From: Cladosporium halotolerans
Lineage: Eukaryota
Assembly (NCBI RefSeq): GCF_011745625.1
Contig: NW_027191468.1
Span: forward strand, 372,001 to 436,000
Direction of reading: 5' to 3'
Length of the DNA stretch: 64,000 nt
Shown: one piece after another, positions 1-64,000 of the stretch
How positions within the stretch are numbered: the stretch's first letter is position 1
Layout of the letters: the number at the start of each line of letters is the position of its first letter
Notes under the pieces: generated by a model
What the model was told of the DNA's origin: nothing
The model's database searches: none
Seen by the model: the letters and a program-made list of their open reading frames with translations, nothing else
Made by a program: the position numbers and the translations under genes

Positions 1-477
1 GCGCAAGGTGCGGTTGCAGATAATCGCACAGGAAGTTGCTCGTAAATCGCCCTTGACAGCCAGGGCATGCATTCAAACAACTGTCTTCCCCTCGGAGTAG
101 GAAACGCCCAAATCGCGGATCTGTTCCGTGGCCCTCGTGCGGCTCTGCGGTAGGGCGGGCTCCCCGCATGGCGCGCCTGCAGCTGTTTCCGTGACGTGAC
201 GTTGTCACAGTCGCCTTCGAGAGCTTCACTTCCGTTAACACTTTACGATCTCTTACGCTTTTCATTTGCAACACGCACCGGACGTCCACACACCCTCCCT
301 CATCTTTCGCCGTCCCATCGAGCCGTCATTTGGGGCATTCACAATCTTTCCGACGGACGTACTACACAAAGGTCTGTTGGTCACTGCGGTGAACTACAAC
401 TGCAGCGACTTTTGAAGCTCCCCAGCGATCGCCGCCCGCTTGGTATCTAGAACTACTACCCACGACACTTCGCGATC

Positions 478-2576
478 ATGATACTGCGTTTCCAAAGTCG
501 CAACGGACAGTTCCGCCTCACCGTCGAGCCCGATACCGATATTGCATCGATCCTACCGCAAGTCGTGGAGAAACTGCCAGCGGGCACTCAGCCATCCTCT
601 GTCACTATCAGCCCAAAGCCTCACGGCGCGGACTCTCGACCTATTGAGGCACTGAAGGGCGTGAGCTTTGGCAAGCTTGGTCTTACCCACGGAACCCAAG
701 TCTTCCTCGATTACAAGGAAGAGGCAGCCGCCACAAATGGACATTCCACTGGGGGTAGCAGATTGAATGGGAAGGAAGTGAGCAAGGAGGAGGATGTATC
801 GAGTATACCTATACCTACGGGAGCCAACGCAAAGCTCATCAAGAACCCTTGGGAAACGGTCAAGCAGTCCGCTCTTGACGACCGCTTAGATCAGCAAGAT
901 GGCAAGATACACCGGAAAAAGGACGAGAAGATGTGCAGACACGGGCCGAAGGGAATGTGCGACTACTGCATGCCCATCGAACCCTACAACAAGGAGTATC
1001 TGGATGAGAAGAAGATCAAGCATCTGTCATACCATGCATACCTGCGGAAACTGAACCAGGGAAAGAACAAGTACGATTCAGGAAGCTCTTACATGCCTCC
1101 TCTTTCCGAGCCCTACTACCGCGTCAACCCACAATGTCCTTCAGGCCACAAACCCTTCCCTCAAGGGATTTGCACCAAATGTCAGCCTTCTGCAATCACG
1201 CTACAGCCGCAAGAATACCGCATGGTCGACCACGTAGAGTTCGCGGACTTTCAGGTGGTAAACCGATTCATCGACTTCTGGCGACAGACCGGCTGTCAGC
1301 GCATCGGTTTCATGTACGGGCGTTACGAGCAGTATGATGAGGTCCCCCTTGGTACCAAGGCCGTCGTGGAAGCTATCTACGAGCCGCCCCAGATCAACGA
1401 GGTCGACGGCGTTACGCTGCGCGAGTGGGAGAATGAAGAAAAGATTGACGAGCTAGCCGCGCTTTGTGGTCTTCAGCGAGTCGGTGTCATCTTCAGCGAT
1501 CTCGTACCTCCTACTGAGCCGGATCAGACAGCGGTCTGCAAGCGCCACATCGACTCGTACTACCTTTCCTCCCTCGAGATCATCTTCGCCGCCCGCTACC
1601 AGGGAAAGTACCCTCGCCCTTCGAAATGGAGTGACACAGGCCGGTTTGGCTCAAATTTTGTTACCTGTGTGATTTCCGGTGACGATGAAGGTCAAATCGC
1701 GGTGTCTGCTTATCAGGCCAGCAACTCTGCCGTGGAGATGGTGCGCGCCGACATTATTGAGCCTTCAGCAGAGCCCTCTGTCATGCTCGTACAGGATGAG
1801 AACGAGGAGAACGAGCTTGGCCGCGTCCGGTACATCCCCGAAGTCTTCTACACGCGCATCAACGAGTACGGTGCACGAGTACAGGAAAACGCGAAGCCAT
1901 CCTTCCCCGTGGAGTACCTACTCATCACTCTTACCCACGGCTTCCCCCTTCAATCACAACCCCTGTTTGCAAAGAACAACTTCGCAGTCGAGAACCGTGA
2001 ACTCATCGGCGAATCGCAGGAGCCTAGAGAGCTTCAAAAGCAGCTGAAGGCTGGTTCCAACCGCGTCGCTCTGGATCAAGCCCAGGGAGTTGTTGCAGTC
2101 TCCGACTTCCATCTGCTTTCTTTCATCAGCAATCTCGACGTCTTAAGCAAAGTAAGTGACACTAGCCCCTGCTCTGAGAATGGTTACTGACCACCGCGTG
2201 CGCAACAACAGAACGAATTCTCCCTTCTCTGCCGCGTTGCAACAACGAAAGACGCCGCGCTCGGCGCGCAGCTCATGCACTCGCCAGGTTGGGCCACTCT
2301 CGAAACGATCCTGCAGATGTAGATGGGAACAAAGCTTCACGATCCAAGTCTTCTTCTCCGCATGCGCGCCTCCACCGCCCGGAGATGAGGGCCTTGTTCC
2401 CATCTGCCTCTACCCTCCTACCGTACCGGATTAACTAACATTTACTTTCTGATGCATTAGGGTGGATGTCGCTGCTTACTATCATAGACGCGCTGAAGGA
2501 GCGGCCGAGCAAGCGCAGCGCCGACTATGATGTCGCGAACGGGCTCGCGAAGAGGGTGCGTAATGTCAACTTGTGA
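478..2576 (+). CDS. NPL4: Nuclear protein localization protein 4 (Cdc48-Ufd1-Npl4 cofactor). Exon 478-2151, intron 2152-2211. Short form ends at TAG 2322 (594 aa); alternative form splices 2288-2460 and ends at TGA 2576 (621 aa)
   Basis: N-terminal UBL-like [10 protein letters not shown], zf-NPL4 motifs [12 protein letters not shown] and CPSGH...CTKC, MPN-like region ([26 protein letters not shown]). Intron GTAAGT...TACTGAC...CAG keeps the frame. Confidence 0.96.
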
Positions 2577-3519
2577 TAAACGCTGTTGGGTTGGAGCGGG
2601 AAGGAGGCTTCTTTTGATTCTGTCATGTTATCCATGTATCAATTATCCCATGGCATGGCATTATGAAACAGTAGTGAAATAGCTTGGGCTCGATGTTCGC
2701 ATTGGCCCGCAGAACTTCTTCCACCGAGCGTGACCCAAGCTCTTCACATGTGACTACCCTCTTGAGGCATCCTGCCCTAATAGCGCAAGAGGTACGCCAT
2801 ATCGCTAGTGAGAATGAACTCGTATCGGAAACTTCATCTTAGGGCAACGTTGCTCCTGCTCAAGGGCCGCGCCTTGGAACTGCATCGGTTGTCTTGTCCT
2901 GTCATGGCGCATATCTGAGTCGCTTTCTTCGCTGTTATAGCCGCTTTGATTGCACGACTCAAACGCCACCTCAGCATTGAGATACTCCCAGAAACATTTG
3001 ATCTAGATACAACACCGTTGACCCTATCACAACCACCTCGCGATCCAAGTGAGATCGGTTTCTAGGATCGCCCCCGGAGCGGGCCCCGCGGTCGTGCTAG
3101 GACGGATTGAGCTTGTGCTCGACTTGGCCCCTCGATCCTTCGGGTCGGCCGAAGGTATCCCGGCATGCCGATCGTCGCGACACCAGGGCGGGATGTTCCA
3201 TCAGGTAGGGTTCGCGTGGTCGATCCGGGCTGCCCTTGACGTACCGGGTGGGTTCTGAGGATGCGCGGTAGCCGCGGTCTGGAACTCGGGCTTGACGACG
3301 ACATGTCGTGTGGAGGATTTGATGGCGTTTACCTGTTCTGCGGAAACCCGTCGATTGGCGTTTTCCGGATTTTCTCCAGCGGTTATTCCCTAAAGACGTG
3401 GCGTGACACAAAATCAGTCTGGAACTAGCCTCAGGTCCCGGGTGATAAGGTCTTTCGTCCTCGATGCTTGAGCGGACAAGTACCTGCAGCTTCAGCGAAA
3501 ATCATTGGAGGCTGTCAAG

Positions 3520-5188
3520 ATGAACGGCCATGAGCTGCTATGGGTTCAGGTGGATGGGCACAAGAGGTCGAACTCGGCTACTGTGTCAACGGTTCGGTCA
3601 CAAGCGATGAAACACTTTCGACGCCGGCAAAGAGCGGAAGCTGTCATGGGTAAGAGCAGCTTTGGGAATATTGGATATAGAACTCGAGACACAGTACTGA
3701 CTGGGTACAGCCTATCGTAAGAGTATCAATGCCCAGTCGGAAGATAACATTCCGGACCGAACGTCCGACAAGACATCTAAAGAATTACCCATCCGAGAAC
3801 CCACAAAGCGATTGAAGTCCGAAGATCCAGAGAGTCCACCACGGCGACCACACAAACGGACCGCCTCGCTGGAGTCCTCGCCAAGTCTGCGCAATCCATC
3901 GATCAGCGCACTTCTTCCCAACGAGGAAGTCGAGGATGCAAGCCCCGGCAAGCGAATGCTCGCCTACATACAGAGCCAGCAGTCCCGCCAGTATCTCGAG
4001 CAAGCTGTGATAACCGCTGTGCGCAGTCCCATCTTCTTTCGTATGAAAGGCGCCGACAGCTGTATCCGAACGATATACCCCAAAAACGACTGGTACTCTC
4101 CTGCCATCGTTACCATGATGAGCAGCTGGATGATTCCTTGGACGACGCCAATGGGCTTGGGCAACGATGCCATAGGCTTGCTGAACATCGGGTGCACAAC
4201 CGGAGACGACCGATTGCTGCTCGAAGGGCGCAAAAGGCATCTCGCCACGGTATCAGCACTCAGGCAAGAACTACAAAAGCCCGATCTGGCTCCTGAAGGC
4301 ATTCTTGCAACGGCGCTCAATCTCCTATTCTGCGAAGTCTACCGTCCTGTCTCTTCCGTGGCAGACGGAGAAAATTGGACACGGCACCTTGCGGGTCTCG
4401 CCGGGATCATGCGAGGAGAGTATCGCGAGCAGCCCTCACCGCACTCGGCCTCCTGGCTATTCATGGTATACGGCCAAATGGACTTGATCCTAGCCCTCGT
4501 AGACCGCCGATTACCACTGTTCGGAGAGCAAGCCCTCAAGTCTCGCGGCAAAAACACGAAGCCAGGCAGTGTGGACGCTTTGCTCCAACTAACCGGCCGC
4601 CTTCCCGCTCTCCTGCATTCAACAGACGCCGTCCGCGTCACGCAGTCCAACGATAAGAACGCACTCGTATCGATCTGGCACGCCCTGCTCCATCTCGAAG
4701 AATCCCTCTTCTGCTGGCTCACGAAATTCAACCCGAGCAAAGAAATCCTGCGCGCCTGCGCCTCTCCCCATCCCCTCACTCCATCCGAACCCCTCCCCTT
4801 CAGCAGCTACCTCGAAGGCATGACCATGAATTTCTACTGGGTCGCGAGACTGCTCACGGCATCGTGTCTGCACGACCTCCAGCCCCTGCTTCCTCCCAAT
4901 CTCCGCCCGGAGCCCAGAACAGACTTCTCCGCAGAAGCGGATAGATTCGCAGCCTTGCTGTGCAGGAGCCTCGCGAGTCTGGAAGAGTACTGCGGGGGCT
5001 GCATCAGTCGGGGCCTGGCGGCGCGGGCGCCGCTGCATTTTGCGGAAAAGTGGTATGAGCTGTCGGGCCGCGGAGAGAGGCTGGAGTGGTGTAGGAAGGT
5101 TGAGAGGGAGCTGAAGGAGGAGATGGTGTGGGTGAATTGGGATGCGTTGTTGCCGTGGTCGTTCGCGGCGTTGCTTTGGTTGGCTTGA
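3520..5188 (+). CDS. Fungal-specific transcription-factor-domain protein (Fungal_trans_2/DUF3468-like) lacking a Zn2Cys6 cluster; exons 3520-3649 and 3711-5188 (535 aa)
   Basis: ATG 3520, then intron GTAAGA...TACTGAC...CAG (3650-3710) joins in frame to the 458-codon ORF. N-terminal VRSQAMKHFRRRQR motif and 'LATALNLLFCEV...WTRHLAGLAGIM' helices resemble fungal C6-TF C-terminal domains. Confidence 0.7.
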
Positions 5189-5620
5189 TTGGTGGTGGAG
5201 GGCGTTTGGAGAGGGACTTTGAGCCCAGAGCAGAGCTGTGATGATTTTGGCAGGGCTGTGTACAGTGTGTCGCTTAGAAGATTCAGGTTGGTGAGTCTTA
5301 TTGGTTGGCGAGACTTCTTGTCTGGCTTCAGTGTTCAAGATATGTACATGAATAGAGCCCTAGGAATAAAGCTGACTATTCACATCGCCGTGCAGTCAAA
5401 TTATTCAACGACCACCGAAAGAAATATAATCCATCCAACAACCAGAGAACGAGATAATAGTCTCTTCGCCTCCTGATAACCAAAATTCAAAAGTACCAAG
5501 AATGCACCCGAAAAAACACCGTGCAATGCGTAGGTGTTGTACAACGCGTCCCCATCATAATCCATGAATCAGAGAACGCCAGAAACGCCTGCCAAATTTC
5601 TGGAAGCATCAGGCCCCACT

Positions 5621-8600
5621 CTACTCAAATGACATCTCGACCTCTTTCTCCTTCCCGAAATCATCCTCTTCGTCAGCCCAAGGATTACTGCCAGACGCCG
5701 CCGCACCTGTCCCAGCACCGACGCCTGCACCTGCTGCAGCTGCGCCGTAAGAAGGCGCGGTGGTCGCTGAGCGGCCTAGACCTGGGTGATCGGCGGAGCC
5801 ATTCGAGGAACCCCAGTCATTGTCTTGGGATCGTTTGTCAGGCGAGTGTTCGAAAGACATGGTGACCTGCGAGTCGTCGTGCGATTCGGTTGTCCTTGGT
5901 GTGCCATAGCCTGGCGAATTGTAGCCGGTGGATGAGCCGGGCCTGGGAGATCCGTAGTCCAAGTGGCCCGAGCCGCCGTAGCTCTGCGTGTGCCGTAGGG
6001 GGCCTCTCGGAGAATCGCTGCCGGAAGCGGCTGCACCGGGCTCTTTGGGCAGGGCAGGCGAAGTGCCAGGGCTGGAGATCTTCATGGGCGGCAGTGTGCT
6101 CTGGATCTCGCGGACCTGCATGTGAGCCTTGATCTCCTCGATGTCGCTTGGGTTCTTCTTCGCCAGCTCGAGAGCCTCCTTGCGGATGGCTTCGACGTCG
6201 AACATGACGTTGCTGTTCTCGTGCACGATCTTCTCGGGGTCTTTGGAGGGGTCGATGCGCGTGCTCGACTCGTCGTACGTTTCCCAGTTTTTCTTCTGCG
6301 CCGCCTTCTTGCGCGAGAAGCGGGCGAGGAAGCCCTTCTTCTCCGGCTTCTCGTCCAGCTGCCGGCGAGCCTCTTCGATCTCGTTGATGAGCTCGCGCTG
6401 GCGTCGCTCGTGGTTGTCTGGGTCCGGATCTTCGATTTCGGCGAACTCGTCGGACTCCACTTCCCAACCGACTTTGCGAAGCAGGATAGGCATCTTGGCT
6501 CGGTATGCCATGTGACCGGGCACTTCGGCAGTGACGTTGAAGTTCTCGATCGTGGGTATCTGAACCTCGCTCAGGCCGGCGACGCGCATAACACCACCGC
6601 TCGTAGCGCGGAACAGGTAACCCAAGATCCAGTCGTTTGTCGCGTAGCCGTTGACGAATCTGCCCGAGACTACGCTGCGAGCCTTCAGCCATTCGTCTTG
6701 CTTGAAGACCATGGGCGAGCCGAAGATGTAGACATTCTGCACCAGGCCAAGGCCACCGCGGCGCGCGAGTTCCTTGAGGGCGGAGAAGATCACGCGTGCT
6801 CCGAGAGAGAATCCGATAAGCGTGATTGGCCGAACACCGAGATTACGGTCGATGATCGAGTCTGCTAGAATCAGTCCCGCAGCATCTGCGCGCGCGATGG
6901 AAACTGTCCAAGGATTGTCGATCAGGTATGAGAGCTTCGTGAGAATAAGTGGTAGGGACAGTCCAGCCATGAGAGTGGCCAAAAAGGTGGCACCCAGGAC
7001 CTGCTGAACGGTTTGTGTGAGTGCTTCGGTGCCCAAGATTGCCATCGTAGCACCAGTACTTTTCAGCATCTCGGGTTCCCAATGCACAGAGTAAATATCA
7101 CCCATGATTGGGTCCACTGTCGAGAACGGTAATCGAACATCGTCGACATTTCCGGTCATCCAGCCAGCTACCGTGACTGTGAGATTTACGCGCTTGTTGT
7201 TGTGCAGTGGGCGATACTCAAAAGTCTTCACAGCGCCAGTGCGGCGATCACTTGCTCTGACACCGACGGTGCCACCCGTAATGGCACCAGTCGTACCAAT
7301 GAGCGCAGCAGCGCCTGTACCAGCGAGGAAACTTGAAGTGCCCGCTACGCCGATGGAAGTGAAGCCTGCTGCGAGTCCAGCCCCAATAACGGGTGCCAGG
7401 AATCCAGCACTTAGACCGATGACCAAGCCACCACCAACGGTGCACAGGCCCATGACCATCAATCTCTTCTTGCGCATGGCCTTCTTGCGCGCTTCAAGAT
7501 GATCATCTTCATTCCACGTCTCCTTGTCAGCCTGCTCCTGCATCTCCAAGGCATCTGTGACACGCTTCTCGAAGCGACATATCTCTTGCCAAGGCACCGA
7601 CAGCGCGTCTCCGACGCGTTCCAAGAGCACGCGCGAGCGAGAGTCGTACGTGGCATCCGCGATGAGCAATAAGAACAAATCACAAAGTACAGTCCACCGG
7701 AGATCAAGGTCGATATTCTTATTATCGGCCAGCTTCTCCGAGTCCTCGAAATGCAGGTCATCAGCATTGTGCTGCTCGTAAGCGGGAGGCGGTGTTGACA
7801 TTCCTGAGGCGGGCGCGTCCTCATGGACAACGGGAGTTTCGAGCGAAGCAAGGTTGGTCGCGGACTTGCGATCCTCATTCACGCTCGACGGTCGAGGCGA
7901 TCCAATGGAAGGGCGAGCGGAAGAAACTGATGCCGCCTCAGACTGCGCTCCTGACTGAGGGTTCGTCTCCGCTTCTGGGTTCTTGACTCTTGCATTTTGC
8001 ATCAACGCTGGCGTGAGGTCTGCGGGTTTGAGACCGTGTTCGGCCAATTGTTCAACCATGACTTGCTCTTGAGTCGAGATCTCCATGTGGCTGTAAAGAC
8101 GTACCATCATCTTTTGAGACCACATCTTCGTCGCTTCGATGGCCACATCGATTATTTTCCTCGCGCCTTTCGTTCGTGGTAGAGATTCAAGATTCGCGAC
8201 CATTTGGAACATTGAAAGCCTGACCAACCCAACGTACGCTACTCTCTGTCCTTCGGTGAGGAGATCTTTCGTCGTCTGCATTTGTGAAATTAGGTCTCGT
8301 GCTTCGTCTTCTTCGTCCAGGGCATTACGGGCATATCCTTCCTTAAACAAATAGGCCGTATTGTCATCCATGCTTGTCGCCGACTGCGCATCTTCGTCCT
8401 CTTGTACTCGGGTATAGCCCTTCGCAGCACCTCCGAGCTGTCCATATGCCATTGATTCATCATCAACTTCGTCAAAGGCTTTCGCGGTAACCTTGCCCCA
8501 GTCGTCGTACTGCCGAAACGTCGCCAGAGAGGGCATCTCTTGCCACTCGAGCTCGTCCTTTTTCTCGTCTTCTTCTTCAGCATGCGGCGCCATTGCCTGA

Positions 8601-9067
8601 TGCGACCATTCCGATGCGCCGGTCGACTTCTTGTACGCATGACCGCGCGCCTTCTCGTCGCTCTTACGGGGACTTGAGGGCGGTCCCTCCTTGTCGGGGT
8701 GCGAAGAATCTGGTTTCGACGGGCCCTCCTTCATGTCTGTCGTAGCAACTGCAGCATCTGCTTTGAGCGCGTTGTCTTTCGTCTCGTCTGGCTTGGTCAC
8801 CGCATCTTTCCCATCTGCTGCCCCATCGCCCTCCTGCGCCTTTCCCTTCGGATCTTCTTTGACAGCAGCCTTGCCTCCATCTTCCACGCCACTCTCCTCA
8901 TTATTGTACACCCGTCGCCTGGCAGGCCTTATGGGCAACCCAAACTCGTCCGCCTCGGGAGGCTCGACCTTCTCCTGCACCACCTTCGCTTCCGTCGCGC
9001 CCTCGCTCTTCTCCACCTTGACTTCCTGCCCCGGCTCCTTCACAGCACCACCTCCATCCTCAGGCAT
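5621..9067 (-). CDS. MIL1: DUF726 / TMCO4-family membrane protein, putative lipase (yeast Mil1-like), 1148 aa, single exon
   Basis: DLRWTVLCDLFL, YDSRSR, Gly/Ala-rich hydrophobic segment, GFSLG nucleophile motif, VSGRFVNGYATNDWIL and GHMAYR are characteristic of DUF726. Confidence 0.88.
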   Translation of the reverse strand: MPEDGGGAVKEPGQEVKVEKSEGATEAKVVQEKVEPPEADEFGLPIRPARRRVYNNEESGVEDGGKAAVKEDPKGKAQEGDGAADGKDAVTKPDETKDNALKADAAVATTDMKEGPSKPDSSHPDKEGPPSSPRKSDEKARGHAYKKSTGASEWSHQAMAPHAEEEDEKKDELEWQEMPSLATFRQYDDWGKVTAKAFDEVDDESMAYGQLGGAAKGYTRVQEDEDAQSATSMDDNTAYLFKEGYARNALDEEDEARDLISQMQTTKDLLTEGQRVAYVGLVRLSMFQMVANLESLPRTKGARKIIDVAIEATKMWSQKMMVRLYSHMEISTQEQVMVEQLAEHGLKPADLTPALMQNARVKNPEAETNPQSGAQSEAASVSSARPSIGSPRPSSVNEDRKSATNLASLETPVVHEDAPASGMSTPPPAYEQHNADDLHFEDSEKLADNKNIDLDLRWTVLCDLFLLLIADATYDSRSRVLLERVGDALSVPWQEICRFEKRVTDALEMQEQADKETWNEDDHLEARKKAMRKKRLMVMGLCTVGGGLVIGLSAGFLAPVIGAGLAAGFTSIGVAGTSSFLAGTGAAALIGTTGAITGGTVGVRASDRRTGAVKTFEYRPLHNNKRVNLTVTVAGWMTGNVDDVRLPFSTVDPIMGDIYSVHWEPEMLKSTGATMAILGTEALTQTVQQVLGATFLATLMAGLSLPLILTKLSYLIDNPWTVSIARADAAGLILADSIIDRNLGVRPITLIGFSLGARVIFSALKELARRGGLGLVQNVYIFGSPMVFKQDEWLKARSVVSGRFVNGYATNDWILGYLFRATSGGVMRVAGLSEVQIPTIENFNVTAEVPGHMAYRAKMPILLRKVGWEVESDEFAEIEDPDPDNHERRQRELINEIEEARRQLDEKPEKKGFLARFSRKKAAQKKNWETYDESSTRIDPSKDPEKIVHENSNVMFDVEAIRKEALELAKKNPSDIEEIKAHMQVREIQSTLPPMKISSPGTSPALPKEPGAAASGSDSPRGPLRHTQSYGGSGHLDYGSPRPGSSTGYNSPGYGTPRTTESHDDSQVTMSFEHSPDKRSQDNDWGSSNGSADHPGLGRSATTAPSYGAAAAGAGVGAGTGAAASGSNPWADEEDDFGKEKEVEMSFE

Positions 9068-9710
9068 ATCTCAGCGTCGCGAAAGAAAGCTTTTCTCTTT
9101 CCGCCGCGTCAAAAGCAGACCAGGCCCAACAAACCACAACTCTCACAGCAGCATTGTCCGCTGCGCCCAGTCCCGCAGCGAACCTCCAAATCCCAGAAAA
9201 TCTGCTCAGCTGTAAGAGGATGCCTCGGCGAGGTAATGCTCGTCGCACCAATGCGTGGGGAATTTCTGAAACGTGTGGCGTCGTGGGTTCGCGACAAAGA
9301 AGCGTTCCTCTCTCTCCCTCACGTCGGCGGCGGCGGCGGCGTGTGTGGAGCCACAGCCAGAGAGCCGCTCGTCCCCCGCAAACGCTTGGTCCAGCACGGG
9401 CAGAAAGTCAACGGCCGCGCGCGAGCTGCCCTGCCCTTCGGCTTTGGGAAGCTTTGAAATTTATTATTGATTGTCGGTAGGGCTGGGCCTCCAATTCTTA
9501 GCCAATACCACCAACTTTTGCAATACTTTCATTTTCTCACTTCCTCCGCCCAATCCGCACTCAGAGGCAACTTACAGTCAAGCGCTTTACTTCGCCATAC
9601 ACAAGTGAGCGCCGGAGGGAGGAAAAAGAGAAAACGACGAAAGGGAACTTCAACACCGAGCAACGCTCTCCCTCACCTACCAACCACGACCAGCCCACAC
9701 ATAGCCCACC

Positions 9711-10658
9711 ATGCGCGGCAAACGCAGCAAGCAATACCGCAAGCTCATGCACGCCTACGCGCTGACCTTCCACTTCCGCGCACCCTACCAAGTCCTGCTC
9801 AGCAGCACCATCATCCGCGACGCCGCGCGCTTCAAAATGCAGCTCGGCTCCATGCTCTCCAACACCCTGCACGGCGAGATCAAGCCCATGATCACGCAGT
9901 GCTGCATCCGACACCTGTACAACGCCGTGCCCGAGCCGGGCCACGAGGCTGACAAAGAGCGCTGGATCGAGGTCGCGAAGAGCGCGGAGCGGAGGCGCTG
10001 CGGGCACCATGAGCTCGAGACGCCGCTGAGCGAGGAGGAGTGTATCAGGAGCGTGGTGGATGCGAAGGGCAGTGGCACGAATAAGCATCGGTATGTGGTT
10101 GCGACGCAGGAGAGGGAGGTGAGGGCTGCGATGCGGGAGGTCGCGGGCGTGCCGCTGATTTATATCAATCGGAGCGTTATGGTGCTGGAGCCGATGGCGG
10201 AGAGGAGCGCGGAGGTGAGGGAGGCGGAGGAGAAGGGGAAGGTGAGGGCGGGTTTGAAGGCAAGGAGGGGCGCGGAGGCGGGTGGTGTTAAGAGGAAGGC
10301 TGAGGAGGAGGAGGGTGAGGAGGGTGAGGATGAGGGTGCGCAGGAGGAGGCTGCGGCGCCGAAGAAGAAGAAAGCCAGAGGGCCGAAGGGGCCCAATCCG
10401 CTTAGTGTGAAGAAGCCTAAGAAGGAGAACCAGGAGAAGTCAGCAGGCAAGAAGGTGGAGGAGGAGAGGTCCGTCTTGCGTAAGGCGGCAAAGCAGGATC
10501 CCCAAGCTGCCGACAAGGCTGTCAAAGCTGAAGTGGCAGTGGGCGAGGGTGGTGCGTCGGCAGACGGAGCGAGCGGCAAGAGAAAGAGGAGAAGAAAGCC
10601 CAAAGAGAGCGGTGATGCTGCTTCGGCTTTGAAAGCAGAGGTTGGTGATGAAGAGTGA
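9711..10658 (+). CDS. UTP23: rRNA-processing protein Utp23 (PIN-like domain, SSU processome), 315 aa
   Basis: MRGKRSKQYRKLM, FRAPYQVL, KPMITQCCIRHLY, ERRRCGH, NKHRYVVATQ, GVPLIYI and KGPNPLSVKKPKK. Confidence 0.95.
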   Translation: MRGKRSKQYRKLMHAYALTFHFRAPYQVLLSSTIIRDAARFKMQLGSMLSNTLHGEIKPMITQCCIRHLYNAVPEPGHEADKERWIEVAKSAERRRCGHHELETPLSEEECIRSVVDAKGSGTNKHRYVVATQEREVRAAMREVAGVPLIYINRSVMVLEPMAERSAEVREAEEKGKVRAGLKARRGAEAGGVKRKAEEEEGEEGEDEGAQEEAAAPKKKKARGPKGPNPLSVKKPKKENQEKSAGKKVEEERSVLRKAAKQDPQAADKAVKAEVAVGEGGASADGASGKRKRRRKPKESGDAASALKAEVGDEE

Positions 10659-10891
10659 ACGATGACGTTTTTTTGCTGGGAGCTATACCCTGTTCTTATA
10701 ACAAGTTTTGTTGAGCGTAGCGTTTGTATTACCAAAGTAGAGACATTAGATTGACTATATTCCTATTCAGTGAACGATTGAGACTAAGAGCCACAAATCG
10801 CCAGCAACGCCTCGCCCTGGACCAAGATCATTGCATCATACTAGAAGAGAAGAAACAGAAGGCAGATGATCCACACATACTACACCACCTC

Positions 10892-12610
10892 TCAAGCAGA
10901 AGCCTCCCACCCCTCCTCGACAGCCTTGTACTTGCTCTTGACCAGCTGGCCCAACCTCTTCTCCATGATCTTCCTGCCCTCGTACGTCTCCCAAACGTGA
11001 TGCGGCGCCTTGTTGACCACATCCCAGGAAATGAGGTTGTCGGTCAACTTGGTCAAGTCCTCCTGCTTGCGGCTCCACTCACTGTCCCTGCGGACAGAGA
11101 CACCAGAGCTGACGACGACAAGCGGCGTGTCGGAACTCTGGATTGTGCGCGCGGACGTCACCTCGTTCTTCGACAGGCTGTCCGCGACCAGATTCTCCTG
11201 CAGCGCGGCCTTGATGAACTTGCCGCCGCCAGGAGCATCCCTACCGTACACGCGGTCCTCGCGCGTGCGGCCTTTAAACAGCGCGCCGCTGATGCGATCG
11301 ATGCCCAGCGGCGAAATGATGCCCCAGGCCCAGAGCAGGAAACCGCGGCCGGGCGACGCGATGCGGTGCAGGAGGTCCTCGTGCAGCGGGTCGATCATCA
11401 TGATGCCGACGACGTCGCGGAAGTGGCGCGCGCTGAAGATGCGCGAGACGATGCTACCGTAGCCGGCAGAAACGAGGATCCAGGGGCCCTCCTCGCCGGC
11501 GACTGCGAGTGCCTCCGCGAGGTTGTCGGCGCTCATGCCTGCGCTGTGAGGAGAGGGCGCGTTATCGGACCACGCGTAGCCGGGGCGGTCCCAGTAGCAG
11601 TAGCGGGAGATGGTGCCGTTCTGGTAGGCGGCGTAGGCCCAGTGCTCGAAGTCGAACTCGAGCGGTACCTCGGCGGCCTCGAGGAGGACGGTAGGCGTGC
11701 GGGTGCCGTTCGCAGATTGAGGCTCGCCAATGCAGGCGAGATGGACTTCGTACTTGCCGCCGTCGACAAAGTAGCGCTGGCCGTCCATCTCAAGGCTTGC
11801 GTCGCGCGATCTGAGGACCAGCGTTGCAGTCATGAGAACGGTGATTACAATATAAACGACCAGAATGATCGTGGCAGTCAACACGGCGAGCCATTCGCGG
11901 AGAGTGCGGCGGGTCTCTGGACGTCCAGTCAGGCGCTCCTCTTCCTCGCGCTTGCCCCAAGCCACAACGCGGTCAGTGGTAACGCAGTATCCCGTGATCA
12001 CGGTAGCCCAGACGACGCTTGCAATGCCAGCCGGGCCTTCCTCAGCTCGAACGCGCGGAACGCTAACGATGATGATGAGATCGACGAGGAGGAAAAGGCC
12101 GATCACGCCTTGGCACACGCGCATGGCCATGCTGGGCGCGGAGAAGAAAAGGAGTGAGCAAAGCAGGATTCCGGCGGTCAGAGTGGTGTAGGAGAAGTCG
12201 AAGAAACCGGAGCCCCTGGTGTGCAGTCCGGGAGGTGAGACGAAGATGCTCACAAGCAAGAGCACCCACCAGAGGAAGGTGATTGCAAGGAACAGCACGG
12301 ACAGGAAGCGAAGGGCGCGGACAGTCCAGAGATTGTATGGCGAAACCTAGCTCGCGTGTCAGTACTGCCATCGGTATAATCTTTGCGCCGCAACAAATCA
12401 ACGTACCGCAGGATCATCGGGATCCAAATACCCATCCGAGTGCGGCGGCGGGTGTGCGCCCAGCAGCCTATCGCGCTCGGTCGGCTCTCTTCTCGACCTT
12501 GACGACCTCGGGCGGTTATCGTCGTGGGATACTCGGAGAGTGCTGTCGTCCCCGTCGCCGTTCACCTGGCTTTCCTCCTCATGGTTCTTGGATCCCCAGA
12601 GAGAGCCCAT
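10892..12610 (-). CDS. Integral membrane protein with C-terminal alpha/beta-hydrolase-fold domain; exons 12610-12407 and 12346-10892 (552 aa)
   Basis: Intron GTACGT...ACTGAC...TAG (12406-12347) gives YLDPDDPA|VSPYNLW. About five hydrophobic segments precede YCYWDRPGYAWSDNAPSP. Confidence 0.85.
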
Positions 12611-13422
12611 GTTGGCTGGCTGTGCTGTGGTCTGGCGCAGCCGTCGCTCTTCTCAAGTTGATGGGCGAAAGTACAGAGCAGAGCAAGAGTTCGCCCGTGT
12701 CCCACAGACGGTAAAGTATTGGAGGTGGTGCTCCCGGCAAAAGCAAGCGCGTTCAGGCGGCCCATAGCTCGCGCGGTGATCGACATGATGATCTGGGCCG
12801 TGCTTGTACGTCATTTCGATCTGGACCAAGCTCAGCCCCGCAAGAAAGCCAATCCAACACCTGCGGGTGACTGCCTTGAGGCGTTCGCAGGATGACATGT
12901 GCCAATTGCCAGCGCGGTGGGTGGCGATGTCTGCAGCTGGAGGGTGGTATCTGCGGTATACAGAGCTGGGGTGTGAGGAAGGCCCGCGTGGCGAGCGCAG
13001 GCAATGCCACCTCTCGCTACGATCGACGCTGGGATACTGGCGACTAATCGTTCGGCTACGCCGTAGGCGCCTGGGCGGTCCTGTCTAGACTGTAGTTACA
13101 TTCTGAGATACCATGTCACTTTGATGATCGCGCGGGTCATATCTCGCAGCGCTGGCACGGCTGGTTGTCATATGGCCCGCGATCATCAATGTACAGGGAC
13201 CAGGTAGCGAGTAACATTCTCGCCTACGAGCCGCCTTCCATGTGCTGAACGCCACCGTACTACTAGCAACACCCTGCAGAGTGTGTGGTACTGTTGGACG
13301 TGAGAAGTCTGCAGCCCATACCAAGTCTTAAACAAGAAGGCAGTGCCCGTTGTGGTGAATAATCCTTCACCGTCGTCGAATCCGTGCCATGAAGACGCGG
13401 TTGTTTTCACAGGTATGTACAT

Positions 13423-16368
13423 CTATCTCCTCCTGCCCTTGATAACAGGCTTGACGACCGCACTCCCCTTGTTAGCAGCCTTCTTCGCCGGCCCTGTGCC
13501 AGCCGCAGTCTCCTTCCTCGCCGCCGTCCCATTCCTCTCCTTCTCCCTCTCCTCGAGCGCCTGCTGCCTCGCTCGGTCTGCAGCAATGCCCCTCTCCAGC
13601 TCCGCACGCTTCGAGTACTCGATCTCGCGCCTCTGGCCACCGTGAATACCTTTCTCCTTGACGCTGTAAAACACACCTCCCAAGTCCGCGAGCCAATGCG
13701 CGTCAACGGCCGTCACGCACGACATGTACTCGCGGCTTGTGAGGATAAGCTCGTGGTAGACGACGTAGTCCGGCGGGTCGCCTGAATTGTACAGCGCAGA
13801 AGTCGGGTGTAGCTGAACGGCAACAGACGTGCGCAGATTGACGTACTCGCCGAGGCCGCGCCGCTTGGCCGCCTGGTGGTAGTAGCCGGCGCAGATGCAC
13901 AGGCGCACGACGTCCGTGTCGTAGCCGCAGGACGCGAGCGGCATTTTGTTCGAGCCCATGATGTCGACGAGCTGGTTGCGGATCTCCTGCGCGCGCCGCA
14001 GCGCCTTCGGGTGCAGGAAGTGCTTCGTGCACCAGCCGTCGCGGTAGCCGTTGGCGGCCCATTGCTGGTAGACGGTGAGGAGGGTGAGGTGGTCTGAATC
14101 GTGCACGAAAAACTTCTCGCGAGCGGCATCGGACTCTTCCAGGCGTTCTTTGGGGCGGTAAAAGACAGATGGCACGGAGAGCATGCTGACGATAGTGAGC
14201 ATCTCTTCGCTGCAGCCGTAGGTGGTCGCGGAGGTGATGACGAGTTTGGCGAGTGATGGGTCCATGGGAAAAGAGGTCATTTGCCAGCCGAGATCTGTCA
14301 GTTCGCCCAGATTGTCGAGGGCACCCAAGGACCAGAGATCGAAAAGGGATGTAGTAATAGTATCCTGAGGTGGCGGGTCCATGAAGTCGAAGTCAAGGAG
14401 ATTCTTTACTCCGAGTGACTTCAGAAGAAGAACAGTATTCGCAAGGTTCGTACGCTGAATCTCGGGAATGGTTGAGATGTAGAATTCGTCACGGAAAGCC
14501 CGTTCGGTGTAAAGATGAAATGCTTTTCCTGGTCCAGTACGGCCAGCACGACCAGCTCGTTGAGATGCGTTGGCCTGCGAAACCGGGGTGATCTGTAGAG
14601 TGTCCATACCCATCTTCGGGTTGTACACCTTGAGTTTGCTAAAGCCACAATCAACCACATACATAATACCGTCCACCGTCAAAGAAGTTTCGGCGATGTT
14701 GGTCGCGACGATGACTTTCCTGACACCAGGTGCAGCGCGATCGAAAATCTTGGCTTGGAGATCCGCGGGCATTTGTGAGTAGATGGGCAAAATGCTGAGC
14801 TTTGGAGGGTCGTTCAGTTGTTTCAGACGCTCTTCGACCAGCTCACATGTGACTTCAATGTCCTCTTGACCAGTCATGAAGACTAAGATGTCGCCTTTTG
14901 GCTGCGAGACGTGGATTGCAAGGACCTGGCGAACAGCACTATCCACATAGTCTTCGCAGGGCGACCGGGAATACTGGATGTCGACGGGAAATGTGCGTCC
15001 AGGAATGAAGAATTCTGGTGCGCCGCCGTAGAATTGAGCAAATCGAGAAGCGTTCATGGTCGCTGAGGTAACGATCAGCTTAAGGTCACGTCTCCGAGCT
15101 AGAACTTTCTTGATGAGCCCCATAAGAACATCCGTGTTCAAAGCTCGCTCGTGGGCCTCGTCCATGATGATGCAAGAATACTGATCCAGGTCGGGGTTCG
15201 TGAGACTCTCACGAAGCAGCACACCGTCAGTCATGTATTTTATAGTAGTGTTCTTGCTCGTGCAATCCTCGAATCGAATCGCATATCCCACTAGGTCTCC
15301 AAGCGGCACTTCCATCTCCTCGCTGACTCGCTTTGCAACGGACATTGCAGCGACACGACGTGGTTGAGTGCAGCCAATCATTTGACCGCCTTTGGCATAG
15401 CCATCCTCGTGTAGGAATTGGGTCAATTGAGTTGTCTTGCCAGAGCCTGTCTGCCCAACTACAATCGTGACTTGATTGTCCCGAATGACGCGAAGCAACT
15501 CTTCTCGGACTGCGAATGCAGGCAGGTACTCTCGTTGCTCGCGCAATGTCTTTGAATTTGAGAAGTCAGAGCTTCCTTCTTGTTTCTTTTTGAAGTGATC
15601 AGAGAACTTGTTGCTTTGAGGCTTCTCCTCTTCCCCAGCCGCAGTCGGAGCAGCAGAGTCAGTGTCTTCCTCTTTGACACCCATAACATTGCCGAGAGCT
15701 GTGCCCGCAACATTGGTGGCTTCTTGGGCCTGCTTCTGCCGTTCCTTCTGTTGTCTCCGCTCTTTTACAACTTTTGAGCCCTTCCTCGAAAATACCGCCA
15801 TGTCGCTCTGCGGATCTCTTACGGCGCTAATCGGGTCTTTCTGAGTTGTGAAGATGGTCTTTCCGTCCAAGAAAGGCGGCCGTAGATCATGAATAAGAAG
15901 ATGTACTCGTGTTTCGTCATTGTCGTCGTCCAGATTGTTGAACTGCTCCCTCGTCTGCGCAACCGAGCTGGCCAACATGCGGTTCGTCTCCCAGGCATCA
16001 GCATCCTGCTGCCTCTGAAGCTGCTTGTGGTTCACCCTTCCTCGAACTGCGAGCTTTTTGGCTAGCAATTCCCTCTCGCGCTCTTGATCTGCCCATGTCA
16101 CGTCTTCCACGCCTCCGAATGGATTGTGCGATTCGTCGCCTAATGCAGCGCCATCTTCGGCGGTGTTGTACCAATCTCTGTCCAGAGCCGCGGCATCGAC
16201 ATCGTCGACGTTCGGTTCGGGTCCAGCGAAGTTGTCGTGAGGTCCATCGCGTTTTCCAGGTCGTGGTCGTTGCGCCCAAGTGGGTGTCTCGTCTCTGTAT
16301 CCGCGGGGTGTTGCGGCGCGCGAATCGTTTAACCGCCGGCGCTTGGGACTGTGGTCGCCTCCAGCCAT
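13423..16368 (-). CDS. PRP16: Pre-mRNA splicing DEAH-box RNA helicase Prp16
   Basis: [23 protein letters not shown] and QRAGRAGR motifs, plus Prp16-type N-terminal LDRDWY and [16 protein letters not shown]. First ATG at 16368; the ORF track starts at a TTG. Confidence 0.95.
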
Positions 16369-16610
16369 CGTTACTGCGGCTAACTCCAAATATCAGTACG
16401 ATCGTTGAAGGTTGCGAGTCCTGCAACGGAAATGTGCAACTCTAGAAAGTTGGAGGTCGCGGCTCGGAGCGCATGCAGATCCGCGTGAGCCACAGCGACA
16501 ACCCAAACGCGCGCTGCAATCGCGGGGTCCAGGCAGAACTTCAGACTTCATCTCGCCTTTGGCACGATTAATACTTAACTTTCCATAGTATGGGCTGAAA
16601 CGTCAAACAC
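16369..16610. promoter_or_regulatory. Compact (242 bp) divergent PRP16/PMS1 promoter region with MCB-like ACGCG cores
   Basis: Head-to-head ATGs; CGCGT at 16482-16486 and ACGCG at 16507-16511. MCB control of repair genes is known in yeasts; function here is inferred. Confidence 0.45.
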
Positions 16611-19600
16611 ATGGCCACTATCAAGGCCATTGAGGGCCGTTCGGTCCATCAAATCCAATCCGGCCAGGTCATCGTCGACCTCAACTCCGTTGTCAAGGAA
16701 CTAGTGGAGAATAGTCTGGATGCTGGCGCGACGTCGATCGAGGTCCGCTTCAAGAACCAAGGACTGGATTCGATAGAAGTCTCCGATAATGGCAAAGGCA
16801 TCTCGCCTGAGGATTTTGAGACGATTGCGTTGAAGCACTACACTTCGAAACTTTCGAGCTATGAGGACTTAACTTCTCTGGAGACCTTTGGTTTCCGTGG
16901 CGAGGCGCTGTCTTCTCTATGCGCGCTGTCGAAGTTCCAGATTATCACTGCCAGAGCGGAAGACGGTGCCGTGGGCAAACGTCTGGACTTCGAGATCTCA
17001 GGCAAGTTCAAAGGTGCCAGTGTGGTTGCCGCCCAGCGAGGCACTACAGTCGTTGTTGAGAGCCTCTTCCAAAACCTACCTGTCCGCCGCAAGGAGCTTG
17101 AGAAGAACATCAAACGTGAATATGGCAAAGTCACCTCGCTCTTGAACTCCTACGCCTGCATCAGCGTGGGAGTTCGCTATGCCGTGAGCAATCAAATGCC
17201 GAAGGGCAAGAAAGTGGTTGTCTTCTCCACGAAATCCAACACGACGACGAAAGAGAACATCGTCAACGTATTTGGGGCAAAGACTCTCCTGGCCCTCGTC
17301 AAGCTGGACCTCAAGCTCGAGATGGAGCCGAGCAAGGGCCCTGCTACACAAAGTGCTCGCAATTGGTCCACGCAGGATATCGATCGTTCCAAGGAGGTCC
17401 TGATCCAAGGGCACATCTCGAAGCCGGTCTTCGGCGAAGGACGCCAGGCGCCGGACCGCCAAATGTTCTTTGTGAATTCGCGACCTTGTGCCTTACCTCA
17501 AGTCGCGAAAGCATTCAATGAAGTCTACAAATCCTTCAACGTCTCACAATCACCATTCATCTTCGCGAACCTGATAATGGATACGAATGCTTACGATGTC
17601 AACGTGTCTCCCGACAAGAGATCCATTATGCTACACGATCAGACCGCTCTGCTCGACAGCCTGAAAGCTTCCTTGACGGAGATGTTTGAGCAGACTGATC
17701 ATACAGTCCCGCAGTCTGCGCTCCCAACGCGGAAGTTGCCTTCTTACCAACCTCTGACATTATCGAAGAAGTCTTCGACTGGGCCTTTTCTTGAGGAGAA
17801 CGAAGACGAGAGCGAAGACGACGATGACGAGAAGGAGGATGAAACTCCGAGCGGAGCAGTTCCTGCGCCTCGTGATCGCCGACGCTCAAGTGTGCAGTCC
17901 AGGTCAGCACCGACCGGTCTGATCGAGAGCTGGGCTGGCCGTGACAGCGAAATGCGGAAGAAGCAAGCTACCCCACAGTCTGTCGTATCCAAAGACAAGC
18001 AGAAATTGGTGAACCTGATGCGGAGAAAGTCTGATTCGATAACAACTCCGAACGATGATCATGGTCACCTTGATACGGATGACAGATTTGATGAAGGTGA
18101 AGCCGTGCAGGAAAAGGAACAGAACGGGGACAATATCACTCCTCCAGGCCCAGAAGGCAGTACGCTCGACGCGGGTGATCCAATGAGCACGCCATACGAC
18201 GATCTGTTCTCCCAACGGCCGCACCAAGTGCCTCAGCGGGTTCAAGATTTCAACTCTTTCATGGAACAAGCTCGAGATGCCGCAAAGGGTCAGTCTCTAC
18301 CCAAGGAGCCTGAAATACCTGCAGTGGCACCAAGCAGTCAGAAGTCTACCCCAGGACCTGTTGCGAACGCGTTTGACCGGATGAGACCAAAGCGTACGCC
18401 GTTACAGACCGCTCAGATAACAGTTGGCGGTCAGACTACGACAACAGTCATTGGGAGTGCGCCAATGTACAAGAAGCGCAGAGTGCATGAGCCAGCGAAC
18501 TCCCAGTCTGTCGCTGCGTTTGGCTGCAGCCCACTGCTTGCTCGAGGGTTGCGCAACTTTGCTGCCCCTGGAACGCAGGTCGATGTCGACAGCCAGGCTG
18601 GCTCGTTGCAACCAGGCGCTTCAGACGATGGTGGCCCTGAGGGTGGAGAGGATGACAATGAAGAGGAAGTAGATCACAGTGATGCTCCAGAGGATGAATC
18701 AGATGCGTCGGACTCGGACAACGCTACAGCGAGGCATTTGCACGAGCAGAACGAAGGACCAGCGGAGGATGACGTGGAGCATTCTTCGGACGGTATCGAT
18801 GACATGCTTCTGAATCCCCAGGATGATGCCGAGTCGGACGAAGAGTACCTTGACGAAGACGCCAAGAAGGTCAAAGAAGATGAAAAGGTTGCAAGGTTAA
18901 TACAAGAAGCTGAAGAGGCATCTGCCAGACCATCAACCCAGAACATTCAGCGAGCATCTCAAATCCTCAAGAACTCCACAGGGCGGAAAGATTCGACGCT
19001 TCAGCTCTCGTGCACAATCAACCCTTCACTGAATCAAATCAAGGTTCAAGCCGAAGCTCTCACAGCTGCATTGCCATCGACAGTCGCACAGGACCCTTGC
19101 CATAGCAGCACGCTTATCAAAGACGAAATGGACGCTACTCAAGCCGAACAAAAGCTTTCATTGACCGTGACAAAAGCCGACTTCGAGCGGATGCGAATCA
19201 TCGGCCAGTTCAATGTGGGCTTCATCCTCGCAATCCGCCCGGCATCGACCGATCAAGATCAAGACGAACTCTTCATTATCGATCAGCACGCGGCTGATGA
19301 GAAGTACAACTACGAGCGCTTCCAACGAACAATAACCCTCCAAAGCCAACGCCTCGTCCAACCAAAAACCCTCGAGCTCACCGCCGTAGAACAAGAAGTA
19401 GTCCTCAATCACAGCGAAGCCCTCAAAGCCAACGGCTTTGAGGTCGAAATCACTTCCACAGACACAGAGGAGGCGACGATACGCACCTGCCGCCTCCTCA
19501 CCCTGCCCATGTCGCACACAACGACTTTCGACCTCGCGGACCTCTCCGAGCTCCTTTACCTTCTCTCCGAAGTGCCCACTTCCAGTTCAACTATTCCTAG

Positions 19601-19880
19601 ACCGAAGAAGGTGCAGCGTATGCTTGCCATGCGCGCTTGCAGGAGCAGCATTATGGTCGGCAAGGTGCTGACGCTGAAGCAGATGGAGAGGGTCGTGAGG
19701 AACATGGGGGAGATGGAGAAGCCGTGGAATTGTCCGCACGGTAGGCCGACGATGAGGCATTTGGCGGGTATGGGTTTGTGGAAGGGCTGGAGCGAGGGCG
19801 ATCTTGTGGATGGAGATCAGATTGTGTTGAATGGCGGCGATGATGGGACGGATTGGAAGGGTTGGCTTGCCGGCAGATGA
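16611..19880 (+). CDS. PMS1: DNA mismatch repair MutL homolog Pms1 (PMS2 in mammals), 1089 aa
   Basis: GHKL ATPase motifs VKELVENSLDAGA and TFGFRGEAL; endonuclease motifs DQHAADEKYNYE, ACR and CPHGRP. Confidence 0.97.
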   Translation: MATIKAIEGRSVHQIQSGQVIVDLNSVVKELVENSLDAGATSIEVRFKNQGLDSIEVSDNGKGISPEDFETIALKHYTSKLSSYEDLTSLETFGFRGEALSSLCALSKFQIITARAEDGAVGKRLDFEISGKFKGASVVAAQRGTTVVVESLFQNLPVRRKELEKNIKREYGKVTSLLNSYACISVGVRYAVSNQMPKGKKVVVFSTKSNTTTKENIVNVFGAKTLLALVKLDLKLEMEPSKGPATQSARNWSTQDIDRSKEVLIQGHISKPVFGEGRQAPDRQMFFVNSRPCALPQVAKAFNEVYKSFNVSQSPFIFANLIMDTNAYDVNVSPDKRSIMLHDQTALLDSLKASLTEMFEQTDHTVPQSALPTRKLPSYQPLTLSKKSSTGPFLEENEDESEDDDDEKEDETPSGAVPAPRDRRRSSVQSRSAPTGLIESWAGRDSEMRKKQATPQSVVSKDKQKLVNLMRRKSDSITTPNDDHGHLDTDDRFDEGEAVQEKEQNGDNITPPGPEGSTLDAGDPMSTPYDDLFSQRPHQVPQRVQDFNSFMEQARDAAKGQSLPKEPEIPAVAPSSQKSTPGPVANAFDRMRPKRTPLQTAQITVGGQTTTTVIGSAPMYKKRRVHEPANSQSVAAFGCSPLLARGLRNFAAPGTQVDVDSQAGSLQPGASDDGGPEGGEDDNEEEVDHSDAPEDESDASDSDNATARHLHEQNEGPAEDDVEHSSDGIDDMLLNPQDDAESDEEYLDEDAKKVKEDEKVARLIQEAEEASARPSTQNIQRASQILKNSTGRKDSTLQLSCTINPSLNQIKVQAEALTAALPSTVAQDPCHSSTLIKDEMDATQAEQKLSLTVTKADFERMRIIGQFNVGFILAIRPASTDQDQDELFIIDQHAADEKYNYERFQRTITLQSQRLVQPKTLELTAVEQEVVLNHSEALKANGFEVEITSTDTEEATIRTCRLLTLPMSHTTTFDLADLSELLYLLSEVPTSSSTIPRPKKVQRMLAMRACRSSIMVGKVLTLKQMERVVRNMGEMEKPWNCPHGRPTMRHLAGMGLWKGWSEGDLVDGDQIVLNGGDDGTDWKGWLAGR

Positions 19881-20154
19881 GCTGAAAGATCGTCCATGTT
19901 GTAGCAATAGATTTTTAAGCATGCACAAGCATGAGACACCAACTCGGCCCTGGGGGTCAACAAAACTTATAGTCATGTGAAAATGAGGCTCGCAGATTCT
20001 TGTAGTGCCTTGATCGTCTCCATATTCCCACAGCCAATCTTGCCGTAGGCGGTGTATCTTATTATCTAAGTCCGTGTCGTACGGTAGGCTCAGCTACCCT
20101 AGAGGCATGCCGCTCTAGCAGGTTCTTCAACTCAGTCTCACGCCCGAGCTCTCA

Positions 20155-21269
20155 TCACTCAATATCCATTTCATCCCCACCCTGTCCTCTGCTCTTGCGA
20201 TCCTCAGCCCTCTTCCGGGTAGTCGCCCTCGCGTCCTCCACCCACTTGTCATAACTCCCATCCTTGACCTTAGCGGCGGTCACGCCTTTCATTGCTTCGC
20301 CAATGAACCCCACAAAATTATGTCTCCTCAGCGCATTCTCCCACCGCCACTCCCTCCGCTTCCTCTCCTCGCGCTCCAGCATCTCCTGGTCCCCAATCGC
20401 GCGCGCCTGCACTCTCAGATCCTCGCACATGGCCAACAAGTTGAACCGAATCTCGGTCTGGGGGTATCGAGCGATGCGGCTCTGGAGGACAGGGACGACT
20501 GCGTCGGCGAAGATCTCGCGGGGACACGCGCCGACGTCGCCGTGTCGGATCGGTGCGGGCTGGAGGCCGTCGAGCTCGTAGAGAGTGCTGTTGATCGAGG
20601 TGTATGCGATGAAGTGGTAGACGTCGTCGTCTTCGGTCGCGACTCGCGACTCGTCGCTGATGAAGGGTGAGCTGCGCGCGAAGGAGTTGTGGGTGTCGCG
20701 GATTAGGTCGGAGTTGGAGAGGGCTTCGCCGCGGAGCTGTTGTGGTTTGGTTAGCTGCCGAAGCGAGTTGATGTGTCTCAAGTCAACAGGGTGTACTTAC
20801 ATCTGAGGGGAAGGCAGATGTGAAATCCTTGAACTCCCTCAAGGTTGGGCCGATGTCCACATTGCCATCTTCCGAGCTTCCGTCCTTGTTGAGGAGCACG
20901 CTCAAAAGAGCTTGTGTGCCGCATGCATTTTGGATCGTCTGAGCCGCAAACCACACGTTCTGTTCTCCCTGTGCTTCTATCGCAGCGAAATCAAACTCGC
21001 CATCTTGAGGCTTATCTTTCTGAGGCTTCTCGCCTGTTGGGTATTTGAAGAGGAAGATTACACCGATCGGGTTGAGTTGCTGAAGCGATTCTGCGTCTAG
21101 CGACACGAGCTCTTCGAATTGTACATTCTTTGTGCCGAGTGATTCAATAAGATATGTGAAGACGCCCTAAAGGTGGAGTGTTAGCTTGCAGATCTAGGAA
21201 TAGCAGGCGGACTGTTAGCGTGAGTATACTTGCAGCATCCGACTCGATCGTGTTCCAGCCGCCTGACAT
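20155..21269 (-). CDS. UCH37: Ubiquitin C-terminal hydrolase UCH37/UCH-L5 (peptidase C12); exons 21269-21234, 21166-20801, 20736-20155 (327 aa); first intron GC-AG
   Basis: WNTIESDA|GVFTYL, QTIQNACGTQA (catalytic Cys), YHFIAY, LYELDGL and the C-terminal ENALRRHNFVGF ULD tail. Confidence 0.93.
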
Positions 21270-21532
21270 TATCGTGGTGGTATGTCTGTCGCCGATCAAA
21301 GATGAAGTCCGGTTCACTCCAAGTAGGATCTCAGGCGTCTTGCACTTGTCACGGTACGTTCGACTGGCGCAAACTAACCTTCGCAATCCAGTAGCGTTTC
21401 ACTTGGCCGCGGTGGTCGCGCGAGGAAAACGTCATCAGAGCCAAGAAACGTCCATCTCCGAAACCAGGCAAGATCACGCCTCGCGCCTGCATTCCCAATT
21501 GCATCACACGCCCGTTGCACGCCGAGCTAGCA

Positions 21533-22615
21533 AGTAAGAGCTATCTGCCCCATCCCTTCCGCTGCGCGCATATTTTCACCGCACTCACCAACACCACCTT
21601 TTGTTCAAAGTGTCTTCAGATACCCTCGAGTTCCTCCGTCGGCCAAACAGCGCCGTCGACCTCCCTACATCAACACCAGCCGCGGAAGCAGCTCCTGCAC
21701 CCGCACCCACACCTGCAGCTACAAAACCAGAGCCTGTGCCAGCACAAGAGCCTGCACCTGAACCCGTAGCAGCTCCCACTCCGGCACCAGTCGAACCCCT
21801 TGCTCCCAAGCCCTCGGAACCAGCTCCCGTCCCAGCGCAAGAGCCCCAGTCCAACGGTGCTCCTGTCGAAAACAAGCCGGAAGAACCTCAACCCGCCGAA
21901 CCCCAAACCGACAACATGAGCTACGCAGACGCCGCCTCCAAGGGCCCCAAGCAGACCGACGAGGAGAAGTAAGCTCGTCCCCGAAGCCTACCGCCCTCGC
22001 AGCAAAACCGTACACTAACATCGCCCTTCAGGATGCCCGACTACGTCCCCGAGATCGCGCACGACGACAGCGGCGTGCACTCGCTCGACTCGCTCGACAG
22101 CACGCACATCCAGTCCGCGCCCTCCTTCGCGGACCAGCAGCTCGAAGCCGAGCGCGCCGAGGAGAAGGCCCGCGAGGCCGCGAAGGCGACCCGCGAGGAG
22201 GCCGAGAAGGCCGCCAACAAGGCCGAAGACGAGGCCAAGGACTACGCCCGCAAGGCTGAGGCCAAGGCCGAGGAGCTGAAGAAGAAGGCCGGCGTCCAGG
22301 GCAAGAAGGCCAAGGAGGAGGCGAAGGAGGCCGAGGAGTGGGCGGAGAAGAACAAGGGCAACCCCGTTGTCATTGGCAACGTTGTCGCCGTTGCTGCCCT
22401 CGGTACTCTCCTTGGTGTTGGCGCGTACAGGAAGTACAACGCCCAGGAGCTTACCTGGAAGGTCGCTGGCGCTTGGGCCGGTGTTGTTGGCTTGTTTGCT
22501 GTTGGTGACTACTACGTCAGCCAGTAAGTGATGTTCACCTTCAATGTTTTTTGCAAGAATTCCGCTAACATATTACAGATGGCTCTTCAAGAACCGCTAC
22601 CCGCCGAAGAACTAG
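21533..22615 (+). CDS. OM14-like mitochondrial outer-membrane protein. Long form: 21533 + 21611-21968 + 22032-22523 + 22579-22615 (295 aa). Short form from ATG 21916 (193 aa)
   Basis: MSYADAASKGPKQ start motif, Ala/Glu/Lys coiled coil, two C-terminal hydrophobic segments (NPVVIGNVVAVAALGTLLGVGAY; WKVAGAWAGVVGLFAVGDYYVSQWLF). Canonical introns at 21969-22031 and 22524-22578. Family assignment is from memory. Confidence 0.75.
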
Positions 22616-24424
22616 ACTGAGCCTCATTTCACAAGCTCAATCTTCGAACCGACAGTTTCCCTGGATGATGATGCAACTCAGCTCTTTCTTTGCGGCAGGT
22701 CGTCTCAAGGCTTTTCGGGTTTGATACATATGCGTTTGGGGTAGTGCCATGATATCCAACACCTTACAAGAGGCAGAGTGTCCAGGGTGGGGGGTTAAAT
22801 TGTATGATATATCTTCTCTCCGAATGACAGGGTACGATCTCCTTTCACATCATTTTGATCTGAGCGAGCCACGCTCGTGCTCCCCGTGAAGCACTGTTTC
22901 CCGAGGCAGGCGGCCGATACAAGCTTGTTGGCACGGGCCGCAGTCTATTTGGACAACGAATGTGATCAATGAGACCTTTAACACATCTGCAACGTACTTT
23001 GCTCTATGCCAAAAAAATCTGGTTATTGCATGTGATATCATGTGATATTTCATCCTGCCTTAAAACCTTCTGTGGGGCCAGTCCACGGTAAGGGACTGCG
23101 ACATCCTGAGATTGACTGAAGAAGTGGGTCAAACCATCCAATTTGTCTATGGTGAACCACAGTGTTTCAACTCGATCGAGAAAAAATCGTCCGTTGGCTG
23201 TGGAGGATACCTTGGTATTGATACTGACACAAACAACTTCATTGCTATGCTCCTGATCAAATACCATGTACATAAACACGCATACCGTCTCACTACAAAA
23301 CACCAATAAGACCCCAGCCCCACCGCCTCGCAAGGCCTGCAAAAGAAGCCTACCCATCGCTCCGGCAACAAAACAATCAAGATGATGCGGCACTAACGCA
23401 GTACAATCAGCCGCAGGCCGAGGCGCAGGGAGAAAAATTGTGGTTGGGCGGCAACGGGGCGCGGCTGAGCTAAGGGGAGCGGAGGGCTGCACGAGGCGAA
23501 AAGGCGGTCGCCCACTTGCCGCAGGGGCGGTGATGCTGCGGCACCGGCTGGGTGTGGGTGGGTGCAGGTGGCGAGAGGGCTTCGAGAAATTTTGTCCGCC
23601 CGCGCGGTCGGGCTGGTTCTCCGTCGGCTTTTTTGTGGTCAGCGGTCTGGGGACTTGTGATTTGCGGGATTGATCTGTTGCGGGTGAAGGGCGATTTGGC
23701 AGGAACAATAGTGAAGGTGGTGATGTTGGTGGTTTATTTGATCGCAATATTATCTCAGATTGCCTTGTATTTCGATGCCGGCTTGTCCGCATGCAATCAG
23801 CCTGCCGTGTCACAGATTACGGGTTGCGATTGATCGTTCAAACGACAGATGTCCGATTAGTCTCTCCATCAACACGACCGTGAAGACTTGCAAACGGTCG
23901 CCGCCACTCACCACCTGAGGCATTCTAGAACGACGCTTGGAGCAATAACTGACCCGGCTAAGCACCTGGGTAGTGAGCGTGGGCAGACAGCCAGGCAGGC
24001 CTCCGTCACGTGACGCGACGCTCACCGACGGGCGGTGTCACTGCTGTCGTGAGTGCTTTTGACTTTGCGATTGGACCCTTTGTTGGTGGCGCTAGCGCGC
24101 TGAGAACTCTTCCTCAGCAAGAATGGACGCCCGCGCCGCATAAATCACAGGCAATTCGACTGTTCACAGCAACTCCTTCTCCTCCTACGCACTCCTCTCC
24201 CTCCTTCATCCTCCCTGCATTTGCTTCTCCGTTTTGCCTTGCGTCGGTGGCGCACTAATTCAAAAGCGAGCCGATTACATTCGACCCATCCGAAGCGCGT
24301 CCCCACGAGAATTTTGCAAGCGGGGCTAAGAATTCGACACTCTTAAATTACACCCCTTCCGCCCTCGCACAGTCTTCCGACACCCACCCACCCCTCTCTT
24401 CCAAACCCCTCAGAGTCCGACAAG

Positions 24425-27400
24425 ATGGCTGAGGCTCAGAAGAAAGAGAACAAGCAGTCCGTCGCCGTCCTCGACGAGCTGATGGGCAAGCTTGCCATCA
24501 GCAAGGTCGGCGATGAGGCCAAGGGCACCGCCCTCGAGATCGCCCAGTTCATCAACGGCGACATCGAGGCTGAGGCCGCCCCGACCAAGTTCATCGAGGG
24601 CGTCAAGAAGATGCTCGCCAACAAGAAGGACGCCGACGCCCGCCAGAACGCCTGCGAGACCGTCGCCGCCATCGCCCAGCACGCCAACGTCTCCCACGTC
24701 GTCCAGCCCTACCTCGCCTCCATCCTTCCCAACGTCCTGAGCGCCGTCGGTGACAAGATGGCCCCGGTCAAGGTCGCCGCCCAGAACGCCGCCCTCGCCA
24801 TCACCAAGGCCATCAACCCCAACGCCGTCAAGGTCGTTATCCCCTACTACACCCAGAGCATCCGCGAGGCCCAGAAGTGGCCCGAGAAGATGACCGACCT
24901 CGAGTGTATCGAGGCTCTCGCCGAGTCTGCCCCCGTCCAGACCGGTCTGCGTGTGCCCGACCTCCTCCCCATCGTCTCCGAGGCTATGTGGGACACCAAG
25001 CCCGAGGTCAAGAAGAAGGCTTACGGCACCATGGAGAAGATCTGCGCCCTGATCTCCAACAAGGATATCGAGCGCTTTATTCCTGAGCTCATCAAGTGTA
25101 TCGCCAAGCCTGAGAACGTCCCCGAGACCGTTCATTTGCTCGGTGCCACCACTTTCGTTACCGACGTCCACGAGCCCACTCTCGCCATTATGACCCCTCT
25201 GCTCGAGCGTGGTCTTAAGGAGCGCGAGACCGCCATCAAGCGTAAATCCGCCGTCATCGTTGACAACATGTGCAAGCTTGTCGAAGACCCCAACATTGTC
25301 GCCTCTTTCCTGCCCAAGCTCATGCCCCAGCTTACCTACAACTACGACAACCTGGCTGACCCCGAGGCTCGTGAGAAGACCAAGCAGGGTCTGGACACCC
25401 TCGTCCGTGTCGGTCACGTCGTTGACGGCAAGCTCCCCGAGGTCTCTCACGCTGGTGACGTTAACACCATCCTTGAGAAGCTCACCGACCTCCTCACCCC
25501 CAAGTACAAGAACGCCGTTGAGAAGTTCGAGCCCGTCCTTCGCTACATCTCCGCCATCGGCGGTCACCTTGTCGACGACAAGGACATGGCTGCCCTCAGC
25601 TGGTCTACTCAGCTCGGTCCCTACGTGACCGCCATCCTCGGCGATGACTCCATGGACGTCGTTGAGAACCTGCGTCTCCGCTCTATGCCCGAGGGCGAGG
25701 CTGCTGGTGTTGTCGAGCCCGATGAGGAGGAGGGTGAGGATCTCTGCAACTGCACCTTCAACTTGGCCTACGGTGCCAAGATCCTCCTGAACCAGACCAC
25801 TCTCCGCCTGAAGCGTGGCCAGCGTTACGGTCTCCTCGGCCCCAACGGTTCCGGCAAGACCACCCTCATGCGCGCCATCAACAACGAGCAGGTCGAGGGT
25901 TTCCCCAAGCAGAGCGAGGTTAAGACTGTCTACGTCGAGCACGACCTTGACTCCGCCGACACTGAGATGACCACCATCGGCTGGACCGTGATGAAGCTCC
26001 GCAACGTCGGCATTGACCTCCCCGAGGAGGAGATCAAGAAGGGTCTCCAGGACTTCGGCTTCGTTGACGAGCAGATCTCTGGTCCCATCACTGCCCTTTC
26101 CGGTGGTTGGAAGATGAAGCTGGCGCTTGCCCGTGCCGTCTTCGAGAAGCCCGACATTCTCCTTCTCGACGAGCCCACCAACCACATGGACGTGAAGAAC
26201 GTCAAGTGGCTTGAGGACTACCTCATCAACTCCCCTTGCACTTCCATCATCATCTCCCACGACAGCAAGTTCCTCGACAACGTCATCCAGCACGTTATCC
26301 ACTACGAGCGCTTCAAGCTGAAGCGTTACCGTGGCAAGCTCTCTGAGTTCGTCAAGCGTGTCCCGTCCGCCAAGTCTTACTACGAGCTCGGTGCCGGTGA
26401 CCTCGAGTTCAGATTCCCCGAGCCCGGTTTCCTCGAGGGTGTCAAGACCAAGGCCAAGGCCATTGTCCGTGTCAACAACATGACCTTCCAGTACCCTGGC
26501 TCCAGCAAGCCCCAGATTCAGGACATCACCTTCCAGTGCTCGCTCAGCTCCCGTATTGCCGTCATCGGCCCCAACGGTGCTGGCAAGTCCACTCTCGTCA
26601 ACGTCCTGACTGGTGAGCTCATCCCCACCTCTGGTGATGTCTACCAGCACGAGAACATCCGTATTGCGTACATCAAGCAGCACGCGTTCGCCCACATCGA
26701 CCACCACCTCGACCTTACTCCCTCCGAGTACATCCAGTGGCGTTTCCAGACCGGTGAGGACCGTGAGACCATGGACCGTGCCAACAAGATCGTCACCGAG
26801 GAGGACGAGAAGGCCATGGACAAGGTCTACAAGATCGAGGGCACTGACCGTCGCGTCATCGGCGTTCACTCCCGTAGAAAGTTCAAGAACTCCTACGAGT
26901 ACGAGTGTTCGTTCGCCCTTGGTGAGAACCTGGGCATGAAGTCCGAGAGGTGGACTCCCATGATGACCGCTGACAACGCCTGGATCCCCCGTTCTGAGCT
27001 CATCAACTCTCACCAGAAGATGGTTGCTGATGTTGACCAGAAGGAGGCCCTCGCCTCTGGTCAGTTCCGTCCCCTTGTCCGCAAGGAGATCGAGCAGCAC
27101 TGCGCCAACTTCGGCCTCGACGCCGAGCTGGTTTCCCACTCCCGCATGCGTGGTCTCTCTGGTGGCCAGCGTGTCAAGGTCGTGCTCGCCGCTTGCTCTT
27201 GGCAGCGTCCTCACTTGATCGTCCTTGACGAGCCCACCAACTACCTCGACCGTGACTCCCTGGGTGCCCTTTCCAAGGCCATCAAGTCCTTCGAGGGTGG
27301 CGTCATCATCATCACTCACTCCGCTGAGTTCACCAAGGACCTGACTGAGGAAGTCTGGGCTGTCATGGACGGCCGCATGACTCCCTCCGGCCACAACTGG

Positions 27401-27654
27401 GTCGCCGGTCAGGGTGCCGGTCCCCGTCTCCAGGAGAAGGGCGAGGAGGAGGAGAAGTTCGACGCTATGGGCAACAAGATCGAGAGCACCAAGAAGAAGG
27501 CCAAGCTTTCTTCCGCCGAGCTCCGCAAGAAGAAGAAGGAGTATGTATCCCCATCGTTCCCTAAATTCACATCAAGAACAATTGCTAACACTCACACAGC
27601 CGCATGGCCCGCCGCAAGCGTGGTGAGGAGGTCTTCTCCGACGAGGACGAGTAA
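24425..27654 (+). CDS. TEF3: Fungal translation elongation factor 3 (HEAT repeats, two ABC domains, chromodomain insert); exons 24425-27540 and 27600-27654 (1056 aa)
   Basis: GPNGSGKTT and GPNGAGKST Walker A motifs, LSGGWKMK and LSGGQRVK signatures, LDEPTN twice, C-terminal [22 protein letters not shown]. Extreme C/T-ending codon bias. Confidence 0.98.
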
Positions 27655-28025
27655 ATTATTCTTCATGAAACGAGTTTACGCTTCGTGCCCGGACATGATA
27701 TAGAAGAGAGAAGGGAGCATGGGAGGCGTTGGGGGTGTGCGCTTTCAAGTGCTTTTTTCTTCACGTTTTGATGATTCCCAATGTCATAGAGTAGACGACC
27801 GGTATAGGTACCTGCTGCACGTCTTATGTGTTGGTTGACGTATCTTGCCGATAAAAATTCAAAAGCTGGTTCAACATGTGTTCTATCCTACCTTTCACAA
27901 TTTCACATTGTTCTTGAGATGGCTCGTTCAAAATGCGGCGTGAGACGCCTTGATACATGACTTGGCGTCAAAATGATCGTATATGCATTCATGTACGTGT
28001 ATTTACACAATCTTGTTCACGTCAA

Positions 28026-29171
28026 TCAGAGCTTTGCCTCTCTGTCCTTGGCAACCTCGATCACCAGCTTTCCAAACTGCTTGCCAGCTTTCATGTCTTC
28101 GAAAAGCGAGTCGATACCTTCCAAGTTATCGAGTCCACCGCTCACGCTTCTAGAGACGACGGGCTTGACACCGTTATCCTGAACGAACTTCACCATGTCG
28201 GCGAACTCTTTGCGCGAGCCCATGGTCGTGCCGCGCACTTCGATGTTCTTCAACACCGCGGACATGAGGAAGGGCATGGTCGGAGAAGTGGTCATGCCGT
28301 AGATCGAGATGACGCCGCCGGGCTGTGAAAAGTAATGTTAGCCAATGTGATGCCAAACTCCACGGCACGTTCAACATACCCTAAGCAACTTTGCGCCCTT
28401 CTCGACAACATCTCCTCCAGCACCATCAATGATCGCATCGAGCTGTTTCCGCTCCTTCGGCAACAGCTCGAGCAGCGCCTTCTCCCACCCCTTCTCCTTA
28501 TAATTCACCCCGCCCTTCGCCCCCATCGACTTCGCCCTATCAATCTTCTCCTGACTCCCCGACGAAACAAACACATTCGCCCCCGCCGCAACCGCAAAGC
28601 ACAGCGCCATAATCGCCACCCCACCCCCAATGCCCGTGATCAGAATATTCCGCCCGGGCTTCGCGTTTCCGCTCTTCACCATCGTCGCCCGCCACGCCGT
28701 CAGCCCCGTCAGCGGCAGCGCCGCCGCCTCGATCGACGACAAGTGCGCCGGCGCATCCTCCAGCTCCCCCGCGTCAATCGTCACCGTCTCCCCCAGCGTC
28801 CCCAGCGGGTTCATCTTCGTCCCGCCCAGGATCGCGTAGCCCTTCGGGCTCTCGGGGCCCTCGGGGTCGTCTTTCCAGCCATTGCCCGGGTTGAGGATCA
28901 CGCGCTTGCCGAGCCACTTTTTGGCCTCGGGCGAGGAGCCCGTGGAGGTCACGACGCCGGTGCCGTCCGCGAGGAGCGGCACGCCGAAGGTCGTGCCGGG
29001 GTACAGGTGCTGGCGCAGGAAGAGGTCGCGGTGGTTGAGGGCGGCGGCGGTGATTTCGACGACGACTTCGTTCGCTTGAGGGGGCGCGTCGGGGAGCGTG
29101 ATGTGCTCGAGCGGGTAGTAGACTTGGCCGGGCTTGCCGTCGATTTTGCGGATGGAGACTGCTTTGACCAT
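28026..29171 (-). CDS. Medium-chain dehydrogenase/reductase (Zn-independent quinone-oxidoreductase-like) with C-terminal PTS1 -AKL; exons 29171-28380 and 28322-28026 (362 aa)
   Basis: AAALNHRD, AAALPLTGLTAWRA, TGIGGGVA nucleotide-binding motif, GTTMGS and QFGKLVI. Intron GTATGT...GCTAAC...CAG. Confidence 0.92.
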
Positions 29172-30085
29172 TTTGGGTGGTTTGGGATGTGTGAGGTGTT
29201 AGGGCAGGAAATGCGATGCCCTAAGGATGTTGGAGCTCGTGTATTATGGCTATCGATGCCATTGCGGTCGCTGACAGAGCAGTGAGGTGCCGCGACGTCA
29301 CAGCCGAGGTGGTGTCGCTGAAGGGGTCCACTGTTTTCCTGGGGAGAGAGGACCGAAGTCCGCTCGGCCGTTTTGGCCGAGGGGCTTGTTGAGGGTTGTT
29401 CGATTTAATGCCGAAACGGGCTCATTGATCCAGTGCCATTGTTTGACTCCCGCAAACTTCCTGTTTCTTGCGATATCCAGTGGGTATTGATGGATTATTG
29501 GTGGCCCTCTTCAAGGCAGTTACGGAGATTTACGTAATCCGCGATTAGATCCTATCGTCGGCGTTTGATCGATGAGTGCAGCAACAAACTTATGAACGAC
29601 ATGATCTTCCCCAGCACAAGGAAATTTGGAATGGTGCAAGGAAATTTTCGATGTCGAAAGACCGTGAAAGCCATATGCAGCGGGGGCATGAAGAACGTTT
29701 TCTCGAAAAGACGACTGGGATCATCAATCGACCTTCATTCCAAGACCAGAGTGACTTCGAAACCATGATCTTGAGGAAGTGTGGTTTTCGATGAAATGAA
29801 CGGTCGCGTGAGATTTTTCTTTTGTCGAGGACAACAGTGAATCCAGTATGGTCACGTCCGCGCGGTAAGCACCAATCCCTTGGCCAGCGAGCGTACAATG
29901 GTCTGGGGTGAAAGTAGGTAAGCAATTCTGAGCCGTCCCTGCATTGGTCTACTTTCACTTACCATCGCGTCGGACGGTTGCCAAGCACAGTGTGAGAATG
30001 CAATATTATGAGTACATACAACGAAGCACATCAAGACAGATAATCTCTTCTGGACATCAGGAAATTCACAGGCCAATCCATCACC

Positions 30086-31336
30086 ATGAATACGACTATA
30101 CACCCCGTCATCCGAGGGGAATTCGTCTACCAAGACACGCTCTTCGTCGACGTTGGCGGAGCGCTCAAACGTCACCCTCGCGCTTCCCTCGCCGATCTTA
30201 AGACTTTCCTCGACGGAAGAGCACCCAAAGACCAAGTCGCGCACTGGTACGAGGCGCAGCTTATCCACTATGGCCTTCAGCGATCCAAGGACAAGAATAC
30301 CGCAAAGGTCCGCCTGCAGCAGGCTATCAGCCAGAAGAGGTTGACTGTGCCTCCTCATATTGTGGACATAGAGGCTCAGATGAAGAAGGAGTTCGCTGCC
30401 AGTGTCAGAAAAGCGTTGGGTGCCGCAAGTCAGCCGGAGTCCGGTCTGTACGATGGTCAAGCTTCACCAAACAGAGAGCGGAAGAACAAGAATGAACATG
30501 CTGCAAAGGCGTCAGCAAGCAGCAAGAAGACCAAGATCACCATGAAAGTCGGAGAAGTGGAATTATCCATCGATCACGACTTGGCTGAGGCTGTTGGCAC
30601 AGGCAAGAGAGCACAGGCTACTTTGGGCAAGACTTATACCGAGCCGTCGCCGTCCAAGTCATCGCCATCCAAGAGAAATTACGATTCAAAGGGCACTCTC
30701 AACGACTCCGCTCCGAAGACGCCCGAGTCAAAGAGAGCCAACGCTGCTAATCCAAGAGCTACTCCTACCGCATCTTCAGCACGCAAGCACACCGCGCACA
30801 TCCCCACAACCCAAGGGAGTGGCGCTTCTCCAGCCAAACCCAAGACTGAACCAGGCATCAAGCGTGAATACAAGTACGAATCCGAAGACGAGCCCCTGCC
30901 AACCCAACGCTATATCACCGGCAACTACAACATCTCGTGTCCCCTGTTTGAAATGGAGTACCCACATGCACCGCAAACCTTCTCCCTCTCGCTCTGCGTC
31001 GACAACGAAGCCCGCAGAATATGGGGCGGCTTCGAGCTCTCGGGCTTCTCAGGCGTGATCCTGATCAGAGACGACTACGACGTCCCGGAGGCTTCGCTTT
31101 CGTTCGGCTGGAGGGCTCGAGACGCTTACGACGGGCGCTTGTCATTTGGTAGAGGGTGCTTCGGCGAGATTGTCTTCTTCGGCGATCAGCAGGTAAGAGG
31201 GACGTTCTTCAATCTGATTGGCGAGCCTGTTGATTTCGAGGGTGAGCGGAGAAGGGGACCTCTGTGGTGTGGGAAGAGCGCGTGGCAGTTTGAGAGGGAG
31301 TGGGATGGGTTTGTTGCGGAGGCCTATGGGCGTTAA
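30086..31336 (+). CDS. Fungal hypothetical protein, 416 aa (N-terminal helical domain, low-complexity linker, C-terminal aromatic beta-rich domain)
   Basis: Long ATG-initiated ORF with protein-like composition (KDQVAHWYEAQLIHYGL; IWGGFELSGFSGV; FGWRARD). Confidence 0.75.
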   Translation: MNTTIHPVIRGEFVYQDTLFVDVGGALKRHPRASLADLKTFLDGRAPKDQVAHWYEAQLIHYGLQRSKDKNTAKVRLQQAISQKRLTVPPHIVDIEAQMKKEFAASVRKALGAASQPESGLYDGQASPNRERKNKNEHAAKASASSKKTKITMKVGEVELSIDHDLAEAVGTGKRAQATLGKTYTEPSPSKSSPSKRNYDSKGTLNDSAPKTPESKRANAANPRATPTASSARKHTAHIPTTQGSGASPAKPKTEPGIKREYKYESEDEPLPTQRYITGNYNISCPLFEMEYPHAPQTFSLSLCVDNEARRIWGGFELSGFSGVILIRDDYDVPEASLSFGWRARDAYDGRLSFGRGCFGEIVFFGDQQVRGTFFNLIGEPVDFEGERRRGPLWCGKSAWQFEREWDGFVAEAYGR

Positions 31337-32021
31337 TTCGGATCAGAAGCTTGGTCACAATCTTGGTGTGATCGTGGACGTTGGCGATGCTTCCGTGAAG
31401 CTTCGTTATCGCCTGGTTGGCCTGAGCTTGGAATGATGATGTGATGCTGGTGGATAGGATGAAGTGGATCAAGTTTCTCGAATTTCAAGGCTGCACGAAG
31501 GTGATGTGTTGGACAAGAGCATGTCTTCGGGCCTTCTTCCAGTGTCCCATGTTCCTTGAGTTCTGATTTGAGCCATTGACTTCTCTCCCTGGCTCTATCA
31601 ATCAATGTGAGGTAGACGCACCGCGATGCTCGGGCAATCCGTCACCTTATGCGTTCAGGCAAAGGAGACTGGTATGCCTTTGAGTCTCCATCCGCGGCTC
31701 AATAAGACATCACTGCAGTACTTGGAACTCAGGAGCAGTTACTGACATGAATCGAAATGATTTTTGAGTGGCGATATTTGTGACGAGGTGATGGAGACGA
31801 GTTGGATGTTGGATGGAGGATCTGAGTGGTCAGTGCGGGAAAGTCTTGTCGCTCCGGACTTTCGCCAGACACCAGTGTTGTTGTTGTACCATGCTGATGA
31901 TTCACAAGGCACACACTGTTCGAAAGGGTGACTCACCGTCTGCGAGGCCATATCGATGCATCTAAGCAAGCTTCCGTGGGCGAGATCTTCCTGCATGTAA
32001 TGCCTCTTGGCTGTGGTTCAA

Positions 32022-33874
32022 ATGGATCGGCTCCACAGCCAACGCGCCATGGTTACTTGTGCTCGGTCTGTCCGGGACCTTTTGTTGATGCGAGAATTTG
32101 CTTCTTCTCGCCTGAACCCCTCAATTTTCGGACAATCGGACATATATGAGTACACCAGTGGCAGATGGCTGTGCGTTTTTCAAATCCCAAGCTGAAAGGT
32201 CACCTGCTGAACGACTAGACAGGTGGAACGAAAAGCTGAGGCTCCATGAACGCCGACGGCCATTCAATGTACAAGAGCTCAAAAGTCTTGCGGCCGCTTC
32301 CGTCTCAAGGGAGCTAAAGGATATTGTGAGTTTCAAAAAACTCGCCGAAGGCGGCTTCAATCGCACCTTCCTGGTTTCGATGCAAGATGGACTCGAAATG
32401 ATCGCTCGTATCCCATACCTTACGACGGAGCCAAGACAGCTCCTGGTTGCAAGCGAAGTGGCGACAATGGATTACCTTCGATCTCGTGGAGTCCCCATAC
32501 CCACGATATTCGGCTATTCGGCAACTGCAAATAATCCCGCAGGTACGGAGTACGTCTTCATGGAGGTCACTGCCGGTACAAACCTTGGCAATATTTGGTA
32601 TCAACTCGGCGAAGCGGCTAGGACTACTGTCGTCCGCAGGCTCGTCGAATTAGAGTCTCAACTTTTGTCACTTAAATTTCCAGCCAGCGGTAGTATCTAC
32701 TACTGTCGAGACCTCGACGCAGCGTCAGACAGGGTAGCATTTGATTCCGGATCGTGCTCGACCAACGGACCATTTTGTATTGGACCAGATACGACCCTTG
32801 CGCTATGGTACGGCAACCGACTAGCACTTGACGTATTTCGTGGACCCTGTAAGTTCCATCGCTTGATTAACCCCAAAGGAGACTGAAGACCAAATGTTAT
32901 TCGCCAAAACCATGGGCTAATGCGGCCCAGATAGAGACGCCAACGATGTTTTAGAAGCCGGAGCGAGGAAAGAAATCGCCTATTTGATGCGGCATGGCAG
33001 ACCACTGCACCCTTTCCAACGCATTCGCCGCGAATGGGTCAATTATCAGCAGCAGTCTCACTTGGACCGTCTGGAATATCTGGGAAAATTTCTCCGTATA
33101 GCCTCCAGCCTTGCGCCATCGAAAAGGGACGACGCAACACAAGCGTGGATAAGACACCCTGACTTGCAACCAAACAACATATTCGTCTCAAAAGACCTTG
33201 AGATCACAGGACTCATCGACTGGCAGCATTGCGCGATCCTTCCACTTTTCTTGCAAGCGGGCATTCCAGCGAGCCTTCAGAACTATGGTGACGAGGTTTC
33301 CGAGTCTCTTCAAGAGCCTCGACTACCACTAAATTTTGACCAACAGAGCGAAACAGAGCAACTCCAGCAGGTCCTACTTCTTCGCAAACGTCAGCTCCAC
33401 TACACGTACGTCAAAGAGACCTTGAGCCTTAACCCGGCCCACGGACGAATACTCATGGATCGATTTTCCACATTGACCCGCAAACTCTTCCGCCACGCCA
33501 GCGAGCCTTGGGAAGGTGATAGCTCCCCATTGAAAGCCGATCTCGTCGAGCTCAGTAGACATCTGTCTGGGACTGATCCCGACGCAAGAACGACGCGTTC
33601 AGGGCTCCCATTTGAGTTCTCGGAAGAAGAAGCACGCGAGACTCTGAGCCTTGCTCATGCTATGGAAACAGCGGACGGCCAGTTCCAGAGCTGCTTGGAA
33701 GTGGTCGGGGTTGGGCCCGAGGGCTGGGTGCCCGTCGAACAGTATGCTGACGCAAGGCAACGCGCGCAACAGCTCAAAGCGGACACGCTGCAAGAAGCCG
33801 AATCTGAGGAAGAGCGAAGCCAGATACGCGACCATTGGATATTCGATGACTTTGATGAGACGGAGTACATGTGA
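32022..33874 (+). CDS. Aminoglycoside-phosphotransferase (APH)/Aim9-like kinase-fold protein; exons 32022-32170, 32223-32848, 32931-33874 (572 aa)
   Basis: YEYTSGRWL|WNE, KLAEGGFNR, IARIPY, SEVATMDY, Brenner motif HPDLQPNNI and IDWQ. Two GT-AG introns preserve the frame. Confidence 0.88.
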
Positions 33875-34030
33875 CCTGTTTGTTGCAGCCCTTGAAACCA
33901 CCCGATGAAGGTTCGCATTACGCAAGGAGACACCTCCAATGCAGCATGAGCACCGGCTTACGTATCGTCGAGATTTGAAATATCCCACCAGGCGGATTTC
34001 GACTGGATAGATACCTACTTATGACTACCC

Positions 34031-34606
34031 TCATCGCGGCGTCTGCCCTGTAACAGGCGGCACATCACCCACTGCCAACTTCTGCAGCGCCTCCCCATCC
34101 ACCCTCAGCTTTGTCCAGCCCTTCATCTCCACCGCACCCAGCGAGCGGTAAAACTGCAAGCTCGGCTCATTCCAGTCCAAACAGCTCCACTCCAGTCTCC
34201 CGCCATCCTGCAGCAAATTCTCCCTCGCCAGCGCCTGTATCAAGATCTTGCCATACCCTCTCTTTCTGTACTGCGGCCGAACGAACAAGTCCTCGAGGTA
34301 GATGCCCTGCTTGCCGTTCCACGTGCTGTAGTTGTGGAAGTACAGCGCCATGCCGGCGACGGCCTCGGGCGTGTCGTCTGCGTTGGTGGGCTCCCTTGGG
34401 AGGCGGAGAAGGAGGCATTTGGCGTAGCCGGGGTTGGTGTGTGACGAGGCGGCGGAAGGAGCGAGGGAGAGGGTGCGTGTGAGAGATTCCTCGGTTGCTT
34501 CGACAGAGTCGAGCTCGCGTTCGTACTCGGCGAGTTCGCGGACCATGGCCAAGATCTCTTTGACGTCTTCTTGCGTCGCGTGGCTAAGGGTTGGTTTGTC
34601 CGCCAT
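34031..34606 (-). CDS. GNAT N-acetyltransferase, diamine/polyamine acetyltransferase (SSAT/Ats1)-like, 191 aa
   Basis: RELAEYE, YFHNYSTW, IYLEDLFVRPQYRKRGYG (acetyl-CoA motif A) and LEWSCLDWNEPSLQFYRSLGA. Confidence 0.92.
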   Translation of the reverse strand: MADKPTLSHATQEDVKEILAMVRELAEYERELDSVEATEESLTRTLSLAPSAASSHTNPGYAKCLLLRLPREPTNADDTPEAVAGMALYFHNYSTWNGKQGIYLEDLFVRPQYRKRGYGKILIQALARENLLQDGGRLEWSCLDWNEPSLQFYRSLGAVEMKGWTKLRVDGEALQKLAVGDVPPVTGQTPR

Positions 34607-34951
34607 GTTTGTCGAGGCAATTGCGTGGTGCTCAGGATGATTGGTGAGACTAAGTTGCGGCGTCCGGGTTCGGGCTCGGGCTCTTCAGAATTCGTGTGTC
34701 CTCAAAGGCGACGCTCAAATAGACATTGCTGCTTTGATTGTACTGAAAGGGCGCAACTGCAATGGCTAGTGGGGCTGTTTGTCACGGAATCCAATCGCTT
34801 GCGCTTTTCGGAGAGGGGTGCGCGGAATATTACCGCCTCCACGTGCTCTTGAGCGTGTGAAGACGTAAAACAAGTTGTGTTCAAAGACACTCTGCGCGTC
34901 CGTGTCCATGAAGTTGCGCCATGAAATGCGAGCAAGTTGGCCTCTCACCGC

Positions 34952-36217
34952 TCAGGTTGGATTTGCCGAGTGAGGAGTGGACGCTGCATCAGCGTGGCCC
35001 TCATCGACGTTTTGATGCTCATTGAGAATGCGGTGTCCCCAGGTAATGTTCCACTTCAGACTCGCAGAATCATATACCATGAGCGGGCATTCCGAGAATA
35101 CCTCGGCGTAAATCCTGCTCATGTAGCGTGGTGTCACCTTGTGAGCGTGATCTTTGCGGAAAACGCTCTCCGGTCCCTTTCCACGCATGACCACCAGTTC
35201 AAGAGCAGAAGGTGGCGGTGTAAGATTGGTGCGCCTCTTGATGGGGAGCTCTGGTGTTAAGACCCCGAGAGCAAGGTCACGGAGCCTCCGCCATTCACGG
35301 CCAGGCAGGGGCGGCTGCATTGTCGACAGCAGGTATGCATACCATTTCTTGAGCTTATTGTCCACTCGAGCTTTTGGCATAGGCTTGTGCCAGCTGTTGA
35401 GCTCCGGGATATCAATCCCCAGTCGGCGAGGAGTTTTTCGAGATATTGCGGGCGGCGATGCAGCGATTTGGCTTTCCGCCAGTTCAAGCAGAAGTGGAGG
35501 CAAGTTTCGGACGAAATCTTTGACTTGCGATTTCACGCTTTGAATTCCAGAGCCTTTCGTAACCCCTTGAGGAGCAGCCGAAGTATCTTGTCCGTCCTGT
35601 CCATCCTCTAAGGGGACCGACTGCTCGCTGCCGCCCTTCTCATGTCCGTCATTAGCAGTGTCAGAAACTGCCTCTAGCCGATTACCTTGGCCACCAACAG
35701 AGAGAAAAGAGCCCATTAGCTCTCGTCTCCGTCTACCGACTCTGCCGTATGCCATGGAAAGTGCCTTCAGCATCATCTTCCGGTCTCCCTCATTCGCCTT
35801 CTGCAGCTGATACAAAGCCTGCCGACTTTTCCTGCGAAGTGTTTGCAATCTCTCTTGAAGCTTTGCATCCCTATCATCTTTCGGTGAAAGTCCCCTGTAC
35901 TCGCGGAACCGGGAGAGAGCATGTTTGCGGAACCAGTCTGCGGCGAACCGATCTGGAAAGTATGTGCATTCTCTCAGGATCCCACGCAGTGTGTGGCGAC
36001 TATGCACCCGATGGAACTTGATTGGAGGTAGCTTATCGGGCGACGACGTCTCTGCATCATTTGGTGCCGCGGCTATTTGTCTGTATGCTTGTTCTTTATC
36101 AAGGATCTTCCTACCGGCCGAAAAAGGGACGGCTTGTTGTAGGTGCCTAGGTGGGAGCGCCGGGCGACATGGTGGTGCGAGAACAGCGCGCGACCTTGTC
36201 GGTAATCGCGGAAGCAT
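34952..36217 (-). CDS. Probable mitochondrial LYR-motif-like protein, about 421 aa
   Basis: Arg-rich presequence-like start at ATG 36217 (MLPRLPTRSRA), then LRGILRECTYFPD...LSRFREY and AYGRVGRRRRELM, which I associate with a fungal LYR-like family. Confidence 0.7.
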   Translation of the reverse strand: MLPRLPTRSRAVLAPPCRPALPPRHLQQAVPFSAGRKILDKEQAYRQIAAAPNDAETSSPDKLPPIKFHRVHSRHTLRGILRECTYFPDRFAADWFRKHALSRFREYRGLSPKDDRDAKLQERLQTLRRKSRQALYQLQKANEGDRKMMLKALSMAYGRVGRRRRELMGSFLSVGGQGNRLEAVSDTANDGHEKGGSEQSVPLEDGQDGQDTSAAPQGVTKGSGIQSVKSQVKDFVRNLPPLLLELAESQIAASPPAISRKTPRRLGIDIPELNSWHKPMPKARVDNKLKKWYAYLLSTMQPPLPGREWRRLRDLALGVLTPELPIKRRTNLTPPPSALELVVMRGKGPESVFRKDHAHKVTPRYMSRIYAEVFSECPLMVYDSASLKWNITWGHRILNEHQNVDEGHADAASTPHSANPT

Positions 36218-36561
36218 GAGCGAGCAAGACGACGTAGGCGCGCAGTCGAGGGAGTCCCTGGTATGTGAGGATCCTCCTGCAACACAGCTCGGCGAGGGCG
36301 CGAGACACGCGAGACTAGCGCCGGCAGACCGGCGGCGGCAGCGGCAACGGCGCGCGGGTCGGAGCGCGGGGTGGGCTCGGCCCATAGTGAGCACATCTCA
36401 TCTCGCGCGCGTCTCCCTCGTCCCATCCCAGACGCGTCTCGTCGCGCCGCCCTCGAAGCACCGACCTCTTCCCATGTGCAGCCCATACCGTAGCGTATGA
36501 CACCATCTGCCCGGCCTCCTTGCGTCGCATCCTCCTCCGCCAGTCTGCACCTGGGTGCCGA
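36218..36561. promoter_or_regulatory. Divergent LYR-like/SWI6 promoter and leader with MCB element(s) and two uORFs
   Basis: ACGCGT at 36432-36437, ACGCG at 36307-36311; uORFs at 36474-36500 and 36497-36583. Confidence 0.45.
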
Positions 36562-39418
36562 ATGGCCCACCTCGCGGCCATGACCCCGCAACAGTCCTTC
36601 GTCGCTCCTCAGGCCTCGCCGCAGCACCACCACCACCAGCCGCATGCGACTCCCCACGGTCTGCCGTCCAACTTCTCCCAGAGCTTCAGCATGCCCTACG
36701 ATGGCAGTCCGCATGCGCACCCTCCCGCGCAACCTCAATCGCAACCCGCATACAGCCAGAGCTTCCCTAATGGCCCTATATCGAATCCCGGTTATGCGAG
36801 AAGTTTCGGCGACGGCTACGGGTCCGGTCGCAGCTTTGGTGGGAAGCCTCAGATATATACTGTGGGTCAAACCAAGCCTCCTGGCATACTTGAGACTTGC
36901 GTGCTAATCCTTCTTTGCAGGCCGTCTACTCCGGGGTCCACGTCTATGAGATGGAGATTTCAGGTGTTGCCTGCATGCGCCGGCGCAGCGACGGCTGGCT
37001 TAACGCCACTCAGATCCTCAAAGTTGCTGGCGTAGATAAGGGAAAGCGCACGAAGGTGCTGGAGAAAGAGATTCTCACTGGAGAGCACGAGAAGGTACAG
37101 GGAGGGTACGGCAAGTACCAGGGCACATGGATCAGCTACAAACGGGGGCGAGAATTCTGCCGCCAGTACGGTGTCGAGGAGATGTTGAAACCGTTACTTG
37201 ACTACGATGTCACGGCAGACGGCTCTGGTGGTCAGGGCCAAGATACGCCGACGAAGGAACAAGCCATGGCTGCGAACAGGAAAAGGTTCTACAATCACCT
37301 GGATGCTAGCTCAAATCGCGGACCTTCGACCAATGGAACTTTCTTCTCGAACATCTCGCCGTCCACCTCGGTCGCACTTGCAGCGATGAATAAGGCCGCA
37401 CGACTCAACTCACCTGCTCCTAGATCGGGCAGTATGCAAAGGCCGCCCGCCAGACATCCGTCGCAACAGGATGGATATCCAGGCGGCAGCCAACAGAGCA
37501 TGGCCTCGCAGAATAGCTTCGAGACTGAAAGCAAGTTCGATTCTGGATACAACACGCAGCCCAATGGCTTCCACGAACCGCCTAGAAAGCGGAAACGGAT
37601 GGACAGCCAGGAAGGAATGGGCCCTCCAATGTTGCCACTTGACCATTCGATGCGTTCTGCAACACCAACAGAGCCTAACGAGAGCTTTCTATACGAGACC
37701 ACATTGTCTCAAGAGTTTGCGAATGCATCAAGCGACACTGCGATGCCACCTCTCCCACCGCCGACAACTGATGAACAGACCGAAAAGCTCAATTTGATCT
37801 TGGACCTTTTCGCGGAAGCCGGACGAACGGACTACAGTACACATCCTGCGATCTTGCAACTCTCGGGTGAAGAATTTAACATGCCCCTGGATCATTCGTC
37901 GAATAGTGCGCTTCACTGGGCGGCAACTCTGGCCAAAGTACCTTTATTGAAGCTTCTCTTAAGGAAAGGCGCAAACATCTGGCGTGGCAACGCTGCAGGA
38001 CAGAGTCCACTCATTTCTGCAGTCATCGTCAACAATTGCTGGGAGCATTCTTGCTTTCCCGAGTTACTCGAACTTTTGAGCCCTTTAATTGAGGTGAGAG
38101 ATATTCAAGGGCGAACGGTCCTGCATCATATCGCTGTGTCCTCTGGCATCAAGGGTCGTGCACCCAGCAGCAAGTATTATCTTGAGGCTTTGTTGGAATT
38201 TTTGGTGCGGGTAGGTACGCAGCCAAGCTCATTAACAAATGCTTCAGCCGTCTCAACCGCCGCTGCAGTAGCGAATCTGGCATCGCAAGAAATGAATGGT
38301 GACGACTCAAGCCAGGAGTCTGGTGACGGTCCAACCCTCAATGGCTCGAAAGGTGCTGTGAGCTTGGTACGATTTTTGTCCCACATCGTTAACGCCAAGG
38401 ACAAGGCTGGTAACACTGCTCTGAACCTGGTGGCCCGGATCGGAAATCGGAGTATCATCCAGCAATTGCTCGAGATACATGCGGATCCTGGTTTGGCGAA
38501 TAACAAAGGTGTCAGCGCGAAAGACTTTGGTATTGGTTCTGAATCTGGCGAAGGTCTCCTGGTCAACGGTCTGGCATCACAACAGAGTACCCAGCAAGCG
38601 CCCGCGTCGCAATCGGAAGCGGAGGTTGAGGGCCCACCGGCCTCAAGCCAGACCGAAGACCTTAGCCAGGACGTTGTTTCTTGTAAGTCATTCGCTGCAT
38701 AGAGGGTCTTTGGTCATAGCTAACATGATCCGCAGCAATGACTACCATGCTCACCCAAAATCTTGCCTCTCACAAGGATCTGCTCCGTCAACGGACAGAG
38801 CAAATCGATCGTCTGAATGAGCAAATCCGCGAATTCAGTGCGATGCAGAAGCTTGAGCTCGAGCGTCTGCAAGAAGCACAGGCTCGCGTCAAAGCGAGAG
38901 CCGAGAAGCAGGCCAGACTCGCCAACCTCAGGCGCATCCTCGAGGAAAAGCGAAACGCGCTCTCGCCCGCCGCTCGCGAAGACCTGCAAAATCACCTCAC
39001 ACAACTTGGCGCCGCCGACTCTGTCCTCCTATCCGACGACCTTTCCTCGATCCTCCCTAGCATACCCGCAGATGACTCAACAGTATCGCCCGAACAACGC
39101 TCTCTATTCACCTCCGCACTCCCGCCGCCTTCAGAGTTACGCGCGCGCATACACGCATACAGCACGAACAACCAGCAGCTCAGAGACCACGCCAACGAAC
39201 TCCGCGGCCGCAGCAATGAGCTCGATGACCTTTACCGACGCGTCGTTAGCCTCTGTACAGGTGTTGCAGAGGACAAGGTTGAAGAGGCGCTACCAAATCT
39301 CTTGGCAGCCATTGAGAGCGAGAAGAGTGGTGGTATGGAGGGCGAAGGCGATGTTGGTCGGGTTAGGGACTTTTTAAGGAAAGTCGATGGAGGTCAGGCT
39401 GTACCTCTGGAAGGATAG
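36562..39418 (+). CDS. SWI6: APSES/KilA-N plus ankyrin cell-cycle transcription factor Swi6/Cdc10; exons 36562-36861, 36921-38682, 38736-39418 (914 aa)
   Basis: IYTAVYSGVHVYEM, WLNATQILKVAG, HEKVQGGYGKYQGTW, ankyrin repeats (ALHWAATLA; GNTALNLVARIGNRSII) and C-terminal YRRVVSLCTGV. SWI6 rather than MBP1 is judged from the C-terminus. Confidence 0.88.
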
Positions 39419-39708
39419 ATGTACATACCCCCACGCTGTGAATGTCTGTTTCAGCGTTCCGTAAGATAGCTCTGCTGTAAAAGTCAGCTTGTTGGAATGA
39501 GCATTGAGCTTGTTGGCTTCTTCCACCCAGGCCTGTTCATCTACGGAAGGTCCATATCACTTGCAATGGTGATGTATATTCAGTCGTTTTATCGTACGTA
39601 GTGTCTCATGGATGGCTTGCTCTACATCCAGCGCTCCACGTCTCTAGCCATACGTTTATTCGACTTCCAATGTCCTCTGTGCAATATACACATTCCAACA
39701 CACTTACC

Positions 39709-41547
39709 TCAATGCCCACTACTCGGCTTCTTCGCCAACTTCTCCGCCCTCTCCAGCCACTCCCTCCCCACATCCTCAATACCTCTCCCCAACTCCTCCT
39801 CCACCAGCCTCCTCACCCTCTCCGCCTTCTCCTCCTCAGTTTTCCCCTCTCCCCTCCACTTCCGCCCAATAATACTCTGATTCCTTGTGCTCGGAATCCG
39901 CAACACCTCCCTCTCCGCCTCGCACCCCACCGCGTCCGCAAGCGCCTCCACGTACGCGCACAGCGTGCTGTACGCCGACGCCATCTTCTTGTGCACGAGC
40001 GTGCGCTTCAGCGAGCCCGTCTCGGCCGCTTGCCTTTGCCGTACTGCTGATTCGTCGGGAGAGGCTTCTTCTTGCTGCGGCAGCCGCGCGGCGTGCTCGT
40101 TGCGCCGCGCCTTTTGCGCTTTTGTGGAATCGGGGGCGCGGAAGCGCGAGCCCGCCAGGTCGTGCGAGCAGCAGGGGATGGCGAGGAAGGCGCTGCTGTT
40201 TAGGTAGGCGAGGAGAGGGGTCCAGGCTGTGAGCTCGTCGGCGTGGTTGGAGATTATGAAGGTGCCGGGGGCGAAGAGGCCGGAGTTGTATGAGTCGTTG
40301 TCCGGCGAGGGGTGGTCGTTTGAGGATCGGAGCAGGGAAGGGACGAGGAGCGATTGGTGCAAGTTCTGCTGCACGGCGTCCGGGAAGGTGGACCACGACT
40401 TGCGCTCGCGGGCGTCGAAGCCGTAGCCCGGGTAGCCTTCGCTGATGAGGATGTGGGTTAGGAGGCCGTTGCCACAGCCGATATCGACGAAACCTGGGAA
40501 GGGCGGTTTGTTGGCGCCGTTCGATGTGAGGCTCGGATCATCGAGATTGCTTTCGACGGCGCTTGTTTCTGCACCGCCGACGGTTTCTTCTTCGCGTGCC
40601 GCGGCGGGGACCTCGTACATCGTCCTCCACAGCTCGAGGCAGAACGCGGCGATGCCCAGGTCCTCGAAGACATGCTTGCCAGGATCCGTGACTTCGACCC
40701 AGCCATCGATGAGCTTCCGGCCGTACTTCGTCTTCAGCCGTGCGTACGTATCCTGGTAACGTTTCTGCGGAATCACGCGATCGAGGTGCACGCGCTTTTC
40801 GTACCCGACCAACTGGCCCTGGCCGTGCTTGTGGATGGTCTGGAGAAGCTTCAGTGCCGTGCGGTGGAGCTTTGGTTCAAGGTATGCGGTCGGATCGAAT
40901 GGGTTGTAGGAGACGGAGAGCGAGCCGGCGCCGGGAATGGATTGCTCGGGATCGTTAGGGTTGGCTGGAGGTTGGTCGGGGCTTGGGCGGAAGGTGTGGT
41001 GGAAGGCGAGCTTGTTGACTCGAGGGTGGTAGAAGGGCATCTCATCCGGAGTGTCGATGTGAGGGATATAGACGACCATGTGCTCTTCGAGATCGGTTTC
41101 TGACTTCCTCGAGAGGAGAATGCAGGTTTGGGTCATCGGTCGATCGAGCTGTTGGTTTCGCGGAACCAACAGTCTCACCATTACGCGATTTCGAGTCCAT
41201 CCAGGCAGTTCAAAATCTCTAGGCCTGCTGTTCGCATCTGACGGTTCGGCATGGCCATTTTGCGGTTGGCTGTCACTGTCAAAAAGAATATCCGCGCGGA
41301 AGAGATGTGACGAAGTGACGTTAGGGTTCTTGATGAAGTTCAGCATGATCCGCTCGAATATCGGCGGTCCGTAAGTGCATGATGACTGCAGCACGGTAAG
41401 CCATGATTCGTTCGGTAGTTTTATGTCCGGCGTCGTCTTGCTGCGGTCGACAGCTTCAAACTTGGACGGATCCGTGGAAGCCGGCGGATTGGGCTGGGCT
41501 TGTGTCGATGTGACCGCACGATCAGAATCATTGCACGGAATTGCCAT
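39709..41547 (-). CDS. TRM44: tRNA (uracil-2'-O)-methyltransferase Trm44, 612 aa
   Basis: YEKRVHLD, WVEVTDPGKHVFEDLGIAAF, FVDIGCGNGLL, ISNHADELT, IPCC and LRIPSTRN. Confidence 0.95.
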   Translation of the reverse strand: MAIPCNDSDRAVTSTQAQPNPPASTDPSKFEAVDRSKTTPDIKLPNESWLTVLQSSCTYGPPIFERIMLNFIKNPNVTSSHLFRADILFDSDSQPQNGHAEPSDANSRPRDFELPGWTRNRVMVRLLVPRNQQLDRPMTQTCILLSRKSETDLEEHMVVYIPHIDTPDEMPFYHPRVNKLAFHHTFRPSPDQPPANPNDPEQSIPGAGSLSVSYNPFDPTAYLEPKLHRTALKLLQTIHKHGQGQLVGYEKRVHLDRVIPQKRYQDTYARLKTKYGRKLIDGWVEVTDPGKHVFEDLGIAAFCLELWRTMYEVPAAAREEETVGGAETSAVESNLDDPSLTSNGANKPPFPGFVDIGCGNGLLTHILISEGYPGYGFDARERKSWSTFPDAVQQNLHQSLLVPSLLRSSNDHPSPDNDSYNSGLFAPGTFIISNHADELTAWTPLLAYLNSSAFLAIPCCSHDLAGSRFRAPDSTKAQKARRNEHAARLPQQEEASPDESAVRQRQAAETGSLKRTLVHKKMASAYSTLCAYVEALADAVGCEAEREVLRIPSTRNQSIIGRKWRGEGKTEEEKAERVRRLVEEELGRGIEDVGREWLERAEKLAKKPSSGH

Positions 41548-41988
41548 TGTGATTGTAGCCGCTCCTGCCTATTTAGGCAACAGGGCGTGGAATGTGGCTG
41601 GCTGTCGTGAATCGACGGCGAAGTGACGAAGGTTTGAAGTTTCTTGGCGTGGATTTGAGCGAATGGTCAAGGTGGTCAGCAAACACCTGACCCAACCGGA
41701 TGAATATGAGAGAAATAGTGTATCATATACTCAGCGTACCGGATCTATACTCAAAAATGCTTGTCTCGCCAGCCCAGCCAGAAATTCGCTCTAAGCCCGA
41801 AACCAGTCCACCCTCTTCCACGCTCTCCTTCAAGCACAGAAGACCAGCTTCCGGCCACTCCTCTCCCAGATCCTGTATATCTCTTATGCGCCGCCATCGC
41901 CCTCTCTCCCACCCTCATACCATGCTTTCAATCCTCATCAAACCCTCTCTTCCCTCCCAGGCGCTCCCAGGGTATCTTTCTCCACCCC

Positions 41989-42593
41989 TCACTTCTTCTC
42001 ATAGTAATGCGCCATCTCCAACCCCGCCCTCTTGAACCCACACTTGACGTAGAACCCCTCGTTCGCCTCGCTACAGTCCAGAATCGTCTTGTAGCAGCCC
42101 ACGTGCTCGGCGAGGTAGTCCAGCGCCTGGATGATCCGCAGCCCCAGCTTCTTGCCCTGCTGGTCCTTCGCGACCGCGATGTCTTCGATGTGGCCCACGA
42201 GCCCCAGGTTGTGGATGCTGTTTCGCCCATTAGCATCAGCAACATTATCTCTCCCTCCCTCTAACACGGATGTACTCACAACTTCCTCTCAACCAACAGC
42301 GCCCCCGTCCCCACAATCCGCCCTTCGCCGTCCAGGATGACCAGCACGTGGCTGCCGACCGCGCCCTTGCCGTTCTGGCGCATCTCGTCGAAGCGCGCCT
42401 CGAACGCGTCCGCCGAGACCTCGCCGACGGTCGTCAGGACGCGCAGCACGTCGAGGAAGCCGGCTGCGTGGTCGCCGCGCTGCAGCGGGCGGATCGTGTA
42501 GGCTTCGGGCAGGGCGGCGGCGACGGAGGGGGAGATGAGGGATGGGTCGAAGAGGGGGTCGGTTTGGCTGGGGGAGGGGGTGGTGCCGTTCAT
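41989..42593 (-). CDS. GNA1: Glucosamine-6-phosphate N-acetyltransferase; exons 42593-42280 and 42217-41989 (180 aa)
   Basis: GFLDVLRVLTTVG, VERKF|IH, GHIEDIAV, QQGKKLG, GCYKTILDCS and FYVKCGF. Intron GTGAGT...GCTAAT...CAG. Confidence 0.96.
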
Positions 42594-43198
42594 TGTTGCG
42601 GTAGTTTTGGTGGTGGTGTGTTTGTTTGGTTGGTGGGGGACAGAGGGGAAGTAAACAGGTGTAGTAGCAAGTAGGAAGGGAGACGAGGATCAATGGCTCG
42701 TCTGTTGATTGATTGAAGAAGGTAAGTGTCCTACGGAGGTATGAGAGGCTACGAATTGTGTTCTGGAAATAGACGCGGCCGCGCGCAACAATCGTCCATA
42801 CTGTTGTCTACGACGCAGGTTTGTGCACGATTCACGCACTGCCGCCGGTTCCTGGCAGCTGGGGAAACCTTCAAGGCGGGCTGGAACTGGACCCTGAGCG
42901 GCGGGCAGCCCACCCTAATGCTGCTATATTTGGCTTTGGTGCATCGTCCGGTATCGTATCAATGAACCAAGATCATAAGTTGAATGCGCTGTAGAAGCAG
43001 GTAGAAAGACATTCAGAGGCAGAGGTTTCCCTCCATACAAAGGTGTAACCAGCATGCATCGCTTTTTCCAAATGATAGAACCTATTCTGCGCCAGAGATA
43101 CAGATACACGTCTAAAATCACACAGCTTCACAGATCATCCATCTATCACGCGACAAGGTAGCAGACTAACACACTTTTCCTCTCACCAACATGACCGT

Positions 43199-46100
43199 CT
43201 ACTGCCCACCCTGAGGGCCAAAATAGCTGCCTCCAAACCAACTCTGCCGACTGCCCGGAGTCTGCGCACCTCGCTGTTGCTGCTGTTGCGGCTGCCACAC
43301 CTGCTGCTGCTGCTGCTGCTGCGGATACCCATATCCGTACTGCACGCCCGGACTCTGCGCCGGAAACCCACCATACCCATAGACCGCCTGCTGCTGCTGT
43401 TGCTGTTGCTGCGCATACCACGCACTCTGCTGCTGCATCTGCAACTGTTGCTGCTGCTGCCAATAATCCGCCTCCGCAACCCTCTGCTGATCCTGCCGGG
43501 CCCTGATCGCGCTTTCGACCGCCACACTGCTTCGGTGCCCAGCTTTCATCGCGGCCTTATCGCGCTCGCGGGCGCCGATGGCGCCCACGAGGCCCGCCTC
43601 GTCGTGCTGCGGGGTTTTGCGGCGCGCGTTGGCGCTCAGGTCGAGCAGCGGGGTGCCGGTGGCGCGGGCGACGTGCATTTGCTCGCGGGCGGAGAGGGCG
43701 GCGGAGTGGTTGGCCGCGGAGTTGAGGAGGTTGTTGGTGGGCTGGGCGAGGTAGGCGGTTGCGGAGCGGGAGAGCGGGCGCGGGGGCGGAGGGGTTTGTT
43801 GTTGGGCTTGCTGGGCCCAGTCGCCGGAGGGGGTGCGGGCGCGGGCGAAGGGGGGTGGGGTTTTGGACATGGATTTGCGGAGTTGGGATTGCTGCTGCTG
43901 CTGGGTCCAGTCGCCGGAGGGGTGGCGGGAGAAGGGCGGAGGTGTTTTGGTCATGGATTTGCGGAGCTGGTTGGCGTTGGTGCTGCCGATGGAAGCCGTG
44001 CGGTGGTGGGCGAAAGCCGGCGAGGCGCCTCTGGGCGGCAGGTTCTGGGGCTGGGAGGCCATGGCTGCTCTGTACTGCACCCACTGCTCGGGCGTGAGGC
44101 TTTGGCGCTGCTGACGGCCTGGTGAGCCTCCGCTGGGAGTCCACGCGACGCTGTGAGACCTGCTGTGGTGGCGGGAGAGGACGCTGTCGTTGGGGGTGGC
44201 GCCACCGGATGTGTGCGGCGAGGACACGCTGCCGAAGTAGGAGAGCCTGTTGTTCTCGACAGGGCTGATGCCCAAAGGCGTCAGGCGGCCTGAGCTGCGC
44301 AGTCTGTCCTGAGATCTTGACCTGCTCCTATCGTGCATGACACCGTTCAGCGTCCCGCTTGTTCCGGGACGACTACTGGGTTTGTAGGCGTAGGTGGGAC
44401 CAAAATCGATGGTGGGCATCTCGCGTTGCTGCCCAGCCTGCTGCTCTTGCCACGTATCGAGTCTGCCTAGCTTTGGGTCATCTTGCGGCAGGTCAGGATT
44501 GCCGACCGTCTTCAGCTTTCCAGCTCGCGGTCGCTCGACAGGCCTTCGCTCCTCGTGATGCGAGCTCACGGTGCTGGCATAGTCGGGCTCCGTCGAAGCG
44601 GCACTGTGCATGGTACTGGTGCGTTCATCCTCGAGCATACGGTCCAAAGCATCTTGGTCTACAAAGGCATCTTGCAAGCTATTGAGGCGGAAGGCTTCAT
44701 CGTCATCGTCGTTCGCGGCAGTGGCAACGGGCGGTTCATCATCAGAGGGAGGCTCAAGAGGCTGCGTTGGGGGTGATTGCGGGACGGGTTGCCGGGAGAT
44801 GCTATGGCTCGATTGCATTGGAGGGAGGGTCTGTCGCTGAGACTGCTGCGTTTTGCTGCTGCTGACGGACACCTCGGGGTCGAAGAGAGCAATAATGCCC
44901 GTCAACATTATCTGCCCGCACCACGTCACCAGACCCCACTTTATCCGTCTCACCGCCTGCTTCATCGGGCAAAGCGTGGCCCGAAATAGCATCGGGCTTA
45001 TGTTTCGGCTCGCTCGGTAGCGACTGCATGGGCTTCGTTTCGTGTTCGTGGCTTACCACCCCTTGTAATTCATCAGCACTGACATTTGGTTCGCGAATCG
45101 GTACGGTGGTGAGATTTACCCTGTTGTTGGCTGCGCCATTTGCATAGTCTTCTTCCGGAGCCCGGTCTCCGCGAGTTGCTTCGTGCATCTGGTGCAGCGT
45201 CGCCTCGTCAACATTGGAATGCGCTCGGCGGAGCTCAGGTGCCACAGCCGGGGAATTGGCAGGGCGAGCCCCAGGGTTATGCTGGAACGACGGAGGGCTC
45301 GCGACAGGGAGCACGATCGACGGCGTTTGCTCGGCCGGCGTGTGCACTTCGCCGTAATCCTGCGACAGCGTGGGCACTTCAGCTTCCGACTGGATGCGCT
45401 CCAACCCTGCTGGTGCACCGGGACGTCCATAACCGCCGGCCAAAGCACCACCGTGCCTGGGCGGGGCTGGAGGGATCTCGTCTTCTTCAGCGCGTCCTGA
45501 CTCGTAAGAAAGACGAGACGGCGTTTCTGCCATGTGCTTCCTGTAGCCCTGGATTTCAGATGCGGCGCGCTTGTGCGGGCTGAAGCCGGGCTGCGTTGGA
45601 GGTGCAGAGTCAGTCCTCCTCGGAGGACCGAAGTCAGGCTTCCTGGGAAGTGGAGATAGGTTTCTAGAAGGAGGGGCGGAACTGTCAGATCCATTGTCAA
45701 ACCGAACACCACCGTTTCCGCCCGGGAGAGAAGTGCGCGAAACCGTGTTGCGCCGTTGACTAAGGTGTCGCAGGTTGCCAAGGCCATTCTCCCTGTAAGT
45801 TGCCATCCTCTCAGATGTCAGCTTCTTCATTTCTTTGCGCCATTGTCGCTCGCTCCAAGCATGGCTGCCAGGTGCGTGGATCAGGCCAGAAACGTCCAGG
45901 ATGTCGAGATATCCGTAGCGACGATCTTGCGGTAGCGCGAACATCAATCCGCGTTGATCAAGCGTGTCCGCAATCAGCCTCGTCGGCCTACCGTACAATG
46001 CGAAAGTGTCGTAAACAGGGAAGAGCCACCTCAGCATCATCTCGAAGCCAGAGACAGCCGCATGCACCTCAGGCATGACAAACACGAATCCTTCAGACGT

Positions 46101-47362
46101 GATGTCGGTCTGGTTGTGAACGGTGACCAGGCCTTCGAGCTTGACTAGCGTCGACTGGTCAATGAGCGGCTTGGACTGCGGGTAAATCGCGTACGCCGCA
46201 TAGGCGTCCGTGACGGTCGCGATAGGCCTGGTCTTTTTTGTGACCTTGCGAGTGTCGTAGAACTTGATGTCTCCCTTAGGGATCTTGACAGTCCGGTCGT
46301 AGGCGCTCTTTTTGAGCGTCTTTTGCGCCTTTTGGAAATCTTTCTCGTCAGGCGGAGAGACCACGCACCAGCATCGCTTCCAAGGTGTTCCGGCGCCAAA
46401 CCTCACACGCGCCCAATCTTCGTGGGCGAATCTCGAGCGTTCCATGATCGTCTTGATGTTGTTAAGGAAGCGGCCTTTGCCGGCAATGAGAGAGCCGGTG
46501 TAGGCTTCTTGAAGCGTGGCGTGCTCAAACATGGCGAGCCTGATGCCAGCGGTCCATTGCGTGAGAGAGTTGTAAGAGTTAAAGTGCAAGAGATAGCGGT
46601 TGTTGGCGGCCGTGGAAATACTAAGCACATTCTGCAAACTGCCTCCCTGTGCTCCGCTCATGGGTAGAGATTCAATCTGCGTGGGGTTAGCATTCTGCAG
46701 CTAGAAAGCTCAGGCGTGACCCACCATTTTCAGCGACGCATCGCTCAGGTTAATAAATGTCGGCACCACTTCGCCATCCTCCCCTGCAGCGTCAAGTGCC
46801 GCGGCGTCCCAAAGCGACAGGACCGTGCCAACGAGCTGGGCGAAGCACTCAACCCATGTGCGCTCTGAGCTGGGCCTACCTCTTGAGTCAAGATCGTGGA
46901 GCTTAAGGAAGTAGCCCTCCTGGTAAAGCTTATTGCTGTGGCTGTTCAGGTAGCTGAAGATTGGTGCAAGCTCCGGCGGTGTGTCCTGCGCAACGTCCAC
47001 CTGAGGCGGCTGATAGGTCTGTATCATGCTTTCTGGCCGGACAGATGCCCTGCTGTCTGCCCTCGCTCTTGACGGTGTGCCTGGGGTGCTGGGGGCCGGG
47101 GAGCTCCTCGCGAGTTGGTCAACTTGGTGCGCAGCAGATTGCGATGTGGCGGTGTCGATGGCAGGCAAAGGGCGTCTCGACGGCGTCTGCTGGTCTTGCT
47201 GGGACTTCGAGAACCTGGTTGGTGAGTTTGGCCCAGAGTCGGAGTTGGGCGAGGACCAAGCGGTCATAAAGCTAAGCACTGCGGTGGTAGAAATGTTAGG
47301 ACAGCGCTCGAAAGGGCGGGAAGGAGGGTGTGAGACGGCGACGCACCTCTGGGTCTCGGCAT
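43199..47362 (-). CDS. PH-domain protein of the Skg3/Caf120 family; exons 47362-47347, 47278-46725, 46676-about 44877, then a +1-frame segment to 43199 (junction unresolved)
   Basis: KLYQEGYFLKLHDLD, WVECFAQLVGTVLSLWDA, LQEAYTGSLIAGKG, WARVRFGAGTPW and YAIYPQ. C-terminal LSAREQMHVARATGTPLL and GLVGAIGARERDK, then a Gln-rich tail. Introns 47346-47279 and 46724-46677 are canonical. Confidence 0.85.
43811..43969 (-). repeat. Intragenic duplication (two copies, about 90 bp period) encoding QLRKSM(T/S)KTPPPF...PSGDW
   Basis: Copies at about 43901-43969 and 43811-43885 are visible at both DNA and protein level, separated by a CAG/Gln run. Confidence 0.85.
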
Positions 47363-50300
47363 GTTGGCGAGGATTCCTGGGCCTTGAAGTCGCACAAAGA
47401 ACGTGCCAGGGAGCTACCCTAGACTGGCGGTATTTTTTCCCTGCCGCGTAACGGCACGTTCCAAGCTGGGCTGCTGCGCGGTGCGCGCCGAGGTGTGTTG
47501 CGAGGGCGGTGGAGGCGCGGCGAGCGATGTGTATGGAGGCAAGCGAGCGGTGGGCTGCGAGGCGATGGAACACGGCGTACAAGAAGCGAAGGAGGGAGAT
47601 GTTTGCAGGGCAAACCGGGCAGTGGACGGTGGACTACGTGCCGTGACTTGCGAGATGCTCCAGGTGATCGGCCGGCGGCAATGACGTGGGTGAACGCCTT
47701 CTCCAGAAACGCTCGGGACAGCGAACCGCTCAGTGCGGATCTCAGACAGTGCCGTGGGGAGCTGACACAATATATGTGGGGGCGACGAAAATTGCTGGAG
47801 GGCGTGTTGGCGCTGCGACACGATATACCGCGAGAGTCAGCAGGCGACGGGCGTGGATGGAAGTGTATGTGGTCTTGCCAGCCGCAGCAGTGCCGGCGCT
47901 CCCGGTGCTGGAGGTGCATTCGACCACGGTCCATCCTTGGCTCAGATCGTTCGTCTCTTAGCCGCTTAGCGCCACCGCCGGTCGACGAAGCCACGCCACG
48001 TCCAAGGGCAAGCTGACGTACCAGCCGGTCTCGGCATCATCGACGGCACTGCTATTTGTGTACGGGAGCCCATTTTCGCACGCGTGAATGCCATGTGCGC
48101 GGCGGCGGCTGTGCAAATGGTGGGTGCGTGCGTGGTATGGACGTGTCTCAGTGAGGGAGTCAGGCGGCCAGTGTAGAAGGCCATGTGCCTTATATGGAGT
48201 CGTGAGTTTCACATCTCATCAGATGCAGGCAACGCGGCAGTCCGATACGCTTCCGGCACTGACACGAGAGCGGCACTACCCTTGCTCCTAACCAACCTCG
48301 AGTGGGGTTTTAGTCCACCTATAGTCACCTCAGACAGCTCTTCGAGACCATAATCCGCTACAGCGGGGTTTGCTCGGTACAAACATTACCATGGCGATCT
48401 AATAAATCGCCTGCAGCAAATGACAGGATTTCTTCAGGAGGTCGCCTTTACACTACCAATCTTACTGCACTTCAAAAAGCAGGATGCTTCGATTTGAACA
48501 CCTCGTCAACAACACTCTCCATTCGTGATCGCGATCATTCGCCTTCTATGTTTCCGCCACCCCCTCGAACCCAACAGCCGAACAACCAACATATCCAGCC
48601 TCAGCAACTTCGCCAAAGTGCAGCCCTCGCTCCCCCATCCTCAACCTCTGCCAACCCACATCCCCACCATCCACCCGCCCACCGACCTCACCCACCTTAC
48701 CTTCCCGCTCCCCAAAAGCCCCGCCTCCTACCCCTTCGTCATCCCCTCCCACAGCGCCCACGGCCTCAGCAACTCCACCTAACGAGCCCGCTCTCCAGCC
48801 CTCCCGCCCCCTCCCTCCGAGCCACAACAGAACCCAGCGGCTGCTCCAGCGCAGCGCCATAGAGGCCAACACTGGCTCTTCGTTCGTTGGCCGGCTCGTC
48901 AGATCAGCGCCTACACACCGCAAGCTGCACCGCTGGCCTGCCCGTCGATCCGGCATCCCGGTGTTCGAAGGGCCCGCTGGGCTCTCGATGCCGCGATGGG
49001 ATGGTTCCGGAGGCCGCGCGAGGGGGTGCCGGAGGGAGTGGTGCGCTCGGACGGCGGTGTGGACGGGGAGGGGAGTTGTGGGGGGTTGGCGGACGGGGCG
49101 AATGCTGTGTGTGATTTGATGGATGGCTGTGAATGGGGGCTGGGCGATTGGTCCGAGTGAGTGAGTGAGTGGTTCCTTTGCTTCGTTTTGCTTTGCCTCA
49201 CCTTGGAGGGTTTGCTATGTCGTTTCGCCTTCGGAGGGGAAACGGAGCTGGTCTTGCTTTTGACGCTTTCTGGTTGGAAGCTGGCCGGAATGAATGAACA
49301 GTGGGCGAAGCGGCTTTCGTCTCCCCCGGATGCCTCACGGCCGCGGCTTGTGACGCCCGGCCTTCTCGTCGCCCGCGAGGTCTGTGTTGAGTCAGGTAGA
49401 TGAGATGCGGTTAAGGAAGTTGGTCGGGAGGTGGGTGGATTGGATGTGTCTGTTTTGCGGAGACGCTGTTTATCTACCTCGGACCTCTTCGGAGGAACAG
49501 AGTAATGGCTGATGTGACTGTCCAAGTCCAAGAGCTGAGGTTAGTCAGCGGACCTCCCACTTCTGCCTCTCCAGGGCCAATTACGGGCGTTACTCCCAAT
49601 CCCACTTGGAGGGGGATGACCATCTTGGTGGACAGGCCACATGCGCCGAGAGTCTAAATCACAGAAGGCTTCAGTCACGAGAGTGGTCGGTGATCGCTGG
49701 CTCATGGCGCCTATTGGTACCTGTCTACCGCCGCCAATTGGTGCGTGAGTGCAAGAGTAGACTTGTAGATTTCTCAGAGGCCGCCAAGGACAGGTGTGAG
49801 GGTGGCCGCCAATTGGTGCTCCTAGGTATATATCTCTACCGCTCCCTATTGTTATGAGACAAAGTGGTGTCGTTGTCAGAAGTTGAGATGTGTGAAATGG
49901 GGGGGTTTTCAGCACTTGTTAGAAGAAAGGGGAGAAAGAAGATGATACTTTGACCTGGTGAACAGAAGGAGTTTGTCGACATCAGCACTTCATCAGACAA
50001 ATATTCTTGTGAACTATGTCCGTCCCAGACAGCGTCCCTTTCTCCAAGTTCTCAAGGATGTGTGTTGTAACTCAAGAGTCGCCGTGATGTCCATGATACT
50101 TCCTGCTCAAGAATCAAATCCCTCGGCAAAACCACACGACCCCAGAGTCGTGTGTCACAGCAAGCCGTCAACCCATGCAGCCACGCCCAAAAGCATAGCC
50201 GTCGGGAACCCGCACCCTAGTAGACAGCGCGGTCACCCAAGCTCGGGTCGCACGGCATCGTTCAATCAAATCGATCAATCAAGCGATCAATCGATCGCGC

Positions 50301-51592
50301 ACCCCTGCAAGGCCAGATACACTTGCAACGTCCTCATCCGGCGGCCGACCGAGGGCAAAATCAGCGATCCCGCAATATCTCGCCCCAGCCGGGCCGCCCA
50401 AGATATCTGCGAAGATGTCCGCATGGATGTTATATGAAGCACGGGATATAGAGCGAGCGACGCCCTTCGCGCTGAACCCGCGGGCCGGGAAGCAGGTACG
50501 ACGGACGGCTTGCACAGTAGGGTTCGCCAGCTCGGTGGGAGGGGCGCACGGATGTGCCTGGTGATTATGGACAGGGATTGGGCGGCTGGCCGATATTGCG
50601 CGGGTGGCCTACGTGGGCGGCGCTTCGTGAGGAGGGCGATGGGACGCGGGCTGGCTGAAGAGCGACGACGTGCGCGGGCTGAGGGCAGCGTGGCAGATGG
50701 AGTCTGTCAGTGTTCCTCCCTTCACACCTCATGCACGAGGGCCGATCACTCTGCACGATGGACGTCGCCGGCCGGCTTGACAGCTGACGTTTCACTGCGC
50801 GCTGCGCGACAGGGGGCTGTGGACCGTGGGCTGATGTGCTGGGCGTGTGCCGCCATGATCACCGAACAGGATGCTGGCCATCCGATCCGCGCGCTGTGCG
50901 TAGACGAGGCGCCGCCGCTTTGGGTGGGCTAGAGCTGCAGACTCCCCTCTTCCGGCCAGCTCCCCTGGGTTCGCGTGCCTTAGCTTGGACGCGTCCGGTT
51001 TGCGGCCACAGGCGTCCACGGCGTGCTGCTGCGGGAAAGCATGTGATATGAGGCATGGCAGGCCGACGAGGAGAATGCTAGCGAGGTGCTGGAGGCCGAT
51101 GGGCTGATGTCCGGCCCAGCCCTACTGCGATATGTTTCACCACGGGCCGCGCGAGGAAAAAGTCAACGGGCGGCAGGCAGGTGGGCATCATCGGCGAGGC
51201 TTCCCATGGACATTCCCAAGCGAGAAGTCCCCGCAGGCGATCGCAGCGCAAAGCAGGTCAAGGTGGAACGGGGCAGCAAGGGCTGGCAGCGCCCGGCGCC
51301 CGGCAACGTGGTAGGCGGTCCGTGGGCGGGCTGGGCGCAGCAGGCGGGTGGGGCGCGCGGGCTGCCGAGCGCTGCCAAACGCCAGTCGCCGCGCAGAGGA
51401 GCGGCCGGGCCGCCAGCATCTGCTCAACAGACTTCAAGCCCGCAATGGATCTGTCGCCGCGCAAGCGAACGCCCGCTCTCGTGACTGGCGCGGCGCCGTG
51501 CCCTGGATGCGCTGGGAAGATTGCGAGGGCGCTGTTGCGCGGCGAGGAGGGCGCCACGGCCGGCGAGTGCTGCTCGTGTGCGCGCAAGACAT

Positions 51593-51686
51593 GCAGACTC
51601 CGTCACACGCTTGACGGCCGTGGCAGCACGGCCATGGCAGACTCCGTCACACGCTTGACCGTCGTGGCAGCACGGCCGTGGCAGAC
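51593..51686. repeat. 44-bp direct tandem duplication (two copies plus 6 bp) with an internal inverted repeat
   Basis: gcagactccgtcacacgcttgacggccgtggcagcacggccatg (51593-51636) versus gcagactccgtcacacgcttgaccgtcgtggcagcacggccgtg (51637-51680), three mismatches. Confidence 0.9.
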
Positions 51687-52545
51687 CGGCCAATGGCTCG
51701 GCGGAGGCGGCGTGTGGGCCTGCAAGCAGCGGCAGAGGCCAGACAGGCGTGACAGGACGGGCAGGCTCGGTGTCGAAAGAGTGGTAACTCATCGCACGGC
51801 CCGTGACAGCAAGCGCGCATGGCAGTACAGCAGTACGTGAGTAAGGCACCTAGTGGCAGCGAGACATCTCGACTCCTCCTCGGCCCAGCAGTCGGCGATC
51901 ACGGCCAGGTGAGGTCGCGCAGAGGCGAATCAAGACAGCGCCACCCTCCTCCCACGCTGGCTCGCCTTCCACCGCTCGCCAGGCGATCGGCGCTGCAGCT
52001 GCAACTGCCTCGATAAGCGTAGGCCACGGCTCCTCATCGCGGCCCCGGTGGCTCGCCTCGTCCATGCCATTGTGTACATTAAGATCCCATTGACATGCCC
52101 CTGCTCGACTCTCCCCTCCCGCCCTCATAACAGCACACTCTATCCCTCTACGCCTCAGCCCGCGGTTCACGCACGGCCTCGCCGGCTATACCTCCACTAT
52201 AACCCTGCCAGCCATATCCCGGACCACGTTCCATCCAGACGCTCCCGCTCCGGCTAGATCTCACACTAGTGCCACGCGTGGCGACCACCCCAGCGAATCC
52301 TGTCTATTCCACCAGCCCGGCAGCCTCTCTCACGCCTGCGACACCCTGGCCCTCGCCAAAACCCTCTCGCTGCTCTCTCTGGCGCGTGAGAAACATATAC
52401 CTCGCGCTCGCCCGTCTGTCGTAGACCCTCCACGTCCAATCCCACGCATCTGTCCTTCCAACACCGCCTCACTCACACCGGCGAGGCGTTGACCGTTGCA
52501 CCCGCTAGGCGACTTAGTGACACACGTGCGCCAAAGCCTTACAAC

Positions 52546-54039
52546 ATGGTCTACTCACTCACCTACCGTCGTCCCTCCCACGTCACCTCCTCCGGCGACT
52601 CCATCAATGGCGACCAAAAGCCTGAATCATACACGTCTGGCAGCTCTGGCAACAGTGCCGGCATCCCAGAGGCGTTGTCTTTTGACAATATCATCAACAA
52701 TGGCACTTGCCCAGTGCGTAGTACCTTAGAAACCATTCGCTGATCACACGACTTGCGACTAACCCACACTAACAGCCATGCACCGTTCGCGACTTCATGA
52801 ACTACCTCAAATACATTGAACACGCAGCGGAGAACCTCCAATTCTTCCTCTGGTACCATGACTACACCGCCAGATTCAACAACCTCAAGGAAAGCGAGCG
52901 TGCCCTCTCGCCAGAATGGACTCAAGCGCAGGCAGATGCCGAGGCACTCTCTGCAGTCCAGCAACAACGATCAAAGGCTGCCAACGTTGAGGCTCATTCG
53001 ATCCTGCAAGGCACAACCTTCGCGAGCAACAACGCCAGCAAGATCAACGAAAAGGGCGATCCCTTCCACACGCCACCCGCTTCCTCCTTCGACGAGCAGC
53101 GAGCCGTCGCTTCCGAATACGGCTCCTCCACCGGCGACGACACTCTCGTCAGCAGCGCAACAGCGCGCGGAATCGCCAGCCAGGCGTTCGGCGATGCGGG
53201 TATGAAATGGCAACCCTGTATGCTCCCCAATATACTTATCAAACCACATGATATATGCCCCCCACCAACCCCAAGGCCCCGAACTAACCCTCCCCGCCAC
53301 AGTCACAACCCAACCCTACCGCGACGAAATCTCCCGCATCATAACCGTCTACATCGCCGACAACTCCCCGCGCGAGCTCAACCTCTCCTCGCGCGAGAAG
53401 CAAGCGCTCCTGCACGCCCTGCAGAACACCACCCACCCCTCCGCCTTCCGCGACGTCGTCTCGACCGTCGAATACTCTCTTCGCCGCCAAGCCCACCCCA
53501 ACTTCATCCGCTGGGCCATCTGCAACGGCAACCGGCCCCGCGTCGTCTTCGCCCGCGGCCTGGGCGTCTTCACCATCGCCGCCGGCCTCCTCGCCGACCT
53601 CCTCATCACCCTCTCCTCCGCGCACCGCGCCTGGCGCGTCCTGCCCTTCCTCGGCTGGTTCATCGGCATCGCGACGCTCATCGCCGCCTGGAAGGGCATG
53701 TGCGTCGTGCTCCACGGCCTGCACCACCGCCACCTGCGGCCGTGGGAGCTGTTCGCGGACAGCACGGACGAAGCCACTCTCGTCGGCAGCGAGAAGGCGG
53801 CCTCGAACGACTCGCTCGCCAGCAGCGGCGCCAACTCCTTCGAGGACGAGCCCTGGGTGCCGCGGTACAAGAAGCGCAACGTCATCCGCAAGATCTTCGA
53901 CAGGCAGGTTTGGATCCAGGAGCCGGCCCTCAGGCAGATCCAGGACACGATTTTCCTGCAGAGTCTGCTGGGCGCGGCGGTGTTGAGCGCGATTTTCGTC
54001 GGTATCTTCTGCGCCGTGCCCAAGGGCAATTTATTTTAG
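52546..54039 (+). CDS. RGS-domain protein with C-terminal transmembrane helices (regulator of G-protein signalling); exons 52546-52713, 52776-53217, 53303-54039 (448 aa)
   Basis: FMNYLKYIEHAAENLQFFLW and YIADNSPRELNLS form a split RGS domain; three hydrophobic C-terminal segments; two canonical introns with ACTAAC branch sites. Confidence 0.88.
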
Positions 54040-55609
54040 ATGCTGTTGCCATTTGTGAATCTTTCGATTACTTCGCTTCTAACCGCACATACCTTTTGGA
54101 GGTGATAGCTTGACGGGATGAGATTTGAGGACGAGACTTGGGGGGAATGGACGGACACATCTTCTCTTTTTGCGCTTTGTTATTTTTTCTTCTAATTTTG
54201 ACGGGATCGACGAAGAAGAAACAACACGATCATGTACGGCTAATGTTCTCCCCTTTGAGGAAAGGCGAGAGAGGGAAGATCACACAGGACCTTTTTATTA
54301 AACTATGTAAAGGGGGTATACATCCTTCTTCTTGAGAATATAAGTAAGCACAACACTTCGACAACGCACCGTCCTCCTCTTGGGCCATACAGCGTACCTC
54401 GCTCTTTTCTGCCATACAGCACGGCGTCCAAACCCATCACTGAGTCCCGCGGCCTCTCTGCACAAATGCCCAGACGGTGGAGAAGCAAATCCGTGCCAGT
54501 CAAGGTGGCGCGGTACCACCCGGAGGCTCTTCGATTTTATACCAGGATCGCAGAATAGATCTCACGACCGAGACGCTTTCAGTTCTCTCTGACTTGCGTG
54601 CAGCCGACGCGCGCCGCTGATTGGTCGGCGGGCGGCGGGCGCTAGTGGGATGTCGCTTTTGGAGCGAACTCGAGTCACATTGTGACATTTTATACGATGG
54701 ATTCCATTTCATATATTCATCATGTATATGTTCGGTTTGTTCTCCTTTCCTGTCGAGGTCGCCGGCTCCCAGGACGGCAGGGGGGGTGTTTTTTTTTCTT
54801 TTTTTTTCCCCCGGTTTTCTCTCGTGGGTCAGGAGAAGAACAATTGATTTTGCTCCGATGAGTTCGTTGTTGTGCTTCTCGCTGGACAAAGTGTAGTTGG
54901 GCTGAAGAGGAAGGGGCTGCCGGAGAGTGAGTGTTTTCTGGACGCGATCTGACATTCGCGGGGATGGATCAACGAATGTATGGTCATCATTGAGAAACAC
55001 TGCAATTACGAGTTCGTTGGGAGTACGCTGCGGGCACTGTCATAGTTCAGAGATGACTGTGAATGGAAACACATGTATTGACTCTGCATAAGGTACAAGC
55101 ATCAATTGATCGATGAGCTCTCTCAGGTAAGGGCCAAACACCGGCTTTTGGGATGGCGTCCATTGCGGTCACACTTGGCTTTGAGCGAGGAATGGAGCAT
55201 GTTTGAACAAGAACGTTTTCGATTGCGCCGTTGGATATCTAGAGCAGACACGAAAGACTAAGTGAGCTCGAGCGCAGAGATCAAAAGTCAATGGGTGACT
55301 TGCGTGAAGACAAAAGCCAATGACAAGAGCTCAGAAAGCAAAGGAACGACCCATACTCCGTTCGCCTCGTCCATTTTTCAGCGGTGCGCTCCTGCGGTGC
55401 GCTCCTGCTGTGCGGAAGACAGAATAAGCGCTCGCTCGCTCGCTCTCTCGCTATGTATGAAGCTCAGATAACAAAAGCGCCGATAATAAAACCACCCATT
55501 TTTTGCCGTCCTGGAAGCGCCGCGCTAAAAGATACCCATTGAGAGGAAAACACCAGATCGTAAAGAGGAAACAATTTCGGGAGAAAGGGAAAAGCGACGG
55601 AAGCACCGC

Positions 55610-57709
55610 CTAGCTGCTCGTCGAAGCGCTGTCGACGAATGCCGGTCCAGCTTCCATCTGCTCTAGAAGCGACTCGTCACTGTCCGAATCATCGCTGTCG
55701 CTGTCATCGTCGCTGTCCTCGTCGCTGTAGCCATCCTCATCATCCTGCCTCATGCCGCGCGGGAGCTTCCACTCATTATAATCGCCGTCAACCCAGCGCT
55801 TGCTCTTAGGCAGATGGTACGGGTCGAACGGGAAGTACGCCTCGAGCTGGTGGTGGGCCTCGCCGGTCTTGCGGTCCCAAGCGGTCTCGCGGCGGCCGAT
55901 GTCGATGGCATGGCGGCCGCCGACGCCGTAGTAGCTGGCGGTCTGGCCGAGGCGGAGACGCTTGTTGCTCTCGAGGAGGGAGAGGACCTCGACGAGGCGG
56001 ACGTGGCGGGCGATGTTGGCAAACTCGGCAACGATGGCGGGAGAGCAGACCTTGAGCGGGTTGAGGCGCGAGAAGATATTGCGGGACAGAGTTTCTTTCA
56101 GGCCAGGGAGCCAGGCGAGGTCGCGGTGCTCGGCGAGGATGTCATCTTCGTTGTAGTCGTCGCCGTCGAGGTCGGGGTTGGCAGAGCCGACGACGAGGTC
56201 GCGCCAGCGGAAGCAGAAGATATAGAGCAGAGCCTGGGCGACGGCGTAGTAGATTGCGTATGAGCGTCTGTCGGGACCGCGGCAGTCGGGCTCGGCGCGC
56301 TTACGGATGGCGTCGAGGTACTCGCTGAGCGCGCAGACGACGTCTCGTACAGAGTGGCAGGAGATGTGAGCGGCTCGGGCGATGAAGCTTGCGAGGTATG
56401 CGACGGCGGTGATGCGCTGTGCTGGCATCCCATTGACGAAAGCCAGCTCGCCGCATCGGCGAGTGAACAGCGCGGTGTGCTCTTCGGAGGTCTGAGCGAA
56501 GTGGAAAAGTAGGAACTGAGCGTGCCGTGTGCGATTGGGAAGGATGAATGTGGTGAAGTGTGACAGCATCTGTTGGTAGGCCTCGTTGTACTCCGGGTCG
56601 GAGCCATCCTGAATAAGCGGTGCGTAGTACTCAAACAAGAGATCCAAGGTGCCGTCCATTTTGGCTACCTTCAGTCTCAGTTCTTTAAGGCGCTGCTCAT
56701 CCTCGGTCGATGTTTCCTCCGAGGAAGAGTCGGAGTCGCTGTCATCAGAGTCGTCGAGCTCGTTATCTCCGTCTTTGGAACTAGGCCTTTGGAGGAGACG
56801 CTCTTCGGACTCCTCCGCCAAATCCTCCAGGTCCTGCTGGATTTGCACGTCGACGCCAACAAGCCGTTGCATGATTAGAGCGAGAGCCTCAGACTTGAGC
56901 TCCTTCGCGTACTCAGCAAGCCTAAGCAGCTGCTTTTGGTATTGTATGTATGATCGTGTTGTCGCCAGGTCGTTGGGGAACCCCACTTTCAGGGTTTTCA
57001 TGAGAATGCCACTGGCTGATGGGACTTGTCTGAGGAGTGTCTTGATGGCAAGGTGCAGTCTCACGAACATCTGTGGTCTAGGTACGCAGTCTTCTCCGGG
57101 AAGACGGCCGAGGGATGCGGGCAGCTTGGCGAAGTTTGATACCAGTCTCTCCAGGATGGCTGGGATGTATTTGCTTTGTGCACTGGCTAGTGATACCAGG
57201 AAGCGGATGTAGAGACCAGCGAACACCTCGTCACGGCCAAGCCATGCAAGGTCAAGGACTGCAATGACCAGCTTGCCGCAGTCGCCTAGCGAACTCACGC
57301 GCGCCTCGAGCGCGAGGAGGTACTTTCTGAGCAGCTTGCCGCTGGGCGCGTCGCCCTCGGACGCATCTTGGTTCAGTAGCGCCACCAGCTTAGTGTACTG
57401 CGCGTCGTCTTTGGCATCAGGTGTCAAGGCTGAGGTAGCGAGGTGTCTCTCGATGCCAACTCTGACCTCCTCTTTCACAAGTTCGAAGCTCTTCTCACTC
57501 CAGTTTTCGTCCAGGATCTTGACGTCAACATTGGGGCTGAAGGCCACCTTGAGCTTCTTGGTGGCAGTAGACAGGCCGGCTTCGTCGTCGGTGTCCAGGT
57601 ATGAGCTGTCTCGTTTGAGACCCATAGTGGGTCTAGGCGGCGGTGGCATGGCTTTGGTAGTGGATGGTGGTTGCACGGCGGGCGGTGGCGCTGCGGCGAG
57701 AGAGACCAT
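55610..57709 (-). CDS. RRN3: RNA polymerase I transcription initiation factor Rrn3 (TIF-IA), 699 aa
   Basis: VDVQIQ followed by an acidic loop, KMDGTLDLLF, RHAQFLLF, AYLASFIARA, YAVAQALLYIFCFRW, LNPLKVC and AYFPFDPY. Confidence 0.96.
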   Translation of the reverse strand: MVSLAAAPPPAVQPPSTTKAMPPPPRPTMGLKRDSSYLDTDDEAGLSTATKKLKVAFSPNVDVKILDENWSEKSFELVKEEVRVGIERHLATSALTPDAKDDAQYTKLVALLNQDASEGDAPSGKLLRKYLLALEARVSSLGDCGKLVIAVLDLAWLGRDEVFAGLYIRFLVSLASAQSKYIPAILERLVSNFAKLPASLGRLPGEDCVPRPQMFVRLHLAIKTLLRQVPSASGILMKTLKVGFPNDLATTRSYIQYQKQLLRLAEYAKELKSEALALIMQRLVGVDVQIQQDLEDLAEESEERLLQRPSSKDGDNELDDSDDSDSDSSSEETSTEDEQRLKELRLKVAKMDGTLDLLFEYYAPLIQDGSDPEYNEAYQQMLSHFTTFILPNRTRHAQFLLFHFAQTSEEHTALFTRRCGELAFVNGMPAQRITAVAYLASFIARAAHISCHSVRDVVCALSEYLDAIRKRAEPDCRGPDRRSYAIYYAVAQALLYIFCFRWRDLVVGSANPDLDGDDYNEDDILAEHRDLAWLPGLKETLSRNIFSRLNPLKVCSPAIVAEFANIARHVRLVEVLSLLESNKRLRLGQTASYYGVGGRHAIDIGRRETAWDRKTGEAHHQLEAYFPFDPYHLPKSKRWVDGDYNEWKLPRGMRQDDEDGYSDEDSDDDSDSDDSDSDESLLEQMEAGPAFVDSASTSS

Positions 57710-58477
57710 GGTGGGCGTGGCCAGGGCGGGGATAGCGGGAGGTTGGAGAGGATGGATATGTCATTAGGTCTCGGGCGAGGTGGCTACGGAGGAGAGTACA
57801 GGACGTGCGTATGGGAGCGGCCCTGCGCGCTGGAGGGTTGGTGGGTTGGAGTGAAAAGTTCAGCGAGCGTCCGCTCGTGTGAGCGCTTGACTAGTGCGGT
57901 GGGAGTCGTCGCTAGCGAAAAAGCTTATTTCCCCGGATTCGCCGCGACAGAGAGAAGTGAGACCCTTGCGTTCGGCGCTCTCTTCGACCTCGCACACATC
58001 ACAAATAGAACTCTCACTTTTTCGAAAATTGATTGCGATAATCACTGTAGCGCAGCGAGAGACTCGAGGAATTTACAATGACTCGAATCCGTAATTTATA
58101 GAACAATGTCCGGTGATGTGAACCCAGAGGACTTTTGAGTTTTCTCTGTGCCGTGAATGGTGCATCGTCATGCTGCTGACGTGCAGAATCGCCTGATGAA
58201 TTGCCTGCAAGCGCCGTAGATCGAGTTTATGTCTATTGCTTTGAATAGTAAGCGATGAATTAAACCTACGAGATTCGTGTAGCAGGCCTGTATCATGTCA
58301 CTGCCGTCTCTGTGTTGTTTTCTCCAATCCCTTGCCGAGTCAAGACTTCGGGCGACGCACGCCGCGTTACTGGATCCTTGTCGACGTCACTTCTTGCCCT
58401 CAATCAACATACACGTGATACCCAACCCAACAAATTGTACTACACAATTTGTTACGGAACACAACGTCGTCAACATA

Positions 58478-59605
58478 ATGTCTTCTCTCTTACGTTCGTC
58501 ATTTGACGCCCCGCCACCTCCTCGTCCAAAGCCACAGCCGATCTCAGAATCCGATGAGAGTTCGTCAGATTCAAGCGCAGCCAGCGTCGATACTGTACGA
58601 CCAAATGAGCACGAGCAGGTCGCAGGCCCTTCACATTGGACCAACTATTTCGATCAAGAGCTTTGGCTAGACAAAGATCTTGCAGATGGGGCCACGGCCC
58701 GTTATCATGCCTACATCACGCCACCTACCAATCCAGCCAAAGACCCGCTCTTCGTCTGCCATCACGGCGCTGGTTCATCGGGCCTGTCTTTCGCCATCTT
58801 TGCAAAGGAACTCCGCGCCCTCCTCCCCAATGCTGGTGTGCTGTCTTTGGATGCCCGCGGTCACGGTTCCTCCATTCTCAATGCAACACGGCAAGAAGCA
58901 AGCCCTGACTATTCCCTCGAAACCCTCACGACCGACGCCTTGAACATACTACAATCCACGCAAGCACATTTTACCTGGCCACAACTCCCGCCTCTAGTCT
59001 TCATCGGCCACTCTCTCGGCGGTGCCGTTGTGACGAACCTCACCACCGTCCATGGCAAGCTCCTCGCTCCCACACTCATCGGCTACGCCGTGCTCGACGT
59101 TGTCGAAGGCTCCGCGCTTGAAGCCCTCGCACACATGAAATCCTACCTCGCTCAGCGGCCTTCCCTCTTCGATTCCCTCTCGTCGGCAATTGACTGGCAC
59201 ACCCGCACCCGCACTCTGCGCTCAGCCACCAGCGCCGAAGTCTCCGTGCCAAGCCTGCTGACCCAAACGCCTTCCGGCCGATTCGCATGGCGGACAGACC
59301 TCAACTCCACCGCACCGTGGTGGGAAGCTTGGTTTGCGGGTATGAGCGCGCGCTTCTTGGGCGGGCGCGGAGCGAAATTGCTGGTCCTCGCCGGCACCGA
59401 TCGGTTGGACAAGGAGCTCATGATCGGGCAGATGCAGGGCAAGTTCCAGCTCGAGGTAATTCCTGAGGCGGGACACTTTGTGCAGGAGGACGTGCCAGCG
59501 CGGCTGGCAAGCTTGGCGGTTGAGTTCTACCGTAGGAACGATCGCAGCCAGCTGGTGTTGCCACCTAAGGTTAGCGATATGATTGCGAAGGGGATGAAGG
59601 TCTAA
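58478..59605 (+). CDS. PPE1: Protein phosphatase (PP2A) methylesterase 1, PME-1, about 375 aa
   Basis: HHGAGSSGLSFA, DARGHG, GHSLGG, LDVVEGSA, LAGTDRLDKELMIGQMQGKFQL and GHFVQED. ATG 58478 is preferred over the in-frame ATG 58295. Confidence 0.95.
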   Translation: MSSLLRSSFDAPPPPRPKPQPISESDESSSDSSAASVDTVRPNEHEQVAGPSHWTNYFDQELWLDKDLADGATARYHAYITPPTNPAKDPLFVCHHGAGSSGLSFAIFAKELRALLPNAGVLSLDARGHGSSILNATRQEASPDYSLETLTTDALNILQSTQAHFTWPQLPPLVFIGHSLGGAVVTNLTTVHGKLLAPTLIGYAVLDVVEGSALEALAHMKSYLAQRPSLFDSLSSAIDWHTRTRTLRSATSAEVSVPSLLTQTPSGRFAWRTDLNSTAPWWEAWFAGMSARFLGGRGAKLLVLAGTDRLDKELMIGQMQGKFQLEVIPEAGHFVQEDVPARLASLAVEFYRRNDRSQLVLPPKVSDMIAKGMKV

Positions 59606-59974
59606 TACCTGGAGATCTCAGGTGGTGGTGAATCAGCGATTATAGACCTCACGTACAAAGTCTCACCTGGATTATTAAAGCACACTCCACGCCGCACTCA
59701 AGGGTTACCCTTCTGAGTTTGCTCAAAGCGTAAACGTGTGATGACCGATAGGCTGCACATCTCATTCTAGACGCAGCGGAGAAAGCCAGGGATACAAACG
59801 GGGTTGGTCACAGTATAAAGAGGGGCGGGGAACTATAGACACCTGAAAACAATCGCAAGACCTGCAAACTTCATTTCTGTATCTCCGTGCAGCATTCCCG
59901 TCTCATTGCTCGTGTTATCATCGCGAGAGTTAGCTTTGCTCATTGTCCTAAAAGAGGGTGGAGTCTAGATAGAT

Positions 59975-60008
59975 AAAGCCAGTGCTTTGCTAGTGAGGCA
60001 CTGGCTTT
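59975..60008. other. Perfect 11-bp inverted repeat (potential hairpin)
   Basis: aaagccagtgc (59975-59985), 12-nt spacer, gcactggcttt (59998-60008). Confidence 0.6.
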
Positions 60009-60048
60009 GTTAGTGAAGTGTCCAGGTTTGCTTCTAATGGTGCGCGTA

Positions 60049-60210
60049 TCATCTCCTCGTCTTCGCACACTTCATGTGCACATACCTTCACCTATGTGAA
60101 CAGGATGTATCTACGCGTGTTCACGCTTGTCTCATCTCCTCGCTTTCGCACGCTTCATGCAGTTACCTTCACCTACGTCAATCACTGTATTCACGCGTGT
60201 TCACGCTTCT
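60049..60210. repeat. Degenerate tandem duplication of about 80-83 bp; each copy contains ACGCGT
   Basis: tcatctcctcg..ttcgcac.cttcatg...taccttcaccta.gt...tgtat..acgcgtgttcacgctt begins at 60049 and again at 60132. Confidence 0.85.
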
Positions 60211-60441
60211 TTCAAGCAGGCTTGCAGTCACTCCGTTGACTCGTGAATGCCTGTGAATGCACGTCGTTTGGCAGCAGCGTCCGGAAGGTGCCGTGAGCCG
60301 TCTCAAAGCGACAATCGTCGCGTGAAATAATATGTAAACACCAACAAGCGGGCTTGATCGCTTCGACATCGCTCTTCTCTCTACTGCAACATTCTTCATC
60401 CGCGTATATACATCGATTCAACAGTTTTACCGATATAGACG

Positions 60442-61783
60442 ATGTCTAACGATCAAGTCAACAACGATCGTCTATCGCACGACATCTCTGAGCGCGAAGG
60501 GCGACTCCGGCGCCTTCTGGAGGAAGTTCTGGTCCGTATTCTCCCCTTACTTATAGACAGACTAAACGCTGACCAAATCACAGGAAGCCAGACACGCCGG
60601 TGAGAGCAACGAGGACGACTATGCCTCGTTTAGATATGGACAGGGCTGGTACGCTGAAGACCCAGGACAGGACGACTACGATCCTGCCTGGGGAGTCCCA
60701 TTCTCGATCCCGCACGTGACGCCTAGTCACGATGAAGAGCAGTCACCGGCAGATCACGTGCCCGGCCTGGAGAATCTCCCTGTTGACATGCAGCATGTGA
60801 ACACTCCTGAGCCTCACTTCTCCCCGGCCGGTCTTGCTCAGTCGTCAGGTGATCAGAGCGGGCAACACCCCTTGCCCGAGATGCTCCAGGATGGTGAATA
60901 TCTGCAACAGATTCACGCGTCGACTGAGCTGTCGCCGTTCGCTTCCCTCCCCTCCTCTCCGGAGCCTCCAAGCGCTCTAATCTCCTCACCTCCGCCGGTC
61001 GTACCTCAAAGCGGCATTTATCTTCCGGGAGCGTTGGCTCTGGCCGCTCCGACACCAGCGCCACAGGCCACGGCGCCCTCCATCGCCTTGCCTCCCAACA
61101 CAGGGCCTCATAGATACCTCCGCCCTCACCACGAGCGCCCGCCGGACAACGTTCTGTGGCCCATGAACATCGAGATCAGCATGATCGAGATTTGCACCTT
61201 CTGCCCGGACTGGCTCCTCAATCCGGAGGTCATCGCCCGCGCAATCCGCAACGGCTGGAACCGCGAGGCCATCGCCAAAGCGCAGCTGTACGCAACGGAC
61301 GAGCTCACACATGATAATTGGCTGCGTCAGAACGGCCGGATTCAGAAGCAGATCTCGTTCGGCGGCAAGTTGTTCGACAACGTCTCCATCGCCTCGATCA
61401 ACGACGGCGGAAGGCGATTCGACTCAGAATACTTCCGGAACCGCCATGGCCAGCAGCTCGATCTGACCGCGAACGGTTGGCGGCTCAAAGACACCTATCA
61501 GAACGCGAGAGTGTCGACCGAGTCAATCGGCCACATGCCTTTGTCGGCGCTGTACAACCGCGTCGTAAACTGGCCGTCTGGGGAGGATCGCATGCTCATG
61601 ACCCAGTGTCTGGAGTTTGCGAGGAACAACCAGCAGCTGAACCTGGATACCTCGCACTGGGATTGGATTATTCAGTCGCAGAACTTCGCGGCGCCGGCTG
61701 CGGCGCGTACGGGTGTGAACCGGGACGATGAGGCGCTCAGGAGACTCCACGAGAATGTCGATGATCCTGGACCCCGTCGGTGA
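60442..61783 (+). CDS. Hypothetical protein; exons 60442-60531 and 60584-61783 (429 aa), disordered N-terminal half and folded-looking C-terminal domain
   Basis: ATG 60442, then intron GTCCGT...GCTGAC...CAG joins in frame to the 355-codon ORF. Coding-type codon usage in EISMIEICTFCPDW...NWPSGEDRMLMTQCLEFA. Confidence 0.75.
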
Positions 61784-63546
61784 ATGTGTGGCAACTTCCC
61801 TTGGATTCCTGGTGCTCGGTTCTCGGAAAACTCGGTTGGCACCAGCAACACTACGGGTTTTGGGCATGGGTAAGTGACCGTTTTGCGATTTTGAGATGGG
61901 TCGAAGATGCGAGTGTGGTTTTTGGCTGAGTTTTTGGTCTTGTTTGCACGTTCAGCGAGCTTGTTCTGCGTTGGTTCTGGACTGAATTGCTTTGGACGGG
62001 AGTGTTCGAAACCGATACCCTGGCGCCGCTGTCAATGGCACTGGTGGGCGCATGGAGAGAGAGATGAATAGCTTTTTGTATGGAGGTTGGCGGACCGTCG
62101 TTTTGTAATGATCCCTCACTGAGCCCAACGCTCTTCCAAATGCTATCATCTGTTCTTCAGAAGAACGTGAAGTTTCTGGGAAGTGGTCCGAATCGTATTG
62201 CTGCCGCATGTCCCCTTGCGAGGCTTCGTGTCTTGCTAGTAGGATGGAGTAATTTGTCATATTACCATACCTCATGCTTCAGTGTCAGATCATTGGGAAC
62301 CCATGATATTCTACTGTGCATCGACAAGGACATCTCTACTGTCGTAACATGCCATGGAGGGGGCCTTCTGGCATGACTGAACGCTGTGGACGTACCAGAA
62401 ACCGGCAAGGCTGGCAATCGAGCGGCCGTGTACATGTGGACTAGAGTATGACCCCTTCAAATGGTGCATGAGGACGCGTGCATTGCAGTTGTTGCGGTTG
62501 TGGAATTATCGAACACGCAGCCGTGCTACGATGTTGATCTCACAAACAGGAGATATGCACGAGGGCGTAGCGTGCCTTGCAGGAGACCTGGGAGATACAA
62601 TATCAAGGCAACATTTCACTCTGTCGAGTTGCCTTATGAAAAAAATCGGGCGTGGCAAGTGGCAAGACAGCTGTAACATTCAGCCGTGCGGTGCGACCAC
62701 AGCTGAAGGCGCCAAGGCTGATGGGGGGACATCTTCACTCCGCGCTCGTACTTCTTTTTTGCCTCTTCTTTGGTCTTAGACATGCTCCTTTTCTGCAACC
62801 TGCAGTTTAATCAGCCGAGCGAGTTGCGCAAAGGACCTTGGTGATGTCTGTGAAGCGTACAGTACCCCGCCGTCTTTCAGGCATAGACCTGTTCCAGCCC
62901 GGTCACGTCAGCCCTCGTCTGATCGATGTGACTACCCGCGAACCTCAGCTCCATGTTTTCATTGCCTTACATCGCGAGTGACTGGGAGAAACATGCACTA
63001 CTTCTTGGTTGCTCTCAGCGGTCTAATGAGCGTTCTCGACCGTCACCGGTTGACTCTGTGGCAAGGCCATAATGGAAGCCATGACTTTGGCGGCAACCTT
63101 CCATTTCACCGATGGATTACAAAAAAGCTACGATCCCTCCTAAATAGACGAGTTCAAATATCACTGCGGTCACGCCATTTACATTGCTGAGCCATCTCGG
63201 CGATAAAAAGGTCGCGCCAGACCATTGGATGCACTATCTTTGTGACAGGCTACATAAGGTAGCTTGGCTTGCGGCCAATGCGTCTCAGCCTTGCCTATCA
63301 CCTGCCTTGACTAGATCCGCAAGGCTCAGGTAACGTCACACTCCTGCCGCTGAATCTATCTTGGTGCACAAGCAGCTTCTGCAAGACGGGGCTGTGCACT
63401 ACATGTACAGTACGTATGCGAGATTGCTGCAGTCGATCAAAGCAACGGTCGCGCATGTATAAAGTAAGCATGCTTGATCAAAACCTCTTACTTTGCACGC
63501 GTAATCCAGCTCACTGCTACTTACAATCATAAATCAAGCACACGTC

Positions 63547-63962
63547 ATGTTTGGGAAGATCAGCATCCATTGGTTTGGCCCGACCTCCATGCTAGCGGCC
63601 TTCATCACAGGTCTGGCCTTTGCGCTGGGTCATCATGTCTTTAACAACAGCCTCAACGACGAAGAAGTTCCTCAGGGTAACTATACCATATCGAGCTACA
63701 AGTCTGGCATCTCAAAACAGGAATCCTACCTCACAGCGGGAACCGCGTTCGCATTCGCTGTCCGAACTTGTTTGGTCATTGCCATATCTACTGCTTATGT
63801 TCAACTGTTCTGGAGGGCTCTTGCTACACAACTGTGTAACAGATCTTTCACTCTCGAGAATGTTGACAAAGCTTATTCAGCACTTCGCAATGCCACTTTG
63901 CTCGCCAACTTCTCAGGCTGGAGGTCTTTCCCAATGATGTTCGCTATTGCGCTGAAAGCTTG
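63547..63962 (+). CDS. First exon of a fungal membrane hypothetical protein, truncated by the window end
   Basis: Hydrophobic segments (MLAAFITGLAFALGHHVF; GTAFAFAVRTCLVIAISTAYVQLFW), GTATGT donor at 63963, TATAAA near 63458. Confidence 0.7.
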
Positions 63963-64000
63963 GTATGTTTTTGGTCATTGAAGCATCACGTCGAGACTGA

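Follow-up and report, generated by a model that had tools for sequence, protein, structure and literature searches.

The window, a stretch of 64,000 nucleotides, carries an NPL4 gene on its forward strand, the parts of which are collected in Table 1. The Cdc48/p97 unfoldase relies on Npl4 as its essential ubiquitin receptor. With its zf-NPL4 and NPL4 (MPN + CTD) domains the product belongs to the NPL4 family, and the exon 1 product gives Pfam matches to PF05020 (E 8.9e-73) and PF05021 (E 1.7e-123). A protein search returned 2740 homologues of the NPL4 product. The whole of the homologue P0023 (78% identical) could be aligned with solved Npl4 chains, and the shared part of exon 2 aligns with residues 561-585 of C. 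thermophilum Npl4.

The original prediction for this DNA held that the gene encodes two homologous alternative C-termini with a duplicated terminal helix. All coordinates claimed, i.e., those of exon 2, donor, branch site, acceptor, in-frame joining and both stops, proved correct. The GT of the donor (CAG|GTTGGG) is found at 2288-2289 and the acceptor TAG at 2458-2460. Joining 2287 to 2461 keeps the frame, with G + GG restoring a Gly codon, and the spliced form then ends in KRVRNVNL, its TGA (2574-2576) being followed by a TAA. The basic clusters are indeed limited in sequence to the spliced form.

Table 1. Features of the NPL4 locus, in window positions.
Feature	Position	Strand	Basis
NPL4 gene, Cladosporium-like fungus	478..2576	+	
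Exon 1 (558 aa: UBX-like N-terminus, zf-NPL4, MPN/NPL4 domain, most of C-terminal domain)	478..2151	+	ORF, ATG, Pfam, homologues
Intron 1, constitutive (GTAAGT ... CTGAC ... CAG)	2152..2211	+	absent from X1, X6, X10 contigs (joint 2152^2213)
Exon 2, part common to both forms (25 residues + first base of Gly codon)	2212..2287	+	sequence
Alternative intron, 173 nt, donor GTTGGG, acceptor TAG	2288..2460	+	retained in X6, X1, X10 contigs; donor kept in 21/21 loci
Helix 1 (11 residues) and stop TAG 2320-2322, C-terminus of the short, intron-retained isoform	2287..2322	+	third-position variation, stop conserved in place
Branch site ACTAAC, 22 nt 5' of acceptor	2434..2439	+	sequence; CTRAC at similar distances in related loci
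Exon 3, coding part: helix 2 (G)WMSLLTIID, then tail ALKERPSKR..., stop TGA 2574-2576	2461..2576	+	tail alignment A2
First basic cluster, K-R	2511..2516	+	invariant in 17/17 tails
Second basic cluster, K-R-V-R, 11 residues past the first, bipartite-NLS-like	2550..2561	+	12/17 tails fit KR-X10-12-K[KR]x[KR]
3' untranslated region (at least)	2577..2900	+	X6 record 18 to 2900; X1 record 6 to 2720

Both helices align to S. cerevisiae Npl4's C-terminal helix (residues 568-580; PDB 6JWI, 6OA9), with yeast G568-Q577 opposite helix 1. In the yeast protein, T571, M574 and I575 are described as touching ubiquitin at its Ile44 patch, and the key determinant of chain recognition is said to be this helix (PMC6910952). 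Thr571 corresponds to Thr in helix 1 and to Ser in helix 2, Ile575 is Ile in both, and the position of Met574 is occupied by Thr in Cladosporium NPL4. Helix 1 thus carries the equivalents of Thr571 and Ile575, and the duplicated element is, as judged by alignment, the main ubiquitin-binding helix of Npl4. The short isoform stops one residue past the aligned Gln577 and yeast Npl4 three residues past it; the yeast protein has one helix, no intron at this place and no tail.

The same layout recurs in 20 related metagenome loci, so that both helices are present in 21 of 21 loci including the window, and these span four named orders of one subclass, the Dothideomycetidae. Since layout and splice signals recur together, the likeness of the two helices is, on this comparison, not due to chance. 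The donor AG|GTTGGG is found in 21/21 two-helix loci and an in-frame YAG acceptor in 20/21, its AG exactly 2 nt before TGG, which bears out the expectation that both GW helices and the splice signals are conserved. Most two-helix loci show CTRAC 20-36 nt upstream of the acceptor, and the intron measures 70-205 nt. The exception is L017, in which neither an in-frame acceptor nor a visible branch site was found. The donor had been described as weak. It does depart from the usual fungal consensus at +3, +4 and +6, which would explain inefficient splicing, but an invariant site is not merely a weak one. All 21 loci read xxA-GGT (AG|GT) at this point, and G|GTTGGG is constrained by the Gly-Trp-Ala codons; the equivalent Gly codon of 45 single-helix loci is GGC in 20, GGA in 14, GGG in 6 and GGT in 5.

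Over the nine codons of helix 1, the variable columns at codon positions 1/2/3 number 3/0/7. Codon-pair differences among 15 loci are 403 synonymous vs 76 non-synonymous, while the last eight codons of exon 2 give 298 vs 249. The helix 1 stop always occupies the same place, as TAG (7), TGA (4) or TAA (4) in these 15 loci, and the mean pairwise identity drops from 0.60 ahead of it to 0.27 beyond it. On the other side of the intron, W1, R14, K17, R18, L28, K30 and V32 are invariant in 17/17 tails (alignment A2), with Arg codons alternating between CGN and AGR and the conserved residues kept via synonymous changes. The tail reading frame is intact in 21/21 loci and has no start codon in most species, so it is translatable only after splicing. 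Given this conservation of helix 1, its stop, the tail residues and the splice signals, purifying selection is seen on both alternative coding regions and the splice sites, and both forms are, by all comparative signs, under protein-level selection across Dothideomycetidae.

These data bear on the view that the short form is the only one of importance, with helix 2 and the tail reduced to a decaying remnant of the ancestral C-terminus and the splice signals coincidental. Such a relic would fit L017, which is without a usable acceptor, and RNA-derived contigs that show the retained form only. An open frame in every locus, residues held invariant through synonymous changes, and donor and acceptor kept across four orders argue strongly against it, and we consider it very unlikely.

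Contigs from three studies (X1, X6 and X10) lack intron 1 and keep 2288-2460; they were taken as RNA-derived solely because they skip intron 1. Four runs were examined in all, and the remaining one, X5, contains intron 1 and looks like DNA. Record 18 of X6 is a single contig of 1362 nt, covering 1700-2900 minus intron 1 at a depth of 222. The segment 2288-2460 is read straight through in this record, in records 5 and 6 of X1, and in record 8 of X10 (to 2392). An intron-retaining mature mRNA is thus observed in all three, which makes the retained short form the principal mRNA. Of the two RNA forms proposed originally, the retained one is therefore present in the contigs of three runs, and the 2287^2461 joint in none of the contigs of the four; as contigs drop rare variants, its lack is no evidence of absence. 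Alternative polyadenylation, which had been suggested alongside intron retention, found no support, with one transcript contig running to at least 2900. The end of the X10 contig at 2392 was rejected as a poly(A) site, since adapter-like letters follow.

In fungi, transcripts with a stop a long way upstream of the 3' end are frequently targeted for decay. The retained form has its stop far upstream of the 3' end, with about 580 nt of trailing sequence. One could thus take the long spliced form for the genuine protein and see retention as unproductive, either as noise or as an autoregulatory switch-off that ends in a truncated product or in transcript decay. If the isoform were unproductive, the conservation of helix 1, where residues and stop position are kept with a large synonymous excess (403:76), would be left without a reason. 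The retained form is, moreover, a deeply covered contig in X6, and its product ends like full-length yeast Npl4. We therefore give this explanation only a very slight chance.

Further RNA-like sequences of two-helix fungi were found, and all represent the retained form. In the metagenome contigs L012, L016 and L017, intron 1 is absent and the second intron kept, and downstream of it lie helix 2 and the tail. Helix 1 also forms the end of seven unannotated database proteins that have no intron-1 letters (P0048, P0075, P0077, P0081, P0087, P0092 and P0096); as P0077 and P0087 come from L012 and L016, and P0096 is close to L017, these seven add at most about five further taxa. Of the 120 most similar database proteins, 54 terminate at helix 1 and 17 have the tail. 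The tail-form proteins from two-helix fungi among these 120 best matches number 15, all of them gene models except P0033, a frame accident, and none comes from a transcript. Protein searches for junction-spanning products returned gene models only. A search with the tail of P0028 gave 2 uninformative matches among 68 candidates, and one with the tail alignment against longer proteins, in which other candidates crowded the list, gave 14 among 7999, consisting of gene models plus P0125 and P0126 only. In the representative protein search all Pezizomycotina fall into one cluster, and it is informative for outgroup ends only.

Two other routes to the tail were considered and rejected. In-frame splicing from 2319 fails, since no acceptor yields the tail frame. 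The gene models P0035 and P0131 place a second donor at the Met-stop (AT|GTRR), a site that never has G at +5 in 11 distinct sequences read by eye. Several NPL4 gene models rely on invented splice sites.

Taken together, we put the probability at roughly 0.75 that the last NPL4 intron (2288-2460) is alternative and that both outcomes encode functional protein, a short retained form and a spliced form with an NLS-like tail. If the intron is left unspliced, translation would continue from the Gly codon into the intron, through the ubiquitin-binding helix 1, and then stop, giving a budding-yeast-like Npl4 that ends at helix 1. Splicing, probably minor or conditional, would remove helix 1 and join the paralogous helix 2 in frame, followed by a basic tail that matches a classical bipartite NLS.

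The consensus of a bipartite NLS is KR, a linker of 10-12 residues, and then K[KR]x[KR]. The window tail matches this pattern as KR-11-KRVR, as do 12 of the 17 related tails; in the other five the linker is longer, with 13, 14, 16, 17 and 21 residues. The tail is a putative and likely nuclear localisation signal. An AlphaFold2 model of the homologue P0028 (18 sequences) is poor, with a mean pLDDT of 43, and was given no weight; values of about 70-86 are confined to residues 530-598, which include a helix at 585-597, and the tail (599-626) stays below 50. Alternatively, the tail could be another short linear motif, either partner-binding or autoinhibitory, so that the isoforms would differ in activity and not in location. 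In favour of this, the best-conserved block, L-[AST]-K-R-V-[KR]-x-[VIF]-x-L, has hydrophobic positions which an NLS does not need, the clusters of single-helix fungi lie 17 to about 45 residues apart and thus beyond a strict bipartite signal, and the tail adjoins a ubiquitin-binding helix. The invariant core is, however, made up of KR and K[KR]x[KR], and the 10-12 residue linker is kept in most tails; a motif of this other kind is possible and, in our view, the less probable choice. Under the preferred reading of the tail as an NLS, one may speculate that the two isoforms constitute a switch between nuclear and cytoplasmic Npl4.

As to its origin, the intron most likely arose in one step in a Dothideomycetidae ancestor by tandem duplication of a helix segment bounded by AG|GT. 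The intron is missing at this site in outgroups. After the acceptor, G is found in 15 of 15 distinct two-helix loci and GT in 5 of them, and the further locus L012 has AT. The homology of helix 1 and helix 2 is clear at the protein level; the copies are too old and too diverged for proof at the DNA level, and tandem duplication is thus a candidate mechanism that the sequences by themselves cannot prove.

In Pleosporales and other classes the helix is present once, and the intron at that site is missing. Their loci read directly from exon 2 into Gly-Trp, and in none of the single-helix loci was an intron found between Pro and Gly-Trp. A donor G|GTGAG[CA] follows the helix in 31 of 34 distinct single-helix loci. 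In the RNA-like contigs L019 and L020 the tail is missing from exactly this G|GTGAG donor, to an AAG, and P0126 keeps the tail; in these single-helix relatives the segment is a candidate exitron, a coding intron within an exon. A blastn search against all loci gave no same-species genomic partner for L019, L020, L050 or L080. A broader scheme may tentatively be drawn from these hints, namely that all Pezizomycotina have two Npl4 forms, a yeast-like one that stops at the ubiquitin-binding helix and one with a basic, NLS-like tail, and that their ratio would set how much Cdc48-Ufd1-Npl4 acts in the nucleus. Most classes would arrive at the short form through removal of the tail by splicing at an invariant G|GTGAG inside the coding sequence. 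The Dothideomycetidae ancestor would have inverted this logic in one step by duplicating the helix segment, retention of the new intron now giving the short form, and the faster-evolving helix 2 might be tuned to nuclear ubiquitin chains. We regard this scheme as a speculative one that is rather unlikely to hold in full.

Our literature search, which also covered an NLS, found no paper on the splicing of fungal NPL4. Conserved alternative splicing that diversifies proteins is rare in fungi, and in NPL4 two C-termini of an essential gene are maintained throughout a subclass, the swapped piece being the helix that reads ubiquitin chains. The intron was apparently born by duplication and is still of dual use, and there are hints that other classes reach the same two products by a different splicing device. 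In practical terms, the results may help the annotation of NPL4 C-termini in databases.

In Ustilago, alternative splicing reportedly toggles a C-terminal targeting signal on peroxisomal glycolytic enzymes. Likewise, splicing is described to add or remove such a signal on Yarrowia malate dehydrogenase (PMC3372373). Both share with NPL4 the use or non-use of a 3'-terminal intron to give two C-termini, one of them resembling a sorting signal. NPL4 differs from both cases in that its signal looks nuclear instead of peroxisomal, a duplicated helix is swapped as well, and the function is putative. In animals, separate NLS-bearing cofactors help to share the Cdc48/p97 complex between cytoplasm/ER and nucleus; the p97 cofactors VCF1/2 (FAM104) carry a classical NLS, travel with p97-UFD1-NPL4 and are reported to promote nuclear import of the complex (PMC10541173). 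The long Npl4 isoform might serve in the same way, although VCF1/2 are separate proteins with no known homology to the Npl4 tail, and the parallel is one in logic only. The birth of introns from tandem duplication of genomic segments that contain AGGT has been described (Hellsten 2011, PMC3265369; Ma 2016, PMC4974935). The NPL4 intron resembles such introns in being absent from outgroups, in a 5' part homologous, at the protein level, to the following exon, and in AG|GT at the donor (all loci) and at the acceptor (some). It departs from them in that the first copy still codes and is used by retention instead of forming a silent intron, and the proposed duplication is ancient, so that the copies have diverged. 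SKI7/HBS1 (PMC3597508), an ancient and conserved case of fungal alternative splicing, is like NPL4 a rare instance in which a single gene has kept encoding two proteins over long evolutionary spans. It is another gene with another mechanism, and there splicing is reported to have been lost after gene duplication, whereas NPL4 appears to have undergone a re-wiring of its splicing logic.

The NPL4 gene and its alternative end are laid out in the table below. A search of 5.8 billion proteins, with 8000 candidates scored, gave 2740 homologues with E <= 0.001; among the best 120 of these, the closest named one is from Cladosporium inversicolor (91%) and the others are from Dothideomycetes. Reading the sequence bore out the donor, branch site, acceptor and in-frame 2287-2461 join of the original prediction. 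When the alternative intron 2288-2460 is retained, translation ends behind a C-terminal helix encoded in the intron itself (helix 1, short isoform); if it is spliced, exon 3 would supply a second helix copy (helix 2) and a basic tail (long isoform). Downstream of NPL4, a 495-codon open frame (3701-5188, + strand) has no Pfam match.

Features of NPL4 in the window and tail-lacking stretches in two related metagenome contigs
Feature	Position	Strand	Remarks
NPL4 gene	478-2576	+	ORF, Pfam domains
Exon 1	478-2151	+	558 aa; zf-NPL4 and NPL4 domains
Intron 1	2152-2211	+	
Exon 2	starts 2212	+	
Alternative-intron donor	GT 2288	+	
Branch site	ACTAAC 2434-2439	+	
Acceptor	TAG 2458-2460	+	
Short-form end	TAG 2320-2322	+	exon 2 frame read on, ...[18 protein letters not shown]
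Long-form end	TGA 2574-2576	+	2287 to 2461 in frame, ...[41 protein letters not shown]
Basic cluster KR	2511-2516	+	
Basic cluster KRVR	2550-2561	+	11 residues beyond KR
Tail-lacking stretch, L019	1868-1960		
Tail-lacking stretch, L020	1870-1960		

The search for candidate sequencing runs returned none recorded as RNA, and contigs of four runs from four studies were compared with window positions 1700-2900. Intron 1 is missing from those of runs X1, X6 and X10 (joint 2152^2213), which are thus derived from spliced RNA, while the X5 contigs contain intron 1 and look like DNA. In all three RNA-derived runs, 2288-2460 is read through uninterrupted: the 1362-nt X6 record 18 (depth 222) spans 1700-2152 and 2213-2900, X1 record 5 has the intron-1 joint and extends to 2312, X1 record 6 spans 2283-2720, and X10 record 8 covers 1702-2152 and 2213-2392. 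The match of the last of these breaks off at 2392, within the retained intron, where adapter-like letters take over, probably marking a fragment end and not a 3' end. The intron-retained transcript is a mature, abundant mRNA and the main form. Of the two mechanisms originally proposed for a possible isoform switch, intron retention is seen in X1, X6 and X10, and no sign of polyadenylation within the intron was found in the contigs of the four runs. The predicted joint 2287^2461 occurs in no contig of these runs; contigs drop rare variants, and the spliced form may still exist. Since the donor, acceptor and branch sites are kept and the tail is coding, as described below, we infer that a spliced mRNA is produced, either in small amounts or in conditions outside those sampled.

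A scan of metagenome contigs with the NPL4 alignment matched 437 stretches, 308 of which encode relatives; the best 80 were kept. Both helices are present in 20 of these loci (L001, L002, L003, L005, L006, L008, L010-L018, L026, L027, L043, L046, L051) and a single helix in 47, while 13 stop short of the region or within it (L004). Together with the window, the two-helix set comprises 21 loci, or 17 distinct sequences across the 17 codons compared. Both helices and the donor are kept in 21/21, and an acceptor AG lies in frame, exactly two bases upstream of the second TGG, in 20/21. The Gly codon before Trp is GGT throughout and the codon preceding it has A in third position (16 of the 17 distinct sequences read CCA and one TCA), which yields the donor AG|GTTGGG. 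In 45 single-helix loci read in register, the same Gly is GGC 20, GGA 14, GGG 6 and GGT 5 times; two more were mis-registered and left out. Most two-helix loci have a CTRAC motif that precedes the acceptor by 20-36 nt, although this is not a locus-by-locus count; intron length ranges from 70 to 205 nt. The exception is L017: the sole AG nearby lies in another frame, and a branch motif cannot be made out. The cause could be an indel in the assembly, nested splicing, or that this species has lost the long form. This contig (L017:1904-2112) lacks intron 1; in it, 94 nt separate helix 1 from an intact open frame for helix 2 and the tail.

Both ends are conserved as protein. Among the nine codons of helix 1 (G-W-A-T-L-x-T-I-L), varying columns at codon positions 1/2/3 number 3/0/7, compared with 5/3/7 in the last eight codons of constitutive exon 2. 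Over 15 loci (105 pairs), differing codon pairs are 403 synonymous to 76 non-synonymous in helix 1 and 298 to 249 in exon 2. The stop keeps a fixed place after Met (Phe in L026), spelled TAG 7, TGA 4 and TAA 4 times, and across it mean pairwise identity drops from 0.60 (30 bases upstream) to 0.27 (30 bases downstream). An unused intron would not give such a pattern, which argues that the retained mRNA is translated and that its C-terminal end matters. The same samples contain a second, related organism (X1 record 7 and X10 record 9, window 2283-2516), whose contigs match the window as far as the helix-1 stop codon and once more from about 2426 onward, with 115 other letters between; this is a small-scale case of conservation ending right at the stop.

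In the tail, W1, R14, K17, R18, L28, K30 and V32 are invariant in 17/17 sequences, while the codons of Arg 14 and 18 are of either CGN or AGR type and Lys is written AAG or AAA, which marks the tail as protein-coding. Met is absent from the tail frame in most species, and there only splicing can put the tail into protein. A classical bipartite nuclear localisation signal (NLS) consists of KR, a linker of 10-12 residues and K[KR]x[KR]. This pattern fits 12 of the 17 tails, the other five having linkers of 13, 14, 16, 17 and 21 residues. What stays invariant at the core of the tail is the two basic clusters, as would suit a putative NLS; another binding role would also be compatible with the hydrophobic end and the conserved Leu and Val. 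In animals, the NLS-bearing cofactor VCF1/2 promotes p97 nuclear import and associates with p97-UFD1-NPL4 (PMC10541173). By analogy, an NLS-like tail of this kind would be a plausible means for fungi to achieve such import. Among the matches listed for literature on Npl4 and NLS, none describes a nuclear signal of fungal Npl4.

Along its entire length, a retained-form homologue can be aligned with solved Npl4 chains, and GWATLQTILQ aligns with yeast G568-Q577, three residues before the end of yeast Npl4 (580 aa). The short isoform therefore has the architecture of budding-yeast Npl4, ending at the ubiquitin-binding helix. In the structure of yeast Npl4 with diubiquitin, the distal ubiquitin is bound at its Ile44 patch by Thr571, Met574 and Ile575 of this helix, which is described as the key determinant of chain recognition by Cdc48-Ufd1-Npl4 (PMC6910952). 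At the yeast contact places, helix 1 of the window retains Thr and Ile, and helix 2 has Ser and Ile. The Thr571 place is Thr in 17/17 distinct helix 1 sequences, and in helix 2 it is Ser in 13/17 and Thr in 4/17 tails. In the long isoform, the ubiquitin-binding helix would thus be replaced by its faster-evolving copy, with the tail added.

In named records, with one or the other end annotated, the two-helix layout is found across several orders: in Cladosporium (Cladosporiales), Elsinoe (Myriangiales; E. ampelina annotated short, E. australis long), Aureobasidium (Dothideales), and Zymoseptoria, Cercospora, Septoria, Hortaea, Baudoinia and others. The three genera given here with their order belong to the subclass Dothideomycetidae. 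Periconia and Rhizodiscina (Pleosporomycetidae) and Chaetomium thermophilum have a single helix followed directly by ...ESGERPPKR...LAKRVKGxSL, an arrangement shared by two records that carry names of lichen-forming fungi. No intron precedes Gly-Trp in the single-helix sequences compared from these lineages, and thus intron and second helix arose together. AG|GT is still present at the acceptor in 5/15 distinct two-helix loci, and the donor is AG|GT as well. Tandem duplication of a segment bounded by AGGT is a described way in which introns arise (PMC3265369, PMC4974935). Such a duplication of the helix segment may have given birth to the NPL4 intron; the sequence fits, with copies too old for proof at the DNA level. 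Unlike known duplication-born introns, the first copy stayed in use. Farther out, among the Npl4 representatives P0132-P0280 from outside Pezizomycotina, many stop a few residues past the helix and others continue into an NZF-type zinc finger (C-x2-C...C-x2-C). Among the sequences looked at, the basic tail occurs only in Pezizomycotina.

Single-helix fungi appear to possess a splice device of their own. The Gly after the helix is GGT in 34/34 distinct genomic loci (within L021-L079), giving, together with the letters behind it, GTGAGC 28, GTGAGA 3, GTATGC 2 and GTTCGT 1 times; Gly-Glu is GGT GAG, giving the donor G|GTGAG[CA], in 31/34. Of these, 33/34 look like good splice donors within coding sequence, and the codons around them show free variation. 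L019 and L020, two contigs that lack intron 1, end in ...ILKESGG* and ...ILKESG*, respectively. Past the first G of the Gly codon, their sequence encodes, one frame over, GVSLRGK* and ASNLEGK*, the usual end of the tail, so that the tail is missing exactly from G|GT to AAG|. L050 (...ILETAA*) and, less clearly, L080 (...ILQSTG*) can be explained likewise, by acceptors that lie a few bases downstream. P0126, a 300-aa product without intron 1, has the full tail, and no same-species genomic/RNA pair for the tail-lacking contigs was found among the loci compared. These are strong hints that the tail-coding stretch is an exitron giving the same short form. Where kept, the matching Gly of helix 2 in the two-helix clade is GGC (5/5), and the old donor is thus gone there. 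If this is true, short and long Npl4 exist throughout Pezizomycotina, and Dothideomycetidae altered the means, not the products. In single-helix tail ends, the +1 frame of the G-[AV]-S/K/R-L codons always contains TAG or TAA (GCT AGC, GTT AGC, GTT AAG, GTT AGG, CTA G..), and AGs yielding a stop within two codons number 92/202 in the last 36 nt vs 16/127 further upstream. Dual coding may be at work here, with these ends also supplying the short form's stop.

Public gene models conflict over the NPL4 end. In P0012, intron 1 is read through in frame; P0009 contains neither helix; P0035 and P0131 place a donor at the Met-stop and in this way connect helix 1 with the basic tail; and P0122 lacks part of exon 2. 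Among the best 120 of the 2740 homologues, 54 end at helix 1 and 17 carry the tail. The literature search found no paper on NPL4 splicing in fungi. The anatomy first read from the sequence was right, and beyond it both ends prove to be conserved at the protein level, and the main mRNA, as judged from RNA-derived contigs, is the retained one. As a kind of system it is known, namely alternative 3'-terminal splicing that alters a C-terminal signal; what is unusual is a duplicated functional helix within a retained intron and, probably, the re-wired splicing logic.

Follow-up and report, generated by a model that had tools for sequence, protein, structure and literature searches.

A conserved N-terminal extension of a predicted OM14-like protein and its probable GTG start in a Dothideomycete fungus

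A three-exon gene on the + strand occupies the region of about 21300-22700 in the window (the whole stretch of 64,000 nucleotides analysed here), and its product from ATG 21916 is 193 aa long. Sequence comparison indicates that about 100 extra N-terminal residues upstream of this ATG are truly coding. We favour, with a probability of roughly 0.55, the reading that GTG 21610 starts a long isoform on the unspliced mRNA and that leaky scanning to AUG 21916 gives the short one. A preliminary description of this DNA had let splicing assemble the start codon of the long form from A21533 and a downstream TG. Since the mRNAs keep the proposed intron, the long form probably begins at the conserved GTG and not at a spliced ATG.

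On the GTG reading, a Dothideomycete fungus would make two isoforms of a predicted OM14-like membrane protein from this gene. The mature transcript would have its 5' end near 21500-21530, keep 21534-21610 and lose only 21969-22031 and 22524-22578. A minority of scanning ribosomes may initiate at GTG 21610, with A at -3, to produce the 295-aa long form, whose extra 102 residues would act as a disordered Pro/Ala/Glu-rich tether carrying the conserved LEFLxRPN motif at its tip. Most ribosomes would pass 305 nt without an AUG in any frame and initiate at AUG 21916, giving the 193-aa short form. An ancestral ATG-to-GTG change would have turned the long form down, not off. A pair of long and short isoforms had already been put forward in the preliminary description, and we judge it plausible.

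Gene layout and protein family

The gene and its surroundings are summarized in Table 1. Of nine loci examined, eight keep the head-to-head arrangement with the Peptidase_C12 neighbour, the two starts lying 309-400 nt apart. The block TGCATCACACGCCCG, aligned across the window and the nine loci that reach that far (the distant L019 included; L002 is too short), is a candidate core-promoter or TSS-proximal element.

Table 1 Features of the gene and its neighbour (positions in the window; X2 and X4 are transcript-like sequencing runs, L002 and L009 cDNA-like metagenome loci; a slash marks the proposed exon boundary, and R is A or G)
Feature	Position	Strand	Remarks
Divergent neighbour, ubiquitin C-terminal hydrolase (Peptidase_C12), ATG 21269-21267	20155..21269	-	Pfam E = 4e-30; introns spliced in X2 and X4
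Conserved block TGCATCACACGCCCG, lying 20-33 nt before the donor-like site	21500..21514	+	Near-invariant in the window and nine loci
Donor-like A/GTAAGA, with in-frame stop TAA 21535-21537 inside	21533..21539	+	A/GTAAGR shared by the window with all 11 close loci reaching the site
Proposed 77-nt intron	21534..21610	+	Retained in mRNA assemblies; without a YTRAY branch motif
GTG near-cognate codon, context ttcaaaGTGtct, A at -3	21610..21612	+	GTG in all 15 sequences; proposed long-isoform start
N-terminal extension, 101 codons (SSDTLEFLRRPN..., Pro/Ala/Glu-rich)	21613..21915	+	Frame kept, codon-position bias, dN/dS
Exon 1, coding from ATG 21916	21916..21968	+	AUG of the short isoform, start MSYADAASKGPKQTDEEK; donor joint 21968->22032 in X2 and X4
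Confirmed intron, 63 nt	21969..22031	+	GTAAGC...CTAAC...CAG; GT..AG joint in X2 and X4 contigs; CTAAC 13 nt from the 3' end
Exon 2, charged helical region and two hydrophobic helices	22032..22523	+	260 homologues at E<=1e-20 (word-indexed search), 168 proteins at E<=0.001 (profile-free search); best Pfam match OM14_C, below cut-off
Confirmed intron, 55 nt	22524..22578	+	GTAAGT...CTAAC...CAG; GT..AG joint in X2 and X4; CTAAC 10 nt from the 3' end
Exon 3 (..WLFKNRYPPKN), stop TAG 22613-22615	22579..22615	+	C-terminus identical in the cDNA-like ORFs of L002 and L009

In the window protein and in six of the eight homologues scanned, the C-terminal hydrophobic region matched OM14_C (PF17304) best among Pfam families. 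The score was 15.3 bits for exon 2 of the window and 13.9 and 14.8 for the full cDNA ORFs of the relatives, against a Pfam gathering cut-off of 26.1; one homologue (P0216) reached 26.3 and five others 16.8-23.7. The earlier label 'OM14-like' holds as the consistent best match, but the window protein stays below the cut-off, and because the scores fall under it we use the label for a resemblance and not for demonstrated membership. Several UniRef homologues carry the name 'OM14 C-terminal domain-containing protein'. Among the exon-2 homologues, 51 were inspected as sequences. Going by the names attached to the homologues, this is a Dothideomycete family; its closest named member, from Polychaeton citri, is 62% identical and is annotated as the short form. 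The L009 long ORF was modelled with AlphaFold2 at low confidence (mean pLDDT 52.9, pTM 0.19); the model predicts two hydrophobic helices at residues 227-252 and 258-286, preceded by a long charged helix. In the same model, residues 1-95 have a pLDDT of 36-46 and appear unstructured except for a short helix at 5-9 over LEFLQ.

Coding character of the upstream frame

The preliminary description had noted a strongly protein-like Pro/Ala/Glu-rich frame of 105 open codons before ATG 21916. The frame is indeed open, and it is longer than claimed: as the nearest in-frame stop is the TAA at 21535-21537 in the donor-like hexamer, it extends over 126 codons. Taken by itself, the window says little about this frame. 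All six frames are nearly open across 21611-21915, and in composition-matched shuffles a 101-codon frame stays open in 12% of trials and the 305-nt extension is free of ATG in 13%. The claim that the extension lacks a genomic ATG was borne out, with none over 21305-21915; between the + strand ATG at 21302-21304 and that at 21916 no other occurs. The shuffles give P = 0.004 for this ATG-free stretch of 611 nt. No + strand spacing in the window exceeds the 614 nt from ATG 21302 to ATG 21916, but two on the - strand do (667 and 658 nt). The open, ATG-poor upstream frame gains significance only through comparison with relatives, and the window alone is weak evidence.

The query for this comparison (P0001) was the translated upstream frame together with exon 1, and its search returned 1 + 6 ORF calls in contigs of relatives, each spanning 97-100% of the query. 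A metagenome scan yielded 20 loci, 14 of which (L001-L013 and L019) contain the whole extension; L014 is cut by the contig end, and L015-L018 and L020 match only the exon that begins MSYAD. The set of 15 sequences used below comprises the window and the 14 loci, and 13 of them are distinct because L006 and L007, as well as L012 and L013, are identical here.

The distance from the GTG-homologous position to the MSYAD ATG takes nine values in these sequences (225, 252, 255, 276, 282, 285, 294, 297 and 306 nt), every one a multiple of 3, so the frame is kept throughout. The segment upstream of the GTG, 60-88 nt long in the relatives, follows no such rule. Pairwise differences at codon positions 1, 2 and 3 amount to 1748, 1284 and 3313 over 8677 codon comparisons. 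The NG86 dN/dS of the extension, calculated for eight of the 15 sequences, is 0.11-0.44 in 26 of 28 pairs, the other two being saturated. With dS between the window and its relatives at about 0.9-1.4, these are well-separated species. Near the N-terminus, the residues L, E, F, L, R, P and N of the motif LEFLxRPN are invariant. Indels, codon positions and dN/dS all indicate that purifying selection acts on the main-ORF frame, and they uphold the proposal that the upstream frame is real protein-coding sequence.

The extension, including its LEFLxRPN motif and Pro/Ala-rich tether, had no family match in a Pfam search, and an Rfam search of 21250-22050 at E<=1 had none either. A long-isoform ORF joined to exon 2 was sought among proteins of 210-2000 aa; only P0003 was found, which is a genomic read-through ORF.

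Transcripts, the start position and splice-like signals

The sequence features behind the split ATG of the preliminary description are all present in the window where they had been placed. GTAAGA lies at 21534-21539, preceded by A21533 and following ...GCTAGCAA, and the branch-like CTCAC at 21584-21588. The TG at 21611-21612 comes directly after AAG 21608-21610, and joining A21533 to T21611 gives ATG TCT TCA GAT ACC..., that is MSSDTLEFLRRPN; this composite ATG is in frame with ATG 21916, with 303 nt or 101 codons between them. The alternative acceptor CAG occupies 21617-21619.

Transcript-like assemblies speak against the removal of this segment. Four runs (X1-X4) were compared over 20000-23000. 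The contigs of X2 and X4 lack four introns, two of the gene and two of the divergent neighbour, and are transcript-like. X1, with short contigs that carry intron 2 (21969-22031), and X3, with a single 7964-nt contig over the whole stretch and 81 differences, look like DNA from related strains and are uninformative on splicing. Record 13 of X2, a contig of 1216 nt, covers 21520 to 21968 without a break and goes on through both downstream joints; record 16 of X4 is likewise continuous over 21233-21634. An odd further contig of X4 matches 21605-21634 and then diverges. A screen of 15 metagenome loci (L001-L014 and L019) for cDNA-like contigs identified two, L002 (1136 nt) and L009 (1242 nt), from which introns 2 and 3 are absent and in which the homologous upstream segment is retained. 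The ORF from the GTG continues to the normal stop in both, with 281 aa in L002 and 291 aa in L009; no ATG precedes the MSYAD ATG, and an in-frame stop lies upstream of the GTG.

In total, the segment 21534-21610 or its homologue is retained in four of four mRNA-type assemblies from at least three species, and the near-cognate GTG is present in mature mRNA, as seen in the X2 and X4 contigs and in the cDNA-like L002 and L009. The joints proposed earlier, 21533^21611 and 21533^21620, occur in none of the contigs of the four runs. Because it is retained in the mRNA assemblies, 21534-21610 is most likely part of the 5' leader. These data exclude efficient splicing and leave room for a minor isoform, since contigs drop rare variants. 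A spliced form whose first exon is shorter than the assembler's word size would make a short dead-end branch, which de Bruijn assemblers prune. The 5' ends of the mRNA-type contigs fall 14 nt (X2), 7 nt (L002) and 0 nt (L009) upstream of the GT, which weakly suggests a transcription start at the 'donor' or slightly before it and a first exon of at most a few tens of nucleotides.

The segment also makes a poor intron by its predicted signals. All 11 copies of intron 2 (21969-22031) and all 8 of intron 3 (22524-22578), the 19 control copies together, have a YTRAY motif (CTAAC, CTGAC or CTAAT) 10-16 nt before their 3' end. Within 30 nt of the 3' end of the candidate segment, extracted from 11 sequences (L005 was missed by the pattern and L003 is too short), YTRAY occurred once, in L019; the window has just CTCAC. 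With the segment kept in all mRNA-type assemblies and the branch motif absent, splicing as the maker of the start codon finds no support.

The GTG is conserved in position and homologous to a methionine in other genera. It is present in all 15 sequences, with A at -1 and at -3 in each. Annotated long forms with the LEFLxRPN motif also occur in Aureobasidium, Hortaea, Elasticomyces, Cryoendolithus and Zymoseptoria. The Aureobasidium long form starts M-S-L-EFLQRPNS (MSLEFLQRPNSD...) and continues through a Pro/Ala/Thr/Glu-rich stretch of about 70-85 residues to MSYASVAASGPQQ. The long forms of Hortaea werneckii, Elasticomyces elasticus and Cryoendolithus antarcticus start MSTPAGLLGRPNS (MSTPAGLLGRPNSDSD...), MASPTGLLHRPNS (MASPTGLLHRPNSEED...) and MASILDRPNS (MASILDRPNSIEDL...), respectively, and Zymoseptoria tritici has ..MSSPNQLLHRPNT (...MSSPNQLLHRPNTDND...). 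The methionines of these five genera and the GTG of the window clade share one column in a joint alignment. The outgroup genes presumably have a contiguous ATG there, going by their protein annotation. As sister genera have Met where the clade has GTG, an ATG-to-GTG change in the ancestor of the clade is the simplest history.

Leaky scanning requires an AUG-free leader, and no ATG in any frame lies between the GTG and the downstream ATG in any of the 15 sequences. Composition predicts 1.4-2.3 ATGs per sequence in this interval, with P(0) = 0.09-0.23 for each; because the sequences are related, the AUG-free interval lends modest, not strong, support. The locus has the stop TAA 21535 upstream, no in-frame AUG, and a positionally conserved GTG with A at -3, the pattern of a non-AUG extension. 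A downstream hairpin that would boost near-cognate initiation was considered and rejected: minimum-energy folds of six sequences contain no conserved hairpin downstream of the GTG and nothing at +14, and the one stem they have in common, of 4-5 bp, takes in the GTG itself. Other points also count against the GTG reading. GTG is among the weaker near-cognate codons, the base at +4 is T (A in L019) and not the favoured G, and A/GTAAGR is conserved despite a dS of about 0.9-1.4 to the window.

The last of these points keeps the split ATG in discussion. Conservation of its geometry in relatives, which the preliminary description had named as a check, was confirmed: the boundaries of an intron inside a start codon (GT...AG, preceded by an exonic A and followed by TG) are found in the window and its relatives. 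In the window and all 11 close loci that extend to it, A/GTAAGR precedes the GTG by 60-88 nt; the L009 sequence has GTAAGA as its very first bases, and L003 is too short. AG immediately precedes TG in all 15 sequences, the candidate segment ending in AAG in seven and CAG in eight. With A/GTAAGR upstream and AG directly before TG, the idea is not idle, and the conserved geometry is a real point in its favour that a simple GTG start does not predict. In a weakened form, 21534-21610 would be an inefficient, possibly regulated intron, whose removal from a minority of transcripts joins A21533 to TG 21611-21612 and creates an AUG with a purine at -3 for the long isoform; intron-retaining mRNA would then give the short form only, and use of CAG 21619 would remove the start. 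We consider this unlikely, but it would account for a variable interior of 60-88 nt between conserved ends with an exon-side base that is always A, for a -3 base of the composite AUG that is G or A, for the lack of any ATG from the conserved block at 21500 to the donor in the window or relatives, and for a CAG at +7 to +9 that 13 of 15 sequences keep even though the residue there can be S, A or T. Fungi are also known to have introns whose 5' splice site interrupts the start codon or directly follows it, as in Yarrowia lipolytica (PMC13309789). On the other side stand the lack of such a joint in the contigs of the four runs, the four mRNA-type assemblies that retain the segment after the other introns are gone, the missing YTRAY where 19 of 19 control intron copies have one, and, as a weak hint, contig 5' ends 0-14 nt upstream of the GT that leave a very short first exon or none. 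L019, the most distant relative, keeps the GTG, but its donor position offers only A/GTACCG or A/GTACTC, both without G at +5. The 100 nt upstream of the GTG consist of alternating conserved blocks (TGCATCACMCGCCC, CAGCAGTAAGR, CCCATCCCTCTT and ACACAAGCCAACC), so the GTAAG block is not uniquely conserved; as the neighbouring non-coding blocks are equally conserved, it may belong to a promoter or leader element. Initiation at the GTG and a minor spliced AUG isoform are compatible with one another. The segment might even be a deliberately weak, branch-less intron kept clade-wide in Dothideomycetes, whose regulated removal builds an AUG and serves as a long-isoform switch over basal GTG initiation, a doubtful but conceivable arrangement.

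Two further readings give the long form no GTG start. The extension might be untranslated in this clade, leaving only the 193-aa form and an upstream frame that is a relic or an RNA or DNA element. The missing AUG, a chance of about 0.12 that the frame stays open by composition alone, and the short-form annotation of the closest named relative, P. citri, all suit this idea, but frame-preserving indels, the third-position excess, dN/dS of 0.11-0.44 and the lack of an Rfam match make it very unlikely. As all 15 sequences share the GTG, these signs of purifying selection arose after the loss of the ATG. Least probable, to our mind, is a start elsewhere, either at one of the in-frame codons CTG 21562 and TTG 21601 or at an ATG of a further upstream exon that has escaped recognition. 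Both near-cognate codons lie in frame downstream of the stop at 21535, but upstream of the GTG the indels of the relatives are not multiples of 3 and no amino-acid conservation is seen, the outgroup proteins begin exactly at the GTG-homologous Met, and the nearest upstream + strand ATG (21302) is 33 nt beyond the start codon of the opposite-strand neighbour (21269).

Comparison with known systems

Introns at or inside start codons and non-AUG extensions are both already known. What appears new is an overlooked, conserved, motif-tipped extension on an OM14-like protein whose start has apparently changed from ATG to GTG clade-wide; also new is a conserved splice-like geometry that transcript assemblies contradict. 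For annotation, the short models of P. citri and several other Dothideomycetes start at MSYAD and miss about 75-100 conserved residues. For evolution, the locus offers an apparently clean clade-wide swap of ATG for GTG, with the downstream coding sequence under selection and the leader free of AUG, and such a swap would be a natural example of isoform-ratio tuning by start-codon strength. The locus is also a warning and a test case for calling introns from splice-like motifs: four transcript assemblies contradict a perfect-looking split ATG, so conservation of splice motifs near a transcription start is insufficient to call an intron. The conserved N-terminal motif of the extension, without a Pfam match, merits functional study.

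In Saccharomyces cerevisiae, Om14 is described as a multi-span protein of the mitochondrial outer membrane and a reported receptor for cytosolic ribosomes (PMC4268710). The window protein resembles it in that no Pfam family matches its C-terminal hydrophobic region better than OM14_C. It differs in scoring below the Pfam cut-off and in having a conserved N-terminal LEFLxRPN motif and a Pro/Ala-rich tether without a Pfam family; a shared localisation or function is putative. Our search of the literature on OM14 together with the mitochondrial outer membrane and ribosomes found no N-terminal extension of OM14-like proteins.

In Yarrowia lipolytica, 42 introns are reported whose 5' splice site directly follows one of the three bases of the ATG, and these start-codon introns are described as the most efficiently spliced class (NAR 2026, PMC13309789). 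The A/GTAAGA...AAG/TG arrangement would likewise put an intron inside the start codon, with a geometry conserved in relatives. Unlike the efficiently spliced introns described for Yarrowia, the segment here is retained in four of four mRNA-type assemblies and is without the branch motif of its lineage (PMC13309789). A literature search on split or intron-interrupted start codons found no natural fungal case besides Yarrowia.

The closest parallel to the preferred GTG start lies in Pezizomycotina, where conserved non-AUG N-terminal extensions under purifying selection have been reported, for example in Neurospora crassa cpc-1, with A at -3 and G at +4 given as key positions of the start context (Ivanov et al. 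2017, mBio, PMC5487733). As reported for cpc-1, the frame here is open upstream of the annotated AUG with purifying selection in the main frame, a near-cognate codon with A at -3 is positionally conserved, and long and short products, here proposed, would come from one mRNA (PMC5487733). Unlike cpc-1 as described there, the OM14-like gene is without uORFs, its +4 base is not G, and its start is predicted from sequence (PMC5487733). Since sister genera have a normal ATG, the OM14-like case would be a clade-specific replacement of ATG by GTG and not an ancient non-AUG start.

Nucleotide pattern and potential stem at the start of the extension

The third codon of the N-terminal extension of the OM14-like protein is NCA throughout (TCA, GCA or ACA) in the window (21613-21621) and at the homologous positions of the metagenome loci L001-L013, which carry the whole extension. 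Despite this constant NCA pattern, the encoded residue is not fixed, being S, A or T in the same sequences. Because codon 3 stays NCA, the CAG at +7 to +9 is kept in 13 of the 15 sequences (the window and 14 loci). This NCA/CAG constancy could reflect a constraint at the nucleotide level, on an alternative acceptor or on initiation context, rather than at the protein level. A 5-bp stem can also be drawn from GTGTC...GATAC (window 21610-21624), which encloses the proposed GTG start within the stem itself and recurs in several relatives. This stem is likely a side effect of encoding V-S-x-D-T.

Promoter and exon 2 of the OM14-like gene

Alignment of window 21300-21533 with relatives revealed conserved blocks in the promoter common to the OM14-like gene and the ubiquitin hydrolase gene. 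Further downstream, exon 2 contains an ATG-free spacing of 498 nt, ranked second-longest on the + strand of the window.

Features around the OM14-like gene
Feature	Position	Strand	Occurrence
ACGTCA(T/C) element, conserved block	In the window, ~110 nt 5' of the donor-like site		Alignment with relatives
ATGCCCGCATGA, 3-codon mini-ORF	~60-70 nt 5' of the donor-like site		In relatives, absent from the window
498-nt spacing	ATG 22033 (first codon of exon 2) to ATG 22531 (in the first bases of the following intron)	+	

A divergent contig and an offset joint in two sequencing runs

Among records 16-18 of sequencing run X4, one 1914-nt contig (depth 39) has only 30 bases in common with the locus (window 21605-21634), beyond which it runs into unrelated sequence resembling the start of another ORF. 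This contig may represent a chimeric read path, or the 30-mer may also be present elsewhere in the genome. In the intron of the hydrolase gene (window 21163-21233, - strand), the joint lies at 21165 in run X2 versus 21163 in X4. Since X4 carries two replaced letters at this joint, the offset is consistent with strain differences at a single junction of the hydrolase gene.
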